64,000 bases of DNA from a virus, in the IMG/VR virus record IMGVR_UViG_3300020159_000429, positions 1 through 64,000 of that record; one strand, given 5' to 3'. Within the stretch, counting starts at the first letter, position 1. The number at the start of each line of letters is the position of its first letter. The translations under genes were made by a program, and so were the position numbers. Shown in pieces: positions 1 through 64,000 of the stretch. The notes beneath the pieces were generated by a model, which was not told where the DNA came from, ran no database searches, and saw nothing but the letters and a program-made list of their open reading frames with translations.

Positions 1-258
1 AACTGGGCCAGTCATTGGTTGTACACCAACTAATTCGTTAGCAATAACGGTTGGCATTACACGTCTGATCACTGGAAGGATCACACGATTTAGTGTTGCG
101 ACATTACCGGCAGAAGTTGCACCAGCAGTAGCACTCTCCGACAAATACTTGCGGGTATTTTCAAGAGTAGTAGCCATTACTGACTTGCGAGTTCCTTGAA
201 GGCCTTCTAAAAGTGCCTCTTTGGTTTCCTGCCAGCGTGACTCGAGTAGTTCTGACAT
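1..258 (-). CDS. gp23: T4-like major capsid protein (gp23), 5' part, runs off the window edge
   Basis: Manual translation MSELLESRWQETKEALLEGL...LNRVILPVIRRVMPTVIANELVGVQPMTGPV matches the gp23 GVQPMTGP motif; AGGAG SD before ATG 258; follows gp22 and gp21. Confidence 0.95.
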   Translation of the reverse strand, partial: MSELLESRWQETKEALLEGLQGTRKSVMATTLENTRKYLSESATAGATSAGNVATLNRVILPVIRRVMPTVIANELVGVQPMTGPV

Positions 259-269
259 ATTAGTTCTCC

Positions 270-1361
270 TTAAACTTTAAGTCCCGCGAGCTTGCGGATG
301 TGTAGAATATCAGCAGTTTTTTCCCCACCGCTGATCTGTTGTGCCTCTTTATTGCCTGTTACTTCCTTGCCTTCTGTCAATGCCTTCTTTTTAGGAGCGT
401 CGCCGGCCATAACGGCTGGAAGATACTTGTCAAATGCCATGTCCAACTTTTCAGTCTGTACAGACTCAAGTAGTTGACTCATAACTGTTTTCTTATCTCC
501 AGTTAATGGATTCAACAATTCACTCATGATCTTATTACGCTGAGCCACGCCTTTTACCACGCGGATTTCACGGTCTTTAGATTCTAAAATTTGTTCTTTC
601 TCTTGAACTGCCTTAACGGCTTCTTCAAGTTGTGCTTCTGTTTGCTTAACTAGTTTTAAAAGTTTAGCTGTCTCTGATTTCTCATTGAGATGGCTTGAAG
701 CATATTCGCTAGCGAAGCTTTCAAAAATTCTGCGACCAAAATCATTCTTACGGGCAGCTTCAATGTCTTCTTTTAACTGAGTCATTTCTGCTGTTAGTTT
801 TGACGTAACAACATTTTCAACTAGTTTAGAAGCTTTAGAAATAAATTCTGCCTTTACTGCTTCGAATTTTTCTTTGTTTTCACGTACAAGTTTTACCTTG
901 GTATCAACAAGATCTTTCTTATCAGTGTGGAACTCAGAAATTTCTTTTGCTAGTGCGTTTACGATGAAACTTTCTAGTTTAGAAACATTCTCAGCAACAG
1001 ATTTACGGTCTTCGTGTAGTTCTTTCAGTTCTGTAGCTAGTTGACGTAGAACAAATTCCTTCATTTTCTCGGAATCGCCTTTCATCTTCTTAGCATACTT
1101 GGTTTTGGCTTCAATTAATTGATTGCGATCTTCAGCAAGTTCAGCAAGCTCAACTTGTAGGCGGTCACCAACCATTGTATCTAAAGCTTCTACCAATGCA
1201 GATTTGTCATGTTCGTACTTTTGTGCAAACTCTTCACGAAGTTCTGCCGTCATTTGGTCACGGGTTTCTTGAATTTTGCTATTCCAGCTTGATTCAATTT
1301 CCGATTTGATTTCTTCGGAAATCACATTGTTTTCAAATAATTGCTTAACGATATCTAGCAT
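270..1361 (-). CDS. Prohead scaffold/core protein (gp22-like)
   Basis: 363 aa, E/K-rich coiled coil, located between protease and capsid gene; AGGAG SD. Confidence 0.85.
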   Translation of the reverse strand: MLDIVKQLFENNVISEEIKSEIESSWNSKIQETRDQMTAELREEFAQKYEHDKSALVEALDTMVGDRLQVELAELAEDRNQLIEAKTKYAKKMKGDSEKMKEFVLRQLATELKELHEDRKSVAENVSKLESFIVNALAKEISEFHTDKKDLVDTKVKLVRENKEKFEAVKAEFISKASKLVENVVTSKLTAEMTQLKEDIEAARKNDFGRRIFESFASEYASSHLNEKSETAKLLKLVKQTEAQLEEAVKAVQEKEQILESKDREIRVVKGVAQRNKIMSELLNPLTGDKKTVMSQLLESVQTEKLDMAFDKYLPAVMAGDAPKKKALTEGKEVTGNKEAQQISGGEKTADILHIRKLAGLKV

Positions 1362-1376
1362 GTGATTCTCCTACTG

Positions 1377-2006
1377 TTATTTAAGGCCTGAAATGATTTT
1401 TTTCAGACTCTCTGCTATGTATTGCTGTGCCTTTGGATCGCCTTGTACTTCCTGTGCTATTCTAAATGCCTGGTAGCCTCCCTTGGTATTCATGAGGCCT
1501 TCATATACTGGTGTTGGATAAGCACCTGGAGCAGAAGGTTGGGCGACAACGTCAACGGTAATAATTTCAAAACCTTTGACTTTGCCGTCACCATCAACAT
1601 CTCCGGACCCTCTCGAACTTACGCCTAATTTAACTCCGCTCTCCAACATGGTTTGAATTAATTGTCCCATAGGAGTAGGAAGTAGTTTTAACTTGCCGTA
1701 ACCATTAGGACCGTCCATCCACATCTTGGTTATCATGTGGCTGACGCGGTCTAGGTTGATGCGTAGGTCTTCTGGGTGATCAACTTCTCCAAGAACTGAG
1801 TAACCACCTGCAATTTGATCATTGACAGTTTTGACAGCCCTAGCGATTTCAGAGGAGGGGTAAACTCTTTGATTTTGGTTTTTAATATCGCCTTGGATAC
1901 AAATACCATTCAAATGTAGAGTTTTACCGCCCTTATCATCTTCGGTACTCTCAAGGACCAATTGTGCTTGGTCAAAACTCAGATTTTCTCTTAGATAGTT
2001 TTTCAC
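1377..2006 (-). CDS. gp21: Prohead maturation protease (gp21), GTG start
   Basis: Motifs NQNQRVYP, GEVDHP (His), LGVSSRGSG (Ser), VDVVAQPSAPGAY typical of T4 gp21-family proteases. Confidence 0.93.
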   Translation of the reverse strand: MKNYLRENLSFDQAQLVLESTEDDKGGKTLHLNGICIQGDIKNQNQRVYPSSEIARAVKTVNDQIAGGYSVLGEVDHPEDLRINLDRVSHMITKMWMDGPNGYGKLKLLPTPMGQLIQTMLESGVKLGVSSRGSGDVDGDGKVKGFEIITVDVVAQPSAPGAYPTPVYEGLMNTKGGYQAFRIAQEVQGDPKAQQYIAESLKKIISGLK

Positions 2007-2020
2007 CTGGGTAATTCCGA

Positions 2021-2920
2021 TTATCTGCTACCGCGAATGATTGATGTAGCATCTACACCAGTTTCAGCGGTACCCTTCTTTTCAGCTCCATGGCCTTGGC
2101 TATTCTTACTATAGAAAGCTTTAGCATTGGTGCCTCCAACTACGTTGACATTGCCGGTATTCATGTCTTGTGGCTTTTGCTTGGTTAGACCGTTACCTTT
2201 GATAGTACCGCCTGCTCCTGCGTAAGCTACGCTGTCTTCTTTGCTGCTTAGAATGTTAGCAGTTGTACCGCCCATGTCGTTTTTATTAGCTACTGTTGAC
2301 TTTGTGTTGTCAGCTTTTTCGCCTTGACCTTTCTTTTCTGCGCCGTGGCCTGCTGGAACTTTCTCAACATACTCACGTACAGTTGCTAGATCACCTAGGT
2401 CATCTTTCATCATACCTGGCATGTCTGGCATTCCGCCCATGTTGTCAGCGTCCATATCGCTTGGTCCGCCCATGTTGTCTGCGTCTGGCTCTTCGTGGTC
2501 GCCTGATGAATACTTGGCAAACGCTGCTTCTAATTCGTCAACGATATCACGTAGATCGCCTTTAGTTGCTGGCTCATCTTCGTCGCCTTCTTCGTCGCCC
2601 ATGTCTTCTTCGCCTTCTTTGTCGCCCATGTCTTCTTCATCAGAAGCTTCGATATCGCCAATTAGGTCGCCAGTTTCGTCGTCGCCTTCGCCAATTTCGT
2701 CAAAGTTTTCGTCAAGATCTTCGTCGACGTCATTTTTGTCAGCTGCTTCGTCAACTTCTTCGTCGTTTTGTGTTTCTTCATCGATTTCAGCATCGATTAG
2801 ATTTTCGTAGATATCACGAGACTTACTTACTACATACTCGTGAAATAATTCTTCAGCTTTTTGCTGTTCATTGTTTAGCAAATGCTCTAGCACTGCTGCG
2901 ATTTGATTCTTATCTGCCAT
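2021..2920 (-). CDS. Highly acidic prohead core/internal protein (gp67/68-like position)
   Basis: D/E-rich; lies between portal and gp21. ATG 2920 with GGAGG SD preferred over the track's TTG 2935. Internal repeats EEDMGD x2, DADNMGG x2, GHGAEKKG x2. Confidence 0.6.
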   Translation of the reverse strand: MADKNQIAAVLEHLLNNEQQKAEELFHEYVVSKSRDIYENLIDAEIDEETQNDEEVDEAADKNDVDEDLDENFDEIGEGDDETGDLIGDIEASDEEDMGDKEGEEDMGDEEGDEDEPATKGDLRDIVDELEAAFAKYSSGDHEEPDADNMGGPSDMDADNMGGMPDMPGMMKDDLGDLATVREYVEKVPAGHGAEKKGQGEKADNTKSTVANKNDMGGTTANILSSKEDSVAYAGAGGTIKGNGLTKQKPQDMNTGNVNVVGGTNAKAFYSKNSQGHGAEKKGTAETGVDATSIIRGSR

Positions 2921-3013
2921 GGTTTCTTCCTCCAAAATGGTTAGGCTGTCAAGTTATATTTAACTATTATTACAAAGACTGGGATTAAATGGTAGTTTTT
3001 TGATGAATTTTGA

Positions 3014-3661
3014 TTATTTAAATACAGCCTTGTGTAAATCTTCTTTTAATTCGTCATAGGTTATATGACATAAATTTTCAGAAATACCAGATAGAGCAGG
3101 AGGAACAAAATCTTTTTTGTCTGTTACTACTCTATGGTATTTAATATTTCGGAACTCTTTTATGACCTTTTCAGTCTGATTTACCCAGTTTCCAAAGTAA
3201 GTTGCTGTTTCGTAACTGCGTCTATAGTTAGGTGTATCAGCGTAGATGTTGTTTAGTTTTCCTTCAGTTCCTTGGAAATCAAAACCGCAAAAATAAATCT
3301 CATCGTAGCCATGACTGCTTGCTAACCACAATGCTGTAGGTCCTGAACTCCAACCTTTATGCGGATTAAAAAACTGAAATCCTTCTAATTTTAAAACATT
3401 TTTATTAGGATTAGTCCACACTTGTCGACCCAGTTGCCAACGAGAATTGGCAATTTCTCTGATCATTTTTTCGTCTACTGCTATTAAATAGTCGGGTTCA
3501 AACTCTCTGTAAAGAGCATTACACCCATAGATTTTGCCGTATTTTTTTAATTCAGGTAGGTTTAGACGCAGTCTACTGCGGCCGTTTCCTAATACGAATG
3601 CTATTTTTTTAGGCTGGTTGTTCGTCTGCGTTTGGTGGCTGTCCATACATCTGTTGTACAA
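3014..3661 (-). CDS. Maf/DUF115 (CstII-like fold) putative glycosyltransferase; start uncertain
   Basis: AFVLGNGRSR, IYGCNALYR, PDYLIAVD, SSGPTAL, IYFCGFDF motifs of the Maf/MptE-like/CstII-like family. Confidence 0.6.
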   Translation of the reverse strand: MYNRCMDSHQTQTNNQPKKIAFVLGNGRSRLRLNLPELKKYGKIYGCNALYREFEPDYLIAVDEKMIREIANSRWQLGRQVWTNPNKNVLKLEGFQFFNPHKGWSSGPTALWLASSHGYDEIYFCGFDFQGTEGKLNNIYADTPNYRRSYETATYFGNWVNQTEKVIKEFRNIKYHRVVTDKKDFVPPALSGISENLCHITYDELKEDLHKAVFK

Positions 3662-3857
3662 ATTCTAATTCCGCAGCCTGCTCGAACTGATGTGCTTCGC
3701 TTTGCTTTCTGAGTTGGTTGATCTGTTTAAGAGTTAGCCGTATCTTTCGAGTATCGCCTTTCTCTAGCACAGATGAATCACGCTGATTCTCGTAGCGTTT
3801 GTCGTCTACGTACTCAGTTTGTTTATCGTTAAAATAAAAAAATTCTAGAAGCTTCAT
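3609..3857 (-). CDS. Small head-operon hypothetical protein
   Basis: 82 aa directly after the portal gene, preceded by an AATAAATA late-promoter motif. Confidence 0.7.
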   Translation of the reverse strand: MKLLEFFYFNDKQTEYVDDKRYENQRDSSVLEKGDTRKIRLTLKQINQLRKQSEAHQFEQAAELEFVQQMYGQPPNADEQPA

Positions 3858-3868
3858 TCTATTATTTA

Positions 3869-5590
3869 TTAAATTGCTGGCGAAGTTGATGGAGCTGCTG
3901 CAGGGTCTGCTCCGCCTGCTTCAGGTGACGGGTTTTCTGCTTGGGCTGCTAGGTCGTCTGGTGCTTCAGCATCTTGTGCGTCCATGTCGCTGGATATGCC
4001 GGCTGGTGTTACACCCACAGATCGCATTTCACTAGCAGCATTCATAGCTGTCGACACTAGTGTACCGTTTTCTTCTTTCCATAGTTTTTCGTTTTCGGTA
4101 ATTTCTTCTTGACTTAAACCTAGGAATCGTTTTAGAGCAAAACGTTTGCTCATAAACTGAACTTCTTGTAATGCCGCAAATGTCTGTACACGAGCATTGT
4201 CAAGCTCACTTTGACGGTAAGCAGCAAAGTTTTGTGGCGGATTAAATTTTAATTCAAACAATGTATTATCAATGTTAATACCAGTTTCAATCAACCACTC
4301 TTTGAATTCTAAATCAAAATTAGCAATTAAGTTTGACTGTAGTCGTTTACAGTATTCATTAAAACATAGCTCTTGAATATATGCTGTACCTACTTTGCCA
4401 TCAGTGTGAGCAGCTTGGCTGTCATCTGGCATTGTTGGCAAGTAGCTGCTCGGAATGCGTAGGGCTCGGAATAATTTGTTGGTAAAATAACGTAGGTCAT
4501 CAATTTCGCCTAGGTTAGTACCGCCTGGCAATGTATCAACTTTTGATCCACGACCTTCTGCTGTCTGTGGAAAGAAATAGTCTTCTGAGATGCTTAGTGG
4601 ATTGTAACTAGCATCAATCATGTTTTGGCCGCCACCTGACTGACTAGGTATTCTCCGTTGATTGATTTCGTTTTTAACACGTTCAACAAAGCTCATTGCC
4701 ATGTGTGCTGGCATATTACCTACGTCAATGTAAAACACTCTGCGCTCAGGAGCACGTTGTACTCGATAGATAATAATAGCATCTTCGAGCAATTCTTTCT
4801 GCTTGTAGACTTTGAATACTGATTCTAGTAATGAATTACCAAATGGATAGTTATTGTCTAGACCTTCTGATAAACTTAGGTGTACAATGTGTTTAGCATC
4901 AATGGCTATTTCTTCTTGTGTGGTACTAAAACGTGTGCCAGTCTGCTGAGGAGCAGCACCAACCATACCTCGACCAAATCCGCCACCACTCACATACGAT
5001 CCAGACCCAGCTGGTGTTTTATTTGTATTGGCCAATATTGAAGTTGCTACTAGATCTCTAAAATTAAAGTTTATATCACGAACTACGTACTGTTCGGGCT
5101 TTTTGCCTTCTGATTCGTTGACAATAATTTTTACAATTTTACTAGGATCAACATAGTACCATTTTTGTGTTTCTGGATCTTTGATAAAAAACACGTCGCC
5201 ATATTTGAAAACGTTACGCACAATACGGAACATTCTTGTTTCAAACTGTTGTGAGCGTGTCCACTTTTGAAGACCGTCTTTGAGGATTTTAACTTCAGTC
5301 GATGTTGGTTGACCTTTGAAATTAATCTGAAATGCTGTGTTATTTTCTCTATTAGCCTGTGTACAAAACTCTGCTAGAATATCTAAAGCAGCATTGACTT
5401 CGCTGTCCATGTCCATGGTTTCGTACTGCATGTATCGTTCAACACGATTGGGTGTTCCTGCATAGACATCCGGTAAGAATGACGAATAGTTTGAACGTGC
5501 GGGCCCTGGGCGACTACCATTGCCTAATGGGCTCATAGTTCCTGCTTGTTTACCTACCGGTACAGGCGTAAAATATTTTTTCCAACTCAA
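3869..5590 (-). CDS. gp20: Portal vertex protein (gp20), TTG start
   Basis: Motifs LEDAIIIYRVQRAPERRVFYIDVGNMP, EDYFFP, GRGSKVDTLPGG, YFTNKLFRALRIPSS; GGAG SD upstream of TTG. Confidence 0.96.
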   Translation of the reverse strand: MSWKKYFTPVPVGKQAGTMSPLGNGSRPGPARSNYSSFLPDVYAGTPNRVERYMQYETMDMDSEVNAALDILAEFCTQANRENNTAFQINFKGQPTSTEVKILKDGLQKWTRSQQFETRMFRIVRNVFKYGDVFFIKDPETQKWYYVDPSKIVKIIVNESEGKKPEQYVVRDINFNFRDLVATSILANTNKTPAGSGSYVSGGGFGRGMVGAAPQQTGTRFSTTQEEIAIDAKHIVHLSLSEGLDNNYPFGNSLLESVFKVYKQKELLEDAIIIYRVQRAPERRVFYIDVGNMPAHMAMSFVERVKNEINQRRIPSQSGGGQNMIDASYNPLSISEDYFFPQTAEGRGSKVDTLPGGTNLGEIDDLRYFTNKLFRALRIPSSYLPTMPDDSQAAHTDGKVGTAYIQELCFNEYCKRLQSNLIANFDLEFKEWLIETGINIDNTLFELKFNPPQNFAAYRQSELDNARVQTFAALQEVQFMSKRFALKRFLGLSQEEITENEKLWKEENGTLVSTAMNAASEMRSVGVTPAGISSDMDAQDAEAPDDLAAQAENPSPEAGGADPAAAPSTSPAI

Positions 5591-5610
5591 TTTATTCTCC
5601 AGTGCTTGAC

Positions 5611-8124
5611 TTAGGTCATCGCCATCAGTTTAGAACGTTCCAATCTAACATCTTCTTTAGCCACAGATATCATTAGGCTAATGTTATTATTTAAACGATT
5701 TACTACATCTCTCACTGATATCTGAGTGCCCGCTCCTATGACATTCTGTAATTGTTTTGGGGTAACAATAGCTTCTTTGCCGTGTAGTGTTGCTCGTGTA
5801 CCTTTGCCAAAATTAGCAAACAATGAACCAAATTTGCCCAATGTTCCAGTGTTCATTCCTAGATACGTGTTTGGATATTCTATTCGAAGTCTTTCTAATT
5901 CACTTTTGTATTCTGGTCGTTGTTTTAATTGTTCAAATATAGGAAAATTCCTAGCCTTTGTTCTTTCAAACAGGTCAGGATCTGATAATACTCGCTTTAA
6001 TGGCTTTTTGCCCTGCCCGATTCCAGGCAGATGCGTCATATCAATTAGATTTAGCAGTGCTTCACGTTCTAATAAAGATAACCCACCAAATTTTTCAGGG
6101 CCTGGATCTAAAGGTGTTAGGCCTATCGAAGCCCTTCTTTCTCTTTCTACTAAAATTGCTTCAATGACATCTGATCTTTTTACATCCTCTGCTGATGAAC
6201 TCGCAGCAAACTCGCTATCTAAAGATTGAAAATATCCCGAAGCGCCTCTTTTTAGACTTTCGATAAAATAATTTTTGCCGCCAGCATTAACTTTTAGAGG
6301 CTCTATTGTCTCATCTTTTGTATCTGCGTCTGACTCGGTAGCACTTTTCATCCCAGGCTGAATTGTCTTTCTAAGATTTTCCGTAATTTTTGTTCCAATT
6401 TTATCTGCTTTCTGTTTATATTTGTCTGGGTCGTCTATCAAACCAATTCGTTGAGCAAATCTTATTGCCAAGTCCGGAGCTAGCTCTTGTAATGATGCTC
6501 TAATAAAGTAGTTAATTTGAAGCTTTAAGTAGTCCATCATCAGATAAAATGTGTCACCCATCATTGTAATCCCTTCCCGAGAAGTTATATTAGAAAAGAA
6601 GTTTTTTATGTATGGTAGTGAATCTCTAGCAATTGTTTGTAATTGTTTACCAAAGTCATTGATCATTTCAGGAATCATTGCTATTTTAAATTCTTTGGCT
6701 AGATCTTTAAACACAGGCAGCAACGTTTTCATAAACGACTGTTGTACTCTCATCACAGCACGTTGGAACTTTCTTAACGTATCGGAAAAAGCATCAGCAT
6801 CTTTTTGTTCTTTTTTAATAGCTTCAATCTGTTTTATAAATTGTCCTCGAAGATCATCAGATAGTTTTCCTTGCCGCACTAGGTATTCCATCACTGGTGT
6901 TAGAGCTTTAGCTGTTTTTTTGGCCTGCTCATTGCCAGCGGCAGCAGCTTTTAGTAACGGATTTAATCGATCAACTGCTCCTTTAGCATTAGCTAATTGA
7001 TCTCCTAACATACCATTAACTGCCTTATCGAATACCTTAGGGTCAATGTCTTTGGTTTTAGCTAGTCGTTGAATTTCACCAATTGCTTTATCAAAGTCTG
7101 GTCCTAATGCTATAGACAAAGCTAGAGCAGTATCATTCATGGTTGTTACATTTAAGTGCCTAGCCTTAAACAATTCTGCTCCGTCTGCTCCAAAAATCAT
7201 AGCAAATCCGTTAAGAGCAGTTTCCATTCTTATTTGTTGTTGGTCGCCTAACTTACCAACACTCAGTTGATATGAAATATCTTGACTAGCAGCAGCAGCA
7301 GCTTTCAACCTATCAACTCGACTTTTACCTGTGAGTTTTGTATACACGTCTAACTGACTAGCATAGGCCAGGAATTGTTTGCTAGTAGTGTTATATTCGT
7401 GTTCTTGAAATGCTTTTCCTCTTCTAGAACTCCAATTAAAATCAAGTAGTAGTTCGTTTTGTTGTTGCGAAGTGTATCCCATTTTGTCAAGAATGTCAGA
7501 GACCGCAGAGTTCTCCATAAACATTGCTTCTGACATTCTTGAAAAATTTCTCATGCCTGAAGTAACAGTGCCGCCTCCAAAAGCCATTATCTTTTCGCTG
7601 TTTTCAGAAATTAAGTTTATGAGCTCATCAGTACCTAATCCCATGCGTAGAGCAGATTCTTTGAATTCAATCATGTCATTACCAAAAGTTGCTCCGTATT
7701 TGGTTGCCTGTTTAAGATCATCGTTCCACGATTCAAGTATTGATATAGAAGTAGTAATGATTGAAGCAAACCCACCAAGAGCATCGCCTACAATTGGAAG
7801 TTTCTTAATTACGTCTTGTTCTAAAAATTTACTGTACGCACTGAGTTTATCTTCACCCCGTGCTAGCATCGAAGTAAAATTTTTGCCGGCAGTAACAGTG
7901 TTAACTAACCCAGCAGCCAAGGATGAAAATGCTTTTGATGCTGACGTTAGAACTTTATTAGTAGCTTTTATAGTATCGTCTGTGTCGCCGATAATATTGT
8001 TATCGCCGCCGGACATATTGTTATATGCCAATACTATCTCGCGAAGAGTTGCTTCAGAAGCAGCATTGTTTATAACACCGGATCCTAGACTACTGCTATA
8101 GTATTCTACTGTATTTTTTGCCAT
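5611..8124 (-). CDS. Tape-measure/baseplate-hub-like protein, paralog B
   Basis: 837 aa helical A/G/L-rich; shares N-terminal (NNxASEATxRE) and C-terminal (GTLGxxGSLFxxFGxGT...EAxxTPxQ) motifs with the adjacent 847-aa ORF. Confidence 0.65.
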   Translation of the reverse strand: MAKNTVEYYSSSLGSGVINNAASEATLREIVLAYNNMSGGDNNIIGDTDDTIKATNKVLTSASKAFSSLAAGLVNTVTAGKNFTSMLARGEDKLSAYSKFLEQDVIKKLPIVGDALGGFASIITTSISILESWNDDLKQATKYGATFGNDMIEFKESALRMGLGTDELINLISENSEKIMAFGGGTVTSGMRNFSRMSEAMFMENSAVSDILDKMGYTSQQQNELLLDFNWSSRRGKAFQEHEYNTTSKQFLAYASQLDVYTKLTGKSRVDRLKAAAAASQDISYQLSVGKLGDQQQIRMETALNGFAMIFGADGAELFKARHLNVTTMNDTALALSIALGPDFDKAIGEIQRLAKTKDIDPKVFDKAVNGMLGDQLANAKGAVDRLNPLLKAAAAGNEQAKKTAKALTPVMEYLVRQGKLSDDLRGQFIKQIEAIKKEQKDADAFSDTLRKFQRAVMRVQQSFMKTLLPVFKDLAKEFKIAMIPEMINDFGKQLQTIARDSLPYIKNFFSNITSREGITMMGDTFYLMMDYLKLQINYFIRASLQELAPDLAIRFAQRIGLIDDPDKYKQKADKIGTKITENLRKTIQPGMKSATESDADTKDETIEPLKVNAGGKNYFIESLKRGASGYFQSLDSEFAASSSAEDVKRSDVIEAILVERERRASIGLTPLDPGPEKFGGLSLLEREALLNLIDMTHLPGIGQGKKPLKRVLSDPDLFERTKARNFPIFEQLKQRPEYKSELERLRIEYPNTYLGMNTGTLGKFGSLFANFGKGTRATLHGKEAIVTPKQLQNVIGAGTQISVRDVVNRLNNNISLMISVAKEDVRLERSKLMAMT

Positions 8125-10667
8125 TATGCTATGTTAACCTGATTTTTTTCTATATACGACAATTGCGATCTAGACAAGCTAGTACGTTCTGCCATGATGT
8201 TTGCTAATCTTTGAAAATTTCTATCTAACGATTCTAACATTTCTGTAGTAGCAATGTTACCAGCACCAGCTATCACTGAATTCATCTGTCCAGGAGTCAT
8301 TACTGCTTCTATATCATCTAGTATTACATCAGTACCTGCTCCAAAGTCTTTAAACAGCGAACCGTATTGACCTAATGTTCCTGTCGAATGTGATTTCATA
8401 TACTTACTAGGATCTACCGGTGTTCCGTTATACGTTGTTTCCCAATGAAGATGAGGTCCAGTAGACTTCCCAGTGTTGCCAGTATAACCAATGTGTGTTC
8501 CTTCTTTGATTATAGTACCTTTAGGAAACGATTCTTGTAATTTAAAAAGTTTGTCGCCTACTGGATCCATGTGAGCTAATAAACTTTCTATACCAGTTTT
8601 CTTATCAGTTATTCTTACGTAATGTCCCCACCCTTTTTCATGTCCATAAAAGATGCTTCCACCATGGGGAGCAAGAATATGTTCACCAATTTCTGCTCTA
8701 TAGTCAAGAGCATCATGCGGTCCATTTAGTCGATTTTCTCCAAACGGACTAGTCATTTTTCTATCTTTCATATTTGCTAAAGGATCACCAAATTTTTGAA
8801 TATTAGCTGCTGCCATTTGTTTAATAGCCGCTTGGGATCTTGAAACTGAATCCGAAGATACTCCTCTAGGTCTGTTTTCGCCGTCGGATGATTTGCCTGG
8901 AAGGGTATAATCTGATGGAAGTCCCTTGTGTCTTGTTTGACTTTGTTTTTTCTCGTAAGCATCAAGTGATTCGCCTAATTCTTTATTCATGTCAGCTGAA
9001 AGCTTTTCTGCATTCTGTAGTCCTAGAATACTTTTCATGTAGTATTTGAATTTGATGCCCATGGTATCGAAAAAATATGCTACTTCATTCCATATAAAAT
9101 CTCTACCGTTTTCGTCTCCTAGATATTTGAAAAAAGTAATAACATCAGGCAGATATTTTTCTACTGAATCTTTTAAGAAAATACCAAATTGTCTAACTTT
9201 ACCTGGCAGGTCTTTACTTTCTAACTCAATTGCTAGATCGTTTAATAGTGGAAGAAATGCCTCCATCAACTGAAATTTTAAATTCTGCATGGCCATTTCA
9301 AAGTCATTTAGAAATTGTGTTAACGCTTCTCTTTCTTTGGTTTCCACTCTAGCCTTAGCAAACATTTCTCGCAGCTTAGGTTCAGTTATTTTTGTAATGT
9401 CACCATGTTTGTTCAGCTGTTCTAATATTGGTTGAATCGCACGTCTAAACTTATCAGCATCACCGTATCCAACGGCAGCAGCAGCCAGCATATTCTCTAT
9501 GCCGTTGGCAGTTTTAGCCGAAGCAAGCATAGATTTAATCAGTTTATCTTCAGTTTGGGCAGTATATTGTTCAATGCTAGCTGTACCATTTTTAGCAGAA
9601 GATATAGATTCCCTCATATTCTTAGTCAGCTGTGGCATTAACACCATTAAATTTTGAGCATCTTCGTTGCCTGGTGGCATGCCTAGGAACAAAGCCTTGA
9701 ATAGTTCAGCACCCGATTCACCGTACATGGTAACATAGCTGGCCAATGCAGTTTGAATCTTTTCTCGTTGGGCGCCTCCCAACTTGGCCAGTTCCATTTT
9801 AAAAACAATGTCTTGATTTGCCACAGCCATTTGACCTTCAAGTTGCTTAACTGTCTTTCCGGTCAAATATCCCATTTGAGTTAGATGTAGTTGAAATCTT
9901 TCAAATGATATTAACAGATCTGCGTCCGACCGTCTTTCATCACGCATACCCATACCAGCAATATCAATGTATCTTATAAATGCTTCGTTGACATCTTTGG
10001 CACTGTAACCTATCTGTCGTAGACTTCTAGTTGCAAGACCACCTTCGCGATTTAATAGTTTTGATAGTCTACTAAATCTTTCAGCACCTTCTGTTACAGT
10101 CTTGCCAAGATTCAACATCACAGGCGAATGGGCAGATATCATACGCATAAAGTCATCTAGATCCATTGCTGATGATGTAGCAGCTTTTGATGCTCTTAGA
10201 ATACTGTTACCAAAAGTAGCACCGGTTGCTGTTCCTAATTTTAGACTTTCGTTCCATTCTTCTAAAACTTCAATACCATCGTTTAGTAGTCCACCAACGC
10301 CACCTAGTAGTCCACCAAAAATTGGAAGTTTAGATATTACTTGATCGTTAAGAGTTCGTGTGTAGGCACTTAGTTTAGTGTTACCAGTAAGTAACATAGC
10401 ACCCATGCTACCTACCGCACCAATAGCGTTGCCAATTTGATTGCCTAGCCCGTCGGCTAATTTAGCCATAGTATTTGAACTTTTACGCATTTTAGCAGCA
10501 GGCGATGCTCCGCCACCTGCGCCGCCACCTGCGCCGCCACCACTACCTCCGCCACTGTTCTGTTTTATTGCCGCCAACAGTTCACGCATAGTAGCTTCGC
10601 TAGCTATGTTGTTAAGTACTGTGCCGTCCAATTGACCGCCAAGAAATTCTACTGTTGTTTTTGCCAT
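8124..10667 (-). CDS. Tape-measure/baseplate-hub-like protein with M23 metallopeptidase domain, paralog A
   Basis: 847 aa; M23 motifs HDALD (HxxxD) and GNTGKSTGPHLH (HxH) encoded at about 8401-8756. Confidence 0.75.
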   Translation of the reverse strand: MAKTTVEFLGGQLDGTVLNNIASEATMRELLAAIKQNSGGGSGGGAGGGAGGGASPAAKMRKSSNTMAKLADGLGNQIGNAIGAVGSMGAMLLTGNTKLSAYTRTLNDQVISKLPIFGGLLGGVGGLLNDGIEVLEEWNESLKLGTATGATFGNSILRASKAATSSAMDLDDFMRMISAHSPVMLNLGKTVTEGAERFSRLSKLLNREGGLATRSLRQIGYSAKDVNEAFIRYIDIAGMGMRDERRSDADLLISFERFQLHLTQMGYLTGKTVKQLEGQMAVANQDIVFKMELAKLGGAQREKIQTALASYVTMYGESGAELFKALFLGMPPGNEDAQNLMVLMPQLTKNMRESISSAKNGTASIEQYTAQTEDKLIKSMLASAKTANGIENMLAAAAVGYGDADKFRRAIQPILEQLNKHGDITKITEPKLREMFAKARVETKEREALTQFLNDFEMAMQNLKFQLMEAFLPLLNDLAIELESKDLPGKVRQFGIFLKDSVEKYLPDVITFFKYLGDENGRDFIWNEVAYFFDTMGIKFKYYMKSILGLQNAEKLSADMNKELGESLDAYEKKQSQTRHKGLPSDYTLPGKSSDGENRPRGVSSDSVSRSQAAIKQMAAANIQKFGDPLANMKDRKMTSPFGENRLNGPHDALDYRAEIGEHILAPHGGSIFYGHEKGWGHYVRITDKKTGIESLLAHMDPVGDKLFKLQESFPKGTIIKEGTHIGYTGNTGKSTGPHLHWETTYNGTPVDPSKYMKSHSTGTLGQYGSLFKDFGAGTDVILDDIEAVMTPGQMNSVIAGAGNIATTEMLESLDRNFQRLANIMAERTSLSRSQLSYIEKNQVNIA
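10510..10541 (-). repeat. 12-bp tandem repeat encoding a GGGA linker
   Basis: (ccgccacctgcg) x2.7, encoding GGGAGGGAGGG. Confidence 0.8.
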
Positions 10668-10709
10668 GTTGTTTGATTACCGGAATTGAAATACCATAAA
10701 ATCTGCGTA

Positions 10710-10737
10710 TATAAATATCATGCTACATATATTTATA
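10710..10737. promoter_or_regulatory. Paired oppositely oriented T4-type late promoters
   Basis: TATAAATA on + at 10710-10717 and on - at 10730-10737, between divergent genes. Confidence 0.8.
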
Positions 10738-10747
10738 GGTGGAAAAC

Positions 10748-11650
10748 ATGGCAGATTTTGATTCAAACAAATTTCAAGGGCAGGCTCCTGCTCCTCAACA
10801 ACCAGCTACAGCGAACCCGCTAGCTAGCTTTTTTAGGCAACCAAAAATTTATGTTTCGCTGCCTTCCAAAGGCGAATTTTATGCAGAAGGATCATTAGTA
10901 AAAACTCCCAACAACGAGTATCCTGTATTTGCTATGACAGCTAGGGATGAACTGTTGTTTAAAACTCCTGATGCGTTAATGAACGGAATTGCTACTAAAG
11001 AAGTTATTACCAGTTGTATTCCTAACATTTTGGACCCGTGGAAAATTCCTAGCTTAGATGTCGATGCTGTATTGTCAGCAATACGTATTGCTACCTACGG
11101 TGAAGAGATGGAAGTAACTGTACGTTGTCCAAAATGTGAAAATGTCAACGACGCTGTTGTTGACCTACGCACTGTTTTAGATAGGCTTAACAAAATACAA
11201 TTCGATACCAAAGTCGAAATTGGTAATGAAATGGTTGTGCATCTACGCCCGATGACCTACGAAGAAATTACCAAGACAGCACTCAAAGCATTTGAACATC
11301 AACGTATCTTTACAGTGATCAACGATGACTCCATTGACGAACACGAAAAATTAAAAATGTTCCAAGAAAGTTTTATCAAACTAACTGACCTTACTATTGA
11401 CACAGCGGTAAGATGTATTACCAAGGTTGAAAGTGCTGCTGGTACTACAGAAAATCCAGAGTTTATCAAAGAGTTTTTACAAAAAACTGACAAGAGCGTG
11501 TTTGATCAAATTAATATTGCTGTCAGTAAGACTAGAGAAACTGGCAACCTCAGCAGTTTCCACAGCAAATGTCAAAAATGCGAACACGAATGGGAAGTGG
11601 AGTTAACCATGGACCAATCGGATTTTTTCGACAAAGGCTTTCGACGTTAA
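10748..11650 (+). CDS. Baseplate hub/tail assembly chaperone (gp26-like)
   Basis: LPSKG, MTARDELL, LSAIRIATYGE, two CxxC motifs, DFF near the C-terminus. ATG 10748 with AGGTGG SD preferred over GTG 10739. Confidence 0.8.
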   Translation: MADFDSNKFQGQAPAPQQPATANPLASFFRQPKIYVSLPSKGEFYAEGSLVKTPNNEYPVFAMTARDELLFKTPDALMNGIATKEVITSCIPNILDPWKIPSLDVDAVLSAIRIATYGEEMEVTVRCPKCENVNDAVVDLRTVLDRLNKIQFDTKVEIGNEMVVHLRPMTYEEITKTALKAFEHQRIFTVINDDSIDEHEKLKMFQESFIKLTDLTIDTAVRCITKVESAAGTTENPEFIKEFLQKTDKSVFDQINIAVSKTRETGNLSSFHSKCQKCEHEWEVELTMDQSDFFDKGFRR

Positions 11651-11682
11651 GTATCCCTGAGATATTAGCCGAGTCGAAAGCC
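11623..11682 (+). promoter_or_regulatory. -1 programmed ribosomal frameshift signal
   Basis: In-frame T TTT TTC (11623-11629), 6-nt spacer, perfect 10-bp stem GGCTTTCGAC (11636-11645)/GTCGAAAGCC (11673-11682). Confidence 0.75.
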
Positions 11683-11859
11683 CTTGACGATCAAGCAAGG
11701 CAAATTAAATTAGAAGCCATGCGGTCAGTTTGGTACATGCGTGGAGGATTGTCTTTTGCTGAAGCTATGAATCTCAGTTGGGACGAAAGAGAACTTGTCC
11801 TTGAGATAGTCAAGGACAATATGGATGTTACTAAAAGTTCTGGATTACCGTTCTTTTAA
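11629..11859 (+). CDS. -1 frame extension of the chaperone (gp51-/lambda gpT-like segment)
   Basis: Open -1 frame RQRLSTLS...WYMRGGLSFAEAMNLSWDERELV...; no convincing independent SD plus start. Confidence 0.65.
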   Translation, partial: RQRLSTLSIPEILAESKALDDQARQIKLEAMRSVWYMRGGLSFAEAMNLSWDERELVLEIVKDNMDVTKSSGLPFF

Positions 11860-12902
11860 CGAGCACTCATAGCTTTGAGGATCTGTAGTACCTGAGTTTT
11901 TTGTGTAGGATCCATCTTTAAAATTTCACCAAACGCACTAGACATCACACCCATATACTCACGAGTTAATGGGGTTCCAGACATGTATCCTGTAATAGCT
12001 TTCTTTAATTGATTAGGATCTATCCCAGGCAACATGGCAGTTAGCTTGCCGTAATTGAGATTGCCTTTGGTCTGTGTCTTGGCATCATCACCGCCTTTAA
12101 TACCTCGTTTTAACCCAGCCATAAATCCCTGTCCTGAATCATCACCGGCTGCGTCGTCAGCAGCAGCGTTGCCGCCTGATTGGCTAATGTCTTGGGCTGA
12201 AGCACCTTGACCGCCGATGACCGCATCAAGTTGTTGTCCCATTTTGGCTTTAAGAATATCAGTAACTGCTGCTTTGATAATACTGTCTACTGTTGAATTC
12301 TTAAGTTCCACTTCGTCAATGATTGTTTCACTAACTGGGTTATATCGTAATCCTGCTAATTGAGCAATGCGTGATAATTCACCAATGCTCTCAGCCGATT
12401 TGTTCTTTTTTCCTTTAGGAGGAACTTCATCAGCGGGCGTCTCAGGAGCACCTGGAGCTGCTGTATCAGCGGGCGTCTCAGGAGCACCTGGCTCAGCGGG
12501 TGTCTCAGGAGCAGCATCACTGCTTGGATCTGCTGGAACTTCTATCGTACCAGTAGGTTCAATTCTATCTGTCCCAAGTTCTTTGGCAATATCACCAGTT
12601 GCTGCACTACCCGATGCCATAGCTGCTTGTTTTAACGCAGCTTCGGCTCCTGCTGTAGGAAAACCGTTGGATTTTAAAAAGGCAATTAACGCCTCCGAAT
12701 TAGGTTTTTGGTCCGTTTGACCTAGATAAAAGTCAAATTGTTTTCTAAGGCCATTAGCATACTTGGCCATGTCAAGAGCACCTTTAGCAGAACTACTTCC
12801 AAACTTAGAAGCAATACCTAGACCAGCCCTTTTTAACATACCTACAGGTGCTTCAGATATTTGTTGTTGTTGTTTTTGAGATAATATATCAGTAATTTTC
12901 AT
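11856..12902 (-). CDS. Putative internal head/virion protein with Pro-Ala-Glu repeats
   Basis: 348 aa; own TATAAATA promoter; RIAQLAGL motif resembles the scaffold C-terminus. Confidence 0.55.
   Translation of the reverse strand: MKITDILSQKQQQQISEAPVGMLKRAGLGIASKFGSSSAKGALDMAKYANGLRKQFDFYLGQTDQKPNSEALIAFLKSNGFPTAGAEAALKQAAMASGSAATGDIAKELGTDRIEPTGTIEVPADPSSDAAPETPAEPGAPETPADTAAPGAPETPADEVPPKGKKNKSAESIGELSRIAQLAGLRYNPVSETIIDEVELKNSTVDSIIKAAVTDILKAKMGQQLDAVIGGQGASAQDISQSGGNAAADDAAGDDSGQGFMAGLKRGIKGGDDAKTQTKGNLNYGKLTAMLPGIDPNQLKKAITGYMSGTPLTREYMGVMSSAFGEILKMDPTQKTQVLQILKAMSAR
12429..12513 (-). repeat. Three-copy direct repeat encoding (PG)APETPA
   Basis: atcagcgggcgtctcaggagcacctgg at 12429-12455 and 12465-12491; partial copy at 12493-12513. 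Confidence 0.85.
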
Positions 12903-12932
12903 TTAGAGATAATCCTAAGAATTTAATGTAAT

Positions 12933-12940
12933 TATTTATA
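12933..12940 (-). promoter_or_regulatory. T4-type late promoter
   Basis: TATAAATA 30 nt upstream of ATG 12902. Confidence 0.75.
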
Positions 12941-12944
12941 TGTT

Positions 12945-13385
12945 TGATAGCGAGCAATGCTCGCTTGTGTCTATCGCTAACGCTCAGACACATTTTTACT
13001 AGAATTAACTGCGAAGCAGTTTAAATATTATCCAGATCGTTCAGTCACACTTTGCCCAGGACGGGCAAAGAAAAAACATTATCCGAGTCGAACAATATCA
13101 CTTAGCGTTACAGCATTACAGTGGCGGTCATCCTGTACCACGAGCTGCGTCTTTATATGACGGCAATTATTAAATCAACGCTAACTGATTCAATAATCCG
13201 GGGATTCTCTCCCCTCATTTTAGCCTATATTAACTCTATTCAAACAGCGAAACCGCAGGCATTTTGCGATCGTGGTCCTGTTAAGGATACTTGCTGAGCC
13301 GTCTGCTACCAAACAGACTTACCTTACCGCCACACATCAGAGCGGATTTTGGACACTATAACAGTCGCCAGTGCGGGCTTTTTTG
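12945..13385 (-). ncRNA. Candidate large structured non-coding RNA (class unknown); boundaries approximate
   Basis: Only long ORF-free gap in the window; about ten stems plus an 8-bp loop-to-downstream complementarity; G-U pairs favour the minus strand. Confidence 0.65.
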
Positions 13386-13389
13386 GCAG

Positions 13390-13824
13390 TTATTTTGCCT
13401 TTGATTGTTCTAAAAGACGCTGTCTAAGTATATTTGAACCGCCTACTCTGACGTTTATAATGCCGTTATAGTAGTCGTCGGATTCTAAAACCCTACGTTC
13501 AAATTGCTCTCTTGCCTCTAGATATGATAGTTCTGCCTTAGATTTACAAAGATAAAGTATTTCTCTTGTGAAGTTTTCCGGACCTAATGCTTGGACGTCT
13601 GCGTTTAACCTATCAGATGAACCCCAGTATTCGCGCCAATCGCTTTCTACTGTGCTTCTTCTTTTAAGTTTTTTGCCTTTGAGTGGTGGTTTAGTACGTT
13701 TGAATTGAGCTAATTTCTTGCCTATGTACTTCTGTCCGGTGTGTAGATTCGTGATGATGTAAACAAAGCCAATGTAGCCTTCTGGTATTTCTTCTACGGG
13801 TTGATTTTGATATGTCCACAGCAC
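13390..13824 (-). CDS. GIY-YIG family endonuclease (single-domain), GTG start
   Basis: GFVYIITN...KYIGKK, YWGSS, F.REIL, LE and YYN motifs. Confidence 0.85.
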   Translation of the reverse strand: MLWTYQNQPVEEIPEGYIGFVYIITNLHTGQKYIGKKLAQFKRTKPPLKGKKLKRRSTVESDWREYWGSSDRLNADVQALGPENFTREILYLCKSKAELSYLEAREQFERRVLESDDYYNGIINVRVGGSNILRQRLLEQSKAK

Positions 13825-14055
13825 TCACTTAGTTATTTTTGGGGGTCTGCCTAGCTGGCCTTTTCTGGCTGCTTTACGTTGTTGCCTTTTTTCTTGTATT
13901 TCTACTCGCCTAATTGATGCTTCGTTGCGTATTTCTGATAGCCAATATCGTGCCTTTATGCCTGCTTCATTAGAGCCTTTGTATTCAAAGCGGTCTTGCC
14001 ACTTGAAATATTCCTGAAACGCTTTGATCATACGATCATGTGCTTCTGTACTCAT
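13825..14055 (-). CDS. Small basic protein, possibly Hc1/histone-H1-like DNA-binding
   Basis: KGSNEAGIKAR..L.EI pattern; basic tail with GRPPK. Confidence 0.45.
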   Translation of the reverse strand: MSTEAHDRMIKAFQEYFKWQDRFEYKGSNEAGIKARYWLSEIRNEASIRRVEIQEKRQQRKAARKGQLGRPPKITK

Positions 14056-15833
14056 TCTACTATTTCTACATCCGTTGAGTAACTGGTAAATCCGTTTTCT
14101 TTAATGACCTTGAGCACATGATTTACACGACTGGTTAGGTCGTCTCTGTGTGAGATTAGGAACACATTCTTGTTGCGTTCACGAGTCATCTTCTTAAGTA
14201 CAGCAATACTTGATTCAACACCGCTGGAGTCCATGCCCGAATCTACTAGTTCGTCAATGAACAACAAGTTGATAGGGTGGTATAGGTTCTCCCACACGTC
14301 ACGGAACGCCCACGACATAGATAGAATCAATCTATTACGCTCACCTCTAGACAGATTATCAAAGTCTAGGTCTTGGCCCAGCTGTGTAATCAACACACTT
14401 AGGTCATTTTGGAACTCAACAATATGTGGCAAGCCAATCTTATCAAGATAATACGTCAGTCTTTGGTTTAAGAATGATAAATTTTGATCAATAATACGTT
14501 TTCTTACAAAACTATCTTTGTTGGTTAATAGTTTGTACAAGAACTCTTGATGATCCTTAACTCTTGTAAGATCGTTGACAGAATCCCAGTTAATTTCCTG
14601 GACAGCAGTGTTCTTTAGTTCTTCAATCTGTTCGCTGTAGGGATTAGTTTCTACTTCTTTGACAGCAATTTCTTTTTCTAATCCAGACAACGTGTTCTTG
14701 TGATTAAGTGCTTCTTCTAGATTGTCATAGCTGACCTGCGGACATGCGTTTAATTCACCTAGCATGGTCAGTGCTTCTTTGAGAGAATCAAGTTCGTTTT
14801 GATGATCGGTAACAGCTACCAAGCTATCTTCTACTTGTTTTGATTTAGTAGATACCATTGTTTCATGTTTGTCGTCATGAATCTCTTGTCCGCAGCTATG
14901 ACACTTGTGTTCGGCAAGCAATAACAGTTCTTTCTCAAGTTTATCAAGAGTCTTTTGTTCTTTTTCTAAACTAGAAACCTGTTTAGCAACCATCGCTGTG
15001 AGATTGTCATGCTCTTTCTTATTCTTTGTCCACTCTACCAGGGCACGTTGATTGCTGATCTCGTGATCAATGTCGATGGTACTGAGTACATCGATGCTCT
15101 TTCTAAGATTTTCTAGAGCTTTTTCTTTTTGATCTTCCCACATCTTCTGTTTGCGTTCGATGCTTTCAATACTTTGTTGTATCTTTTCGTTGGATACCTT
15201 AACAGTTTCAATTCTAGTGTTTTCAGTAGCAATAGCATCTTTGGTAATCTTAATTTGATTTTTAAGATTTTCAGCTTTTTCAGACAATTGCGTAATACCT
15301 AGCAACTGTTCAATGATGTTACGCTGATCTGCTGCCTTCATAGACAGAAACGGTTCGGTGTAGGTGTTTAGTGCCACAAGATGTTTAAACATATCGTGGC
15401 TCATTGACATCATTTCTTCAATGGCTTTTTGTGTTTCTCTAGAATCACCTTGACTTTCATCTAGGTCTTCGAGTGCTTGTTCTTGGCCATTAATACTAAA
15501 CTTTAAAAGATTAGGCTTACGGCCTCGTTCAATATGATATTCAGTGCCGTCCTTTTCAAAAGTAACTGTACACAGCATGCCTTTGCCGTTGATCTTGTTA
15601 ACTAGATTGTCTTTCTTAATGTTGGTCAACGCCTGTCCGTAGATAGCATAGCTAAGACCGTTGATAATAGTGGTCTTACCTGTGCCATTACGAGCTCCAC
15701 TGTCATCCCCGCCTAGGTCCATGTTCTCGCCAAGTACCAATGTTAGTTGGCCTTTGTCAAAATCAATAGCTTGGGTTTGATTGCCTACACTCATAAAGTT
15801 TTTAACTGTTAGATTCTTAATTTTAATTGTCAT
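14052..15833 (-). CDS. gp46: Recombination ATPase subunit gp46 (SbcC/Rad50-like)
   Basis: Walker A NGTGKTT, zinc hook CHSC, signature LSRGE, Walker B LFIDE, ISH. Confidence 0.95.
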   Translation of the reverse strand: MTIKIKNLTVKNFMSVGNQTQAIDFDKGQLTLVLGENMDLGGDDSGARNGTGKTTIINGLSYAIYGQALTNIKKDNLVNKINGKGMLCTVTFEKDGTEYHIERGRKPNLLKFSINGQEQALEDLDESQGDSRETQKAIEEMMSMSHDMFKHLVALNTYTEPFLSMKAADQRNIIEQLLGITQLSEKAENLKNQIKITKDAIATENTRIETVKVSNEKIQQSIESIERKQKMWEDQKEKALENLRKSIDVLSTIDIDHEISNQRALVEWTKNKKEHDNLTAMVAKQVSSLEKEQKTLDKLEKELLLLAEHKCHSCGQEIHDDKHETMVSTKSKQVEDSLVAVTDHQNELDSLKEALTMLGELNACPQVSYDNLEEALNHKNTLSGLEKEIAVKEVETNPYSEQIEELKNTAVQEINWDSVNDLTRVKDHQEFLYKLLTNKDSFVRKRIIDQNLSFLNQRLTYYLDKIGLPHIVEFQNDLSVLITQLGQDLDFDNLSRGERNRLILSMSWAFRDVWENLYHPINLLFIDELVDSGMDSSGVESSIAVLKKMTRERNKNVFLISHRDDLTSRVNHVLKVIKENGFTSYSTDVEIVE

Positions 15834-16840
15834 AGTTCTCTATAAATGTTCAGCAAAAGTTTTTTGTCGTAGGAGTCGCTTTCAATAGCATCAATTTGAT
15901 TCATAACAATCGTATCAACTGATTCAAAGTTGATATCAATGGGCACTGCTGACCCTTCAACTTCTACTTTTTCCGGAATTAACATTAGCTCTCGCAGTTT
16001 ATATTCCGGAATAAATTGTTCTTTGATAAAATTAGCTTCTTCAAATGTAATAGGCAAGTCGATGGTAACTCGGCAGTGCATTTTTTGTCGCAGTAACTCT
16101 TTTGGAGAATCGATGATCTGACTTAGTTTGTAAGTTCTGTAAGTAGGTTGTCCAGGCCATGATTTGTACACTGGAGCAGAACCCCACTCTAGGATCATCA
16201 TGCCTCGATCATCATCACCCGCATCGGCATAGTTGTGTGGAAAAGCATTACCAATATAGGTAATGTTGCGTCCTGTTTGACGTTTGTGGAAGTGGCCACT
16301 AAACACATACTCTTGATTAACAAAGTGTGTACTTTGTAACTGTCCATGATCAGGCATTTGAACCATAGCGTTCATATAAAAGTTAGGCAATTCAAGATGC
16401 CCAAAGATATATCGACTTTTAATTTTAGAAACTTTAGTCCATTCGTCTCCTACAAGCCACGGTAAGATAGTTACATCACCTTCTGTAAGTGGTTCTTTAA
16501 TAGGCACAACATTAGGAAACAATCGCATAAACTCGATGGAGTTAATTTCACGCTTGTCTTTATAAAATAAATCGTGATTGCCTAATATAAAATAGACTTT
16601 TTCAAAACTAGCACTGAGTTTTTCTAAATTACTAACAGTATAGTTCATAGTACTAACATCAGTGGTGCTTCTATTGTGATGCCAGTCGCCTAGAAAGATT
16701 GCTGTTTCACAACCTTCTGCCCGTGCGGTATTACAGAACCAATTTACAAATTCTTCGCAATCTTGATTGTGTGTACGACTACCGCTTTTAAGTCCAAAAT
16801 GTATGTCGGTGAAACAAGCTACTTTTTTAAATAGATTCAT
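15830..16840 (-). CDS. gp47: Recombination nuclease gp47 (SbcD/Mre11-like)
   Basis: Metallophosphoesterase motifs DIHFG, GDWHH, GNHD, GHFH; adjacent to gp46. Confidence 0.95.
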   Translation of the reverse strand: MNLFKKVACFTDIHFGLKSGSRTHNQDCEEFVNWFCNTARAEGCETAIFLGDWHHNRSTTDVSTMNYTVSNLEKLSASFEKVYFILGNHDLFYKDKREINSIEFMRLFPNVVPIKEPLTEGDVTILPWLVGDEWTKVSKIKSRYIFGHLELPNFYMNAMVQMPDHGQLQSTHFVNQEYVFSGHFHKRQTGRNITYIGNAFPHNYADAGDDDRGMMILEWGSAPVYKSWPGQPTYRTYKLSQIIDSPKELLRQKMHCRVTIDLPITFEEANFIKEQFIPEYKLRELMLIPEKVEVEGSAVPIDINFESVDTIVMNQIDAIESDSYDKKLLLNIYREL

Positions 16841-16846
16841 AGATAT

Positions 16847-16875
16847 ATTATACTATAGTTAATGGAATAGATCAA
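16847..16875 (-). promoter_or_regulatory. Sigma70-type promoter for gp47
   Basis: TTGATC (16875-16870), 17-nt spacer, TATAAT (16852-16847); 6 nt before the ATG. Confidence 0.6.
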
Positions 16876-17726
16876 TCCCAATCACCGCCTTCGGTGACCA
16901 CGGGACCAGATACTGCTCCACCCCCACCTCCGCTACCGCTGTTCTGTCTAGTCCAGCTTGGATTCATACCATTCATTTCGAGAATGTCGTCTCGAATGTT
17001 TTGATTGCGTTTTTCAATGTTGATAATTCTAACGAATGAATTAGTGACAGCAGCAGTATAGTAAGCAAAAGGATTATTAGATTTACTCTCATCAAATTGT
17101 AGTCCTATCTGAGTTAGTTGAAGAATGGCCTGACCACGCATTTCGTCATTGTAGGTATATCCACGAACGTTACCACGGGTAGCATATCGTTCACAGAGTT
17201 TGATAAACATACGAGCTAGGTCATTGGTCATTTGACCGTGCTCTTTACAAAACTCCCCAGTTGCTAAATCGCCTTTCCAATGACTTTTGCCCACACATAT
17301 TAAGTTGTCATTGTCGTCAAACTTCCAATGTTGGAAAGGAGGAAAGTTTACTTTCTCATGACTGTCGGCAGTACTCTTAACTGTCTTTTTTCTCCCTGGT
17401 GCTAGTGGAATATGATCAAAGGTCATAATTCGAAATACTAAGCTGTGTTTTGATATTTTTTTATAATCAATTTCTGAATCTTTAGCAGATGCTTTTTTAT
17501 TAGTTCTTTGAGCAATTTCGTGTGCTTTTTTGCTGTCTTTAGTAGCACGAAAGCGTTTGGCTTCTGCGATAGTTCTTATATTAAGTTTGGCAAGATTAGG
17601 CAGAATTAAATCATAATCTTGATATTCAGGTTGCGTATAAGAGCAAAATGTATTTTTACTTCTGTGTATTTCTGCTAGTAAGTCCTTGTTTGTTAAGTAC
17701 TTTACTTTTGGTGGTTGTTGTATCAT
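16872..17726 (-). CDS. gp55: Late-transcription sigma factor gp55
   Basis: YLTNKDLL, YTYNDEM, FDESKSNNPFAYYT, FVRIINIEKR motifs; canonical position upstream of gp47/gp46. Confidence 0.88.
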   Translation of the reverse strand: MIQQPPKVKYLTNKDLLAEIHRSKNTFCSYTQPEYQDYDLILPNLAKLNIRTIAEAKRFRATKDSKKAHEIAQRTNKKASAKDSEIDYKKISKHSLVFRIMTFDHIPLAPGRKKTVKSTADSHEKVNFPPFQHWKFDDNDNLICVGKSHWKGDLATGEFCKEHGQMTNDLARMFIKLCERYATRGNVRGYTYNDEMRGQAILQLTQIGLQFDESKSNNPFAYYTAAVTNSFVRIINIEKRNQNIRDDILEMNGMNPSWTRQNSGSGGGGGAVSGPVVTEGGDWD

Positions 17727-17746
17727 CTAATGAGTCCTCTGTAAAT

Positions 17747-17778
17747 ATAATAATAGCACATTTTTAATCAAATAAATA
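17747..17778 (+). promoter_or_regulatory. Late promoter with extended upstream element
   Basis: ATAATA-N5-ACATTTTTAATCAAATAAATA; near copy at 23447-23478. Confidence 0.65.
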
Positions 17779-17797
17779 GTCTAAAGGATACCAAATT

Positions 17798-18784
17798 ATG
17801 CCATTGCCTCTGAATACAGAAACCACGATAGGCGGAGTTTCCGTTGTAGTTAGATCTACACCGGAGAAAGCCTCCGGAAATAATTCTAGATCGAATGATC
17901 GAGCACCGTCGGGTGCTGACCTAGCAGTGAGTTCTTATAGTGGTCCCAGTGGTAGTAGTAATTTATCCAATAGCCGCAAGGGCAGAAATCTTCCTGACTT
18001 TAGCGGCCTAGACAAAGCTCTAGGAGTACTAGGAGCCGCTATTGCTCTTAGTGATGGCATTAAAGGTTTGTGGAGTGCTGGTCAAAGTATTTTTCAACGA
18101 GCTCCAACATTAACAAACGCTAAAAGTATTCAAGAGAATGCTAGAGCAGCGGCAGCGTCCGCACCGTCTGAACAACTACAGATATCAAAGACCAATAGTA
18201 AGGATTACAGAGTAAAAATTAACACAAACTTTACTGTGTTTGGCACAGATAACTCATACTTTAGCCTTTTACAAAATACCGACGGGGTAGTGTTTCCTTA
18301 CACGCCAACAATTAGTGTAACATACAAAGCAAACTACACAGCATCTGAAGGCATTGTTCACAGTAATTTTCCTTTTCAGTCTTATAAAAACAGTCAAGTA
18401 GAAGATATTACAATACAAGCAGATTTCACAGTACAAAATAACCAAGAGGGTCTATACTGGCTAGCTGTCATGAACTTTTTTAGATCAGCAACAAAAATGT
18501 TTTACGGAGCATCAACTCCGCAGGGCTTTCCACCAGTGGTGTGTTATTTGTCAGGTTACGGAACTATGATATTACCCGAGGTTCCTGTTATTATAAAATC
18601 GTTTCAAACAGATTTTAAAGACAGTGTTCAATACATTGAAGTAACCGCATTGGACGGTAGTACTCAGTTTGTGCCAACAGTAAGTACTGTTACGGTAACA
18701 GTTAGTCCGATGTACAACAGAGAGTTAACTCGCAAATTTGATCTAAACAAATTCGCCAAAGGCGGATTACTAGGATACCTATAA
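17798..18784 (+). CDS. Baseplate tail-tube initiator/cap (gp48/gp54-like)
   Basis: GVVFPYTP, GFPPVVCYLSGYG, VPVIIKSF tube-fold motifs; first gene of the baseplate operon. Confidence 0.65.
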   Translation: MPLPLNTETTIGGVSVVVRSTPEKASGNNSRSNDRAPSGADLAVSSYSGPSGSSNLSNSRKGRNLPDFSGLDKALGVLGAAIALSDGIKGLWSAGQSIFQRAPTLTNAKSIQENARAAAASAPSEQLQISKTNSKDYRVKINTNFTVFGTDNSYFSLLQNTDGVVFPYTPTISVTYKANYTASEGIVHSNFPFQSYKNSQVEDITIQADFTVQNNQEGLYWLAVMNFFRSATKMFYGASTPQGFPPVVCYLSGYGTMILPEVPVIIKSFQTDFKDSVQYIEVTALDGSTQFVPTVSTVTVTVSPMYNRELTRKFDLNKFAKGGLLGYL

Positions 18785-19083
18785 TGGCCACATATCAAAA
18801 TACTTCCCCATGGTATATAACAGAACAAAATTCTTTATATCTAGACATTTTAAAAATACGTCCAGTGCCAGCTGACACTCGTGATACTAATTACATTATA
18901 GAAACCAAATACAAAAATCGTCCAGATTTATTATCGTACGATCTCTACGGCACACCAAAATTATGGTGGGTGTTTGCTCAAAGAAATATGTCAATAATAA
19001 AAGATCCAATATATGATTTTGAACCAGGTGTTGAAATAAAAATTCCTCAACAAAATTTTTTAATATCATATCTAGGAATTTAA
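18784..19083 (+). CDS. LysM-like baseplate wedge protein (gp53-like)
   Basis: RPDLLSYDLYGTPKLWWVF motif. Confidence 0.8.
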   Translation: MATYQNTSPWYITEQNSLYLDILKIRPVPADTRDTNYIIETKYKNRPDLLSYDLYGTPKLWWVFAQRNMSIIKDPIYDFEPGVEIKIPQQNFLISYLGI

Positions 19084-19084
19084 T

Positions 19085-21346
19085 ATGACTGTTTCTATTC
19101 GAGGCCTAGCAAACAAAAACGATCAAGCTGCTATAGACATTAGCAGTGTGCGAGCTGAAAATCAAAAAACTGCGTTTGGCGCCTGCGAAGATAATATTTT
19201 AAAATCTTACTCAAATGTTACCTACAGATGGACCCTAGCACCCCTCACTCCAAAACAAGTAACACAGCTTCAGACAGGCATTGGTATTGGCAGTTTAAAC
19301 CCTGGGCTAGCTAATATTGTAATATGTTCCGGAGGCGGTAGAGATGCTGATCGAGCAGCAACAATTTACGGATCACCAGAATATTTTATTGACAACGTTG
19401 AAATTAATACACTGGCCACTCCAACTAAAGAATCTGGCTTGTCTGGTAATCTTACCATGAACTTTGATGTAATTGAACCGTATAGTCTTGGATTGTTTAT
19501 TCAAAGTTTACAAGCAGCAGCACTTAGATCAACTTACACCAACTATCTAGAGTGTACATGGTTAATGCAGGTTGATTTTTTTGGTGTAGCTGTAAATGGG
19601 GGTCGTGAATACATTCCTGATGCGACCCGACTTTATACACAAAAATTACAACAAATATCTTTTGTTGCCACAGAAGCTGGCAGCAAATATCAAGTTAAAA
19701 CTTTAGATTTTAATCTTGAAGCGTTTAATAATGTCTATGGTACATTTCCAAGTGCTGCTAATTTTCAAGGAAGTAATGTCCAAGAAGCATTATCGAGTCT
19801 TGCTAAAGTATTAAATGATGCTCAGGCGCTGGCTGTAAAACAACAAATCATAACAATAGCAGACGAATATGAGATAGTTGTTAAAGAAGCTAACGGGATT
19901 CCTAGTATGGGCATGTTAGGTGACAGGATGAGAGTCTCAAAGTTTCCAGCAGCAACTTCAAGTGATAAATCATCCGGTTCGGCAAAAGATCCCGCTAAAA
20001 GTGCAGACGGAAGGGGAGCACCCGAATACGTTATTAGAAAGTTCACATATCCGCCGGATGACAAGAGACGCATTGTTGACATGATTAGAGAAGTAATGAT
20101 TTCTTCAGAATTTATTACAACCGCTATTAAACCAGAAAATATTGATCCAGCCGACGGAATGATTAATTGGTATAGAATTAGCGTAGTAACAGAATACAAA
20201 GGTACAAACGCTGCAAAGGCAAATGTACAAACTGACTCTGTTCAAAATAGGCCTGCATATAAATTTACCTTTGTAGTTACTCCTTACAGAGTACATCATG
20301 GTGTGGCAAAAACACCACTGGGTCCAACGCTTGGAATGGGTAATAAAGGACTTAAATCCACAATTAAAAAGCAATACAATTATCTATATACTGGGCTAAA
20401 TGACGATATAATTAAATGGGAGTTAAAGTTTGATAATACATTTTACACCTCAATACCTTTTGCTTCTACAGTTACTGAGAGAGATGTTGCAGGTGTTTTG
20501 GGAGAGCGGGCAGCAAAAGGCTCTGCAGTACCATCTAGCCAAGTCAGCAAATTAATAACCCATGCTGGGCGATTAATGAGAGACAAACCCGGATCGTATG
20601 TAAAACCTATGGGAGGTAGTACTGTTGATTCAGCTGACATTAGAACTGCTAGAGCATTTGAACAAGCAATAATGTTAGGCACAGAAATGATAACGTTGAA
20701 TATGACAATTTTAGGTGATCCCTACTACCTATCGAAATCCGGAGCATTTTTAGAACAGATTGGAGCCACCGCTCCCGGCTCTCAAATTAACAACGATAAA
20801 ACAATGGCATCGGAGTCAGGAGAAGTTAGGATATTTTTAAGATTTAGGACTCCAATTGACGCTCCAACTCCGGGTGGTGCTTTGTTTATTTTTCCTGCGT
20901 CTGGGTATTCTGACAGTCCGTTTGGCGGATTATATAAAGTTAGATCAGTAAAAAGCAAATTCCACGAAGGTGTGTTTACACAGGAATTGGATTTGTTTAG
21001 AGATAGAGGACAACAGCCCGAAGAAATACTTTCTTTGAGATCTGATCCAAGTGCGGTTTTTAATTCGGCCATTGTAGTTGACCCGCGTATTAACGGATAC
21101 AACGGAAACGCTGCCCAAACAACACCACTGGCGGTGGTGTTAACCCCGGATACCGACGGACCTCCTCAACAATCAACATTTGGGCCTAAAGTTGAAATTG
21201 GCCCCGTAAATCCCGCTGCTAATCTAGCACCTGTCGCATTACCAGACTCACCAAATGGGGGAAGTCCTGTTTTCAAAACATTGCCAGATGGAAGTAAAAT
21301 ACGATATACTGATGAACTAAAAAATCAATTAGACAATGCTCAATAA
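19085..21346 (+). CDS. Baseplate hub protein (gp27-like)
   Basis: Lies between gp53-like and gp5-like genes; MTILGDP and GLYKV..V...F..G.FTQEL hub-type motifs. Confidence 0.6.
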   Translation: MTVSIRGLANKNDQAAIDISSVRAENQKTAFGACEDNILKSYSNVTYRWTLAPLTPKQVTQLQTGIGIGSLNPGLANIVICSGGGRDADRAATIYGSPEYFIDNVEINTLATPTKESGLSGNLTMNFDVIEPYSLGLFIQSLQAAALRSTYTNYLECTWLMQVDFFGVAVNGGREYIPDATRLYTQKLQQISFVATEAGSKYQVKTLDFNLEAFNNVYGTFPSAANFQGSNVQEALSSLAKVLNDAQALAVKQQIITIADEYEIVVKEANGIPSMGMLGDRMRVSKFPAATSSDKSSGSAKDPAKSADGRGAPEYVIRKFTYPPDDKRRIVDMIREVMISSEFITTAIKPENIDPADGMINWYRISVVTEYKGTNAAKANVQTDSVQNRPAYKFTFVVTPYRVHHGVAKTPLGPTLGMGNKGLKSTIKKQYNYLYTGLNDDIIKWELKFDNTFYTSIPFASTVTERDVAGVLGERAAKGSAVPSSQVSKLITHAGRLMRDKPGSYVKPMGGSTVDSADIRTARAFEQAIMLGTEMITLNMTILGDPYYLSKSGAFLEQIGATAPGSQINNDKTMASESGEVRIFLRFRTPIDAPTPGGALFIFPASGYSDSPFGGLYKVRSVKSKFHEGVFTQELDLFRDRGQQPEEILSLRSDPSAVFNSAIVVDPRINGYNGNAAQTTPLAVVLTPDTDGPPQQSTFGPKVEIGPVNPAANLAPVALPDSPNGGSPVFKTLPDGSKIRYTDELKNQLDNAQ

Positions 21347-21357
21347 CAAGGATATAA

Positions 21358-22986
21358 ATGTCAACAACGCATAGACAGAGTCAAGAAAAACATCAAGCAG
21401 GATTATCGCTGGGCCCCAGACTGGCCAAAGTTGTAGGACACAACGACGGCAACGATTTTATGGGAGGCCTATTAGTATCGTTGATCACAGCAGACCCTGC
21501 TGCAACTGGTGAAACTTCAAATGTTATTCCTGTAAAATATTGCCCGCCATTCTTTGGAGCCACCGGTGGATTGTACAATGGCCTTAACACGGGCAACGAT
21601 CAAGCCTACAATGACACACAAAAATCATATGGTATGTGTTTTGTGCCACCAGATGTTGGTGTTACTGTATTAGTGATATTTGAACAAGAAACAGGTGAAG
21701 GATTTTGGATTGGGTGTGTACCAGATACCAACATGAATCATATGGTGCCAGCTATCGCAGCATCGGCTGCTACTGACATATCACCAACGCAAAAAAATGA
21801 TTACGGCGATATCCCACTACCTGTAGCAGAATACAATCAAGTATTAGCTGCTAAAAATAAAAAATCATCAAGCCCAGAAGAAATTAAAAAACCAGTCCAC
21901 CCTATAGCAGGTTTCATGTTAGAACAAGGACTGCTGGAAGATGACATCCGTGGAAGAACAACTTCTACAATGCGTAGAAATCAAACCCCGTCAGTATTTG
22001 GGATTCTAACTCCCGGGCCTCTTGATAAACGCCCCGGTGCTAAACGAGCCACCCAAGGAACGTCAAACGATAAAACTGATCCTTTACCAGTAAGTCGCGT
22101 TGGTGGTACCCAGTTAGTAATGGATGACGGTGATGATCGATTTATAAGAAAAACCCCAGCCAGCGAAGGTCCACCAGAATATGCCAACGCACTTAAAAAA
22201 GAAGCAGGCGATGTTCGAATCCCTATTAGTGAATACTTCCGTGTGAGAACACGCACAGGCCACCAGCTACTATTACATAATTCTGAAGATTTAATCTATA
22301 TTGGTAACAGCAGAGGTACTGCTTGGATAGAGTTAAGCAGTGATGGAAAGATAGATATTTTTGCTGCAGACTCTGTAAGTATTCACACCCAAGGTGATTT
22401 TAATTTCCGTGCTGATAGAGATATAAATCTTGAAGCTGGAAGAAACATTAACACAAGAGCGGAAGGTGAATATAGGCAAGATATTGAAAAAGATTTTACA
22501 TCGTATATCAACGGCAAAGTAACAAGCTATGTCGACGGTGATATACAAAATATTTTTAATGGCAATGTTGTAGAAACAATAGCACAGAATTTTGAAATAA
22601 AGGTAGGTGCTGACCACAAAATCAAAGTAGCTGCTAACAGTCATTTAACAGCAGGCGTTAGTGTATTCTCCACAGCAGGAGTTGACAGTCACTTTTTAAG
22701 CGGCAGCAAACATGTAGAATACGCTGAACGTATTGAAATAAAATGTGACCCGGCAACTCCGGCATTGCCACCATCACTAGCAGAAGCAGCAGCTAAACAA
22801 GAACGAATTTCTTTAATTGATATCGATCTTGTTGATGCTTCACAAAAGTATGTTGATACTCGATATCAATCAACCGAAACAATAAAGAGTATTATGAAAA
22901 GGGTTCCTATGCATGAGCCTTGGTATCAGCATGAAAACGTTGATCCTCAAAAATATAAGTTTGACATGACTGATCGAGATGCGTAA
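21358..22986 (+). CDS. Baseplate central spike (gp5/VgrG-like), no lysozyme domain seen
   Basis: OB-fold motif PPDVG..VLV.F..G.GFWIG, RTRTGH, beta-helix repeats. Confidence 0.8.
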   Translation: MSTTHRQSQEKHQAGLSLGPRLAKVVGHNDGNDFMGGLLVSLITADPAATGETSNVIPVKYCPPFFGATGGLYNGLNTGNDQAYNDTQKSYGMCFVPPDVGVTVLVIFEQETGEGFWIGCVPDTNMNHMVPAIAASAATDISPTQKNDYGDIPLPVAEYNQVLAAKNKKSSSPEEIKKPVHPIAGFMLEQGLLEDDIRGRTTSTMRRNQTPSVFGILTPGPLDKRPGAKRATQGTSNDKTDPLPVSRVGGTQLVMDDGDDRFIRKTPASEGPPEYANALKKEAGDVRIPISEYFRVRTRTGHQLLLHNSEDLIYIGNSRGTAWIELSSDGKIDIFAADSVSIHTQGDFNFRADRDINLEAGRNINTRAEGEYRQDIEKDFTSYINGKVTSYVDGDIQNIFNGNVVETIAQNFEIKVGADHKIKVAANSHLTAGVSVFSTAGVDSHFLSGSKHVEYAERIEIKCDPATPALPPSLAEAAAKQERISLIDIDLVDASQKYVDTRYQSTETIKSIMKRVPMHEPWYQHENVDPQKYKFDMTDRDA

Positions 22987-22997
22987 GGAGAATAATA

Positions 22998-23450
22998 ATG
23001 GCCAATAAAATTTATAATGTAACACGGATTGAATCTTCAACAGCGTCTGTTGGCGATAATAGAGTTGATGGGCTGTTTGCCTACAAGGGATTCAACAGCA
23101 GGGTTATTAAACAACGATTTAAGCTCTACGATATTGATTTAATTAAACAAGATTTATTAAATCACTTTAATATTAAAAAAGGCGAAAAATTAGAAAATCC
23201 AGATTTTGGAACTATAATTTGGTCAATGATTTACGAACCAATGGATGATGCTGCTATACGGACAGTGTCAGAAGATGTACAACGAATTGTCAACTCTGAT
23301 CCACGTACAGCAGTTGAAACTCTCAAAGTTGATGCTACTGAACAAGGGCTCAGAATAGAAGTAGGGCTGCGATATGTTGATTTTAATCAAGTAGAAATAA
23401 TGTACTTGAACTTTGATAAATCTAGCGTTCCTAACAGTACTCCTAGATAA
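22998..23450 (+). CDS. gp25: Baseplate wedge/sheath initiator (gp25-like)
   Basis: KGEKLENPDFGT...DPR motif. Confidence 0.88.
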   Translation: MANKIYNVTRIESSTASVGDNRVDGLFAYKGFNSRVIKQRFKLYDIDLIKQDLLNHFNIKKGEKLENPDFGTIIWSMIYEPMDDAAIRTVSEDVQRIVNSDPRTAVETLKVDATEQGLRIEVGLRYVDFNQVEIMYLNFDKSSVPNSTPR

Positions 23451-23478
23451 TATGCGTACATTTTTATTCAAATAAATA
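23447..23478 (+). promoter_or_regulatory. Late promoter with extended upstream element
   Basis: ATAATA-N5-ACATTTTTATTCAAATAAATA upstream of the gp6-like gene. Confidence 0.65.
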
Positions 23479-23495
23479 CTGTACAGGACACGTTA

Positions 23496-26400
23496 ATGAC
23501 AACTACTACTAGACAAAATAATTTAATTCTTGCCGAAGATTGGACAAGAATTTACCAGACCTTTAAAAATGCTGACTTTAAATCCTACGATTTTGAGAAT
23601 CTTCGTAGGGTTATGGTTGCTTACATTAAAGAAAACTATCCCGAAGATTTCAATGATTTTATTGAAAGTTCTGAATTTATTGCGTTAATTGACCTAATAG
23701 CATTCCTTGGTCAAAGCCTAGCATTCCGCATTGATTTAAACAGTCGCGAAAACTTTATTGAACTAGCTGACAGAAAAGAAAGTGTTCTGCGATTAGCTAG
23801 AATGCTGGCCTACAATGCCAAGCGAAATCAATCAGCATCAGGGTTATTAAAGTTTGAAAGCGTAAGCACTACAGAGGATTTGATCGATAGTAACGGTACT
23901 AATCTAGCAAGACAATCAATCGTATGGAACGATCCTTCAAACTCGAATTGGTATGAGCAATTTATACAAGTACTAAACGCCGCCATGATTGAAAACGTTG
24001 AGTTTGGCAAAGACCAAGCTAACAAAACTATAGATGGTATTAGAACTGAACAGTATAGATTAAATTCTTTTTCTACAGCAGTTCCTGTGTTTTCATTTGG
24101 TAAAATTGCTGGTGGAAGAAATACTACATTTGAAATATTAAGCACGGGGATTGGTTCATCAGAATTTATTTTTGAAGAAGCTCCGCTACCGGGTCGTCAG
24201 GTAGGGTTTGTTTACAGACAAGACGGAAAAGGAACTGCGAGTATCAACACTGGTTTCTTTATGATCTTTAAACAAGGATCACTAGAGAGTGCTGAATTTT
24301 CTATAACAGCACCGACACCTAATGAAATAGTGTCAATTGCTACTCAAAATATCAATGATTCAGATGTATGGTTATATTCGTTAGACGCATCGAGGACGTT
24401 GACTAATTATTGGACCCCAGTCGGATCTGTGGTTGGTAACAACATAGTTTACAATAGTTTAAACAGTAATCAACGAAATGTATATTCTATCATAACTCAA
24501 TCTGATGATGCAATTGATCTACAATTTTCAGATGGCGTTTACGGAAATTTACCGCAAGGCGATTTTAGGGTTTATTACCGAGTAAGCAACGGTTTCTCGT
24601 ATGTAATTCCGCCCAACGACATGAAGAACATCTCAGTTAGTATACCTTATATCAATGCTAGGGGTATTCAACACACCCTAACTATTTCGTTAGGACTAGA
24701 ATACACTGTTGAAAACAGTGCTCCGTCGGAGACTATTGATTCTATTAGATCAAAAGCTCCTGCGATATATTACACACAAAATAGAATGATCACCGGAGAG
24801 GATTATAACCTTGCTCCTTTATCATCATCTCAAGAAGTATTAAAAGTCAAAGCTATAAACAGAACCAGTAGTGGTATTAGCAGAAGCTTTGACATTATCG
24901 ATGCTTCTGGAAAATATTCTAAAATTAATGTTTTTGCTGATGACGGCCTTGTCTATAGAAAAGACGAAGAACGAAATTATTCGTTCAAATATTCTAACAA
25001 AAATGTAGTATTAAATTTTATTAGAAATACCATACAGCCAGCATTATCGTCATTTCAAACTTATAATTTTTATCTAACAAATTTTGATAAAATTTTTACA
25101 GCTGACGTCAATGTTAAATGGATTAAATCGACCACCGAAGAAAACGCATCAACCGGTTTCTTTGGTAATGTGTTTGACAGTTTTCCTATTAAAGTAGGCA
25201 CATATACAACAAGTAATCTGCGTTATATTGAAATTGGTGGATTGGTTAAATTTATTCCTCCGAGTGCTAGTCAAGCATTTTATAGAGGCGAATTAGTTAA
25301 CTATGATCCTGCTAACAAAGACCATAAAAAATTCGTATGGACCAAGATAGTAAAATTAGTAGGGGACGGTACTAACGCAGGTAAAGGTAATTTAAATTCC
25401 GGCAAAGGTCCTATTACATTTAGTGAAGTGATTCCAACAGGGTCGTTACCTTCACAAGTTGTATCTAAATTTGCGTCAACTATTCCAACCGATATTGAAA
25501 ATGAAATTTTAAATCTTACTTTTAGTAATGAAACATTTGGCCTACGTTACGATGTATTAGCAGGCGAGTGGACAGTTATTAGTTCAACAAACGTTGATCT
25601 AGAAAACAATTTTAATCTAGGTCAAGCAGGCGATTCGACAAATACCAACGTTGATAGCTCTTGGTTAGTTGCGTTTGTTTACGACGGTGACGAATATAGA
25701 GTACGAGTTCGCGGCACAGAATACATTTTTTCAAGCGTATCTCAAAATAGATTCTATTTTGATCGAGGAGAAAAAGTTTACGACAGTCGTGCTAGAACAT
25801 TAATAAAAGATCAAATAAAAGTGTTAGGTATCAATGAGTCACCGCAGAGTTCCATTGCCACAAATATAGAACTTGCTGACGCAATACTAGCACTAAGGAA
25901 TTCAAATCCGTTGTTTACAGCATCTGATGTTTTAAGTATTGTTGATAGACAACAAACATTAAAAGATAATATTTCTTTTGAAATTGCCGATTCGGTAAGA
26001 TATCAAGACGGGTATAAGAGTGCTGATTCTATCAAACTTTCTTTTTACGACAGTGACGATGACGGAGTCATTGACAATCCAGATTCTTTTGATGAGATAG
26101 TAGGCATCGACCTATTAACAAAATATATTTTCTTCCAACAGGTACAGGATGAAAATGGATTTGATGTGTTTAACTATGTTCCAAATATTAACAATCGTTT
26201 CGTAATCAAAGACAAAGAGATTAATGTTAATGTCAACGAATACGATCACAATCAGTTGATTTATTTTTATGACCAAGGCGAAAATATCATCAAGCGTGTT
26301 GACCTAATTACTAGATCATTTATACTAGAGCCAAGCTACGTTGCTTACATAGGCAGAGATAATTTAAAGTTTCAGTACATTCACAATGCTAGCGAAAGTC

Positions 26401-27005
26401 GAAGAATTGATCCTAGCGTTAGCAATATTATTGATGTATATCTATTGACAAGGTCCTACGATACTTCTTACAGACGATGGTTAACTGGCGGCCTAGCAAC
26501 TAAACCAGAAATACCAACATCAGAATCGTTAAACGCACAATTTGGAGCCAACCTTACATCTATTAAATCTATCAGCGATGAAATAGTATACCACCCTGTA
26601 AAATATTTTTCTTTGTTTGGTGATAAGGCCACACCAGACTTTCAGGCAGTATTTAAAGTAGTAAAAAATCCAAATCGAGTATTAAATGACAACGACCTAA
26701 AGGTGAGAATTATCAACAGCATTAATGAATTTTTCTCTGTAGAGAATTGGGACTTTGGTGATAGATTTTATACCGGTGAATTGATTACGTATATCATATC
26801 ACAAAATTCTCCAGATATTAGTAATATGGTATTGGTTCCAAAACAGGAAAATCAAGCCTACGGAAGTTTGGTTGAAATTAGAGCACAGCCAGACGAAATT
26901 TTAGTAAGTGCTGCTACTGTTGATAACATTGAGATTTTATATAATATCACAGCAACAGAACTAAATCTATTGAACAGCCAAGTTGTAACTAGGACGGGTC
27001 AGTAA
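23496..27005 (+). CDS. gp6: Baseplate wedge protein (gp6-like)
   Basis: DFENLR, DFIESS, SVLRLARMLAYN, FSDGVYG, QNRMITGEDY motifs; follows gp25. Confidence 0.88.
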   Translation: MTTTTRQNNLILAEDWTRIYQTFKNADFKSYDFENLRRVMVAYIKENYPEDFNDFIESSEFIALIDLIAFLGQSLAFRIDLNSRENFIELADRKESVLRLARMLAYNAKRNQSASGLLKFESVSTTEDLIDSNGTNLARQSIVWNDPSNSNWYEQFIQVLNAAMIENVEFGKDQANKTIDGIRTEQYRLNSFSTAVPVFSFGKIAGGRNTTFEILSTGIGSSEFIFEEAPLPGRQVGFVYRQDGKGTASINTGFFMIFKQGSLESAEFSITAPTPNEIVSIATQNINDSDVWLYSLDASRTLTNYWTPVGSVVGNNIVYNSLNSNQRNVYSIITQSDDAIDLQFSDGVYGNLPQGDFRVYYRVSNGFSYVIPPNDMKNISVSIPYINARGIQHTLTISLGLEYTVENSAPSETIDSIRSKAPAIYYTQNRMITGEDYNLAPLSSSQEVLKVKAINRTSSGISRSFDIIDASGKYSKINVFADDGLVYRKDEERNYSFKYSNKNVVLNFIRNTIQPALSSFQTYNFYLTNFDKIFTADVNVKWIKSTTEENASTGFFGNVFDSFPIKVGTYTTSNLRYIEIGGLVKFIPPSASQAFYRGELVNYDPANKDHKKFVWTKIVKLVGDGTNAGKGNLNSGKGPITFSEVIPTGSLPSQVVSKFASTIPTDIENEILNLTFSNETFGLRYDVLAGEWTVISSTNVDLENNFNLGQAGDSTNTNVDSSWLVAFVYDGDEYRVRVRGTEYIFSSVSQNRFYFDRGEKVYDSRARTLIKDQIKVLGINESPQSSIATNIELADAILALRNSNPLFTASDVLSIVDRQQTLKDNISFEIADSVRYQDGYKSADSIKLSFYDSDDDGVIDNPDSFDEIVGIDLLTKYIFFQQVQDENGFDVFNYVPNINNRFVIKDKEINVNVNEYDHNQLIYFYDQGENIIKRVDLITRSFILEPSYVAYIGRDNLKFQYIHNASESRRIDPSVSNIIDVYLLTRSYDTSYRRWLTGGLATKPEIPTSESLNAQFGANLTSIKSISDEIVYHPVKYFSLFGDKATPDFQAVFKVVKNPNRVLNDNDLKVRIINSINEFFSVENWDFGDRFYTGELITYIISQNSPDISNMVLVPKQENQAYGSLVEIRAQPDEILVSAATVDNIEILYNITATELNLLNSQVVTRTGQ

Positions 27006-30000
27006 TGTCAAATAAAATTTTTAAGAAAAGTGAGCTTCCGTTAAGAAGAACGGTTGAGTTACTTCCTGATACATTTAAAACTAGTACCAATGATAAATTT
27101 TTATCAGCTACTTTAGATGCTTTAGTACAACCAGGAACACTTGATAGATTATCAGGATTTGTTGGTAGAAAATATGGAAAGACGTACAACAGTCGAGACA
27201 TCTATGTTGATGCCGAAGCTTCGTTGAGATCTGCTTATCAACTAGAACCGTCTGTTGTAGTTGAAGCTAACGGCAAAGTTAAAAAATCCTACGACTATAT
27301 AGATCTTAAAAACCAATTAAAGTTTTTTAGCAATATCTCAGAAAGAGATGATATTGTAACAAACCAAAAACAATATACATGGAGCCCGCCTGTTGACTGG
27401 GACAAGTTTGTAAATTACAGAGAATACTACTGGTTACCAGTTGGACCTGAAACGTTATCTGTAGCAGGACAAACAGAAGAAGTAGAGTCAACATACAGAG
27501 TTAGATCCGACGGGCAAAATGAGTGGATTTTTTATCCAGACGGATTAAAGCGTAATCCACAATTGACATTGTATCGAGGCCAAACCTACAGCTTTGATGT
27601 TAATAGCCCTGGTGATCCTTTCTTTATTAGAACAGGAAATCTGTTAGGTGAACAATTAAATTATAACAAAGGGGTTACAAACAACGGAACAGAAGTAGGC
27701 ACAGTTACGTTTCAAATCCCGCTTGACGCTCCTGATTTGCTTTACTATCAAAGCGGAACAAACATTAATCGTGTGGGTAGTTTTGTTGTTGCTTCAGTTA
27801 CTGACAATTCTTTTATCAATGTCGAACAAGAAGTTTTAGGAAAAATAAATTACACTAGTTCTAATAACGTAGTGTTTACCAACGGTTTAAAAATTCAGTT
27901 CATTGGAAAAGTTGAACCAGCAATTTACAAGGGCACTACATGGTTGGTCGAAGGTGTTGGCGAATCTATTAAACTAGTTAACTTTGCTGAATTAGAAATT
28001 CCACCTATTGAAGTATCGGATATAGAAATAACATTTGATGACGGAGGGTTTGACACACAACCTTTTGATGATGCTAGTTCTTATCCAACACGAAAAGATT
28101 ATATCACAATAAACAAAGCAAGCAATGATAAAAATCCATGGAGCCGCTATAATAGGTGGTTCCATAGATCAGTAATCGAATACTCAGCAGCCAAGAACGG
28201 TGTTCCTCCTGCGGTAACAGAAATTGACAGAGCAAAACGACCAATTGTAGAATTTCAACCAAATCTTCAATTGTTCAATCACGGATCAGTTTCTAAAAAA
28301 TCAATAGACCTAATCGATAATTTTACATCAGATGTATTTTCAACAATTGAAGGATCAGCAGGTTACAATATTGACGGGCAGCAATTAAATGATGGCGACC
28401 GTGTGTTATTTGTTAACGATCCCGATCCGTTTGTTAAAAATAAAATTTTTGTAGTTAACTTTATCCGAGTACAAACAAGTGCTAATATTCTTAACAGAAT
28501 ACAAATAAGTCTTGTCGAAGCCGAAGATTCAAATCCTGTATTTGGTGAGTCGGTGATTGTGTCAAAAGGTAGCCCTTCGAATAAAGGAAGAATGTTTCAC
28601 TTTGACGGGGACAACTGGGTAAAAAGTCAGCTCAAAACAAAAATAAATCAATCACCGTTGTTTGATTTATACGACAGCGACGGTGTTTCATTCTCAGACA
28701 GCCAGCGTTATGAAACTTCTACCTTTTTTGGATCAGAACTGTTAAGCTATAAAGTAGGAACAGGGCCTGTAGATACAGAACTTGATTTTCCTTTGAGTTA
28801 TCTAAACATCAATAATTCAGGAGACATTGTTTTTGAAGTTGACTTTGAAACTGACAAGTTTGTTTACCAATCAGCTGGGCAAACAGTTGTAGGTACAACT
28901 GCATCGGGATTTTTTAAAAATACAGAATCTAACGAATTTTCAAATAGCTGGATAGATTATAATTCTACACTATATCAACCAATCGTCGAAACTACACTAG
29001 TGTCGACTAATACTAATACTATAGAATCGAAAGCATGTCTGTGGACTACAGACGCAACAGAGCACATTTTATTTTACATTAACGGTGAAAAATTTAATGG
29101 AACATTTACTGACTCTATTGGAGTTGAGTCTAGAACATTTGTGTTTGATCAAACCTTTAACAGCGGCGATGTTGTTACAATTAAAATCTATACAGATGCC
29201 AACCCTGATCTAGGATACTACGAGATTCCGTTACCACTAGAAAAAAATCCGTTAAATCAAAATCTAACTCAGTTTACATTGGGTCAAGCTAATGATCATG
29301 TAAGATCAATGATTGAAGTTGACACAGGCTTCCAGGGTATATTCCCTGGATCAAGTAACATTAGAGATATTTCTAACTACCGTCAAAACGGTCGTAGATT
29401 TATCAAACATTCGGGATTGAGTGTAGCAGCCTATCCGTTGATGTGTGACAAAGACATTAATCTAGTAAAGTCATTAAGATACGCTGCCAGTGAATATGAA
29501 AAATTTAAAAATAATTTCATTAAGCTAGCAGGCGATCTTAACTTTGATCAACGAAGTACAATTGAATTTGTTGATGTAATTTTAGAAAAAATGTCTAAGA
29601 CTAATGTAATTGAATTTCCATTCTCAACATCGGACATGATTGGTAGCGGAGCATTTAGAGCAATAAATTACACAGTCGAAGATGAAGGCATAACAACTTT
29701 TGCCCTTAGTCAAAAATTTGATCTTGAAACAATATCACAACAGGCTGTGTATGTTTATGTTAATGATTTGCAATTATTATACAAATTTGATTATGAATTT
29801 GATTCAACCTTTGGTTTTGTAAAATTATTAGTTGAATTACACGAAGGCGATCGAATTGAAATTAGAGAGTACTTATCAACCTCGTATAACTTTATTCCTG
29901 AAACTCCTACTAAGCTAGGGCTTTATAAAAAGTTTACTCCTAGGATTTATCTTGACAATACATTTATTGAGCCAGCTGAAGTTATCCAAGGGCACGACGG

Positions 30001-33000
30001 AAGTATTATTATTGCGTTTGGAGATTTTCGAGATCAAGTGATTTTAGAATTAGAAAAAAGAATTTATAATAATATTAAAATTAATTATGATTCTTCAATT
30101 TATGACATTGACAGCCTATCTGGCGGATATCAAGCAAATGCGTTGTTTGAAATTGACGTAGTTAATGCGGTTATTGAACCAGAGTTTTTAAAATGGGCTA
30201 ATAATTTAGGTATTGACATTTATAAAAATGATATATATCAAGCTGAAAATCCTTTTACTTACACCTACTTCAGAGCATCGGACAAACAAAAACGTGTAAA
30301 ATTGCCACAAGCATGGCGTGGAATATACAATTACCTATACGACACCGATAGACCGCATATTTGTCCATGGGAAATGTTAGGATTCTCTGAGCAGCCTGTT
30401 TGGTGGGAAGATGAATATGGTCCTGCTCCGTATACCAGAGGCAATTTATTATTATGGGAAGATCTAGAACAGGGATTAATTAGACAAGGACCTACTGCTG
30501 GCATTAATTTGAGATATGCTAGACCTGGCTTGTTGACCTACTTGCCAGTCAATGATATTGGGCAGTTATTATCTCCTCAAGAAGCAACAGCAATTATTGA
30601 TTATTCATTAAATCGAATCAACGAAGATTATCAATTTGGTGACCATGGTCCTGTAGAAAATGCGTGGAGACGCAGTTCGTTATATCCGTTTTCTCTAATG
30701 ATAGCTGCTGCTATTTTAACACCGTTTGATTTTATTTCATCAAATTTTGACAAGACCAAAATTACTAAAAATATATTAGGTCAATTGGTTGATAAAAATA
30801 CTGGTACATTTATAAACAAAGACTCGCTAATTTATAGTTTAGAAAATTCTCCTGCCGGCGTGTTCACTTATGTACAAAATTATCTAAAATTTAATTCTAT
30901 GAACTTGTCGGTACTAACTGACATTTTTAAAAATATTGATGTTAAATTAACGCATAGAATTGGCGGATTTGTTGAAAAAGATAGACAAAGATATATTTTA
31001 GAAAGTAAGAGTCCTACTTCAAAATCAGCTGCGGTGTTTATTCCGCCCGAAGATTACCAAATCATATTCAATACTAGTACGCCTGTTAAGTCGATTAGTT
31101 ATTCAGGTATGGTTGTAGAAAAAGTCGATGGCGGTTTCAAACTATTTGGTTACGATAGATTAAATTCTTTCTTTACTTGTTACGATTTTTATCAACAACT
31201 AAATGACCCAACTTTAACAGTTGGCGGTATTAGTGAAAAATATCTTGATTGGGACGCTGAAAGATTTTACGGAAAAGGCACGGTAGTGAGATATCAGTCG
31301 TTGTACTATAGATGTATAACAAATCATACATCCGGAGCAACATTTATCTCTGAAAACTTTGTACGACTTCCGACGCTGCCATTGACCGGTGCAATTGAAT
31401 CAATTAAAAGAACCAAGTTTAATAAAACTTCGTTAAAACGAGTAGCCTATAATTCTGTGTTTACTACAATCCAAGAAGTGGTTGATGTTATCTTAGGCTA
31501 CAGTGAATGGTTAACGGATCAAGGTCTAGTATTTGATGAGTTTAATAAAGATCTAGCATCACCCAACGATTGGGAATTGTCAGCAAAAGAATTCATGTTC
31601 TGGACATCACACAACTGGGCAGTTGGAGCACTGATAGCACTTAGCCCTGCTGCTGCAATGTTAAAAATTGCCAATGTTGGCAGTGTGGCTGAAAATATTT
31701 TAGATAATTTTTACGATTACAATATTTTTAGAAATGACGGTACTAAAATTCCAGCATCGGATATACAAGTTTACAGAAGTTACAACGAGTTTATTTTAAC
31801 TCCGTTAGATACAACCGCCGAGGGAATTTATTTTGCAAAAATAAATTTTGTACAAAAAGAACATGTTGCGGTTTTCAACGATAAAACAATGTTTGGCGAT
31901 GTTATCTTTGATAAAGGACCAGGATATAGACAAGAGCGTATGAAGCTAGTTGGCTTTAGAACCACTGACTGGGACGGCGATTATACCAGCCCAGGTTTTA
32001 TCTACGACGAAGCTAATATTGATCCGTGGGAATCATTTAAAGATTACAAGTTGGGTGATATTGTACAGTATAGACAATATTATTATGTAACTAAAAAATC
32101 TCACACAGGCACATCAGAATTTGATGCCAATAACTGGGAACGATTAGATTCTTATCCTACTGCTGGATTAGTAGCAAACTTTGATTACAAAATTAATCAA
32201 ATTGAAGATTATTTTGAATTAGGTTATCAAGGAATAGACGACACTGAAAAACAATTAGCAAGACATACTATTGGTTATCAAAAGCGAAACTACCTTGAGG
32301 AACTAGCTCAGGATGAAGTTACACAATTTAGAATTTATCAAGGGTTTATTAGAGAAAAAGGAACTCAAAATTCTATAACAAAAATATTTGACAAACTAAG
32401 CAAATTAGATCAAGATGCTATTGAGCTAAAAGAAGAGTGGGCATTTTTACTAGGTTCGTTTGGCGGGTCAGCACAATTTAAAGAACTTGAATTATTAATA
32501 GATCAAAAAGATATTAAACTAAATCCTCAACCGATTATTATCGATAGTAGAGGATTGTCAAAAGTTAACTATCAGAATTATATTCTAACAGCACCAAATA
32601 ATTTTACTATTGGTAATGCCGATTATAAGTTTCCAACTAAAACCTATCCAGTTGCTGAATCGTCGGCTGGCTATGTTTATTCTGGCGATGTTGATTTTAT
32701 TGTTAAGACACGAGACAATCTATATGCTCTTGATATTAACCAGCTAAAAGACGGTTCAACTGTTTGGGTAACATTCGATAATACTGGATGGACTGTATTG
32801 CGATACACTATTACTGATGTGATTATCGGAGCAGTTGCGGTAGTTGATACAACATCAGTGACTATGGAAACTAACAAGCCACACGGTATAAAAGTTGGTG
32901 AAATTATTGGAATTAACAATGTTAGATTCTTAGAAGGATTTTGGAAAGTTAAACTAGTTGCTCCAACAACTATAATAATTGAAATTGCTGGCTATGACGA

Positions 33001-36000
33001 AGAGCCTGTGATTGATGAAAGTTCCTTTGCTACTATTTCAATATTTGAACCATTGCGAGTTGGTTCTTATGACAGTCTAGTATCTGACAGATTTGCGGCA
33101 TATCGTGAAGGCACTAAAACATGGTTAGATGACAACGGTAGTGGAAACTGGGAAGTTTTAGAAAAACGTAGAGTTTATAGTCCTATCTCCGTAGCAAACT
33201 ACGGTGTTGCGTTTCCAACAGGAACCGGTAAAAGCGTACTGTTTATTGAAGGTAGGAATCAAACCGTATCAGCAAATCCTGGACAGGTTGTTCCGACAGG
33301 GGAAGTTATTAGAGAATCTGCTGTTGTTGTTTACGGACAAAGTCAAGAGGGATTAATACCTTTACAAATTCTTAATCCTAATTCTAATCTAAGATCAGTG
33401 TTCTTAGGAACATACGGCGAAGTGTTATCAGCCAGCAAAGATGGTCGATGGCTAATGGTAGGATCGCCTAAGGTTTCAAACATCCCAAGTAATTATAAAG
33501 AAACATTTAGTCCTACAGCAACATATAATCCTGGAGACACTGTCCTCTATGCTGGAAAGTTATGGCAAGCACAGAGAACTGTACTTGGGGATGGCTCAAC
33601 AATAGACATAGCTAGTGATGACTGGTCTCCGGCAACCGAACATCTGGCCAACCCTCTGGGCATTGGTCTATACGATGTTAATCAGGGATATAGACAGCAG
33701 GGTGCTTTAGAAATTTTTGAGTATGACGAAGTATTCAGTCAGTATCAATTGCGTCATACAATTATAAGTCCTCGTCCTGCTCACGGTGAGCATTTTGCGT
33801 CAACAATTACTTTGGGTAAACGTGAAGGCATTGAGGGAACTAGCGGAGATGTTACCTTAACAATATCTGCTATTGATGAAGTTGGTGGAATTTTAGCAGT
33901 TTCAGCTCAAGGCGAAAGTGGACTTGTTGATGCTAGATTTTCAAACGTTAGTGGAATTGATATCAGTCTTCCTGGATCAAACGCTACATTTGATGTTTTA
34001 AAATCTAACAACACCTACACTGTTTTAGTTAGAACCGGCGGAACAAGATACGCTGTCGGCGATAGAATTAAAATTACTGGAAGTAATTTACTAGGACTAA
34101 CACCGTTTAATGATTTAATTATAACCGTTACTGCCGTAACGTCAAGCGGCGAAATTGTTGGCTCTGCCACTTATAATAATATTTCTGGTATTAACTCAAT
34201 ACTGCCAGCTGTAGCGGCTACTTTCCGTGTAGCAAAATCTGACACTAGATATTCAGTGACAAAAATTATTGGTGGCCAAGGCTATGCCTCAAGAAGTATT
34301 GTTAGATATTCTGGTCGTTTATATGCCTGTATTAAAGATACAAGAGTAGACTTTGGTGTTTGGGATCCTAACAGAACTTATCAAATTGGCGATGTAGTAA
34401 AATATCCAGCAAATTCTACAGCATATTACACAGCATTAGGGTTGAACACTGGAGTATTACCTACTAATGAAACAACTTGGGAAGTAGCAGAACCAATATT
34501 TCCAACTAATCAAGAATATTGGGAACAAGTATCAGGAGCAATTTTTGCTGAAACTGCTGTTGAATGGTCTGACTTAAATTTACAAGGCACTAGAATTAAT
34601 TACACCGCCGGAACAATTATAGTTATTCCAGGCAGTCAATTGGGCGGTATCGATGGCCAACACAATATTACAATTCGTATAAATTCTGTTACTGCAGAAA
34701 CAGCCATTGATAATTACTCATTTAGAGGAACTGCATCATCTGGAATTATATGGTCTGGAGTTGGCACATCGGGAGAGCGACAGTTTAACGACCTTCAGGG
34801 TGAAGATATTAGCGAACCTGGCCAAGGCGCAATTTTTGATGTAATACGTGAAAATGGAAATTATTTGGCGGTAGTTAATGTTGCTGGAACACGTTACAAT
34901 GTTGGAGATCAAATACGCCTACTAGGAACTACCTTGGGCGGAGTTGAAGAATCATATTATATGCTTGTAGGAGCTCCCGGTTCAAGAGATGAATCGGGCA
35001 GATCTTATTTGTACAAGTTTGATGGAGCAGGTTGGAAACATCTTGACGATCCTAATTTTGTAGGAGTTTATACATCATCTAAAAATTATCCAGTTGGATC
35101 TCGTGTGTGGTATAATACTTCATACTGGCAAGCAATTGAAAATGTTCCAGCATTACCTAATAATCAACCGGGCGTTGGTAGTTGGGAAGAAGTTGCTGAA
35201 ATAAACGTTGGAATAATGCCAGCATCAGCAGCTTATGTTGATGACGGATCAACTATACAACAAGGGTTACTCGGTGATGTTGAATTCTTAAATATTGGTA
35301 GTAATTTTGGAACTTCATCAGCATTTAACAAAGATGCTTCATTATTGGTAGTATCTGCTCCTAAAAACGACACTGCTGATTTTGAAAATTTTAGAGGAGT
35401 TTGGAAAAACAATATCAACTACTCTGTTGGCCAAGTAGTTAAGAAAGGAATATTTTACTACAACTGTTTAATTAACAACGTTAATACAGCACCAGAAACA
35501 GCACAGTCAGTGTGGCAAGAAAACACAGATTCAACTCTTGGAAAAACAGGCGCAGTGTTTGTCTATGAACGCGACGAGTTTGATACATACAATTTAATTC
35601 AAACAATTGATGCCGATCAGGTAGAATTAGAAGCAGGTGATGAGTTTGGTCACAAATCAATACTTACAGAATCTGGAACTAGGCTTTTCGTCTCAGCACC
35701 AAACTTTGATTATCTAGGAAAAGATCAAGGTAGTGTTTTTATATTTGATAAAGTTGCTGGACAATTTGTATTAACACAAAAGCTCAACGGTATTGTTATG
35801 GAGCCAGGCGAACGATTTGGTGCCAACATATCAGTATCTCCAGACGAAAAAACATTAGCAATATCAGCTGAAGGTGCTAGAACTTATAAAACAACAATTT
35901 TTGACAGCGGACAAACTGCGTTTGATAGATTTGTAACTAACTTTAGAGATTCTCAAGGTATTACAGGCAAAGTTTATGTATACAACAATTTCACAGGAGC

Positions 36001-39000
36001 ATTTGTTCTTTCAGAAATATTAGATCAAGGACTTAACACCAACGAAGACTTTGGCCAAGGCCTAGCAGTGGCTAACAGTTCTATAATTGTTGGATCGCCG
36101 TCCTACATATCAGATGATCCTGCGTTCAACACCGTTCGTATTGGTCGCTTACAAAAGTTTGATAAAGTGCCTGGAGTTAAACCTTGGTATACTATTAGAA
36201 AACAAACTGATCAAGTTAATATCGATTTGTTAAAAACATTATCGTTGTACGATAAGTTTAACAATGTAAAGATTGCTGATATAGATATATTAGACCCGTA
36301 CAAGGGAAAAATATTATCGGAAGCAGATCAACATATTAATTTTAAAACTTCGTATGATCCAGCCGTTTATTCTGTAGGCACCGATTTATCAGCAGTTGAT
36401 ATAGATCAATCATGGCAGTCGGATAAGGTTGGATTAATTTGGTGGGATTTATCTGCTATAAAGTGGAATCTCAGCGAACAAGATTCTCTAGCATTTAGAA
36501 ATGGCAATTGGGGGTCATCGGCTGTTGGTAGCTCGGTTGATATTTACGAGTGGGTTGAGTCATCACTAAGACCAAGCGAATGGAATCAGATTACAGAAAC
36601 TTCTGAAGCATTTGTTGAAGGCATCAGCGGTACTGCGTTGTACGGAGATGATTCAAATTATTCTGTGAGAGTTATATTAGATACAACAACAGGTTTGCCG
36701 TTAAACACAATTTATTATTACTGGGTAAAGAATAAATCTACTATTCCTCCAGCCGTTAACAGAATATTCAGTGCTCAACAAATTGCTAGCTACATTTCGT
36801 CTCCAGCATCGTCGGGGTTGCCATACGCATTATTAACTTCTGAAAATACTCTAAGTTTGGTTAATACATCGTCAGTTGTTGATCAAGACGAGTTTATAAT
36901 TAATATTCAATTTTACGAAGAAGAAAAAGACATCAATCTAGTACACACTGAGTATCAACTATTATCAGAAGGCGCATTGGCACTTCCTAATACTGAGTTA
37001 GAAAATAAATGGATTGACAGTTTAATTGGTGAAGACATTGCCGGACAGGCGGTGCCTGATAGAAAATTATCTTCTAAATTAAGATACGGAATATCAGCAA
37101 GACCAAGACAAACTATGTTTGTTAATAGAAATAATGCGGTTAATCTAACAATTGAATACATCAACAATATTCTTAAGAACAAACCGTTCGCAGAAAACAT
37201 TGATTATATCAATTTAAACTTAATAGATAACGCACCTTCAAACATTAAAAATCTATACGATCAAGTGTTAGAAACCGAAGCTGAGTTAAGATTCATAGCA
37301 ACATCTAAAATTAAAACTGCTGTACTAAAAGCAAATATTGTTAATGGACACATTAACACAGTTGATGTCATTGACGGCGGATACGGATACAAACTTCCAC
37401 CTAGCATAAAAATTGTTGGATCGGGTACTGGTGCGTCGTTACGTACAGTATTAAATCAAAATGGGTCAATTACATCAGTTACAGTAGTAAATCAAGGTAA
37501 GAAATATCTTACAGCATCGCTGATTGTTAGACCTTTTTCTGTGTTAGTTAACACAGACTCTACTGTAAATAATTTCTGGAGCATTTACTCCTTAGATGAA
37601 AAGAACAAAGAATTTTATAGATCAGCAACACAGTCGTTTGATACTACTAAATTTTGGAATAAAGTTGATTGGTGGTTACCACCGTTTAACAACACATCTA
37701 AAATTAGAAAATCAATAGCTGGACTATACGAAGAGCCAGGTTTAGAGTTAGCTCTTGGTGAATTGGTTCGTTTAGATAACTATGGTGCCGGCGGATGGGC
37801 AGTACTTGAAAGAGTAACTGCTGATCAAGCTGATATCGCTGGCAAATATAGATTAGTGGGAAGAAAATTAGGAACTATACAGATTATTAACAAGTTCTAT
37901 AATACTGACATCGAGTCAACTGGCTACGATTTAACTCAGGCATTTGACAGTAACAAGTACGATACATCTGCCGCAATTGAATTTAGAAATATTCTTAGAG
38001 CTGTTAAAGAGGATATTTTTGTTGACGAACTAGCGGTTGAATGGAATAAATTATTTTTTGCCTGCGTTCGATGTGTTTTCTCAGAACAATTATATGTTGA
38101 TTGGGCATTTAAAACAAGTTTTGTAAATGCCACACACAATGTAGGATATTTAGAAAAGAAATTAAACTACAAAAATGATAATTTATCTAGTTATCAATCT
38201 TATATTGAAGAAGTTAAACCTTACAGAACTAAGATTAGAAACTATGTTAGCAAATATTTTAATATTGAAAACGCAAATCAAGTAACTACTGATTTTGATT
38301 TACCGCCGGTATGGGATGCTAATACAAATTCTGTTAAAATAATTAACAGTAATTCTTTAGAAATAGATCAATACCCTTGGAAATTATGGAAAGATAATAA
38401 TCATTATTCGGTTGTTGAAATTAAACTAGTCAGTGTTGGTACAGGATACTCGTCCGTTCCTCAGATTGTGTTTGTAGGTGGCGGTGGCAGCGGTGCTACT
38501 GCTCAAGCATATATTTCTAATGGTAAAATTTCTAAGATTTTATTAACTAATCCTGGATCTGGATATACGTCTGCTCCAACAGTAAGTGTTGTTGGAGGTG
38601 TTGGCAGCAACTTACAAAATGCTGCTAAGGCAATTGCTGTAATTGGTGATTCAAAAGTTAGAACGTTTGATATGAAAATTAAATTTGATAGGATTTCTAA
38701 AACTCCTAAATTTAAATCATATAGCTTTGACGAGAAATTTAAAGAAACAGAAAATTTTGTAGCTGGCAATAAGCAAACAGCTTATCGATTAAAATATGCT
38801 CCGTCATTAGATCAATCTACAATATCTGTGTCGGTAAACGGCGGCAGATTATTAGCAAGTCAATATTCAATTACACTCTCAGAGGAACGTATTAACGGAG
38901 TTACAGAATTAGTTGGTAATCTTATTTTAAATGTAGCGGCTAATTTAAACGGTGTAGTATCAATTACCTATCAAAAGAACGATGAAATTTTAGATAGTCT

Positions 39001-41674
39001 TAATAGGATAGACAAATACTATACTCCAAAGGATGGTTATTTAGGAGTAGAAAAAAATCGAATTAACCCCAATGACAATTTGAGTGAAATTGTATCAGAT
39101 TATTCTCAACTTGTAACAGGTATTGATTACGGCGGCACTATTGTTCAAGGTGCTACATTTGATGTTGGAGCAGGCTGGGATGCTCTTCCATGGTTCACAG
39201 AAGGCTGGGACAGTGCTGAATTAAGCGAATCAGACTTTTATGTACTAGTTGACGGAAGCACTACATCTGTTGCGTTACCAGAAATTCCAGCACAAGGTAC
39301 TAATATCAACGTCTATGTTAAACGATCTACTACTGGTAAAACTGTTAGGTTAGATTATCACACATTTGACGAGTATCAACTGAACAATTCAATTGAAGAT
39401 GTTCCGCCGGAAAATGCTGTTATGAACACATTTATTGGAGACGGATCAACCGCGTCAATCTTATTACCACAAACAGCTAACCTTGAGTCTGGAGATTTAT
39501 TAATATTCCGTCCAGATACTAGTGACGGCAGTTTAACAATTGGCGGAAGAAACAGTATTGACGCTTATATTTCTGGCGGTTCGTTATCTGGGATGTCGCC
39601 TTATTCAACCGCTACCGGAACTACAGCTGCAGAAATATTACTTGACGGCGATCGATTTATTAGCCCTGAACAAGTTCCAGCACCAGAAGAAAATGTTCCA
39701 GGTCAAGTATTAGAAACTTTAAGTTTCAAAGTATTCCATACATTAAGAAGCGGATCGGCATCGGTGTTGTCAAGAATTTATATTGCTGACGGAACATCGG
39801 TATTGTTTAATATTGGTCAATCTATTATCAACAATTCTAATATAATTGTGTTTGTTAACAAAGTTAAAAAACTATTAAACACTGATTTTATTATTGATCC
39901 GTCGACAAATGATATTCGATTTATTGGCACCGCACCAGCCAATAATAACATTATTGAAATCTTCAGTATGGGCGGCGGCGGTCAGGGTATACTAGATTAT
40001 ATTGAATTTGTTGGTGACGGAAATACTCGATATTTCTTAACAGGAGCAAGTTTTAGCGAAACAACAACAATATTTGCCAGCGTTGATAATCAAGAAGTAG
40101 ATGTTGGATTTATTAACAGTAGTCAGTTAACAGAAACTAAAAACAACACATTAGTTGAGTTTGGTGTTGCTCCTGCTATTGGAACAAAAATCATACTTAT
40201 ACCACTATCTAATGATAACAGACCGTTAATCAAAATAAATCATTTTGACATTGTGTTAGATGGTAACACAGAAGAATATGCTATTCCAATGTTCAGCGGA
40301 TTAGATATTGACCCTGCCGGGGATATGATAGTTGAACTTAACGGAGAATTGTTACGCACTGTCGAAACAACATATAAAGTGTATGATGGAAATAATAGAA
40401 TACCAATTGGTTTAGATACTCCGAGAGCTCCTGGCACTGTTATCTTTACAGATCTTCGTGTGTTTATTGATAATGTTTTAAAAACATTTGGTATAGATTT
40501 TATATTCACATCTGAAGACAATACTGTAACTTTAATTAGGCCAGTTAACATTGGAGCAGTTATCCGTATTGAAGATTCATCTGGTGGACAATATAGTATA
40601 CTAGGTACATCTATTGTACTAGGACAAACTGCTGCTTTCTCTACAGGTGATACATTGTCTGTAACATGGTTTGATCGTTATACTGAATTAGACATAATCA
40701 AAGATGAGTTTACTGGCGGAAAAGTTAGCTATTCTTTACAAAGACCGCTACTGGGACTATCGTATGTTTGGGTTTATCAGAATGGCGAACGCTTAATTCC
40801 TGATATAGATTTTTATGTAGAATTACCAAGAACTGTATATCTACGTAATCCTACTACAGATACAGATATAATTGAGACTGTTAGTTTTGGCGATGTATTA
40901 TATACCGCACCGTTATCTTTTGAAATTTTTAAAGATGTGTTGAATAGAAATCATTACAATAGATATCGAATTACTGAGTTAAATCTTTCTAAAGATTTGT
41001 ATTATTACGATAATGATCTTTCTTTAAATAATGCAAGTTCGTTACCAACTCCAAGTAAAGGACAGCCTGGAATTATAACTATCCAAGGTGAAAAAATACA
41101 GTATCTTTCTAAAGAAGGAAATATTCTTAAAAATATTAGACGCGGTATGTTTGGAACATCAATCAAATCCGTACATTCCCAAGGTACTACAGTTGTTGAT
41201 ACCGGATATTTAGAATTCATGCCGTATCAAGAATCCCAAGAAAAGGAAGATTTTGTGTCTGACGGTACATCTAATTTAATTGGACCGCTATCATTTGTGC
41301 CTGAAAAAACAGTAGTTTCTAACTGGCACAGAGATACAATTCCTGAGAGTTTTGGCCGTTGTGACTATATTGAAGTCTTTGCCGGTGGCCGCCGTCTAAG
41401 AAAAGATGCTATTCAAGTTTACAATTCAACAGTTGGAGCATACAGTCCTGCTGGTGACGTAACTGTAGAAGCAGAATTCTCTGTAGATGGAATTACAGAA
41501 AATATTAGATTGACTACCGCCGTAGCAGCTGGTACACGAATTACAGTTATTCGCAGACAGGGTAGATTGTGGTATGATCGCGGTGATACAACCGCTACAA
41601 CAGGTCAAGGATTAAGCTATAGCGACACCGCTAATGCTAAGTTCTTACAAAATAGCAGTACAAAATTAACATAA
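27005..41674 (+). CDS. Giant 4889-aa virion/baseplate protein (gp7 position) with carbohydrate-binding-like and FG-GAP-like repeats
   Basis: Uninterrupted ORF after gp6; repeated W/F-x5-Y-x2-G-x2-V-x-Y modules; GxxFG...VSAP blades; GxGY repeats. Confidence 0.8.
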   Translation: MSNKIFKKSELPLRRTVELLPDTFKTSTNDKFLSATLDALVQPGTLDRLSGFVGRKYGKTYNSRDIYVDAEASLRSAYQLEPSVVVEANGKVKKSYDYIDLKNQLKFFSNISERDDIVTNQKQYTWSPPVDWDKFVNYREYYWLPVGPETLSVAGQTEEVESTYRVRSDGQNEWIFYPDGLKRNPQLTLYRGQTYSFDVNSPGDPFFIRTGNLLGEQLNYNKGVTNNGTEVGTVTFQIPLDAPDLLYYQSGTNINRVGSFVVASVTDNSFINVEQEVLGKINYTSSNNVVFTNGLKIQFIGKVEPAIYKGTTWLVEGVGESIKLVNFAELEIPPIEVSDIEITFDDGGFDTQPFDDASSYPTRKDYITINKASNDKNPWSRYNRWFHRSVIEYSAAKNGVPPAVTEIDRAKRPIVEFQPNLQLFNHGSVSKKSIDLIDNFTSDVFSTIEGSAGYNIDGQQLNDGDRVLFVNDPDPFVKNKIFVVNFIRVQTSANILNRIQISLVEAEDSNPVFGESVIVSKGSPSNKGRMFHFDGDNWVKSQLKTKINQSPLFDLYDSDGVSFSDSQRYETSTFFGSELLSYKVGTGPVDTELDFPLSYLNINNSGDIVFEVDFETDKFVYQSAGQTVVGTTASGFFKNTESNEFSNSWIDYNSTLYQPIVETTLVSTNTNTIESKACLWTTDATEHILFYINGEKFNGTFTDSIGVESRTFVFDQTFNSGDVVTIKIYTDANPDLGYYEIPLPLEKNPLNQNLTQFTLGQANDHVRSMIEVDTGFQGIFPGSSNIRDISNYRQNGRRFIKHSGLSVAAYPLMCDKDINLVKSLRYAASEYEKFKNNFIKLAGDLNFDQRSTIEFVDVILEKMSKTNVIEFPFSTSDMIGSGAFRAINYTVEDEGITTFALSQKFDLETISQQAVYVYVNDLQLLYKFDYEFDSTFGFVKLLVELHEGDRIEIREYLSTSYNFIPETPTKLGLYKKFTPRIYLDNTFIEPAEVIQGHDGSIIIAFGDFRDQVILELEKRIYNNIKINYDSSIYDIDSLSGGYQANALFEIDVVNAVIEPEFLKWANNLGIDIYKNDIYQAENPFTYTYFRASDKQKRVKLPQAWRGIYNYLYDTDRPHICPWEMLGFSEQPVWWEDEYGPAPYTRGNLLLWEDLEQGLIRQGPTAGINLRYARPGLLTYLPVNDIGQLLSPQEATAIIDYSLNRINEDYQFGDHGPVENAWRRSSLYPFSLMIAAAILTPFDFISSNFDKTKITKNILGQLVDKNTGTFINKDSLIYSLENSPAGVFTYVQNYLKFNSMNLSVLTDIFKNIDVKLTHRIGGFVEKDRQRYILESKSPTSKSAAVFIPPEDYQIIFNTSTPVKSISYSGMVVEKVDGGFKLFGYDRLNSFFTCYDFYQQLNDPTLTVGGISEKYLDWDAERFYGKGTVVRYQSLYYRCITNHTSGATFISENFVRLPTLPLTGAIESIKRTKFNKTSLKRVAYNSVFTTIQEVVDVILGYSEWLTDQGLVFDEFNKDLASPNDWELSAKEFMFWTSHNWAVGALIALSPAAAMLKIANVGSVAENILDNFYDYNIFRNDGTKIPASDIQVYRSYNEFILTPLDTTAEGIYFAKINFVQKEHVAVFNDKTMFGDVIFDKGPGYRQERMKLVGFRTTDWDGDYTSPGFIYDEANIDPWESFKDYKLGDIVQYRQYYYVTKKSHTGTSEFDANNWERLDSYPTAGLVANFDYKINQIEDYFELGYQGIDDTEKQLARHTIGYQKRNYLEELAQDEVTQFRIYQGFIREKGTQNSITKIFDKLSKLDQDAIELKEEWAFLLGSFGGSAQFKELELLIDQKDIKLNPQPIIIDSRGLSKVNYQNYILTAPNNFTIGNADYKFPTKTYPVAESSAGYVYSGDVDFIVKTRDNLYALDINQLKDGSTVWVTFDNTGWTVLRYTITDVIIGAVAVVDTTSVTMETNKPHGIKVGEIIGINNVRFLEGFWKVKLVAPTTIIIEIAGYDEEPVIDESSFATISIFEPLRVGSYDSLVSDRFAAYREGTKTWLDDNGSGNWEVLEKRRVYSPISVANYGVAFPTGTGKSVLFIEGRNQTVSANPGQVVPTGEVIRESAVVVYGQSQEGLIPLQILNPNSNLRSVFLGTYGEVLSASKDGRWLMVGSPKVSNIPSNYKETFSPTATYNPGDTVLYAGKLWQAQRTVLGDGSTIDIASDDWSPATEHLANPLGIGLYDVNQGYRQQGALEIFEYDEVFSQYQLRHTIISPRPAHGEHFASTITLGKREGIEGTSGDVTLTISAIDEVGGILAVSAQGESGLVDARFSNVSGIDISLPGSNATFDVLKSNNTYTVLVRTGGTRYAVGDRIKITGSNLLGLTPFNDLIITVTAVTSSGEIVGSATYNNISGINSILPAVAATFRVAKSDTRYSVTKIIGGQGYASRSIVRYSGRLYACIKDTRVDFGVWDPNRTYQIGDVVKYPANSTAYYTALGLNTGVLPTNETTWEVAEPIFPTNQEYWEQVSGAIFAETAVEWSDLNLQGTRINYTAGTIIVIPGSQLGGIDGQHNITIRINSVTAETAIDNYSFRGTASSGIIWSGVGTSGERQFNDLQGEDISEPGQGAIFDVIRENGNYLAVVNVAGTRYNVGDQIRLLGTTLGGVEESYYMLVGAPGSRDESGRSYLYKFDGAGWKHLDDPNFVGVYTSSKNYPVGSRVWYNTSYWQAIENVPALPNNQPGVGSWEEVAEINVGIMPASAAYVDDGSTIQQGLLGDVEFLNIGSNFGTSSAFNKDASLLVVSAPKNDTADFENFRGVWKNNINYSVGQVVKKGIFYYNCLINNVNTAPETAQSVWQENTDSTLGKTGAVFVYERDEFDTYNLIQTIDADQVELEAGDEFGHKSILTESGTRLFVSAPNFDYLGKDQGSVFIFDKVAGQFVLTQKLNGIVMEPGERFGANISVSPDEKTLAISAEGARTYKTTIFDSGQTAFDRFVTNFRDSQGITGKVYVYNNFTGAFVLSEILDQGLNTNEDFGQGLAVANSSIIVGSPSYISDDPAFNTVRIGRLQKFDKVPGVKPWYTIRKQTDQVNIDLLKTLSLYDKFNNVKIADIDILDPYKGKILSEADQHINFKTSYDPAVYSVGTDLSAVDIDQSWQSDKVGLIWWDLSAIKWNLSEQDSLAFRNGNWGSSAVGSSVDIYEWVESSLRPSEWNQITETSEAFVEGISGTALYGDDSNYSVRVILDTTTGLPLNTIYYYWVKNKSTIPPAVNRIFSAQQIASYISSPASSGLPYALLTSENTLSLVNTSSVVDQDEFIINIQFYEEEKDINLVHTEYQLLSEGALALPNTELENKWIDSLIGEDIAGQAVPDRKLSSKLRYGISARPRQTMFVNRNNAVNLTIEYINNILKNKPFAENIDYINLNLIDNAPSNIKNLYDQVLETEAELRFIATSKIKTAVLKANIVNGHINTVDVIDGGYGYKLPPSIKIVGSGTGASLRTVLNQNGSITSVTVVNQGKKYLTASLIVRPFSVLVNTDSTVNNFWSIYSLDEKNKEFYRSATQSFDTTKFWNKVDWWLPPFNNTSKIRKSIAGLYEEPGLELALGELVRLDNYGAGGWAVLERVTADQADIAGKYRLVGRKLGTIQIINKFYNTDIESTGYDLTQAFDSNKYDTSAAIEFRNILRAVKEDIFVDELAVEWNKLFFACVRCVFSEQLYVDWAFKTSFVNATHNVGYLEKKLNYKNDNLSSYQSYIEEVKPYRTKIRNYVSKYFNIENANQVTTDFDLPPVWDANTNSVKIINSNSLEIDQYPWKLWKDNNHYSVVEIKLVSVGTGYSSVPQIVFVGGGGSGATAQAYISNGKISKILLTNPGSGYTSAPTVSVVGGVGSNLQNAAKAIAVIGDSKVRTFDMKIKFDRISKTPKFKSYSFDEKFKETENFVAGNKQTAYRLKYAPSLDQSTISVSVNGGRLLASQYSITLSEERINGVTELVGNLILNVAANLNGVVSITYQKNDEILDSLNRIDKYYTPKDGYLGVEKNRINPNDNLSEIVSDYSQLVTGIDYGGTIVQGATFDVGAGWDALPWFTEGWDSAELSESDFYVLVDGSTTSVALPEIPAQGTNINVYVKRSTTGKTVRLDYHTFDEYQLNNSIEDVPPENAVMNTFIGDGSTASILLPQTANLESGDLLIFRPDTSDGSLTIGGRNSIDAYISGGSLSGMSPYSTATGTTAAEILLDGDRFISPEQVPAPEENVPGQVLETLSFKVFHTLRSGSASVLSRIYIADGTSVLFNIGQSIINNSNIIVFVNKVKKLLNTDFIIDPSTNDIRFIGTAPANNNIIEIFSMGGGGQGILDYIEFVGDGNTRYFLTGASFSETTTIFASVDNQEVDVGFINSSQLTETKNNTLVEFGVAPAIGTKIILIPLSNDNRPLIKINHFDIVLDGNTEEYAIPMFSGLDIDPAGDMIVELNGELLRTVETTYKVYDGNNRIPIGLDTPRAPGTVIFTDLRVFIDNVLKTFGIDFIFTSEDNTVTLIRPVNIGAVIRIEDSSGGQYSILGTSIVLGQTAAFSTGDTLSVTWFDRYTELDIIKDEFTGGKVSYSLQRPLLGLSYVWVYQNGERLIPDIDFYVELPRTVYLRNPTTDTDIIETVSFGDVLYTAPLSFEIFKDVLNRNHYNRYRITELNLSKDLYYYDNDLSLNNASSLPTPSKGQPGIITIQGEKIQYLSKEGNILKNIRRGMFGTSIKSVHSQGTTVVDTGYLEFMPYQESQEKEDFVSDGTSNLIGPLSFVPEKTVVSNWHRDTIPESFGRCDYIEVFAGGRRLRKDAIQVYNSTVGAYSPAGDVTVEAEFSVDGITENIRLTTAVAAGTRITVIRRQGRLWYDRGDTTATTGQGLSYSDTANAKFLQNSSTKLT

Positions 41675-41680
41675 TAAATA
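41673..41680 (+). promoter_or_regulatory. T4-type late promoter
   Basis: AATAAATA overlapping the giant ORF's stop codon, 6 nt before ATG 41687. Confidence 0.6.
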
Positions 41681-41686
41681 CATGAT

Positions 41687-42349
41687 ATGAATAAAGATGA
41701 GTCTAAAACTATGCTAGAACAACCTACACAGCAACAAATTACTGAAAAGAAACCCGACGAAAAAGGTGGGTTTCACGTTGAGGGTCATATAAAGATATTT
41801 GATCCAGAAACCAACGAAGTCTTAATTGACAAAAGAAATGCTATTCACTACGAAAATATGTCGGTAGCAATGGCACAAAGTTTATCAAATCAAGGACAGG
41901 GATGGATCTCAGCAATGGTATTTGGTAATGGCGGAACGGTTGTAGATCCTACAGGATTAATCACGTACCTTACACCAAACACCAACGGCACAAACTCTAG
42001 TCTTTATTCGCAAACATACAGTAAAGTAGTAGATCAAAATTCTGCTACTAATAACGACCCAATTAGAAATAAGATGGAAATTAGGCACATAACTGGAGCA
42101 ACTTATACAGATATTGTTGTTAGTTGCTTACTAGATTACGGAGAGCCAAGTTCACAGGAAGCATTTGATAATTCTGTTGATATGGCAGGCGAGTTCGTAT
42201 TTGATGAACTTGGCCTCAAAGCCGCTGGCACAGACAAATTATTAACACACGTTATTTTTCACCCTGTACAGAAGTCATTAAACAGACTTATTCAGATTGA
42301 TTACACAATTAGAATACAGAGCTTAACTGGTTTTACTGAGGTACAATAA
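41687..42349 (+). CDS. Putative virion structural protein
   Basis: 220 aa, beta-rich, between the giant protein and the fibre cluster; TAATG-coupled to the next gene. Confidence 0.6.
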   Translation: MNKDESKTMLEQPTQQQITEKKPDEKGGFHVEGHIKIFDPETNEVLIDKRNAIHYENMSVAMAQSLSNQGQGWISAMVFGNGGTVVDPTGLITYLTPNTNGTNSSLYSQTYSKVVDQNSATNNDPIRNKMEIRHITGATYTDIVVSCLLDYGEPSSQEAFDNSVDMAGEFVFDELGLKAAGTDKLLTHVIFHPVQKSLNRLIQIDYTIRIQSLTGFTEVQ

Positions 42350-44542
42350 TGGCATATAACGTAAATTTTACCGACAGCACATTACATCCAGAACCGTTGT
42401 CGGTTCCTGATAATTTTCCTAATACATCAACTAGCCTTTCTTTGCCTGGTAGAAACCAAACTGGATATGGTAAATCGATTGCTGAAAACTTTATTCATCT
42501 TTTAGAAAATTTTGCCAGCGGAACACCTCCATCATCAGCAGAGTCGATAGTTGGGCAACTTTGGTTTAATTCTGATGAAAATAAACTTTATGTATTTGAC
42601 GGAATTGATTATAAAACCCAGCAACATCAGTACAGGAGTTAACGAGCCAGATGGTGTTAGTCTAGGCGATTTATGGGTTAACTCAAGTACTCAACAATTA
42701 TATTTGTGGTCTGGTACTAACTGGGTTTTAATTGGACCTCAGTTTAGTGAAGGTACTAAATCGGGCCCATTAGTTGAAACAATTTTAGATATTGATAACG
42801 TTGAGCGTACTGTAATTATATTATATACAAAAGATGTACCAGTTTCGATTGTTAGTAAAGATAATTTTATTCCTAAAGTAGTAATACAAGGATTTCCTTC
42901 AATTGGCGCTGGTATCAACATAACATCTAGAACTGATATTTCTGAGGCAGTTGTAGCTCCGAGATTAGTGGGAGTAGCAAGAGCAGCAGATGGTCTAGTT
43001 GTAGGTACAGATGAAATACCGTCGTCTAGTTTTATCAGAACAGACACAACTGGTACTATTCAGGCACAGTTTAACGTTCGAGACGATGCTGGTTTGTTTG
43101 TAGGAACCAACGGAAATATTAATCTAGGTGTTAAATCATCTAGCGGAATTCTTTATAATTCTACTCCAGGTGCTGCTATTGACTTACAGACAACACGAAC
43201 AGGTGCTGCTGGATTGCCAACGACTGTTGTTAGAATTGTTGAAGAGCGTGTTGGTATTAACAATACCAATCCTCAACAACCTCTAGATGTAGGCGGAAAT
43301 GTCAAAGTAGCTGGCGAGTTCATTAACACATCTGAACAACAATCTTCAAATCTAAGTAATGGTGCTATACAAACAGCTGGCGGATTAGCTGTTGCTAAAA
43401 ATGTAAACATTGGCGGAGACCTATCTGTACTAAATGGTAACATTTTTTCTAAATCAATTAAACCATTAACAACATCAGAAACTATTGGTGATACTGCTAA
43501 TAGATACAGTACCATTTATGCTAATACTATTGATGCTTCAACAATCAAAGGCAACTTGAGTGGTAACATTGCTGGTAACGCACAAACCGCTACTTCTTTA
43601 CAATCTGCTACTAATTTTAAATTAGAAGGCGACGTATCAAGTAACGTTGTTGTTTTCAACGGTACAGGCAACTTAACAAAAACGTTTGTAACAACATTAA
43701 CTTCGGATATTATTTCAACTAAATCAGCATTGGGTAATGTTAGGGATACTGACGAACTGCTAGTTTATCGAAGCACACTGGGTCTAAGAAAAATGACCCG
43801 AGAAACATTTATCGACGATGCCGGAGTACCAATTGGAGCAGTATTGCCTTATGCTGGACCTATTGCTCCGGTGGGATATGTACTGTGCGACGGATCCGAA
43901 TACGAAGCTTATCGATATAGAGATCTATATGATGTGATTGGATCTAATGTCAATTACAAAAACTTAGGAAGAACAGCAAACCTTGATCTTAAAGGATCAG
44001 ACAAAGGAGCAACGTTCCGCGTGCCAGATCTAAGAGGAAGATTTGTCTTAGGCAAGCAGGACATGAATGCAGGCACTACTATTCCATTTCCGGGCGGTAA
44101 TAATAGTCCTGATGCAAGTATTCCATTATCTGAAGTTGGCGGCAACAGAGTGTTAGACACATCATCAGCAAACAATTTAGGACGTGCTGGCGGTGCTGAT
44201 CAGTATACGCTACAAACAGCTAACGTTCCTGATCACGAACATGATATGTATGGTAGAAGTTCTGCTAATTCACGGGCAACACAATATTATGCTATTACAG
44301 AATCGCCAGTATCTAATTTAGACTATCAACCAGGCGGTGCTGTATCAAATATAAGAATAGATGGTGGCACTGTAGCAAACGGTGCTCAAGCAATGGCATC
44401 GTCTGGATTAGTTAAAGTCACAGATGAAAATAAAAGAAGACCAGGATTTGCTGATTCGCAAACCGGCAAGCCTTTCACAGTAATGAATCCGTTTATCACG
44501 TTGAACTACATTATTAGAAGTGGAAGACCAAACAATGACTAA
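42349..44542 (+). CDS. Tail fibre with collar domain, split by a +1 frameshift at about 42613-42616
   Basis: ORF 42349-42642 has the shared fibre N-terminus. The +1 frame continues into the second GDLW repeat and the collar motif PIGAVLPYAG...CDGS...PDLRGRF. Deleting one A gives a 730-aa ORF. Confidence 0.75.
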
Positions 44543-44554
44543 TGGAGCGAGTTA

Positions 44555-46624
44555 ATGGCGTATACCGTAAATAAAACAGATGGGTCAATAGTAGCCACTG
44601 TATCTGATGGACAAATTGATCAGGGCTCAACAGACTTAACACTAATTGGTAAAAATTTTAGTGGGTTTGGTGATTACCTTAATGAAAATTTTATCCATCT
44701 GCTAGAAAACTTTGCCGGACAATCACAACCTGGTCAACCTATTGTTGGACAATTATGGTTTGACACTTCAGAAAATAGAATTAAAGTATATTCCGGCAGC
44801 GAATGGAAATCAGTAGGCACATCGTCATTATCAGTATCTAGGCCGTTAGACATTAGTACTGGTGACTTTTGGTACAATACTTCAACTGCTCAATTGTTTT
44901 TCTTTGATGGAACTAGAGATGTACTAGTAGCACCTCTATATAGTTCCGCTCAGGGATTCAGTGGTGTTAAGGTTGAATCTGTTGAAGACTCGGATAGACG
45001 AAATAAAGTTATTACAGGAATTTATTCCGGTGGAATTTTAATGGGCTACTATAGTGCTCAAGAATTTCAATTAAGAAACCCAATTACTGACTACAATACT
45101 GTTAATCAAAATTTAGAAGTTATTCCTAACACTTTAATAAAAATAGGTTTTAACATAGCAGACCCGGCATATAAATGGCAGGGTACAACAGTTAATTCAG
45201 ATAGGTTAGGTGATGTTGATGCTATTTCTTATGTTCGAAAAGATCTGCCTACTGTACTAACAGAGTCAGTGACCATTCAACGAAATGATGGTTTATTCTT
45301 CGGCACCGGACCGCAGGGTCAGTTGGGTGTTGAAAACTTTAGAGATGTTACTCTACGAAATACAACAGAAGACGGTAAGATAACGTTAAGGTCAACACGA
45401 GCAGGCAGTTTATTAAATTATATTGTTATAACACCTAACTCTTCTGGTACAGATCTAATACAAATTGCTCCAACAAATCCTTTAAGTTTAACAACTATTG
45501 GCGGTAGTTTAGAAATTACTGGAAACTTAACTGTGTTAGGTAACCTTGTTAGTGTTGATGTTTCAACTCTACAGGTTGAAGATAAAAATATCGAATTAGG
45601 AAAAAAATCCGACGGATCAAATATTACTGATGCTCAAGCATATAATGGTGGTGTTGTTTTAAAAGGAACAACTGACCACTACATGATATGGAACCAAGCA
45701 GAGTCAACAGTAGCCGATGAACAAGATTGGGACTTTAGTGAAAACATTGATATTCCAGCTACTAGATCTTATAAGATTGGCGGGGTTGAAGTTCTTAGAA
45801 GCAACGGAGTAACTATTGAGTTGACCTCGGCAGTTACCATAGCCCCAGGTCTTATTAGCTTTGGTTCTCAAACCAGTCTTACTGCTGACAACATTATTAT
45901 TGATGACAATAGAATTTCTAACAATGCTAGAAACACCAATTATGTAAACGGTGATCCTCCTAACCCAACAAACATAGTAATTGAACCATTGGGCGACGTG
46001 GAGTTTTTGGGAACCCCATCTCCTAGACTATTAGGAATAAGAACTACTGGTGAAGGTGCCATTAATCAAGTACAAGAAAGTTACACTTATCTTAATGCGG
46101 TTGATCCTTACGAATTACAAGAAGCTACATCTAAAAAATATGTTACTAACTTAGTTAGAACAAGAAGTATTCCGTTGACGTTAGATATTACAAAAAATAC
46201 AAACAGCGGCCAGGGTACACAAGCAGAACAGCCATTAACTAACGCAGAAATTATTGCGTTAGTTACAGAAATATGTCCACCAGATGAATACGAAGAAAAT
46301 ACACTCTGCCGTATAGCAACAACTCGATACTATCAAGAAGATATTCAGCAACAAACATTTACCATCAACTATTCTACATTGTATGAGGTAGACGGATCAG
46401 AAACACCCGGCGGCGTTGAAACACCACACGGTGTTGTATTAGACATAGAAAATCCAGTAGTCATTCCACAAAAAGCACCACCGTTGCTATTTGTAAGACG
46501 AGGATTAATTGTTTTAAGATTAGAAAATATTTCTTCAACATTAACATGGGTAGTGTTTACTGCGTTGTCTGAAGATCCGTCACCGTACCAAATTCCGTAT
46601 AGTTCATACGGCACACGATTATAA
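44555..46624 (+). CDS. Tail fibre/virion appendage protein
   Basis: Shared N-terminus GKNFSGFG..LNENFIHLLENFA...GQLWFD. Confidence 0.8.
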   Translation: MAYTVNKTDGSIVATVSDGQIDQGSTDLTLIGKNFSGFGDYLNENFIHLLENFAGQSQPGQPIVGQLWFDTSENRIKVYSGSEWKSVGTSSLSVSRPLDISTGDFWYNTSTAQLFFFDGTRDVLVAPLYSSAQGFSGVKVESVEDSDRRNKVITGIYSGGILMGYYSAQEFQLRNPITDYNTVNQNLEVIPNTLIKIGFNIADPAYKWQGTTVNSDRLGDVDAISYVRKDLPTVLTESVTIQRNDGLFFGTGPQGQLGVENFRDVTLRNTTEDGKITLRSTRAGSLLNYIVITPNSSGTDLIQIAPTNPLSLTTIGGSLEITGNLTVLGNLVSVDVSTLQVEDKNIELGKKSDGSNITDAQAYNGGVVLKGTTDHYMIWNQAESTVADEQDWDFSENIDIPATRSYKIGGVEVLRSNGVTIELTSAVTIAPGLISFGSQTSLTADNIIIDDNRISNNARNTNYVNGDPPNPTNIVIEPLGDVEFLGTPSPRLLGIRTTGEGAINQVQESYTYLNAVDPYELQEATSKKYVTNLVRTRSIPLTLDITKNTNSGQGTQAEQPLTNAEIIALVTEICPPDEYEENTLCRIATTRYYQEDIQQQTFTINYSTLYEVDGSETPGGVETPHGVVLDIENPVVIPQKAPPLLFVRRGLIVLRLENISSTLTWVVFTALSEDPSPYQIPYSSYGTRL

Positions 46625-46639
46625 TAATGGAAGAGCGAA

Positions 46640-48262
46640 ATGCCATATCAAATTAACAAATTTAGCGGAGACCGACTAGTAATACTAGAAGATGGTACAC
46701 TAGACTCTACTACGAACCTCAATCTAGTAGGCAAAAATTTTGCCGGCTACGGCGAAACACAAAATGAAAACTTTGTGTGGATGCTAGAAAATTTTGCCGG
46801 TGGGATCGCTCCTGGAAAACCGTTATCGGGCCAACTGTGGTATGATTCTATTACAAAAAGAATTAACGTTTACACAGGTTCTTCTTGGAATGTAGTAGGC
46901 GGAACAAAAATTTCTAGTACAGAACCTCTTGATCCAGCCCCAGGCGACGGGTGGTATGAATCTGACAGCGGTAAATTTTATGTATATGACGGAACTGATT
47001 TTCAATTTGTAGGTCCGGAAACTGTAGTAGGGTTTGGAAATACTCGACACATGTCAACTACGGTAATTGATTCTGTTGGAAACCCTGTACCAGTTATTCA
47101 AACAGTAATCAATGACGCAATAATATCTATTACTACTGACAGAGCATTTACACCGTTAACTCTTATTACTGGATTTACATCATTTGTTAAAGGCGTCAAT
47201 CTTTCAACATCATCAACAATTAACGGCAGCATCACCGGAAATGCTGGTTCAGCAAATCAACTATCAACAATAAGAAATATCAACGGTGTTGGATTTAACG
47301 GCAGCTCAAATATTACAATTACAGCAGCAACACCAGAAGATTTAATAGCCGGCAATTATATAACAGGTTCTACGTTTGATGGGTCAGCACCAGTTACGTG
47401 GAATGTTAATGCGTCATCAAATAATATTCAAAATACTGTAGTTGCTCGCGACAGTTCTGGAAATTTTGCTGCTAATACTGTAGTAGCTAATCTCACAGGC
47501 AATACTATTGGAACACACACTGGCCCAGTTGTTGGCGGAGTGACTGGCAACGTTCTTGGCAATGTTACTGGCAATGTACTTGGCAATGTTACAGGTGATG
47601 TTGTTGGCAATCTTACAGGTTCGGTAATAGGTAATGTTCAAGGAAATATCAAAGGTAGTTTAGTTGCCAGTGATAACTCTGTTGCCTACGACGGTGTAAC
47701 AAAAATATTTACAGGAACATTCACTGGTAACGCTACGTCGGCTACTAGACTTCAAAATGAAATATTAATTAATAATGTTCCGTTTACTGGCCAGTCTAGC
47801 ATAACTGTGTTTGACAATACAAAATTTCCTACAACTGGCGGGGAACTAACTGGTCCGTTAGTGTTAGCAAATGACCCCACAACAGGATTAGGTGCTGCTA
47901 CAAAACAATATGTTGACTCTCGTGATCAAATAATTAAGTCTGAAGTTATCGCATTATTTCCAACAAACTATGTTATTACCTACGGTAACACTCAGTACAG
48001 TCAAGCAGGATTTACTAATCAAGTAGGTTCGTTTAATTTTGGTGCAAACTTTTTTGACGTTTTTCCTCCTATGGGAAAAACAATAGGAGACCTTGAAGCA
48101 TTTATTCCTAGTATTGCTGTTATTCACTACGCAGGTCGAGTTGACGGAAACGATTCGATGGTTTGTACTTGGAGCAATTTAGGCGATAGGATTAGAGTTT
48201 ATGTACAGAATACAGAACAACGATCAACCCCAGCTGCCAACTGGTTAGCTATTTGGAGATAA
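46640..48262 (+). CDS. Tail fibre with GNV(T/L) repeat shaft and distinct C-terminal tip domain
   Basis: Shared N-terminus; RNINGVGFNGSSNITI and AATKQYVD fibre motifs. Confidence 0.8.
   Translation: MPYQINKFSGDRLVILEDGTLDSTTNLNLVGKNFAGYGETQNENFVWMLENFAGGIAPGKPLSGQLWYDSITKRINVYTGSSWNVVGGTKISSTEPLDPAPGDGWYESDSGKFYVYDGTDFQFVGPETVVGFGNTRHMSTTVIDSVGNPVPVIQTVINDAIISITTDRAFTPLTLITGFTSFVKGVNLSTSSTINGSITGNAGSANQLSTIRNINGVGFNGSSNITITAATPEDLIAGNYITGSTFDGSAPVTWNVNASSNNIQNTVVARDSSGNFAANTVVANLTGNTIGTHTGPVVGGVTGNVLGNVTGNVLGNVTGDVVGNLTGSVIGNVQGNIKGSLVASDNSVAYDGVTKIFTGTFTGNATSATRLQNEILINNVPFTGQSSITVFDNTKFPTTGGELTGPLVLANDPTTGLGAATKQYVDSRDQIIKSEVIALFPTNYVITYGNTQYSQAGFTNQVGSFNFGANFFDVFPPMGKTIGDLEAFIPSIAVIHYAGRVDGNDSMVCTWSNLGDRIRVYVQNTEQRSTPAANWLAIWR
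47498..47660 (+). repeat. Imperfect 12-bp tandem repeat encoding Gxxx tetrapeptides
   Basis: ggcaacgttctt ggcaatgttact ggcaatgtactt ggcaatgttaca ... encoding GNVLGNVTGNVLGNVT. Confidence 0.75.
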
Positions 48263-48263
48263 C

Positions 48264-48623
48264 ATGTACTACGTTTGTATAGAAAATAATCAAATCACAA
48301 CAATATTAAATTATCAGCCTAATGTTCCTGATACTGTTTTAGTGACTGAAATTACCAATGAACAATATGATCAACTTGTTAACAACACACATTTTTTTAA
48401 TGTGGCAACAAACGCAGTTGAGTCGTTGACTAATGAACAAATACTTGCTAAGTCAACGTTTGATCAAAACAGTGTACATAGAGAATTTTTAAACACTACT
48501 GATTGGCAAGTACTAAGACACATAAGACAAAAGGCATTGGCGGTGCCCACAACATTAACAGACGCCGAATATTTAGAATTAGAACAGCAAAGACAAACTG
48601 CTGCTGACAGCATAACAGAATAA
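48264..48623 (+). CDS. Putative tail fibre assembly chaperone
   Basis: 119 aa directly after a fibre gene; FLNTTDWQVLR resembles the L..TDW motif of fibre chaperones. Confidence 0.6.
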   Translation: MYYVCIENNQITTILNYQPNVPDTVLVTEITNEQYDQLVNNTHFFNVATNAVESLTNEQILAKSTFDQNSVHREFLNTTDWQVLRHIRQKALAVPTTLTDAEYLELEQQRQTAADSITE

Positions 48624-48635
48624 TAGGAGCAAGTA

Positions 48636-50417
48636 ATGCCATACCAGATTGATAGATATAACGGGTCGTTCTTTATAGAGGTACCCGATCAAACGGTCGA
48701 TAGTTCTAGCTGCGACTTGAAATTAATTGGCAAAAACTATGCCGGGTATGGTGAAGTCACTAACGAAAATATACTATACTTATTAGAAAACTTTAGAGGA
48801 TTTAGTGCTCCGAGAAGACCGCTCACTGGTCAAATATGGTACGATGAGTTATCTAACAAGATTAAATTCTATGACGACACCCAACAATGGAAGACAGTCT
48901 CAGTAACAGACGTAGCATTGTTAGCACCTACAGGGTTATCTGTAAAAGACAAAGGTAATCTATGGTATAACGATACACTAAAACAATTGAATGTGTGGGA
49001 CGGTGCTGACTATGTTATTATTGGACCTGAGCTAGCTGTAGGGTTTGGGAAAACTAAACTCAGTTCAACTACCATTCGTGATAATGGAAACGTTGAACAT
49101 GCTCTCATAGAAGTTTATAATAACGAAAAAGTTGTAGCAACAATTAGCTCGACCGAATTTGATATTGGTGTTATTGACACTATTGCCGGCTTTACAAGAA
49201 TTAAACAAGGCTTTACATTAGTTGACACACCGTCTACTGGAGTAACAACTTCTGGTTACAAATATTGGGGTACTGCAAGCAACACAGAAAAATTTAGTGG
49301 ATTTACTACCGCTGATTTTGTAATGCGAGGGATGAACGGATCAACATTTGGCGATACTGGTGTAACACTAGGTGATGACAGTGATTTAAAAATATTTGTT
49401 GAAGACTTTAATAAAGTAGTAATATCAAGCCAATTAAATGGTCCTTTAAAAATTCGTGTTAAAAATGGAAATATCAACAATGATGTTGCTATTTTTACAG
49501 AAGCTGGTATGGAGCCTAACACTACTGAAATATATAATTTAGGCTCAAATAGTAAAAAGTGGAATGAGATACACTCTAAAGATGTATTCGGTAATGTACG
49601 AGGAACTCTACAAGGTGATTTGCTGGCAGAAGATGATCAAGTAATGTTTGACGCTAGTCTTAAAGAATTTTACGGAACACACGTAGGCACTCAACAAGGC
49701 GATATTAGAGCAGCAGATAATTCTCTTTGCTTTGATTCTTCTGCCAGAGCATTTATTGGTGCCCAAGGAACATTTACTAACATTACTACAGATTTATTGA
49801 CATTGATAGACAAAGTAATTGGAGACCTTAAAGGTGATATCTATGCCAGCGATGATACTATTGCTTACAACGCAGGCACAAAAACCTTTACCGGCACATT
49901 AACAGGCAATGCTGCTACTGCGTCTAAATTCCAGTCTCCAAAATTTATCAACGGTGTTCCGTTCGATGGATCAGAGAATATCAATGTAGTTGACGAAACA
50001 AGAGTTGCTAAGACTGGCGGTGTTATGTCAGGTTATTTGACTTTAGTTGATGACCCAATTAATGAAAAACATGCTGCTACTAAAAAATACGTTGACGATC
50101 AAATTGCCAATAAAACGTTATATTTTAGTTTAGATACCAAGGGGCTATCAATAATAGGCGCTGGTGTTGGATCAGTTGCTGGATTATTAAATCAACTAGC
50201 ACCACCATTAAATTTCCGTGTCGGTACAATGGCACATATTGCCAGCACAATACAGAATGTTTCAACATCTACTTCTATATCTAGAGGAGGTTGGATTAGC
50301 GTGTCATTTGTAAGCAATGTGTCAGTAACAACTACAGTTGACAATCCGTCACGCAATAACTCATTAATTTACAGAGTTAATTCTATTCAATCGAGTTGGG
50401 AATATGTCTCAGGTTAA
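48636..50417 (+). CDS. Tail fibre/virion appendage protein
   Basis: Shared N-terminus; INGVPFDGS and HAATKKYVD motifs. Confidence 0.8.
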   Translation: MPYQIDRYNGSFFIEVPDQTVDSSSCDLKLIGKNYAGYGEVTNENILYLLENFRGFSAPRRPLTGQIWYDELSNKIKFYDDTQQWKTVSVTDVALLAPTGLSVKDKGNLWYNDTLKQLNVWDGADYVIIGPELAVGFGKTKLSSTTIRDNGNVEHALIEVYNNEKVVATISSTEFDIGVIDTIAGFTRIKQGFTLVDTPSTGVTTSGYKYWGTASNTEKFSGFTTADFVMRGMNGSTFGDTGVTLGDDSDLKIFVEDFNKVVISSQLNGPLKIRVKNGNINNDVAIFTEAGMEPNTTEIYNLGSNSKKWNEIHSKDVFGNVRGTLQGDLLAEDDQVMFDASLKEFYGTHVGTQQGDIRAADNSLCFDSSARAFIGAQGTFTNITTDLLTLIDKVIGDLKGDIYASDDTIAYNAGTKTFTGTLTGNAATASKFQSPKFINGVPFDGSENINVVDETRVAKTGGVMSGYLTLVDDPINEKHAATKKYVDDQIANKTLYFSLDTKGLSIIGAGVGSVAGLLNQLAPPLNFRVGTMAHIASTIQNVSTSTSISRGGWISVSFVSNVSVTTTVDNPSRNNSLIYRVNSIQSSWEYVSG

Positions 50418-50901
50418 ACTAGTTAAAAACTATCTTACTAATGTAGACGAGATTATTACTCTGGCTGAAAAGCATAGAGATAAATTTTCTAGTCGAACCG
50501 ATAATGACACTCACAACTTTAAAACCACCTACGGTAACAGCAAATTAAAAAGCCTATTTTATTTTAATATGGATGACGAATTAAAGGCTGCTATCACTAA
50601 GACAATTCCAGACGATCCTAGATTTATTACCAGCATGACTATCAACAGATATGACCCGGGTGATTATCTACTAAGACACAAGGATAGCATTGGCGGATAT
50701 TGGAAATTTAAATTAATATTCTTACAAAGTGAAAACCCGCATTTCAAATATTTTGACGATAGCGGCACTGAACACATTGTAGAAGAAGAGCCCGGAGCAT
50801 ACGTTGATATGCCCATTCACTTCGAACACGAAGTTACAGAAATTGGACTTAACGAACAGTCTAAATACAGTTTAGTTTTAGCATGGGGAAGGATAGGATA
50901 A
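50404..50901 (+). CDS. 2OG-Fe(II) oxygenase
   Basis: INRYDPGDYLLRHKD (HxD), distal HEVTEI, KYSLV. Confidence 0.78.
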   Translation: MSQVKLVKNYLTNVDEIITLAEKHRDKFSSRTDNDTHNFKTTYGNSKLKSLFYFNMDDELKAAITKTIPDDPRFITSMTINRYDPGDYLLRHKDSIGGYWKFKLIFLQSENPHFKYFDDSGTEHIVEEEPGAYVDMPIHFEHEVTEIGLNEQSKYSLVLAWGRIG

Positions 50902-51371
50902 TGTCTAAGAAATCAAGAGATTTATTGTTTATAAAAAGCACCGGTGTGTTAATTGGTGAAATAACACCAGAAACAGATACTCAAACCTTAAACCTGGACA
51001 ACTTTGTTGTTAAAACAGTTGACCTAGATGAGGATATTGGTGACTATTGGTACGGTGATTACACTACTGGCGAAGTAAGATCAAGGGCAGACAAGCCTGT
51101 AATTACAGAATCGTATGTAAAGTATAATACTAATGTGTCTATTTTAAATGAATATCCAATACACAAACAATTGAATATTTTAATAGACCTATTAGCCAAC
51201 AGTGATCTGCCTAAAACTGCTGAATTTACTGCTATGGTTGAGTTTTTAAATTCGTCTAAAGCTAATCACCGAGAACAGATCCAGGCATATTCAACAAATC
51301 CTAATGCTTACACCTTTGTTTCTGAAGCTGAAGAAAAAGAAATTATAGCAAAAAAGCAGAATTTTGAATAA
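50901..51371 (+). CDS. Hypothetical protein, possibly a fibre chaperone
   Basis: TAATG coupling with the oxygenase stop favours ATG 50901 over the track's 50883. Confidence 0.55.
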   Translation: MSKKSRDLLFIKSTGVLIGEITPETDTQTLNLDNFVVKTVDLDEDIGDYWYGDYTTGEVRSRADKPVITESYVKYNTNVSILNEYPIHKQLNILIDLLANSDLPKTAEFTAMVEFLNSSKANHREQIQAYSTNPNAYTFVSEAEEKEIIAKKQNFE

Positions 51372-51379
51372 TAAAATAC

Positions 51380-51387
51380 GATAAATA
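51380..51387 (+). promoter_or_regulatory. T4-type late promoter
   Basis: Intergenic GATAAATA upstream of 51409. Confidence 0.6.
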
Positions 51388-51408
51388 CAGAGAATTGGAC
51401 GAACAACT

Positions 51409-53205
51409 ATGACATACCGCGTAGACAGATATAACGGAACGTTTTTAACAAATGTTTCAGACGGAACCATTGACAGTACCACAGACCTTAAGTTTGTTGG
51501 TAGAAATTATACTGGCTACGGTGAAGTACAAAACGAAAACTTTTTACATCTATTAGAAAATTTTGCCAATACTGTGCCACCAACAAAACCAATTAGTGGC
51601 CAAGTGTGGTACGATTCTGTTAATAAAAAATTAAAATTCTATGACGGTACTAAATTTAAAGTAGCTAACGGTGCTGAGATTGCGTCTAGTCCTCCGCCGG
51701 GTCTAACTGCTGGTGATTTTTGGTTTGACACTAATACCAATCAGCTATCAGCATGGAACGGATCAAGTTTTGTTCTTATCGGGCCACAAAGTGCTCCGGG
51801 ATTCGGAACATCGCAAATTGTAACTCAGGTTGTAAAAGATTCTAATAATACTAGCCATGTAATTTTACGTGCGGTAGTTGGCGGAGTTACTACTGCTATT
51901 TTTAATAATGATGACGATTTTACTTTATCGACCTCAAATAACATTGCTGGATTTTCAGAATCAGGGCGTCAAGTTAAAAAAGGTATTACTTTAAATTCTG
52001 TAAGTTCGACTGGAGTAAGCACAGGTCAAGTATTTTGGGGAACTGCTAGTGACGCTCAAAAACTTGGCGGTGTTTCGCCAGCTAACTATATTCGTTCAGA
52101 TATTGAAGGCGGTTTTAATAACACAATTGGATTCCAGGCTGGGTTAACAGTTGGAACTAGTATTAGAAAAGATTTAAAAATTTATGTAAACTCCTCAGTT
52201 GGTCAACAACCAATCATTGAAAATCAAATTAACGGTCAGATATTAGTTAGAATCAGTAATGGCGCATCAAATATTGACAAAGATGACATGATGATTTTCT
52301 CCAGACAAATTTATGATGTAGCTGATCAAGATTCAGAATTCTGTATTTTACCAGGAGCAACGTCAAAATACAATCTCGGATATGCTGGTAAAAAATGGAA
52401 TAAAATATTTGCTGAACATCTGTTTGGCGATGTTGAAGGCGATGTTATTGGAAATTCAACAGGTGTTCACAAGGGTAGTGTTAGGGATAACTCAAACGTT
52501 ATTTCTTTTGATGCTGACACAAGAACATTCTTTGGAAAATTTGAAGGCGAATTTGCCGGTCCTATTGTAGGACAAGCATCGTCTGCTATTTCTGCTACAC
52601 GGTTACAAGTTGGTTTAAACATTTATAATCCTAGTGATTTAGCATTGCCCGGATCAGCATCGATCCCGATTAGAACAGCTAACGGAACAATCAGTGCTGT
52701 GTTGTTTAATGGTCAATCTGTAGATACACAGTCAATAGAAGGACGCTTGCCATCAGTTGAAAAAGATCCAGATACTGTTGTACTAAGAACAGTCGGTGGT
52801 GACATCAATGCTAGATTCTTTAACGGTACTTCAACAAGCTCTAGATATGCTGACTTAGCAGAAAAATATCTAGCTGATAGGGAATACGCTGTGGGTACAG
52901 TAGTAGCTATTGGTGGTGAAGCAGAAGTTACTGAAGTACAATTTGGTGTTAGAGCTATTGGTGTTGTTTCGGAAAACCCAGCATTCAGAATGAACGAAGA
53001 TTTAGAAAACGGAACATATATAGCATTAAAGGGAAGAGTTCCTGTTAAGGTAATTGGAGCTGTTAGGAAGGGTGATAGGCTAGTAGCAGCAAGCAATGGC
53101 TGTGCTATCAGAGCCAGTTTTCATCAACATCCGGATGTGTTTGCCATAGCCTTAGAAACATCAGACAACATAGAAATCAAATTAATAGAAGCACTAGTGC
53201 TATAA
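51409..53205 (+). CDS. Tail fibre with C-terminal intramolecular-chaperone (peptidase G2-like) domain
   Basis: Shared N-terminus; C-terminal YADLAEKY...GVVSENPA...GRVPVKV...KGDRLV. Confidence 0.78.
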   Translation: MTYRVDRYNGTFLTNVSDGTIDSTTDLKFVGRNYTGYGEVQNENFLHLLENFANTVPPTKPISGQVWYDSVNKKLKFYDGTKFKVANGAEIASSPPPGLTAGDFWFDTNTNQLSAWNGSSFVLIGPQSAPGFGTSQIVTQVVKDSNNTSHVILRAVVGGVTTAIFNNDDDFTLSTSNNIAGFSESGRQVKKGITLNSVSSTGVSTGQVFWGTASDAQKLGGVSPANYIRSDIEGGFNNTIGFQAGLTVGTSIRKDLKIYVNSSVGQQPIIENQINGQILVRISNGASNIDKDDMMIFSRQIYDVADQDSEFCILPGATSKYNLGYAGKKWNKIFAEHLFGDVEGDVIGNSTGVHKGSVRDNSNVISFDADTRTFFGKFEGEFAGPIVGQASSAISATRLQVGLNIYNPSDLALPGSASIPIRTANGTISAVLFNGQSVDTQSIEGRLPSVEKDPDTVVLRTVGGDINARFFNGTSTSSRYADLAEKYLADREYAVGTVVAIGGEAEVTEVQFGVRAIGVVSENPAFRMNEDLENGTYIALKGRVPVKVIGAVRKGDRLVAASNGCAIRASFHQHPDVFAIALETSDNIEIKLIEALVL

Positions 53206-53215
53206 GGAAATAAGA

Positions 53216-54442
53216 ATGCCAACAATTACACCAGGAGTAACCCCAATATCATTTAGTGACTGGGATAATTTATATAATACGCTGTTAACTATTATAGGAC
53301 CAATCGCAGTTGATAATACTGGAAAACCTTTGTCTAGTTCTAAGGGTAACGGATACGGTTTAACTTCGGCTTTTTTAAATTCTGCCCCTTATCCTTTTAC
53401 AAAAACAATCACATCAATAAGTAGAGCTAACCCTGCAGTAGTATCAACAGGTTCGGTTAACCATGGGTTTCAAAACGGGGATATTGTTTATCTTTCAGGA
53501 TTGCCAGGTGCGTGGGCTAGTTCTAGTCTAGAAGGCCAATATTTTGAAGTAGCTAATCGAACTAACACTACGTTTGCCTTAAAAGATACGTTTCTAGCAA
53601 CGTTTGGAACACCATTTGCTGGAACAGGTACGGTCACACAACCAATTGTTCATAAAAGTCAATTTGACAGGATTAAACTAGACTTAGACGCAGTGTATAC
53701 ACATATATTTGCTACAAATTCAAGCACGACTGGGCCAACTAGAAACACAACAATTCAAGGATCTGTTTACAATCAATATTATACAGCAATTGATCAAGCA
53801 CTGGCAAATAAGTTAGTGATAAAAACTTACGACGAAGTACTAGCAGCATCTAGAACACAAACATCAACATGGGGTGATGGGGCCGCAGGACTTGATGCCG
53901 AGTTTACAATCACTTGGCCAGATGAATTAAAGTTTTTTCAATACTGGAATACCGGAAGCATGATTCGATTTGGTCTAACTATCACTGATCCGCAAACATC
54001 CGGCCAGCAAGCTGCCAAAGAGGCTAGCTGGGTACAAGTAGCAACTGATAATTTTCCAATGTATTACCCTGGGTTTACTAAAGCTATAATGGGTTATAAT
54101 TCAACTACGTTTGCTCCTGGTAGAACGACAGACACCAACAATTTTACAGATGAAGGTGCGTTTACATCATCAACAGTGGGGTTCTCACAGATCTACGATA
54201 AAAGACCTACAAGTGGTACATACAATACCAACTACATAAGAATGGAACATTTTAGAACAGTAGGTAACCCGGCTCAAATTCAATTTAGACTAAACTTACA
54301 AGATCAAGTAAACAACGCATTTACTGGTGGCGTGACCGCTAATGTTACGTTCACTGTCAGTTTAATATACACAAAAACACCAATTCCTCTAAGTTGGGAT
54401 CCATCCACACAAATTACTGTCAGTTTCACAAATAACCTCTAA
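53216..54442 (+). CDS. Putative virion structural protein
   Basis: 408 aa, T/S/G-rich; ITSISRANPAVV..HGF..GD.V module; AAGGA SD. Confidence 0.6.
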   Translation: MPTITPGVTPISFSDWDNLYNTLLTIIGPIAVDNTGKPLSSSKGNGYGLTSAFLNSAPYPFTKTITSISRANPAVVSTGSVNHGFQNGDIVYLSGLPGAWASSSLEGQYFEVANRTNTTFALKDTFLATFGTPFAGTGTVTQPIVHKSQFDRIKLDLDAVYTHIFATNSSTTGPTRNTTIQGSVYNQYYTAIDQALANKLVIKTYDEVLAASRTQTSTWGDGAAGLDAEFTITWPDELKFFQYWNTGSMIRFGLTITDPQTSGQQAAKEASWVQVATDNFPMYYPGFTKAIMGYNSTTFAPGRTTDTNNFTDEGAFTSSTVGFSQIYDKRPTSGTYNTNYIRMEHFRTVGNPAQIQFRLNLQDQVNNAFTGGVTANVTFTVSLIYTKTPIPLSWDPSTQITVSFTNNL

Positions 54443-54447
54443 TCTAG

Positions 54448-54478
54448 TTAGCTCGGCATATATAACATGTCGAGCTAA
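54448..54478 (+). promoter_or_regulatory. Intergenic stem-loop abutting the ATG at 54482
   Basis: TTAGCTCGGCAT-atataac-ATGTCGAGCTAA, 12 bp with one G-U pair. Confidence 0.6.
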
Positions 54479-54481
54479 ACT

Positions 54482-54802
54482 ATGGAAAAATCTCTTGAAA
54501 CTATAATTAAAAAATCTGACAGGCTGTTAGCTGTCAAGATGAAACGTCAATCCCTCAAAGAAAAATTTGACGCAAACATTACATTTGGCCTAAATGGTGG
54601 TATTTTTAAAATAGACCAATCACTGATATCATTTGTTAATACAATTATATCACTAGGTAAAACTCAAAATGTTGTATTACTTGATGTAAATCAAACACCA
54701 ATCGTAATCGAGGATCTTAATTGTTTCCTACAACAAATTGTAGATCAGTATTTTATGTCTTTGGGTGCGTATCACGCAGGATATCAAGATCTTAAAAAAT
54801 GA
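54482..54802 (+). CDS. Hypothetical protein
   Basis: 106-aa ORF with ATGA overlap into the first glycosyltransferase gene. Confidence 0.7.
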   Translation: MEKSLETIIKKSDRLLAVKMKRQSLKEKFDANITFGLNGGIFKIDQSLISFVNTIISLGKTQNVVLLDVNQTPIVIEDLNCFLQQIVDQYFMSLGAYHAGYQDLKK

Positions 54803-55572
54803 ATAACGGTGTAGTAATTTTTGGTCACAATTCCAAAGATATTGATTATGTAAAATTAGCTGACATATCTGCTAGACTTGTTGTGGCTAATTTAAAAGTT
54901 CCTGTTACTTTAATCACTGATAGTGTGTCATTATCAAACACAACAACATCTCTTAAAAACATTGACAATTTAGTTGTACTTGATCGACCATCTACTAATA
55001 ATACTCGGGTGCTGTTAGGATCAACGACAGAGTTTATTAATACCAATCGATATGTTGCTTATCAATATACCCCCTACGATAAAACACTACTAATTGATTC
55101 TGATCTATTGATCCTATCTAATAAATTAAGTGCCTACTGGAATTCGACTCGAGAGTTTTTGATTACTGGAAGTATGACAGTGTTAGATGGCACGTTGTCA
55201 GACAGAGAAAAAAAATTATCACCAACAACAATTCCGATGAGATGGGCAACCGCTATTATGTTTTCTAAAACAGAGTATGTTGAGACTATATTTAAAACAG
55301 TCAAATATATCCAAGATAATTGGTTTTATTTTATAGACCTATATAACATGCCTCCTTGTAGTTTTAGAAACGATTATGCGTTTACTATTGCTAATCACAT
55401 TGTTAACGGGTTTGTTCCTACAGATAATTTTCTTCCAACACCCCTAATGGCATTAGAACATCAGTCTTTAGAAAAACTCGATGTTGATCACGCAGTAATA
55501 GACAGTACTATTATACAATCCGATATTCATGTAATGAACAAATACAGTATATTAGGAGTTGAGTTTGAATAA
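54799..55572 (+). CDS. GT-A fold glycosyltransferase (GT8-like)
   Basis: TPYDKTLLIDSD (DxD), FRNDYAF, HVMNK. Confidence 0.72.
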   Translation: MNNGVVIFGHNSKDIDYVKLADISARLVVANLKVPVTLITDSVSLSNTTTSLKNIDNLVVLDRPSTNNTRVLLGSTTEFINTNRYVAYQYTPYDKTLLIDSDLLILSNKLSAYWNSTREFLITGSMTVLDGTLSDREKKLSPTTIPMRWATAIMFSKTEYVETIFKTVKYIQDNWFYFIDLYNMPPCSFRNDYAFTIANHIVNGFVPTDNFLPTPLMALEHQSLEKLDVDHAVIDSTIIQSDIHVMNKYSILGVEFE

Positions 55573-56419
55573 TGATTTTGGATATCTAATAGTAATATCA
55601 AAGAGTACAGCTCATCGGTACGACCTGATGGCAATATTACTAGCACAATCTATTAAGCATACTCAAAAGAGCGGATACGATAAAGTTGCTGTAGTTACCG
55701 ATGACAAAGAAAAATTGTCTTGGTTACAGGGCATGCCTTATTTTGATCAAGTAATTTTTTGGGACAACAAAAATTATTGGGATGGCCGATCATGGATGGA
55801 TGAATTATCTCCATGGAAATATACTGTATGTCTTGATGCCGACATGATATTTTTTAGAGATACTAGTCATTGGGTTGACTACTTTATTCAACACTCGTAT
55901 CTTTATATTGCTAATACTGTATTACAGTACAACGGCGAGGTACTCAACAATACATTTTGCCGAGGTACATTTATAGCAAATAAACTTCCGTCGTTATATT
56001 CTGCTTATACGTTTTTTGACAAGTCAGATAAATCAAAAGAATTTTTTGAACTAGGCAGACAAATACTATTAAATCCTATAGAATTTAAAAATTGCTTTTT
56101 ATCAAAACATATTCCCAACGTGATTGGTACTGATGAAGCTTTTGCTCTAGCAGCAAAGATATTAGATATAGACAACGATATTGCTTACCCGTTGACATTT
56201 CCAAGATTTACACATTTAAAATCTATTCTTCAAACAGGGGTAAATGGCGGATCGATTCCTTTAGAGCTTGGCTATTATTTTGATGACAGTAATTTTAAAA
56301 TTGGAGTCTTTAATCAAACAGAACTGCTTCATTATGCCGATAAAGATTTAGATATTGGGATGTTAATTGACCTCTATCAAAAAAAGTTTATGAAATTAAT
56401 AAAGGCACACGATGAATAG
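55559..56419 (+). CDS. GT-A fold glycosyltransferase (GT8-like)
   Basis: SPWKYTVCLDADM (DxD), TDEAFAL, FTHLK, LHY. Confidence 0.72.
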   Translation: MSLNNDFGYLIVISKSTAHRYDLMAILLAQSIKHTQKSGYDKVAVVTDDKEKLSWLQGMPYFDQVIFWDNKNYWDGRSWMDELSPWKYTVCLDADMIFFRDTSHWVDYFIQHSYLYIANTVLQYNGEVLNNTFCRGTFIANKLPSLYSAYTFFDKSDKSKEFFELGRQILLNPIEFKNCFLSKHIPNVIGTDEAFALAAKILDIDNDIAYPLTFPRFTHLKSILQTGVNGGSIPLELGYYFDDSNFKIGVFNQTELLHYADKDLDIGMLIDLYQKKFMKLIKAHDE

Positions 56420-56984
56420 TCTCTGGATAGTCTTTGAAAAAGCTACGGGACAAATTATAAAAATGTCTCCAACTAAAATTGATAACAATTTGGATACTCG
56501 ATGTTCAATCAATGTTCCGGACGAAATGCTATTTGAACTGGTTACTAATAATTCTATTGACAGATTATACACTGATTTTAAAGCATCTTTAGATGGATAT
56601 AAATTAGTTCTAAACGATAATCGTGAAACAATAGTAGATAAACATTATAATAAAGTAGTAGCAATACCGTATATACATCGATCACACACTATCGAAACAG
56701 ATTTGAGATTAGAAATTACTAGTGTAGATAATAAGCCTGTACTAAAAGTATCTTTTGTTGGAAATCCCTTGTTACGATCAAACAGATATAGAAATAAAGA
56801 ATTAATTCATTTAACAGCTAAAAATGATATAAACAAACATTATCAATCTTTTGAAATTGATTTGACTAAAATTGATAATGAAGTATTATTTGATATCGAT
56901 CGATGCGATTACAGATTATTGTTTTCAAATCAAATTAGTTTTTATCATAGAAAAAAATTAAACACAGTTTACACAATCACATGA
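56412..56984 (+). CDS. Hypothetical protein
   Basis: 190-aa ORF overlapping both neighbours in the operon. Confidence 0.65.
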   Translation: MNSLWIVFEKATGQIIKMSPTKIDNNLDTRCSINVPDEMLFELVTNNSIDRLYTDFKASLDGYKLVLNDNRETIVDKHYNKVVAIPYIHRSHTIETDLRLEITSVDNKPVLKVSFVGNPLLRSNRYRNKELIHLTAKNDINKHYQSFEIDLTKIDNEVLFDIDRCDYRLLFSNQISFYHRKKLNTVYTIT

Positions 56985-57898
56985 AAACATCTAACATTGA
57001 CTTAATTTTTATTTCGTATGACGAGCCCAACGCAGATTTAAATTATGCTGACTTGTTAAACAAAGCACCTTGGGCTAAACGTGTACACGGAGTCAAAGGC
57101 AGCGATCAGGCACACAAGGCTGCTGCTGAACTATCTAATACTGATTGGTTTATAACAGTTGATGGGGATAATATTGTTGATGAAAAGTTTTTTAATATTG
57201 AAATAACAGAGTCTCCGGGTATTGCGGTCTATGGATGGTCTGGTGAAAACGTTGTTAATAATCTACGATATGGCAACGGCGGATTAAAAATTTGGAACAA
57301 AGAATTTGTTCTTAATATGCGTACACACGAAGCAGCAGAAAGTAACAGAGCTCAAGTTGATTTTTGCTGGGAAGCAGGATACTTAAATCATCCAACGGTG
57401 TTTAGTAAAACAATTATTAATTCTACACCTTTCCAAGCATGGAGAGCAGGATTTCGCGAAGGCGTAAAGATGCTGCTCAAAGACGGAGTTAAAGTAGAGA
57501 ATGCTCCTGTATTAAATGAAATTTATTGGCACAACATACATCGATTAAAAATTTGGTCTTGTGTAGGAGCTCATGTTGACAACGGAATATATGCCATGCT
57601 TGGTGCTAGGACAGGTAGTTATATGTCCTATTGTACGGATTGGGATTATGTACAAGTTCGAGACTTTGAACAACTACAATTAATTTATAATGAAACAGCT
57701 AGCCCTATTGAAGGACATGCTGATAAAATTTTAGAACAACTAGATTTTTATGCGTTTGAGTTAAAAGCTGGAATAGGGTTAGAGTTAGCTACCTTTAATA
57801 CATCACAAAGCAAATACATTACAGACATGTATGCTGAAACAGTAGCATTAGGACAAACTTATTACAATAAGGATCCAGTATGGAAAAGTTCTTTTTAA
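56981..57898 (+). CDS. Phage GT-A-like glycosyltransferase
   Basis: FISYDEP, RVHGVKG..AH, VDGDN (DxD), YGNGGLK, AWRAGFREGVK. Confidence 0.65.
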   Translation: MKTSNIDLIFISYDEPNADLNYADLLNKAPWAKRVHGVKGSDQAHKAAAELSNTDWFITVDGDNIVDEKFFNIEITESPGIAVYGWSGENVVNNLRYGNGGLKIWNKEFVLNMRTHEAAESNRAQVDFCWEAGYLNHPTVFSKTIINSTPFQAWRAGFREGVKMLLKDGVKVENAPVLNEIYWHNIHRLKIWSCVGAHVDNGIYAMLGARTGSYMSYCTDWDYVQVRDFEQLQLIYNETASPIEGHADKILEQLDFYAFELKAGIGLELATFNTSQSKYITDMYAETVALGQTYYNKDPVWKSSF

Positions 57899-58560
57899 GC
57901 TACGACGATCCTAATCTTAAAGAAAACTTTTTATTTGCTAAAACAAAAATAGCAGATTTAAATTTGTTTGAGACCACATTAAATATTGCTGATTCGCATC
58001 GTGCCTGCGGTAATCGGTCTTTGACAAATATGTTTATGGTCATTGACTCTGATGCGTTATTATTAGATAATTTTAAAATTTCTCAGGTATATAACAGCAT
58101 TATTGACAAGAATAAAATGTATATTTTTTCAGCACGTAATCCTATTAATGATTTAGAGTACGGCCACGGTGCTATTAAAATATTCCAAAAGAAGTATTTT
58201 ACTGATCAAGAAGTCATTGATTTTTCTACAAGTTTTTTTGGAAAGATAGAACATGTTCAATTAACATTAAATGTACATCGCTTTAATTCAAGTCCGTTTC
58301 ATACTTGGCGTACCGCATTTAGAGAATGTGTAAAATTATCTGCTGCTACTATCAAAAATAGAAATAAGTATGATGATGAATACAGATTATCTGTATGGTG
58401 TGAGAAAGCAAACGGTAATGATTTTTCTCAAGAATGTATAGACGGTGCTAAAGCAGGCAGAGACTATGGCACTAAATTTAAAAATGATTTCGACATCTTA
58501 AAGCAAATCAACAACTTTGAGTTTTTAAAGGAACAACATGTTTTGGCAACAAGATCCTAA
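57880..58560 (+). CDS. Phage GT-A-like glycosyltransferase, paralog of the upstream gene
   Basis: FLSYDDP, IDSD, YGHGAIK, TWRTAFRECVKL. Confidence 0.65.
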   Translation: MEKFFLSYDDPNLKENFLFAKTKIADLNLFETTLNIADSHRACGNRSLTNMFMVIDSDALLLDNFKISQVYNSIIDKNKMYIFSARNPINDLEYGHGAIKIFQKKYFTDQEVIDFSTSFFGKIEHVQLTLNVHRFNSSPFHTWRTAFRECVKLSAATIKNRNKYDDEYRLSVWCEKANGNDFSQECIDGAKAGRDYGTKFKNDFDILKQINNFEFLKEQHVLATRS

Positions 58561-59935
58561 TAAAAAATATATTAAAATAGCTAACCGATTAGATAAAACT
58601 GGAAAAGGGTTTTGTCTAGCTAAATGGTACATGGTTACTATTCATTTACATACCGGCGATAACCATAGTTGCTATCATCCGTCTATGCACAGAGTGAGTG
58701 TTGAGGAAATAAAAGAAAATCCAGCAGCACTACACAATAGCAAATATAAAAAACAACAGCGTAAAGCAATGCTAGAAGGCGAACGACCTTCTGAGTGTAG
58801 TTATTGTTGGGCATTGGAAGATGTAAATCAAATTAGTGATCGACATTTAAGAAGTTGGGAGTTTGAAAGTACTAGACCTAGTATCGACACTGTGACTACC
58901 CTTCCGTGGGATGCCGATGTTTATCCTCGGTACATGGAATTAAGTTTTGGATCAGAATGTCAAATGAAATGTATGTATTGTGCTCCAACAATCAGTAGTG
59001 CGTGGGAAGCAGAAATTAAAAGACACGGAGAGTACCCTTTAGAATTTCTGCCTAATCGCAGACAGTATGCTATTAATCCTAAAGGCCGCACTGTATACAA
59101 AGAAGATGATAATCCCTACATAGAAGCATTTTGGAAATGGTTTCCCGAATGCTATACACATTTAGATACATTACGAATAACTGGTGGCGAGCCACTGCTT
59201 AGTACTAACTTTGTAACGATGCTTGATTATATTGAAGCAAATCCAAGACCAGATCTTAAGTTTGCCATCAATAGCAATATGAGTGTTCCTCAGAGAAATC
59301 TAGATAAGTTTATAGAGAGAGCCAAATCACTTAAAGCAAATAAAAAAGTAAGAGAGATAATTCTATACACTAGTGTAGATACTTGGGGTGATCAAGCAGA
59401 ATATATTCGCAATGGTCTAGATTTAGAACGTTGGGAGTTTAATGTTCATAGATACCTTAACGAAGTACCTGACAGTAAACTAGGGTTAATGATTACTGTA
59501 AACTTTTTAAGTATCTTTAATTTTGAAAAATTATTAGATAAAATATTAGAATTGCGAAAAAGATACAACACTCGATTCAACAAAAGAATTCAATTTGATA
59601 CACCCTACTTGCTAGAGCCGCCGCATCTAAGTTTACAAATAGCTGACAATACACATATTGCTCGTTTATACAAAGCCATTGCTTATATGAAAACTCTAGT
59701 AAAAAATTCAGATTATACAAAATTTGATAATACAGAATATTCTAAATTTGAACGAGTTGCTAAATGGGCAGAAGATAATAGATATTCTGGAGAACTATTA
59801 ACAATAATAAGAAAAGATTTTGTAACTTTTATTGATGAACATGATAAGAGAAGAGGAACGAGTTTTTTAACTACGTTCCCCGAAATGGCAACTACTGTTG
59901 CTGAATGGAATACTAGTGATTCACAAAGTCGTTAG
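58538..59935 (+). CDS. Radical SAM enzyme with extra Cys-rich N-terminal region
   Basis: CQMKCMYC (CxxxCxxC), ITGGEPLL; additional FCLAKW, SCYH and CSYC. Confidence 0.88.
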   Translation: MFWQQDPNKKYIKIANRLDKTGKGFCLAKWYMVTIHLHTGDNHSCYHPSMHRVSVEEIKENPAALHNSKYKKQQRKAMLEGERPSECSYCWALEDVNQISDRHLRSWEFESTRPSIDTVTTLPWDADVYPRYMELSFGSECQMKCMYCAPTISSAWEAEIKRHGEYPLEFLPNRRQYAINPKGRTVYKEDDNPYIEAFWKWFPECYTHLDTLRITGGEPLLSTNFVTMLDYIEANPRPDLKFAINSNMSVPQRNLDKFIERAKSLKANKKVREIILYTSVDTWGDQAEYIRNGLDLERWEFNVHRYLNEVPDSKLGLMITVNFLSIFNFEKLLDKILELRKRYNTRFNKRIQFDTPYLLEPPHLSLQIADNTHIARLYKAIAYMKTLVKNSDYTKFDNTEYSKFERVAKWAEDNRYSGELLTIIRKDFVTFIDEHDKRRGTSFLTTFPEMATTVAEWNTSDSQSR

Positions 59936-60596
59936 TAAGAGGAAATATTTCAGCAATTACTTTAGCACATGCAATAGCAACTTCTTGATGTTCGAGTTGT
60001 GTGCCATTTGCTGAACGCAATTCAATAAAATGAATCCATGAACGTAATGTACCATTCATATATAAACGACTTTCTGTGAGACCTTCGGGTAGTACAGCCC
60101 GGGCTTGTTCTTTAGCAATGCCGACATCGATGGCCCATTTATAGGTTTCTTTAACTAAATCAATAACATCCTGTTGTCGGCGATTCCATTCATGAATAAG
60201 AAATTCATCGTCTTCATCTTGTACATCAATCTCTATGCTGTTTTGTCTATTTTTAGGGTCTTGTAACCGTGCTTCTCTAAGTACAAATGACAAGTCTTTA
60301 GTAGGGTCAGCATATCGCTGACTGAATTCTTGGAAGCTGAAACTACGATGTCTAAGGATCTGTCGTGCAATATCTCTTGTGGTTGTAATTTCGCAACAGG
60401 CTGACACCATTTCGAGTGGACTCCAGTGTTGGTGTTTGACCAAGTATCGGATGAGTTTTTCTGATGTGTCTGTGTTGAGTTGGTTGGAAGGGTTGGACAC
60501 ACGGGCGCAATACGCAATGAGTTCCTGTGCATCGTCGATGCCCATATCTCTATATTCACCTGTTGGTTGGGAATATGATAAAAGTTTAACATTCAT
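59913..60596 (-). CDS. thyX: Flavin-dependent thymidylate synthase
   Basis: RHRSFSFQEFSQRY ThyX motif, HWSPLE, EQARAVLP, RSWIHFIELR. Confidence 0.96.
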   Translation of the reverse strand: MNVKLLSYSQPTGEYRDMGIDDAQELIAYCARVSNPSNQLNTDTSEKLIRYLVKHQHWSPLEMVSACCEITTTRDIARQILRHRSFSFQEFSQRYADPTKDLSFVLREARLQDPKNRQNSIEIDVQDEDDEFLIHEWNRRQQDVIDLVKETYKWAIDVGIAKEQARAVLPEGLTESRLYMNGTLRSWIHFIELRSANGTQLEHQEVAIACAKVIAEIFPLTNDFVNH

Positions 60597-60907
60597 TGGT
60601 TACCTAATATATTTTTAGTTAATTTTATAATATCTTGTTTAAGTTTGTCAATATCAACTTGAAAGTTAACAGTGGCAATCTCATCTTGAAAATCTCTGAT
60701 GCTTAACGCAAGTCGTTCGATGATGTCGTCCTCGTCAACTAAGTCTAGCTGATCCGGGAGATCAATTTCCCAAACTCTACCGTCATGAAAGGTTAGCTCA
60801 ACACCGTGAATATACTTAATGGGCATCGAGCTCATGTATATCTCGTTGAATACTTCAGGCCATTCTTTTATAACATCTTTTGGTGGCTTGAAGTATTTTT
60901 TAGGCAC
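60593..60907 (-). CDS. Hypothetical protein
   Basis: 104-aa ORF overlapping neighbours in the operon. Confidence 0.7.
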   Translation of the reverse strand: MPKKYFKPPKDVIKEWPEVFNEIYMSSMPIKYIHGVELTFHDGRVWEIDLPDQLDLVDEDDIIERLALSIRDFQDEIATVNFQVDIDKLKQDIIKLTKNILGNQ

Positions 60908-61508
60908 TAGCTTCTTCTGATACCTTTGTTGTCTTTTTCTTAGGCGGATCTAGCAAATCGGCTTCTTTACGTAATCTAGCAGCTTCTTTATACATAGCAT
61001 CTGCTTGACTGCGATATGATTTAGCAAGATCAGTATCACTTAATACTTCGTTTGATGTTGCTGTTACCGGATCGGATAAATCAGTAACTTTAGCAATGTC
61101 CTTAACTTCAGATTTGCTGCCACTTGACAACGCAAGGTCTTCAACTTTAACACCACGCTGTTCGGCAATAAGTTTATTCAACTCATCTAACCCAATGACG
61201 TAATTTGGTGTAGGTGTTATTTCGACATCTTTAGTAGGCACTCGAACTAAATTTCTATTCTGGTGCAATACTGCTAGCATTGGTTTACCATCAGGGAAAT
61301 ACCGTGTACCGAGAATCTCGCCAAACTCGAATGAATCTTGTGCTTGCGGACTTTCAACTAGATCGATAATAGCGTTATGATAACTATCATTTAATCCTGC
61401 TGTACCAACTACTAGACAATGCTCTGGATCATTTGGAAGCGTTTTAAAAACTACAAGAAGTTTATTCTTATTAGTTTTCATACGCCCCACATGTTTAATA
61501 TTAGCCAT
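60900..61508 (-). CDS. Hypothetical protein
   Basis: 202-aa ORF in the operon; GGA SD. Confidence 0.75.
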   Translation of the reverse strand: MANIKHVGRMKTNKNKLLVVFKTLPNDPEHCLVVGTAGLNDSYHNAIIDLVESPQAQDSFEFGEILGTRYFPDGKPMLAVLHQNRNLVRVPTKDVEITPTPNYVIGLDELNKLIAEQRGVKVEDLALSSGSKSEVKDIAKVTDLSDPVTATSNEVLSDTDLAKSYRSQADAMYKEAARLRKEADLLDPPKKKTTKVSEEASA

Positions 61509-61731
61509 TTTCTTTTTGTCCCTCTTGTTTAGGTGTTACACTTTCAAGGAATGTTGCTAGTCTATTATAGATCTTACCAACGGATTCCATTTCTGCTGCC
61601 TTAAACGCACCACGTTGTGTAGCAACATCAACGATAGTGCGTAACGCACCGAGGTCGTTAATGGTTAACTCGGGTGATTTAGTTTCTGGTGCTGCTTGTT
61701 GAGTCTGTTCTGCTTTCATTTCTTCTGCCAT
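61501..61731 (-). CDS. Hypothetical protein
   Basis: 76 aa; AGGAG SD. Confidence 0.75.
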   Translation of the reverse strand: MAEEMKAEQTQQAAPETKSPELTINDLGALRTIVDVATQRGAFKAAEMESVGKIYNRLATFLESVTPKQEGQKENG

Positions 61732-61980
61732 TTATATTCTCCTAAAATGCGGGCAAGCTAACATAAAAAACGTTAGTTCTTTATCATCTTCAAAACCTAA
61801 AAGAGCAGTATGACTATCCGAACTAGGAATTAGAAAATACCGTCCCTTCAATTTATATTTTATCCAGTCTTCGAGATCTGTATTGTAAAACTGGTGCGTT
61901 ACCTTGATCTTAGCAAAATGCGGCGGAATCCAAGACACCGAACGTTTCTTTAACACATCCAAAGGATTTAAATTCATCAT
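61732..61980 (-). CDS. Hypothetical protein
   Basis: 82 aa; CGTAAATA motif at 61983-61990 just upstream. Confidence 0.65.
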   Translation of the reverse strand: MMNLNPLDVLKKRSVSWIPPHFAKIKVTHQFYNTDLEDWIKYKLKGRYFLIPSSDSHTALLGFEDDKELTFFMLACPHFRRI

Positions 61981-62010
61981 AGTATTTACGGTAACAGTGA
62001 TTTGTGAAGT

Positions 62011-62400
62011 TTATTCTTGGCTCATACGTTTGCTGAGTGCTTTACCATATCCAAATTTTCTTATATCACCTGAAAATAGATAAAGTTCAAACGCTGCTTT
62101 TTCGGTTATGACTGTAATATCTTTCTTAGTAATATAATACGGACTTTCGATAAAGTTGTCAAGCCATATTAGTATTTGTGGAGTTATTGTGATTTCTTTT
62201 GGAAATTTGATAGTGTATGTTTTTAGTTTGGCATAGTCGCTGATATAATCTATACCTTCTTCAGTTAATCGAAGTCCGCCTGAGTCTTTACTTCGATTAT
62301 TCCACCACCAAACACTTTTTTTAGATTTTATAATGTCGTCTGTTACAAGTTCTTCAGTGGCTTTTAGAAGTAGTCTTGTATAAACATCTTTGGTTTTCAT
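62011..62400 (-). CDS. Hypothetical protein
   Basis: 129 aa; ATGA coupling with the upstream gene. Confidence 0.7.
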   Translation of the reverse strand: MKTKDVYTRLLLKATEELVTDDIIKSKKSVWWWNNRSKDSGGLRLTEEGIDYISDYAKLKTYTIKFPKEITITPQILIWLDNFIESPYYITKKDITVITEKAAFELYLFSGDIRKFGYGKALSKRMSQE

Positions 62401-62690
62401 TTTGGTGACTTAATAATTTCGCCTTGTGTCAGTTTGACAACTTCGAAGTCAGTAGTCTTAAATAATTTGTTTAACTTTTTAGCTAAATTGTATGCGTGGC
62501 CTGGATTACTAAATGATACTTTTTTGTATTTAGGCCCGGGATAACTTGAAATCAAACTGCCGCTCTTAAGATTGAATGGTTGCCCTTTATAAAAAACTGC
62601 CCAAATGGCATCAGACTCTAAAATCTGTTCCACTTTAAAGTTTTCTTTATTGGCGTATTCTAGCAATACTTTAGGTTTCGGTCTACTCAT
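62397..62690 (-). CDS. Hypothetical protein
   Basis: 97 aa; CATAAATA motif at 62718-62725 upstream. Confidence 0.7.
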   Translation of the reverse strand: MSRPKPKVLLEYANKENFKVEQILESDAIWAVFYKGQPFNLKSGSLISSYPGPKYKKVSFSNPGHAYNLAKKLNKLFKTTDFEVVKLTQGEIIKSPK

Positions 62691-62728
62691 GAAATTCTCT
62701 ATTATAATACACGCATATATTTATGCCA

Positions 62729-62977
62729 CTAGAACGTTCCCCCATCCATCTGTACTGAAATTTGTTGTTGTTCGCCAGTCAATTTATCCAATCTACTATG
62801 GATTTCTGATATTTGTTTACCTAACTTTGTGGTCATTAGGCTAAGATCTGTTGTTAGTTCACGAGCTTCTTGAATTGTTAATCTAATCTCTTTTTGATTG
62901 GTTTTTTCAGCGGCAACGACCCTTTGGAGCAGTCTTTCAACACTTGGCAATTGAATTGATGTTTTATCTTGAGACAT
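62729..62977 (-). CDS. Hypothetical coiled-coil protein
   Basis: 82-aa ORF in the operon. Confidence 0.65.
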   Translation of the reverse strand: MSQDKTSIQLPSVERLLQRVVAAEKTNQKEIRLTIQEARELTTDLSLMTTKLGKQISEIHSRLDKLTGEQQQISVQMDGGTF

Positions 62978-63440
62978 TTGATAACCTTTGACGCATTTCT
63001 AATTCGGTCTTAAACGGGCCTTGATATTCATATCGTTCTAATGTAATTTTTTTAGGACAAAAACTTTTTACCCAACCTTTGTCAAATTTAATTACATAAT
63101 ATCCTGCACAATACAAACTCTTTGAATCTTCGCTTTTAGTAAACAGCGGAAGTTTCTTTTGAATATCGTACATGGCGTTATGCGGCTCGGCGCTCGTAGG
63201 ATAACCGTGAACTTCTAATGGATTAGCATTATCGGCTTCCTTAACAATTTTTACAATGAAAAAATCTTTACCAAATTGATCAGTTAGGCTTTTTCGTGTG
63301 TCATAAATTCTAACACCTTTTTCATTGCTCATTATAAATTTATTATCTTCGTTTTTTCGAAGTGTAGCAAATTTGGTTCCGTCTTTTTCAACAATCCAAA
63401 ATTTATTGTCAATAATTGGTTTAGCATGTAAGTCTGTCAT
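62964..63440 (-). CDS. Hypothetical protein
   Basis: 158 aa; ATGA coupling with the RNase H gene. Confidence 0.7.
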   Translation of the reverse strand: MTDLHAKPIIDNKFWIVEKDGTKFATLRKNEDNKFIMSNEKGVRIYDTRKSLTDQFGKDFFIVKIVKEADNANPLEVHGYPTSAEPHNAMYDIQKKLPLFTKSEDSKSLYCAGYYVIKFDKGWVKSFCPKKITLERYEYQGPFKTELEMRQRLSNVSR

Positions 63441-64000
63441 GGTGTATATCTCGCATTTAATGGTTCGGCATAGCTTTGTGCTTGATCAGAAATTTTCTTT
63501 AGATCATATAAGTTACAAAATTTTATTAATCTAATGCCAACTTGATCAATACGTTTATTTGCTGTAATGGCAGTAGAAATTGTTTCGTTAATAATAGTTC
63601 GAATATCTTCAGGTTGTTGAGTAAGATCGATCAGCTGACGATTGCGTTCATAATCTTCTAAGACACGATGTTCTTGTCCTTCGTGGTCAGTCCATCTCTG
63701 AAGCATGAGATTGTTCCACGAATATCCTTTGCTTTTACGATCTTCGAACGCTTCACTAAGACCCACTTTTTTGCTTGTGCCTTTAGTACGTACACCCGGA
63801 TACGCTGAGAAGACATTATCACTGGTATCACCACGCATACATTTTTCAAACAAGAGCCATTCTGGGTCAGGTGCTGATTTTGGCTCTTGCGTTTTCTTGT
63901 CAATGATTGGTTTGCCTTTGTCATCAAAATACCCTTCGTGAGTTATAGTACACTCTTGAACACCGTTATACTGTTTCACGTTAGGCGCAATCAGTTGTAC
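63437..64000 (-). CDS. rnh: T4 RNase H-like 5'-3' exonuclease, 3' part (start lies outside the window)
   Basis: GDTSDNV...PGV helix-hairpin-helix motif and ERNRQLIDL; frame stays open to base 64000. Confidence 0.85.
   Translation of the reverse strand, partial: VQLIAPNVKQYNGVQECTITHEGYFDDKGKPIIDKKTQEPKSAPDPEWLLFEKCMRGDTSDNVFSAYPGVRTKGTSKKVGLSEAFEDRKSKGYSWNNLMLQRWTDHEGQEHRVLEDYERNRQLIDLTQQPEDIRTIINETISTAITANKRIDQVGIRLIKFCNLYDLKKISDQAQSYAEPLNARYTP

Follow-up and report, generated by a model that had tools for sequence, protein, structure and literature searches.

In an uncultured giant T4-related lake phage, a single gene of the PF12322 family very probably gives rise to two proteins, of 300 and 370 aa, through a -1 programmed ribosomal frameshift at a conserved TTTTTTC heptamer, with both the slippage and the chaperone function of the products being inferred. 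The gene lies in what we call the window, that is, the whole stretch of 64,000 nucleotides that was analysed, and its features are collected in Table 1. We propose that most ribosomes would read straight through the heptamer and terminate at the zero-frame stop (11648-11650), releasing the short form, which would be the counterpart of gp26. A minority, with tRNA-Phe at the P-site UUU and UUC in the A site, would be paused by the stem-loop located 6 nt downstream, slip one base back onto UUU UUU, resume at CGA, and translate 76 codons in the -1 frame, up to position 11856, yielding the 370-aa form, whose helical tail would resemble the C-terminal tail of gp51. How often this happens is likewise only inferred. 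Produced in a fixed ratio, the short and long forms may work together as chaperones that help to assemble the hub and tape measure without entering the virion, in the manner of lambda gpG and gpGT.

Table 1. Features of the gp26-like locus in the window
Feature	Coordinates	Strand	Details
Divergent neighbour, 847 aa	8124..10667	-	M23 peptidase domain PF01551, E 2e-17
Late-promoter-like TATAAATA	10710..10717	+	fits the late promoter consensus of T4-type phages; 31 nt before the ATG
Shine-Dalgarno-like AGGTGG	10737..10742	+	5 nt before ATG 10748
Zero-frame ORF	10748..11650	+	ATG 10748, stop TAA 11648-11650; short product 300 aa
Putative slippery heptamer T_TTT_TTC (U_UUU_UUC)	11623..11629	+	X_XXY_YYZ phase; GAT TTT TTC = 11621-11629
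-1 frame extension	11629..11859	+	76 codons 11629-11856 (RQRLSTL...GLPFF), stop 11857-11859
Spacer GACAAA	11630..11635	+	6 nt
Putative stimulatory stem-loop	11636..11682	+	outer 10-bp helix 11636-11645/11673-11682

The gene and its frameshift signal

The zero-frame ORF is a gp26-like baseplate-hub assembly gene and the sole PF12322 gene of the phage. Its product matches PF12322 (T4_baseplate) in Pfam with an E-value of 4.2e-15 and a score of 56.5 bits, against a gathering cut-off of 24.5, the match covering residues 71-294 of the product and positions 35-218 of the profile, and it also matches the PHROGs family phrog_150, "baseplate hub" (E 4.8e-22). A six-frame search of the phage's own record (82.6 kb) found one copy of PF12322, at 55.8 bits. 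The AlphaFold2 model of the 300-aa product has a pLDDT of 78, with residues 289-300 disordered. The long product would consist of residues 1-294 followed by the 76 residues of the -1 frame, and AlphaFold2 predicts the extension to be a helical domain (helices 2-8, 11-39, 45-49, and 53-73; pLDDT 88). Upstream of the gene stand a Shine-Dalgarno-like sequence and TATAAATA, a putative late promoter by its match to the T4-type consensus; scans for sigma-70 promoters and terminators gave results at or below chance.

The frameshift signal itself is observed. A preliminary description of this DNA had placed an in-phase heptamer seven codons before the stop, a perfect 10-bp stem with a further inner helix 6 nt beyond it, and a -1 frame of 76 codons running to 11859, with products of 300 and 370 aa, and all of these elements were recovered. 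The heptamer is read directly from the DNA, and the distance to the stop is seven codons when its TTC is counted and six after it. The segment GGCTTTCGAC (11636-11645) is fully complementary to GTCGAAAGCC (11673-11682), with inner helices at 11646-11650/11665-11669 and 11652-11655/11661-11664, and the 5′ arm of the stem-loop contains the zero-frame stop. Its predicted minimum free energy is -25.6 kcal/mol (z -4.3), none of 200 dinucleotide shuffles folded equally well, and its stability exceeds that of 98% of local 70-nt windows. The stem is conserved in the window's clade, with a single instance of covariation: among seven distinct members, eight of the ten outer pairs are invariant and one A-U to U-A swap is compensatory, and 88.7% of the cells in the clade's stem alignment are paired, as opposed to 30-46% when the partner is slid. 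Across the wider set, the 70 nt that follow the heptamer fall within the top 5% of local stability in 20 of 42 unique loci, which makes such structure enriched but not universal; Rak2-like enterobacterial phages show no notable structure downstream of the heptamer. An Rfam search of 11500-11900 matched no family.

Conservation of the slip site and competing explanations

A canonical in-phase heptamer was observed at the slip position in every complete frameshift-type locus that we examined (around 190 distinct loci), in the form of TTTTTTC, TTTTTTT, AAATTTT, or AAATTTA. Homologs had been expected to keep both the heptamer and the -1 phase, and they do so in all 61 jumbo-type loci, whose protein identity ranges from 25 to 97%, in 85 of 87 cyanophage- and Aeh1-type loci, the remaining two being truncated contigs, and in 64 of 64 further unique loci (47 TTTTTTC, 16 AAATTTT, and one AAATTTA). 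Where the spelling was counted, the slip site reads T TTT TTC in 123 of 128 cases and T TTT TTT in the other five. It could be argued that this is no more than a conserved Phe-Phe motif in A+T-rich phages, without any recoding and with the -1 frame as a chance or decaying remnant, given that T4 gp26 ends in ...EFFELL, which points to an early origin of Phe-Phe in this family, and that TTT is the commoner Phe codon (2906 TTT vs 1103 TTC). However, TTT TTC is the rarest Phe-Phe spelling elsewhere in these loci, accounting for 6.9% of 260 other Phe-Phe pairs taken as a control, of which 23% are preceded by T, whereas at the slip site the preceding wobble T is always retained, across eight amino acids (D, H, N, S as both AGT and TCT, R, A, G, or Y). 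Furthermore, the motif is not consistently kept at the 3′ ends of T4-type gp26 genes, where T4 and JS98 have EFF, both spelled TTC TTT, and other two-gene phages have EFV, SFL, or KLL, while in some frameshift-type lineages AAATTTT (Asn-Phe) takes its place. Also against it, the -1 peptide is conserved over 72-82 codons, has a confidently predicted fold, and is found as an in-frame domain elsewhere. As far as the comparative data go, this explanation is already contradicted, and we give it practically no credence; from the same data, we judge that selection preserves the heptamer as a nucleotide sequence, over and above the amino acids that it encodes.

Conservation of the -1 peptide was observed in 32 diverse phages and begins at the heptamer, with FFR.(R)L..PE(E)I being kept ahead of any start, and the zero-frame tail after the slip site varies both in sequence and in length (1-21 codons); judging from the alignments, it is the -1 frame that is under selection once the slip site is passed. 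A profile search of 1.84 billion proteins with the extension returned 450 hits, including natural in-frame fusions behind PF12322, and this exhaustive search identified around 22 longer proteins carrying the extension, although an earlier word-indexed search for such proteins had found none. Most database records nevertheless annotate the downstream frame as a gene of its own, and separate ORFs of 52-76 aa are found in GenBank for CBB, GAP32, 121Q, BF, XacN1, SCTP-2, Phosso, Munch, and S-SSM7 (as "gp51" in the latter). Thus, one may ask whether the -1 frame is translated alone, from an internal or non-canonical start or through termination-reinitiation, to give a free small protein. In some relatives, an ATG does overlap the zero-frame stop (ATGA or TAATG), where coupled re-initiation might yield a small free protein in addition. 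The window's -1 frame, which the preliminary description considered to lack a clear start, also contains three ATGs upstream of the heptamer (11569, 11578, and 11590), all of them without a Shine-Dalgarno sequence, but in the nearest relatives a stop closes the -1 frame 5-13 codons before the heptamer, and therefore these ATGs are not conserved starts. In fact, we found no conserved start or Shine-Dalgarno sequence for the -1 frame among the homologs, so that the description holds in the sense that no independent start is conserved. Candidate starts scatter from codon -18 to +38 without a Shine-Dalgarno sequence, gene callers begin the fragment at many different places, and starts are wholly absent in RaK2, PA5oct, L023, and others (in RaK2, PA5oct, and several close relatives, the first -1-frame start comes no earlier than codon +32 or +38). 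Peptide conservation, moreover, begins upstream of the annotated starts. Two separate genes would explain neither the retention of the heptamer at synonymous positions nor its loss exactly where a separate long-form gene exists, and we consider this arrangement quite unlikely.

Slippage could also occur in transcription rather than in translation, with RNA polymerase adding one U on the T6 or T7 run and a minority of the mRNAs being in frame as a result. The site is a homopolymer, with T7 in five loci, UUUUUUU is under-represented in genes, possibly through slippage (PMC4066793), and the junction peptide ...DFFR... would be the same as that of a ribosomal shift. Nevertheless, 17 loci have AAATTTT or AAATTTA, both canonical heptamers for ribosomal slippage, whose runs of 3-4 bases are poor substrates for polymerase slippage, the X_XXY_YYZ phase, which is irrelevant to a polymerase, is always strictly kept, and stable structure is enriched at the spacing of 5-8 nt that is typical of ribosomal frameshifting. 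Among RNA-library runs searched at the contig level, three contain small parts of the locus, and one contig of 227 nt spans 11547-11773 without an indel; this is weak evidence against polymerase slippage, as contigs drop rare variants, and these contigs are uninformative on the level of transcription, the strand, or rare slippage. Transcriptional slippage therefore seems to us a poor candidate, about as improbable as two separate genes. As for ribosomal slippage, it remains an inference: we found no junction peptide, reporter assay, or ribosome profile for any member of the family, and no paper or record of a slip in gp26, gp51, or baseplate-hub genes, although subscription journals were outside the search.

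One gene or two: the relation to T4 gp26 and gp51

In T4, gp26 (208 aa) and gp51 (249 aa) both fill PF12322 and are paralogs, gp51 having an additional 48 residues; gp51 tails carry precomputed matches to PF28602, a family of newer Pfam releases. Leiman et al. (2010, PMC3004832) regard both proteins as hub assembly chaperones, and gp51 is needed for hub assembly yet missing from the particle. As with this pair, the window's products belong to PF12322, the short form ends at a Phe-Phe motif, and the long form would have an extra helical C-terminal tail. In contrast to the window, T4 has separate and divergently transcribed paralogous genes with no slippery site, and the tail of gp51 has 48 aa instead of 76, with only weak sequence similarity between the two.

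An alignment of the fusion matches the gp51 family through the junction to the end (Prob 95.5, E 1.3e-8), the cyanophage/Aeh1-type extension matches the gp51 tail (Prob 96.8, E 3e-10), and the Aeh1 extension alone matches gp51 residues 197-251 by BLASTP (E 3.5e-6). Furthermore, phrog_634 ("baseplate hub assembly catalyst") unites gp51 with the small ORF of cyanophages and with the Aeh1 extension, which is unannotated. For the window's clade, the similarity found by profile-profile comparison is weak, with P 6e-4 against the gp51 tail and P 2.3e-4 against the cyanophage-type extension, in both cases over 31-32 columns; the register is consistent, and reversed controls gave P values of 0.18-0.36. 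The phrog_634 profile matched nothing in the window's record, in 121Q, or in PA5oct, and hhalign found nothing when the extension alignment was compared with the single T4 gp51 sequence (Prob 1.8), the comparison being informative only with the gp51 family alignment. These comparisons support a predicted correspondence of the 370-aa fusion with gp51 and of the 300-aa product with gp26. Thus, the earlier reading of a gp26/gp51-like pair holds, except that the -1 frame would represent only the C-terminal tail of gp51 and not the whole protein.

The genes SSSM7_010/011 of the cyanophage S-SSM7 (T4-like gene clusters 11 and 12), named "gp26" and, for the small ORF, "gp51 baseplate hub assembly catalyst", are arranged as in the window, with GAT TTT TTC GCC TAA, a -1 extension, and, past a short spacer, a stem of 9 bp, and there is also a single PF12322 gene in the genome. 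The small ORF is a member of phrog_634, as is the gp51 tail. The record, unlike our reading of the window, presents two independent genes, the second from an internal ATG, and no ribosomal slippage is annotated. Cyanophage extensions are shorter than that of the window (60-71 codons) and closer to gp51 in sequence.

We observed that one-gene and two-gene arrangements alternate with the presence of the heptamer. Each of eight complete heptamer-bearing genomes has one PF12322 gene, while T4 has two, and heptamer-free genomes carry a short and a long gene, as seen in five T4-type phages including T4 and at four distinct jumbo-type loci. No heptamer was found at the gp26 3′ end of the five T4-type genomes examined. 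In the four jumbo-type loci, the long form is in frame, with the junction ..F/RxRL.. and no frameshift-type signal, and each has a second, short paralog in tandem, whereas all 64 of 64 frameshift-type loci are single copy within 10 kb on either side. On balance, we lean towards the view that, in a T4-related assemblage that includes Rak2/Atu_ph07-like jumbo phages, cyanophages, and Aeh1-like phages, one PF12322 gene with a -1 shift is the ancestral and prevailing means of making the hub/tape-measure chaperone pair, that T4 genes 26 and 51 are a derived, hard-wired split, and that some jumbo-type phages underwent a comparable split of their own.

Parallels with lambda G/GT and implications

The -1 frameshift of lambda gpG/gpGT and P2 E/E+E′ is conserved in tail assembly chaperone genes according to Xu, Hendrix, and Duda (2004), as far as their work is represented in the review PMC5009743, and the review itself describes the G-T frameshift as conserved in long-tailed phages "except T4". 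As in these systems, the short ORF of the window ends only a few codons beyond the canonical heptamer on which the -1 shift is predicted. The pattern of a common N-terminal body and a rarer product with an extra C-terminal domain is also that of G/GT, although for the window it rests on sequence comparison alone, as the products have not been observed, and in both cases a tail-assembly gene adjoins that of a large virion protein. Unlike G/GT, however, the window's short product is larger (300 aa) and has two CxxC pairs, and its gene is divergent from the tape-measure-like genes instead of directly upstream on the same strand. No homology to G/GT was found. As regards membership in a tail-assembly-chaperone family, the sole Pfam and PHROGs matches are those of the short form to PF12322 and phrog_150, the extension having none. 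When the two AlphaFold2 models were compared with the PDB, Foldseek reported no match at E <= 0.001, to solved tail chaperones or otherwise, and VIA-align yielded nothing beyond generic helical hairpins (Z below 8). The signal also resembles those of IS3/IS1-family elements and dnaX, in which an X_XXY_YYZ heptamer precedes a downstream stem with a short spacer, but the gene is unrelated, being for a predicted structural-assembly protein pair and not for a transposase or a polymerase subunit. U_UU.U_UU.C is found in IS elements and belongs to an efficient class (Sharma et al. 2014, PMC4066793), and U_UU.U_UU.Y heptamers are among the most efficient in E. coli (PMC4066793).

The neighbouring genes provide part of the case for an equivalence with G/GT. 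The N-terminus of the 847-aa neighbour resembles the divergent neighbour in 121Q, a virion structural protein (E 2.8e-5), and the CBB counterpart, CBB_251, was detected in virions with 29 peptides (PMC5259590); in the listed rows of the mass-spectrometry table for CBB virions, CBB_251 is present and the gp26-like CBB_250 is absent. BLASTP found no similarity of the 847-aa neighbour to T4 gp29. The window gene is also divergent from an 837-aa ORF, and it is unproven that either ORF is a tape measure; hence, of the earlier statement that the gene lies head-to-head with tape-measure-like genes, the divergent orientation with respect to the 847-aa ORF stands and the identity is not established. 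Directly after the PF12322 gene, S-SSM7 and Aeh1 encode a 565-615-aa protein of unknown function on the same strand. RefSeq annotation names gp26 and gp51 "tape measure protein assembly chaperone". The proposal that the pair is the functional equivalent of G/GT rests on the shared logic, the conserved virion-protein neighbour, and this annotation; the frameshift layout agrees with it by comparison, whereas a G/GT-like chaperone role for the short and long forms is an inference by analogy, without binding data.

If the frameshift is indeed ancestral, gp26 would be T4's "G" and gp51 its "GT", and one textbook exception to the tail-chaperone frameshift would disappear. A -1 frameshift in tail-assembly chaperone genes is a hallmark of long-tailed phages, and this locus and around 190 relatives indicate that T4-related lineages do rely on such a shift, in a protein family unrelated to G/GT, whereas T4 itself would have replaced it by two paralogous genes. 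The genomes examined, in all of which a slippery site goes with a single gene and its absence with two, offer a natural experiment in the gain and loss of a recoding signal. Many phage records would need correction: some contain a spurious small ORF, which in cyanophages often bears the name "gp51", and others, such as those of RaK2, PA5oct, and Aeh1, leave an unannotated gap. The frameshift also provides a testable role for gp26 and likewise for gp51, a protein described for decades as "essential, catalytic, function unknown"; should the ancestral reading be correct, the long-unexplained "catalytic" gp51 would acquire a concrete role.

The gp26-like gene and its slippery heptamer

The 300-aa protein of the gp26-like gene matches the Pfam family PF12322 'T4_baseplate' (E 4.2e-15; score 56.5 bits, cut-off 24.5), with phrog_150 'baseplate hub' as a further match, and the coordinates and sizes given in the preliminary description for this ORF, the heptamer, the stem and the -1 frame were all correct. 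The Pfam match pairs residues 71-294 with positions 35-218 of the 219-position profile, whose end therefore falls exactly on the Phe-Phe codons of GAT TTT TTC (11621-11629). The source record, from an uncultured virus, is a fragment of 82.6 kb with a completeness of about 23% and one PF12322 match, and near-identical DNA was found in lake and freshwater metagenomes from several studies. Counterparts that are 25-35% identical occur in the giant T4-related phages Atu_ph07, Phosso, CBB, GAP32, 121Q/PBECO4, RaK2, PA5oct, XacN1, and SCTP-2. Two matches to the T4 late-promoter consensus lie back-to-back at 10710-10737, which suggests overlapping divergent late promoters between the gp26-like and 847-aa genes. 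Such an arrangement is also found in the T4 25/26 versus 51-29 baseplate cluster.

Features of the window and tandem gene pairs in homologous loci
Feature	Record	Position	Strand	Remark
847-aa and 837-aa ORFs	window	5611-10667	-	paralogs, 30% identity over ~550 residues plus shared C-terminal block
TATAAATA	window	10710-10717	+	T4 late-promoter consensus match, 31 nt before gp26-like ATG
TATTTATA	window	10730-10737	-	TATAAATA on minus strand; 63 nt before 847-aa gene start
AGGTGG	window	5 nt 5' of ATG 10748	+	sequence read
gp26-like ORF	window	ATG 10748 to TAA 11648-11650	+	300 aa
Slippery heptamer T_TTT_TTC	window	11623-11629	+	X_XXY_YYZ phase
Outer stem arms GGCTTTCGAC / GTCGAAAGCC	window	11636-11645 / 11673-11682	+	perfect pairing, 6-nt spacer after heptamer
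-1 frame extension	window	heptamer to stop TAA 11857-11859	+	76 further codons
Convergent 348-aa ORF	window	11856-12902	-	no Pfam match
Tandem short and long PF12322 pairs	L156	9946-11887		uncultured jumbo-type phages
	L158	2357-4329		
	L159	8869-10903		
	L161	8927-10933		

The heptamer and the -1 phase, on which the proposed frameshift depends, are kept in homologs. In a first set of 16 giant T4-related phage loci and 44 viral-contig loci, the zero-frame tail is 1-21 codons long and the -1 frame stays open over 72-82 codons. Cyanophage-type and Aeh1-type loci follow the same pattern, with the heptamer in 85 of 87 cases and the other two cut by contig ends. A third set of 64 unique loci contains TTTTTTC (47), AAATTTT (16), and AAATTTA (1), in phase every time; thus, the site can change in sequence but stays a canonical slippery heptamer. 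Heptamers of the form U_UU.U_UU.Y are among the most efficient in E. coli (Sharma et al. 2014, PMC4066793). The codon immediately 5' of the heptamer stands for any of eight amino acids across the loci, Ser among them with both AGT and TCT codons, and its third base is T without exception.

As a codon control, we took the same 128 unique loci and counted the spellings of 260 Phe-Phe pairs that lie in long ORFs away from the slip site. TTT TTC accounts for only 6.9% of these pairs and 23% are preceded by T, whereas the slip site reads T TTT TTC in 123 of the 128 loci and T TTT TTT in the other 5; selection therefore acts on the nucleotides and not only on the Phe-Phe motif. The control pairs comprise 18 TTT TTC, 118 TTC TTT, and 102 TTT TTT spellings; away from the slip site these phages avoid TTT TTC, apparently as part of a general avoidance of accidental slippery sequences.

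The -1 extension, its RNA context and alternative explanations

A -1 shift at the slip site would give a fusion of 294 + 76 = 370 aa. From the first post-heptamer codon onwards, the -1 peptide (FFR.RL...PEEI ... WYMRGG ... ER) is conserved across phages with short forms that are only ~25-35% identical, and the zero-frame tail varies freely across the same phages. The Arg after Phe-Phe, whose codon consists of the heptamer's last C and the next two bases, is kept, while the overlapping zero-frame residue may be D, E, A, V, or G. Judged from the sequences, this Arg is the clearest sign that the -1 frame is read from the slip site. AlphaFold2 predicts helices at extension residues 2-8, 11-39, 45-49, and 53-73 (pLDDT 88). 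The stops of the extension and of the convergent ORF overlap within TTTTAA.

The statement that the -1 frame lacks a clear start of its own needs qualification, as the window contains three ATGs in this frame 5' of the heptamer, but none of them is conserved or preceded by a Shine-Dalgarno sequence. Across homologs, no conserved independent start was found: candidate positions differ from phage to phage and lack ribosome-binding sites, and in RaK2, PA5oct, and several of the window's close relatives no candidate precedes codon +32 or +38. An exhaustive profile search found the extension fragment called from many different first residues, the window-type profile matching 450 proteins among 1.84 billion. 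One 2476-aa protein (P0177) has 8 separate stretches that match this profile (E 5e-15), possibly because the protein is repetitive or the match is one of low complexity. The conserved extension lies in unannotated stretches of the RaK2 (L007 1939-2132), PA5oct (L008 2044-2252), and Aeh1 (L064 3212-3377) records, the last of which matches phrog_634 (E 7e-17). No joined CDS is marked in the fetched annotated records of homologous loci, no frameshift annotation exists in the fetched records of these genes, and a full-text literature search found no reported frameshift in gp26, gp51, or baseplate-hub genes.

In the window, inner helices continue the outer stem, and the fold (-25.6 kcal/mol, z -4.3) was matched by none of 200 dinucleotide shuffles and is more stable than 98% of other nearby 70-nt windows. 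Among the 7 distinct sequences of the window clade, whose proteins are 64-97% identical, 8 of the 10 outer pairs are invariant and one changes from A-U to U-A, a single compensatory change; 88.7% of cells are paired, and sliding the 3' partner lowers this to 30-46%. In other clades the stems are different ones, which start 5-8 nt after the heptamer, with a variable distance to the 3' arm. In 20 of 42 unique loci, the post-heptamer region ranks in the top 5% of local windows by stability, and the same comparison found no notable structure there in Rak2-like enterobacterial phages; thus, the stem is a frequent helper rather than a universal part. One freshwater metatranscriptome library (run X18) yielded a 227-nt contig from a 95%-identical strain that covers window positions 11547-11773, across the slip site and stem, with 11 differences, none in the heptamer or either stem arm.

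Explanations other than a ribosomal frameshift fare unequally. A purely protein-level cause of TTTTTTC, in which only the Phe-Phe motif would matter, fails the codon control. Independent translation of the downstream frame, which some database records imply by annotating a small ORF that begins at an internal ATG, is contradicted by two observations: no start is conserved, and the heptamer is conserved at the nucleotide level. Transcriptional slippage at T6/T7 sites cannot be excluded, but the AAATTTT and AAATTTA sites, the strict phase of the heptamer, and the stem spacing agree poorly with it; the RNA-library contig has no indel at the slip site either, though contigs hide rare variants.

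One gene or two

A comparison with T4 bears on why a -1 frameshift might be maintained. The T4 proteins gp26 (208 aa) and gp51 (249 aa) each match PF12322 over the full length of the profile (E 9e-64 and 4e-52), and gp51 extends 48 residues beyond it. The T4 genome has two PF12322 genes, and the complete heptamer genomes Atu_ph07, 121Q, RaK2, PA5oct, CBB, XacN1, S-SSM7, and Aeh1 have one; frameshift-type loci hold a single copy within 10 kb on either side in 64 of 64 cases. The heptamer is absent from the gp26 genes of T4, JS98, AM101, KFS-EC, and avDM3, in which the Phe-Phe motif decays (EFF, EFV, SFL, KLL), the EFF of both T4 and JS98 being spelled TTC TTT. About 22 of the best 150 extension-profile matches are proteins of 319-351 aa with the extension at the very end, behind the PF12322 domain, and their in-frame junction (..F|RxRL..) is the exact predicted shift point. 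In viral contigs, all four distinct loci with such long forms have a tandem short paralog (27-42% identity), and no frameshift-type signal was found in the four. Of the comparative arguments for a need for both forms, and for the heptamer as the source of the second, this alternation between one gene with a slippery site and two genes without is the strongest.

On sequence evidence, the predicted long form of the cyanophage and Aeh1 types is clearly the counterpart of gp51. Their -1 extension matches the gp51 tail (Prob 96.8, E 3e-10), that of Aeh1 aligning with the stretch of gp51 that starts at residue ~200 and reaches the C-terminus (BLASTP E 3.5e-6 to 4e-5), and phrog_634 'baseplate hub assembly catalyst' is common to gp51 residues 147-246, a small S-SSM7 ORF annotated 'gp51', and the unannotated Aeh1 extension. 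The link is weaker for the window clade, whose fusion alignment matches the gp51 family across the junction and as far as its end (Prob 95.5, E 1.3e-8) and scores 66, against 54 for the short form alone. The extension by itself matches the gp51 tail (P 6e-4) and the cyanophage-type extension (P 2.3e-4) in one register, with the motif S..E...(M/L).P.ER..(I/L) (reversed controls 0.18-0.36), and its position, length class, and helical nature agree. We consider it probable that the window long form is also a gp51 counterpart.

Neighbouring genes and evolution

The claim that the gene lies head-to-head with tape-measure-like genes holds for the arrangement, as the gene is divergent from the 847-aa and 837-aa ORFs, but the 847-aa neighbour has no similarity to T4 gp29. 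Only the 847-aa ORF has an M23 peptidase domain, and its N-terminus resembles that of 121Q gp597 (E 2.8e-5), a structural protein of the virion whose gene occupies the corresponding divergent position. A large divergent neighbour of this kind is also present in CBB, GAP32, 121Q, BF, RaK2, PA5oct, Yen9-04, Munch, SCTP-2, and Phosso, annotated in several as a virion structural protein, and the listed rows of a mass-spectrometry table for CBB virions include this neighbour (CBB_251) and not the gp26-like CBB_250. The RefSeq record of Acinetobacter phage AM101 (L153, NC_049511) gives gp26 and gp51 alike the label 'tape measure protein assembly chaperone', a phrase not found in searchable papers. 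The neighbour, the CBB data, and the AM101 label fit a role like that of lambda G/GT, without binding data, in which the common body would act on the tape measure or hub and the rarer extended form would bridge to another partner. We found no homology or fold relation of the gp26-like protein or its extension to known tail chaperones.

In an unrooted maximum-likelihood tree of 37 PF12322 domains, T4-type gp26 and gp51 fall together on one side of a branch (support 100/97), adjoined by the Aeh1-type frameshift genes (99/94), and separate clades hold the cyanophage genes and the jumbo genes. With a root among the single-gene lineages, a placement that taxonomy suggests, the duplication would have occurred inside Straboviridae after the Aeh1-like phages had branched off and the frameshift gene would be ancestral, although this order is only an inference because the tree is unrooted. 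The tandem PF12322 pairs of some jumbo-type phages would be a second, independent T4-like split.

What the first reader, a model, noticed from the sequence alone, without database searches (positions are those of the whole stretch)
12945..13824. GIY-YIG nuclease followed by a ~450-nt pseudoknotted non-coding element: candidate nuclease-RNA system
Seen: other intergenic gaps here are under about 100 nt, but 487 nt without an ORF follow the GIY-YIG stop (13390) and end at the next gene's own late promoter (12933). On the minus strand the gap is filled with consecutive stems: 13327-13345, 13301-13318, 13276-13287, 13200-13214, a 13-bp stem 13165-13198, a 9-bp stem 13090-13098/13025-13033 enclosing the 8-bp hairpin 13050-13070, then three terminal hairpins. 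The loop region UUAGCGUU (13177-13184) is exactly complementary to AACGCUAA (13102-13109), giving a pseudoknot-type pairing. The two long stems each contain two G-U pairs on the minus strand that would be A-C mismatches on the plus strand, which argues for an RNA in the same sense as the nuclease. The 144-aa nuclease is essentially a bare catalytic domain with a basic insert (KRTKPPLKGKKLKRR) and no separate DNA-binding domain. I do not recognise group I/II intron, RNase P, tmRNA or tRNA hallmarks. Inference: a co-transcribed large ncRNA that may scaffold, guide or regulate the nuclease, by analogy with HEARO/omega RNAs of IscB. It could instead be an independent ornate phage RNA or a replication/packaging signal.
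Basis: partly seen in the sequence, partly recalled or inferred. Interest (0 to 1): 0.9.

Follow-up and report, generated by a model that had tools for sequence, protein, structure and literature searches.

The report
Knotted twin-box RNA beside phage nuclease
The gene-free stretch behind a small nuclease gene of this uncultured T4-like freshwater phage encodes a real, roughly 430-base, doubly knotted non-coding RNA whose first third is the catalogued but unexplained Polynucleobacter-1 motif. The same RNA also occurs without any such nuclease in mobile elements of lake bacteria, so the nuclease looks like a fixed neighbour rather than a partner.

Summary
The 487-nt gap (12903-13389) encodes, on the minus strand, a structured RNA of about 430 nt (13379-12949).

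- **Known part.** The 5' 138 nt match Rfam RF01718 (Polynucleobacter-1) over the full model: 59.6 bits against a cut-off of 37. This is an orphan motif from 2010. Its authors already noted that it lies downstream of PSSM2_218-like genes, and I show that family is this SegE-type GIY-YIG.
- **Uncatalogued part.** The other two-thirds match no family. Of 85 modelled pairs, 86% of cells are paired across 55 relatives (shuffles 73%, 0 of 500).
- **Twin boxes.** One short word occurs twice (13090-13078 and 13039-13027). Its variable letters are identical in 103 of 103 phage variants.
- **Nuclease-RNA system.** This reading is not supported. The same RNA, with twin boxes, sits in integrated elements of freshwater Burkholderiales without any GIY-YIG. 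The nuclease family is widespread without the RNA.
- **Linkage.** Within this phage lineage the two are always adjacent (about 120 loci).

Best reading: an autonomous mobile-element RNA that shows one word twice to an unknown trans-acting reader, with a homing-type nuclease fixed beside it. This scan has reported the same RNA on other DNA before.

The parts
13390..13824 (-). SegE-type GIY-YIG nuclease gene (144 aa, catalytic domain only)
   Evidence: Pfam PF19835 at 126 bits, covering residues 3-123. It is intact in 147 of 151 related loci. The GIY, YIG, Arg, Glu and Asn motif positions are invariant over 112 unique variants.
12949..13379 (-). Whole structured RNA (about 430 nt): full-length Polynucleobacter-1 / twin-box RNA
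   Evidence: Conserved from the nuclease stop to the late promoter in 55 aligned relatives. There are 103 unique variants.
13242..13379 (-). 5' domain = Rfam RF01718 Polynucleobacter-1 (helices P1 13374-13370:13357-13353, P2, P3, P4 13296-13291:13250-13245, P5 13271-13266:13256-13251)
   Evidence: cmscan 59.6 bits against gathering score 37, model positions 1-141 of 141. Ten relatives score 67-108 bits. P1, P4 and P5 covary.
13200..13214 (-). Hairpin H5 (GGGG/CCCC)
   Evidence: 94-100% paired; all pairs show changes on both sides.
13168..13195 (-). Hairpin H6, whose loop forms pseudoknot PK1
   Evidence: 10 of 10 pairs change on both sides; 90% paired.
13102..13184 (-). Pseudoknot PK1: H6 loop 13184-13178 (UUAGCGU) pairs with 13108-13102 (ACGCUAA)
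   Evidence: 97% paired in A1. 99% paired with 6 of 7 pairs covarying in 103 sequences. For example, loop UAGCGU with ACGCUA, against loop UAGCAG with CUGCUG.
13111..13161 (-). Second knot: H7 13161-13157:13131-13127 crosses H8b 13141-13137:13125-13121, inside H8a 13147-13144:13114-13111. It contains the near-invariant GGUACMGGAYRACCGCC core.
   Evidence: Stacked covarying pairs. 84-96% paired.
13078..13090 (-). Twin box 1: CG-ACUC-GG-AUAAU
   Evidence: The two letters before AUAAU are identical to those of box 2 in 103 of 103 unique phage RNAs (classes AG, GG, GC, GA). The two letters before ACUC/AUCU are identical in 89 of 103.
13051..13069 (-). Hairpin H9 between the boxes
   Evidence: 97% paired; 5 of 7 pairs change on both sides.
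13027..13039 (-). Twin box 2: CG-AUCU-GG-AUAAU
   Evidence: Bacterial relatives carry the same pair of boxes as GAACUC-yyy-RAAA and GAAUCU-yyy-RAAA.
12949..13020 (-). 3' hairpins: H10 (UUCG loop, 13020-13008), T1 (12991-12967, loop GAGCG..AGCGA), T2 (12965-12949)
   Evidence: 82-85% paired with two-sided changes. In most relatives T2 is followed by a U run. T1 and T2 are shared with the bacterial RNAs.
12933..12940 (-). TATAAATA late-promoter-like box of the next gene (start 12902). It marks the outer limit of the RNA.
   Evidence: Read from the sequence. Conserved as ATAAATA in relatives. Its promoter function is inferred from the T4 late-promoter consensus (my own knowledge).

Best explanation
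The gap is the gene of a roughly 430-nt, doubly pseudoknotted non-coding RNA read from the minus strand. It is the full-length form of the orphan Rfam motif Polynucleobacter-1.

In this phage it is most likely made as the tail of the gp55-gp47-gp46-orf76-GIY-YIG transcript. It ends at two hairpins just before the next gene's late promoter (inferred).

It is an autonomous RNA of mobile elements, not a subunit of the nuclease. Its knotted core holds out the same short word twice (..CUC-GGA-UAAU and ..UCU-GGA-UAAU). Because the two copies always change together, one kind of base-pairing reader acting in trans must meet both, either at once or one after the other (inferred). My weakly favoured candidate is the anticodon loop of one tRNA species.

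The GIY-YIG is an intact SegE-type free-standing homing-type nuclease that has become fixed beside the RNA gene in this lineage. It probably promotes the mosaic exchange seen around it (inferred).
For: **The RNA is real.** See the pair statistics and the two pseudoknots and the RF01718 hit.

**The RNA does not depend on the nuclease.**
- 27 loci in freshwater Burkholderiales carry RF01718 at 79-97 bits. They include complete chromosomes of Limnohabitans and Polynucleobacter.
- These copies share the core, the twin boxes and the terminal hairpins.
- No GIY-YIG is found by tblastn in these loci.
- There the RNA lies between a divergent DUF6641 gene (24 of 27 loci) and a 188-aa tyrosine recombinase (15 of 27), in a small integrated element.
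- Only 9-10 of 101 Polynucleobacter species genomes and 1 of 151 genomes of the wider family hold it, so it is accessory.

**The nuclease occurs without the RNA.** Homologs of about 140 aa occur in 535 phage records in other contexts, with 0-90 nt behind them in the four I inspected. Melnitz has no RF01718 hit.

**The word is not read by the neighbouring proteins.**
- The L002 nuclease is 97% identical to the window's, yet the box word is GC rather than GG.
- Bacterial DUF6641 is 100% identical and the recombinase 99% identical between elements with words AGC and AGA.

**The nuclease behaves like a homing gene.**
- It sits at different loci in different phages.
- It can be far more similar than its flanks, for example L018 with GIY 94% and gp46 62%.
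- RNA 5' types and box classes are reshuffled relative to it.
- It is intact and under constraint.

**Hints for a codon-like word.** All eight bacterial words end in A or C and are followed by a purine. The phage words are GGA, GCA, AGA and GAA.
Against: - In phages the RNA was never seen without the nuclease (about 120 loci). This is unusual for a selfish homing gene and leaves room for a functional tie.
- No transcript ends, abundance or processing could be shown. Only assembled contigs of RNA libraries were available.
- No reader of the boxes was found in the RNA, the window or the neighbouring genes.
- The tRNA idea rests on few, related words. In phages the base after the word is U rather than a purine. 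The relatives' large tRNA sets cannot discriminate.
- Three bacterial copies have unequal boxes (L227, L209, L298).
Confidence: 0.6

Rival explanations
1. Nuclease-RNA system. The RNA binds the domain-minimal GIY-YIG and supplies DNA recognition, scaffolding or regulation. More generally, it serves minimal DNA enzymes of mobile elements: the GIY-YIG in phages and a 188-aa catalytic-domain-only tyrosine recombinase in bacteria.
For: - Adjacency in phages is complete.
- The nuclease is only the catalytic domain.
- In bacteria the RNA is followed on the same strand by a short recombinase that lacks an N-terminal DNA-binding domain.
- Nearly identical enzymes with different words are what a system with an RNA-borne specificity would show.
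Against: - One RNA would have to serve two unrelated enzyme folds.
- The nuclease family works without the RNA in hundreds of phages.
- 12 of 27 bacterial loci show no recombinase within the stretch held.
- The variable letters are only 2-5 nt long and their flanks are constant, so there is no guide of useful length.
- No Rfam hit to HEARO or other guide RNAs.
Confidence: 0.12
2. Cis-acting end of the operon. The structure is a 3' untranslated element that stabilises, terminates or insulates the early or middle transcript before the late gene. It is not a trans-acting RNA.
For: - It sits at the 3' end of a tightly packed operon and ends in hairpins followed by U runs in relatives.
- Weinberg et al. 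classed the motif as a possible cis-regulator.
Against: - 430 nt with two covarying pseudoknots and twin boxes is far more than termination or protection needs.
- In bacteria it stands behind a divergent gene, with about 170-240 nt of its own upstream DNA. There it is a separate unit, or at most the leader of the recombinase gene.
Confidence: 0.1
3. DNA-level element. The stretch is a replication origin, packaging or recombination site, and the twin boxes are two recombination cores whose crossover letters must match.
For: - Identical short direct repeats that change together are what tyrosine-recombinase overlap regions do (my own knowledge).
- A recombinase gene is adjacent in bacteria.
- L056 lacks about 85 nt including box 1 and H9.
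Against: - The G-U-rich covariation is strand-specific and includes pseudoknots. That points to selection on an RNA.
- The boxes lack the inverted arms of a recombinase core site (read).
- The phages have no recombinase gene at this locus.
Confidence: 0.05

Closest known systems
Polynucleobacter-1 RNA motif (Rfam RF01718; Weinberg et al. 2010, Genome Biol 11:R31, PMC2864571)
   Same: - Positions 13242-13379 match the whole 141-position model above the cut-off.
- The motif was reported downstream of GOS11034/PSSM2_218-like genes. PSSM2_218 is a homolog of this nuclease.
- The published flanks already show the next elements of this RNA.
   Different: - The family covers only the first third.
- The roughly 290 nt that follow, with two pseudoknots, twin boxes and terminal hairpins, are not in Rfam or in any paper I could find.
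- The authors had found it in no sequenced purified phage, and they did not name the upstream gene as a nuclease.
GOLLD and ROOL (large ornate RNAs of phages and prophages; Rfam)
   Same: A large, intricately folded RNA of unknown function carried by phages and integrated elements, with a sporadic distribution.
   Different: There is no sequence or structure match. It is smaller. That GOLLD and ROOL lie near tRNA genes and form multimers is from my own knowledge and was not tested here.
T4 Seg free-standing GIY-YIG homing endonucleases (SegE; SegB in the tRNA gene cluster)
   Same: - The protein matches the SegE GIY-YIG domain.
- It sits between conserved genes, next to an RNA gene.
- It lies at other sites in other phages and can be far more similar than its flanks.
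   Different: - At 144 aa it has no C-terminal DNA-binding region.
- In this lineage it is always present rather than sporadic.
- Cleavage and homing were not tested. The biology of SegB and SegE is from my own knowledge.
HEARO/omega RNA with IscB (RNA-guided nuclease of mobile elements)
   Same: A large structured RNA lies directly beside a small nuclease gene on a mobile genome.
   Different: - There is no Rfam match.
- There is no long variable guide.
- RNA and nuclease each occur without the other.
T-box Stem I specifier (codon-like triplet read by a tRNA anticodon)
   Same: It works like this only as a hypothesis. Short triplets, ending in A or C and followed by a purine in the bacterial copies, are shown in unpaired stretches.
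   Different: - No T-box hit and no antiterminator.
- There are two identical triplets instead of one.
- In phages the next base is U.

Membership tests
Rfam RF01718 Polynucleobacter-1 | Covariance-model score at or above the gathering score (37 bits) over the whole model | tested here: met
   59.6 bits, E = 1.5e-11, model positions 1-141 of 141 at 13242-13379 on the minus strand. Relatives score 67-108 bits.
Rfam RF01718 Polynucleobacter-1 | Consensus helices kept by compensatory changes | tested here: met
   P1, P4 and P5 are 87-97% paired with two-sided changes. P2 and P3 could not be judged because of MAFFT misalignment.
Rfam RF01718 Polynucleobacter-1 | Lies downstream of a GOS11034/PSSM2_218-like gene (authors' note) | tested here: met
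PSSM2_218 matches the window's nuclease at E = 6e-22 and 48% identity.
Rfam RF02947 cow-rumen-2 | Score at or above the gathering score (66 bits) | tested here: not met
   22.9 bits at 13103-13197. It was not recovered in 10 relatives. It is a resemblance only.
SegE-type GIY-YIG nuclease (Pfam PF19835) | Domain match and catalytic motifs | tested here: met
   126 bits. The GFVY, Y.GKK, Arg, REI and YNG positions are invariant in 112 variants.
Free-standing homing endonuclease | Sporadic presence at a site, with empty sites in close relatives | tested here: not met
   All RNA-bearing loci have it. The nearest cultured relative by gp46 (PA5oct, 47%) lacks both RNA and nuclease.
Free-standing homing endonuclease | Different genomic sites in different phages, and similarity out of step with the flanks | tested here: met
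   It lies after nrdB in Melnitz and elsewhere in S-SRM01, phiN3, ACP17 and ACG-2014f. GIY is 94% identical against gp46 62% in L018.
Free-standing homing endonuclease | Site-specific cleavage of the allele that lacks it | not testable with these tools
   This needs a biochemical or genetic assay.
RNA-guided nuclease systems (IscB/HEARO type) | RNA and effector co-occur throughout the family | tested here: not met
   The RNA occurs without the nuclease in 27 bacterial loci. The nuclease occurs without the RNA in many phages.
RNA-guided nuclease systems (IscB/HEARO type) | A variable guide segment long enough to specify a target | tested here: not met
   Only 2-5 letters vary in parallel, and the flanks are constant.
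tRNA / tmRNA | Detected by ARAGORN or Rfam models | tested here: not met
   No tRNA or tmRNA in the window. No Rfam hit.
T-box riboswitch | Rfam model hit, T-box sequence and antiterminator | tested here: not met
   No hit, even at E up to 10, in 12000-14500.

The most novel reading that the evidence does not exclude
The twin boxes are codon-like triplets. They are GGA, GCA, AGA or GAA in phages, and AGC, AUC, GGA, AGA and others in bacteria. Each is held out by the knotted core to pair with the anticodon of one tRNA species. The RNA would then be a two-site, T-box-like tRNA-binding RNA that mobile elements use as a sponge, shield or sensor in the tRNA-centred conflict between phages and hosts. 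The word would switch quickly between otherwise identical elements.
Probability: 0.12. Interest if true: 0.85.

Novelty: new variant of a known kind. Interest (0 to 1): 0.6.

Why it matters
**What changes in the record.** An orphan Rfam motif that has been unexplained since 2010 turns out to be the first third of a much larger, doubly knotted RNA. That RNA is shared by uncultured giant T4-like phages and by small integrated elements of abundant lake bacteria (Polynucleobacter, Limnohabitans).

**A route to experiments.** The bacterial copies sit in cultured strains. This makes the RNA experimentally reachable for the first time: pull-downs, probing, and swapping the word.

**Why the twin boxes are interesting.** The rule that one word appears twice and always changes together is a rare and sharp constraint. 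It predicts a base-pairing reader.

**Corrections to annotation.**
- Hundreds of phage records annotate the nuclease family as 'NAD synthetase', a label at odds with its strong GIY-YIG domain match.
- The tempting 'RNA-guided GIY-YIG' reading is not supported.

Tried and rejected
- **RNA libraries.** Only Logan contigs were on hand. Contigs of four metatranscriptome studies lie mostly on the nuclease gene and only a few on the RNA. Uncovered parts prove nothing, and no starts, ends or levels can be read.
- **cow-rumen-2 (RF02947).** The 22.9-bit resemblance of 13103-13197 was not recovered in ten relatives. I do not claim membership.
The pairing 13098-13090 with 13033-13025 is no better than with swapped partners.
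- **Pairing of the two boxes.** I tried pairing them with each other, with the letters before them, or with H9. It fits some classes (CG/GG) but fails the commonest class (CA/AG).
- **Search for a complement of the box word.** In the 64-kb window it found only the segment just upstream of box 1 and chance-level sites. Column-by-column covariation within the RNA gave no stacked partner.
- **Scans for further words.** Patterns with a pyrimidine as first letter, or a third letter other than A, returned only unrelated DNA from viral contigs.
- **Neighbouring proteins.** orf76 shows no similarity to bacterial DUF6641. The two unnamed bacterial neighbour proteins have no PDB relatives by sequence and no defence-system match.
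- **tRNA sets of giant relatives.** They hold 16-27 tRNAs, including the matching ones, so they cannot discriminate.
- **Promoter and terminator scan.** It found nothing between the nuclease gene and the RNA on the minus strand. One promoter-like site inside H6 is at chance level.
- **DNA similarity.** There are no near or distant DNA matches in the cultured-phage collection.
- **Complex prediction.** No job was sent, because no protein-protein claim is made.

Full report
**Setting.** The window is part of an 82.6-kb IMG/VR virus record. The relevant genes run on the minus strand:
- a gp55-like late sigma factor (16872-17726);
- gp47 (15830-16840) and gp46 (14052-15833);
- a 76-aa ORF (13825-14055);
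- a 144-aa ORF (13390-13824) that matches the SegE GIY-YIG domain at 126 bits.

Then comes the 487-nt gap, followed by TATAAATA at 12940-12933 and the next gene from 12902. By gp46, the nearest cultured phages are the PA5oct-like giant phages, at 47% identity. Related contigs reach 260-355 kb.

- The gap folds better than shuffles on both strands (z = -3.85 and -2.96), so I relied on relatives instead.
- The nuclease protein found 594 related stretches in viral contigs, and the best 80 were kept.
- In 55 non-identical loci the whole gap is alignable as far as the late promoter.
- My 85-pair model, written on the window and counted on that alignment, gives 86.4% paired cells against 72.6% in shuffles (0 of 500). 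It gives 648 against 223 cells with changes on both sides, and 33-42% paired when partners are slid.
- The same scan found a second knot in which H7 crosses H8b.
- G-U pairs are frequent in these helices, so the RNA is read in the sense of the nuclease gene.

**Part of it is known.**
- Positions 13242-13379 are a full-length hit to Rfam RF01718, Polynucleobacter-1 (59.6 bits against a cut-off of 37). Ten relatives score 67-108 bits at the same place.
- The only paper in the library that names the motif is Weinberg et al. 2010.
- Its supplement says most copies lie downstream of genes of family GOS11034, with possible homology to PSSM2_218 of cyanophage P-SSM2. It also says that no copy was found in a sequenced purified phage.
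- I located PSSM2_218. It is the P-SSM2 homolog of this nuclease, annotated 'NAD synthetase'. The neighbourhood was therefore already noted, without recognising a nuclease.
- The published annotated alignment shows flanks that continue like this RNA.
- The remaining 290 nt or so match no Rfam family. The weak cow-rumen-2 resemblance does not hold up.

**Twin boxes.**
- Two 13-nt stretches, 13090-13078 (CG-ACUC-GG-AUAAU) and 13039-13027 (CG-AUCU-GG-AUAAU), flank hairpin H9.
- In 103 unique phage RNAs the two letters before AUAAU are the same in both boxes every time (AG 45, GG 40, GC 16, GA 2). The two letters before ACUC/AUCU are the same in 89.
- The letters are identical, not complementary. 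I could not find a consistent partner inside the RNA or the window.
- I saw this pattern before consulting earlier notes of this scan. Those notes describe the same 'twin boxes' on other genomes.

**Is it a nuclease-RNA system?**

For:
- In phages the link is complete. All loci found through the nuclease carry the RNA or remnants of it.
- All loci found through the RNA's 3' core, where at least 800 nt upstream were available, carry the nuclease ending 330-430 nt upstream. Its identity to the window's nuclease ranges from 52% to 96%.

Against:
- The nuclease family is widespread without the RNA. There are 535 phage records, and the four distant ones I inspected have 0-90 nt behind the gene. The closest cultured homolog (Melnitz, 65%) sits after nrdB, in a genome with no RF01718 hit.
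- The RNA occurs without the nuclease. A pattern taken from the published Polynucleobacter copy found 27 loci in genomes of freshwater Burkholderiales. All ten that I scanned score 79-97 bits for RF01718, and none has a GIY-YIG.
- These bacterial RNAs are about 540 nt long. They share the 5' domain, a GGAGAC.GCGAAACCGCC core, the T1 and T2 hairpins, and twin boxes (GAACUC-yyy-RAAA and GAAUCU-yyy-RAAA). The same word appears in both boxes: AGC, GGA, AGA, AUC, with three exceptions.
- They lie between a divergent DUF6641 gene and a 188-aa tyrosine recombinase. The surrounding small element also has a clamp-loader-like ATPase and a second integrase.
- The RNA is accessory: 9-10 of 101 Polynucleobacter species genomes hold it, and 1 of 151 in the wider family.

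**Who reads the word?** It is not the neighbouring proteins.
- The L002 nuclease is 97% identical to the window's, but the word differs.
- Bacterial DUF6641 is 100% identical and the recombinase 99% identical between elements with AGC and AGA.
- Two identical words that drift together are what one expects when one complementary reader must pair with both. From my own knowledge, this is the logic of matched take-off and landing codons in T4 gene 60, of template realignment in telomerase-like reverse transcription, and of recombinase overlap regions.
- All eight bacterial words end in A or C and are followed by a purine. The phage words are GGA, GCA, AGA and GAA. This is codon-like and points, weakly, to a tRNA anticodon.
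- The giant relatives encode the matching tRNAs, but they encode 16-27 tRNAs in all, so this does not discriminate.

**The nuclease.**
- It is intact in 147 of 151 loci, with invariant catalytic motifs.
- It sits at different sites in different phages and can be far more similar than its flanks.
- RNA 5' types and box classes are reshuffled around it. This fits double-strand-break-driven exchange by a homing-type enzyme.
- Its constant presence in this lineage is not typical of a selfish gene and remains the best argument for a functional tie.

**Expression.** Only assembled contigs of RNA libraries were available. One contig runs from the nuclease's 3' end into a relative's RNA. This is a weak hint of co-transcription and nothing more.

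**Verdict.**
- The structured RNA is real and is a member of RF01718 in its first third, extended by an undescribed knotted body with twin boxes.
- The nuclease-partner reading is not supported. I favour an autonomous mobile-element RNA with an unknown base-pairing reader, at about 0.6.
- The same RNA has been reported by this scan on other DNA, with the same closest known family. I reached these points from my own tool results.

Noticed in passing
L226:3626-8000; L236:13229-19901; L230:3309-7212: In lake Burkholderiales the RNA belongs to a compact integrated element with this gene order: DUF6641 (divergent), the RNA, a 188-aa tyrosine recombinase with the catalytic domain only, two proteins of about 255 aa with no known family, a clamp-loader-like AAA ATPase, and a 424-aa integrase. 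A type II restriction enzyme gene lies next to it in one strain.
   Followed up: partly
G003:C1:401229-401366 and 419563-419698 (L211, L232, L236): Polynucleobacter sp. MWH-HuK1 has two diverged full copies of the RNA, 18 kb apart in the same orientation. This suggests tandem related elements. Limnohabitans DCL3 also has a second, weaker copy (53 bits).
   Followed up: partly
NC_006883 176711-177148 (PSSM2_218) and hits H5-H30: The short SegE-type GIY-YIG family is annotated 'NAD synthetase' in many cyanophage, rhizobiophage and other records. This looks like a propagated misannotation.
   Followed up: partly
L015, L017, L071 (A1 columns about 390-500): Three relatives carry an extra AT-rich insertion of 40-110 nt right after the GGUACCGGAYAACCGCC core. 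This place seems to tolerate added hairpins.
   Followed up: no
L056 (A1 columns about 505-590); L023 (columns about 107-280): Two relatives have large deletions inside the RNA. L056 lacks about 85 nt including the 3' strand of PK1, box 1 and H9. L023 lacks most of the 5' domain. They may be decaying copies or assembly errors.
   Followed up: no
L005, L007, L058, L060, L061, L063-L066 between gp46 and orf76; L034 after the nuclease gene: Some relatives have about 600 nt of extra DNA between gp46 and the 76-aa ORF. One has another gene inserted between the nuclease and the RNA. The junction appears to be a hot spot for insertions.
   Followed up: no
window 11856-12902 (minus strand): The late gene after the RNA encodes a 348-aa Ala/Pro/Gly-rich protein with no Pfam family. 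It is very poorly conserved (30-85% identity, often not detectable), while its neighbours are conserved.
   Followed up: no
window 13103-13197 (minus strand): There is a sub-threshold resemblance to the orphan Rfam motif cow-rumen-2. They share a UUAGC loop, GCCGxCA and ACAGGAUGACC. This may hint that the knotted middle domain has distant relatives in rumen metagenomes.
   Followed up: partly
G254, G257, G258 (contigs behind L047, L092, L101): Giant relatives of this phage carry clusters of 16-27 tRNA genes. The 64-kb window itself has none.
   Followed up: partly
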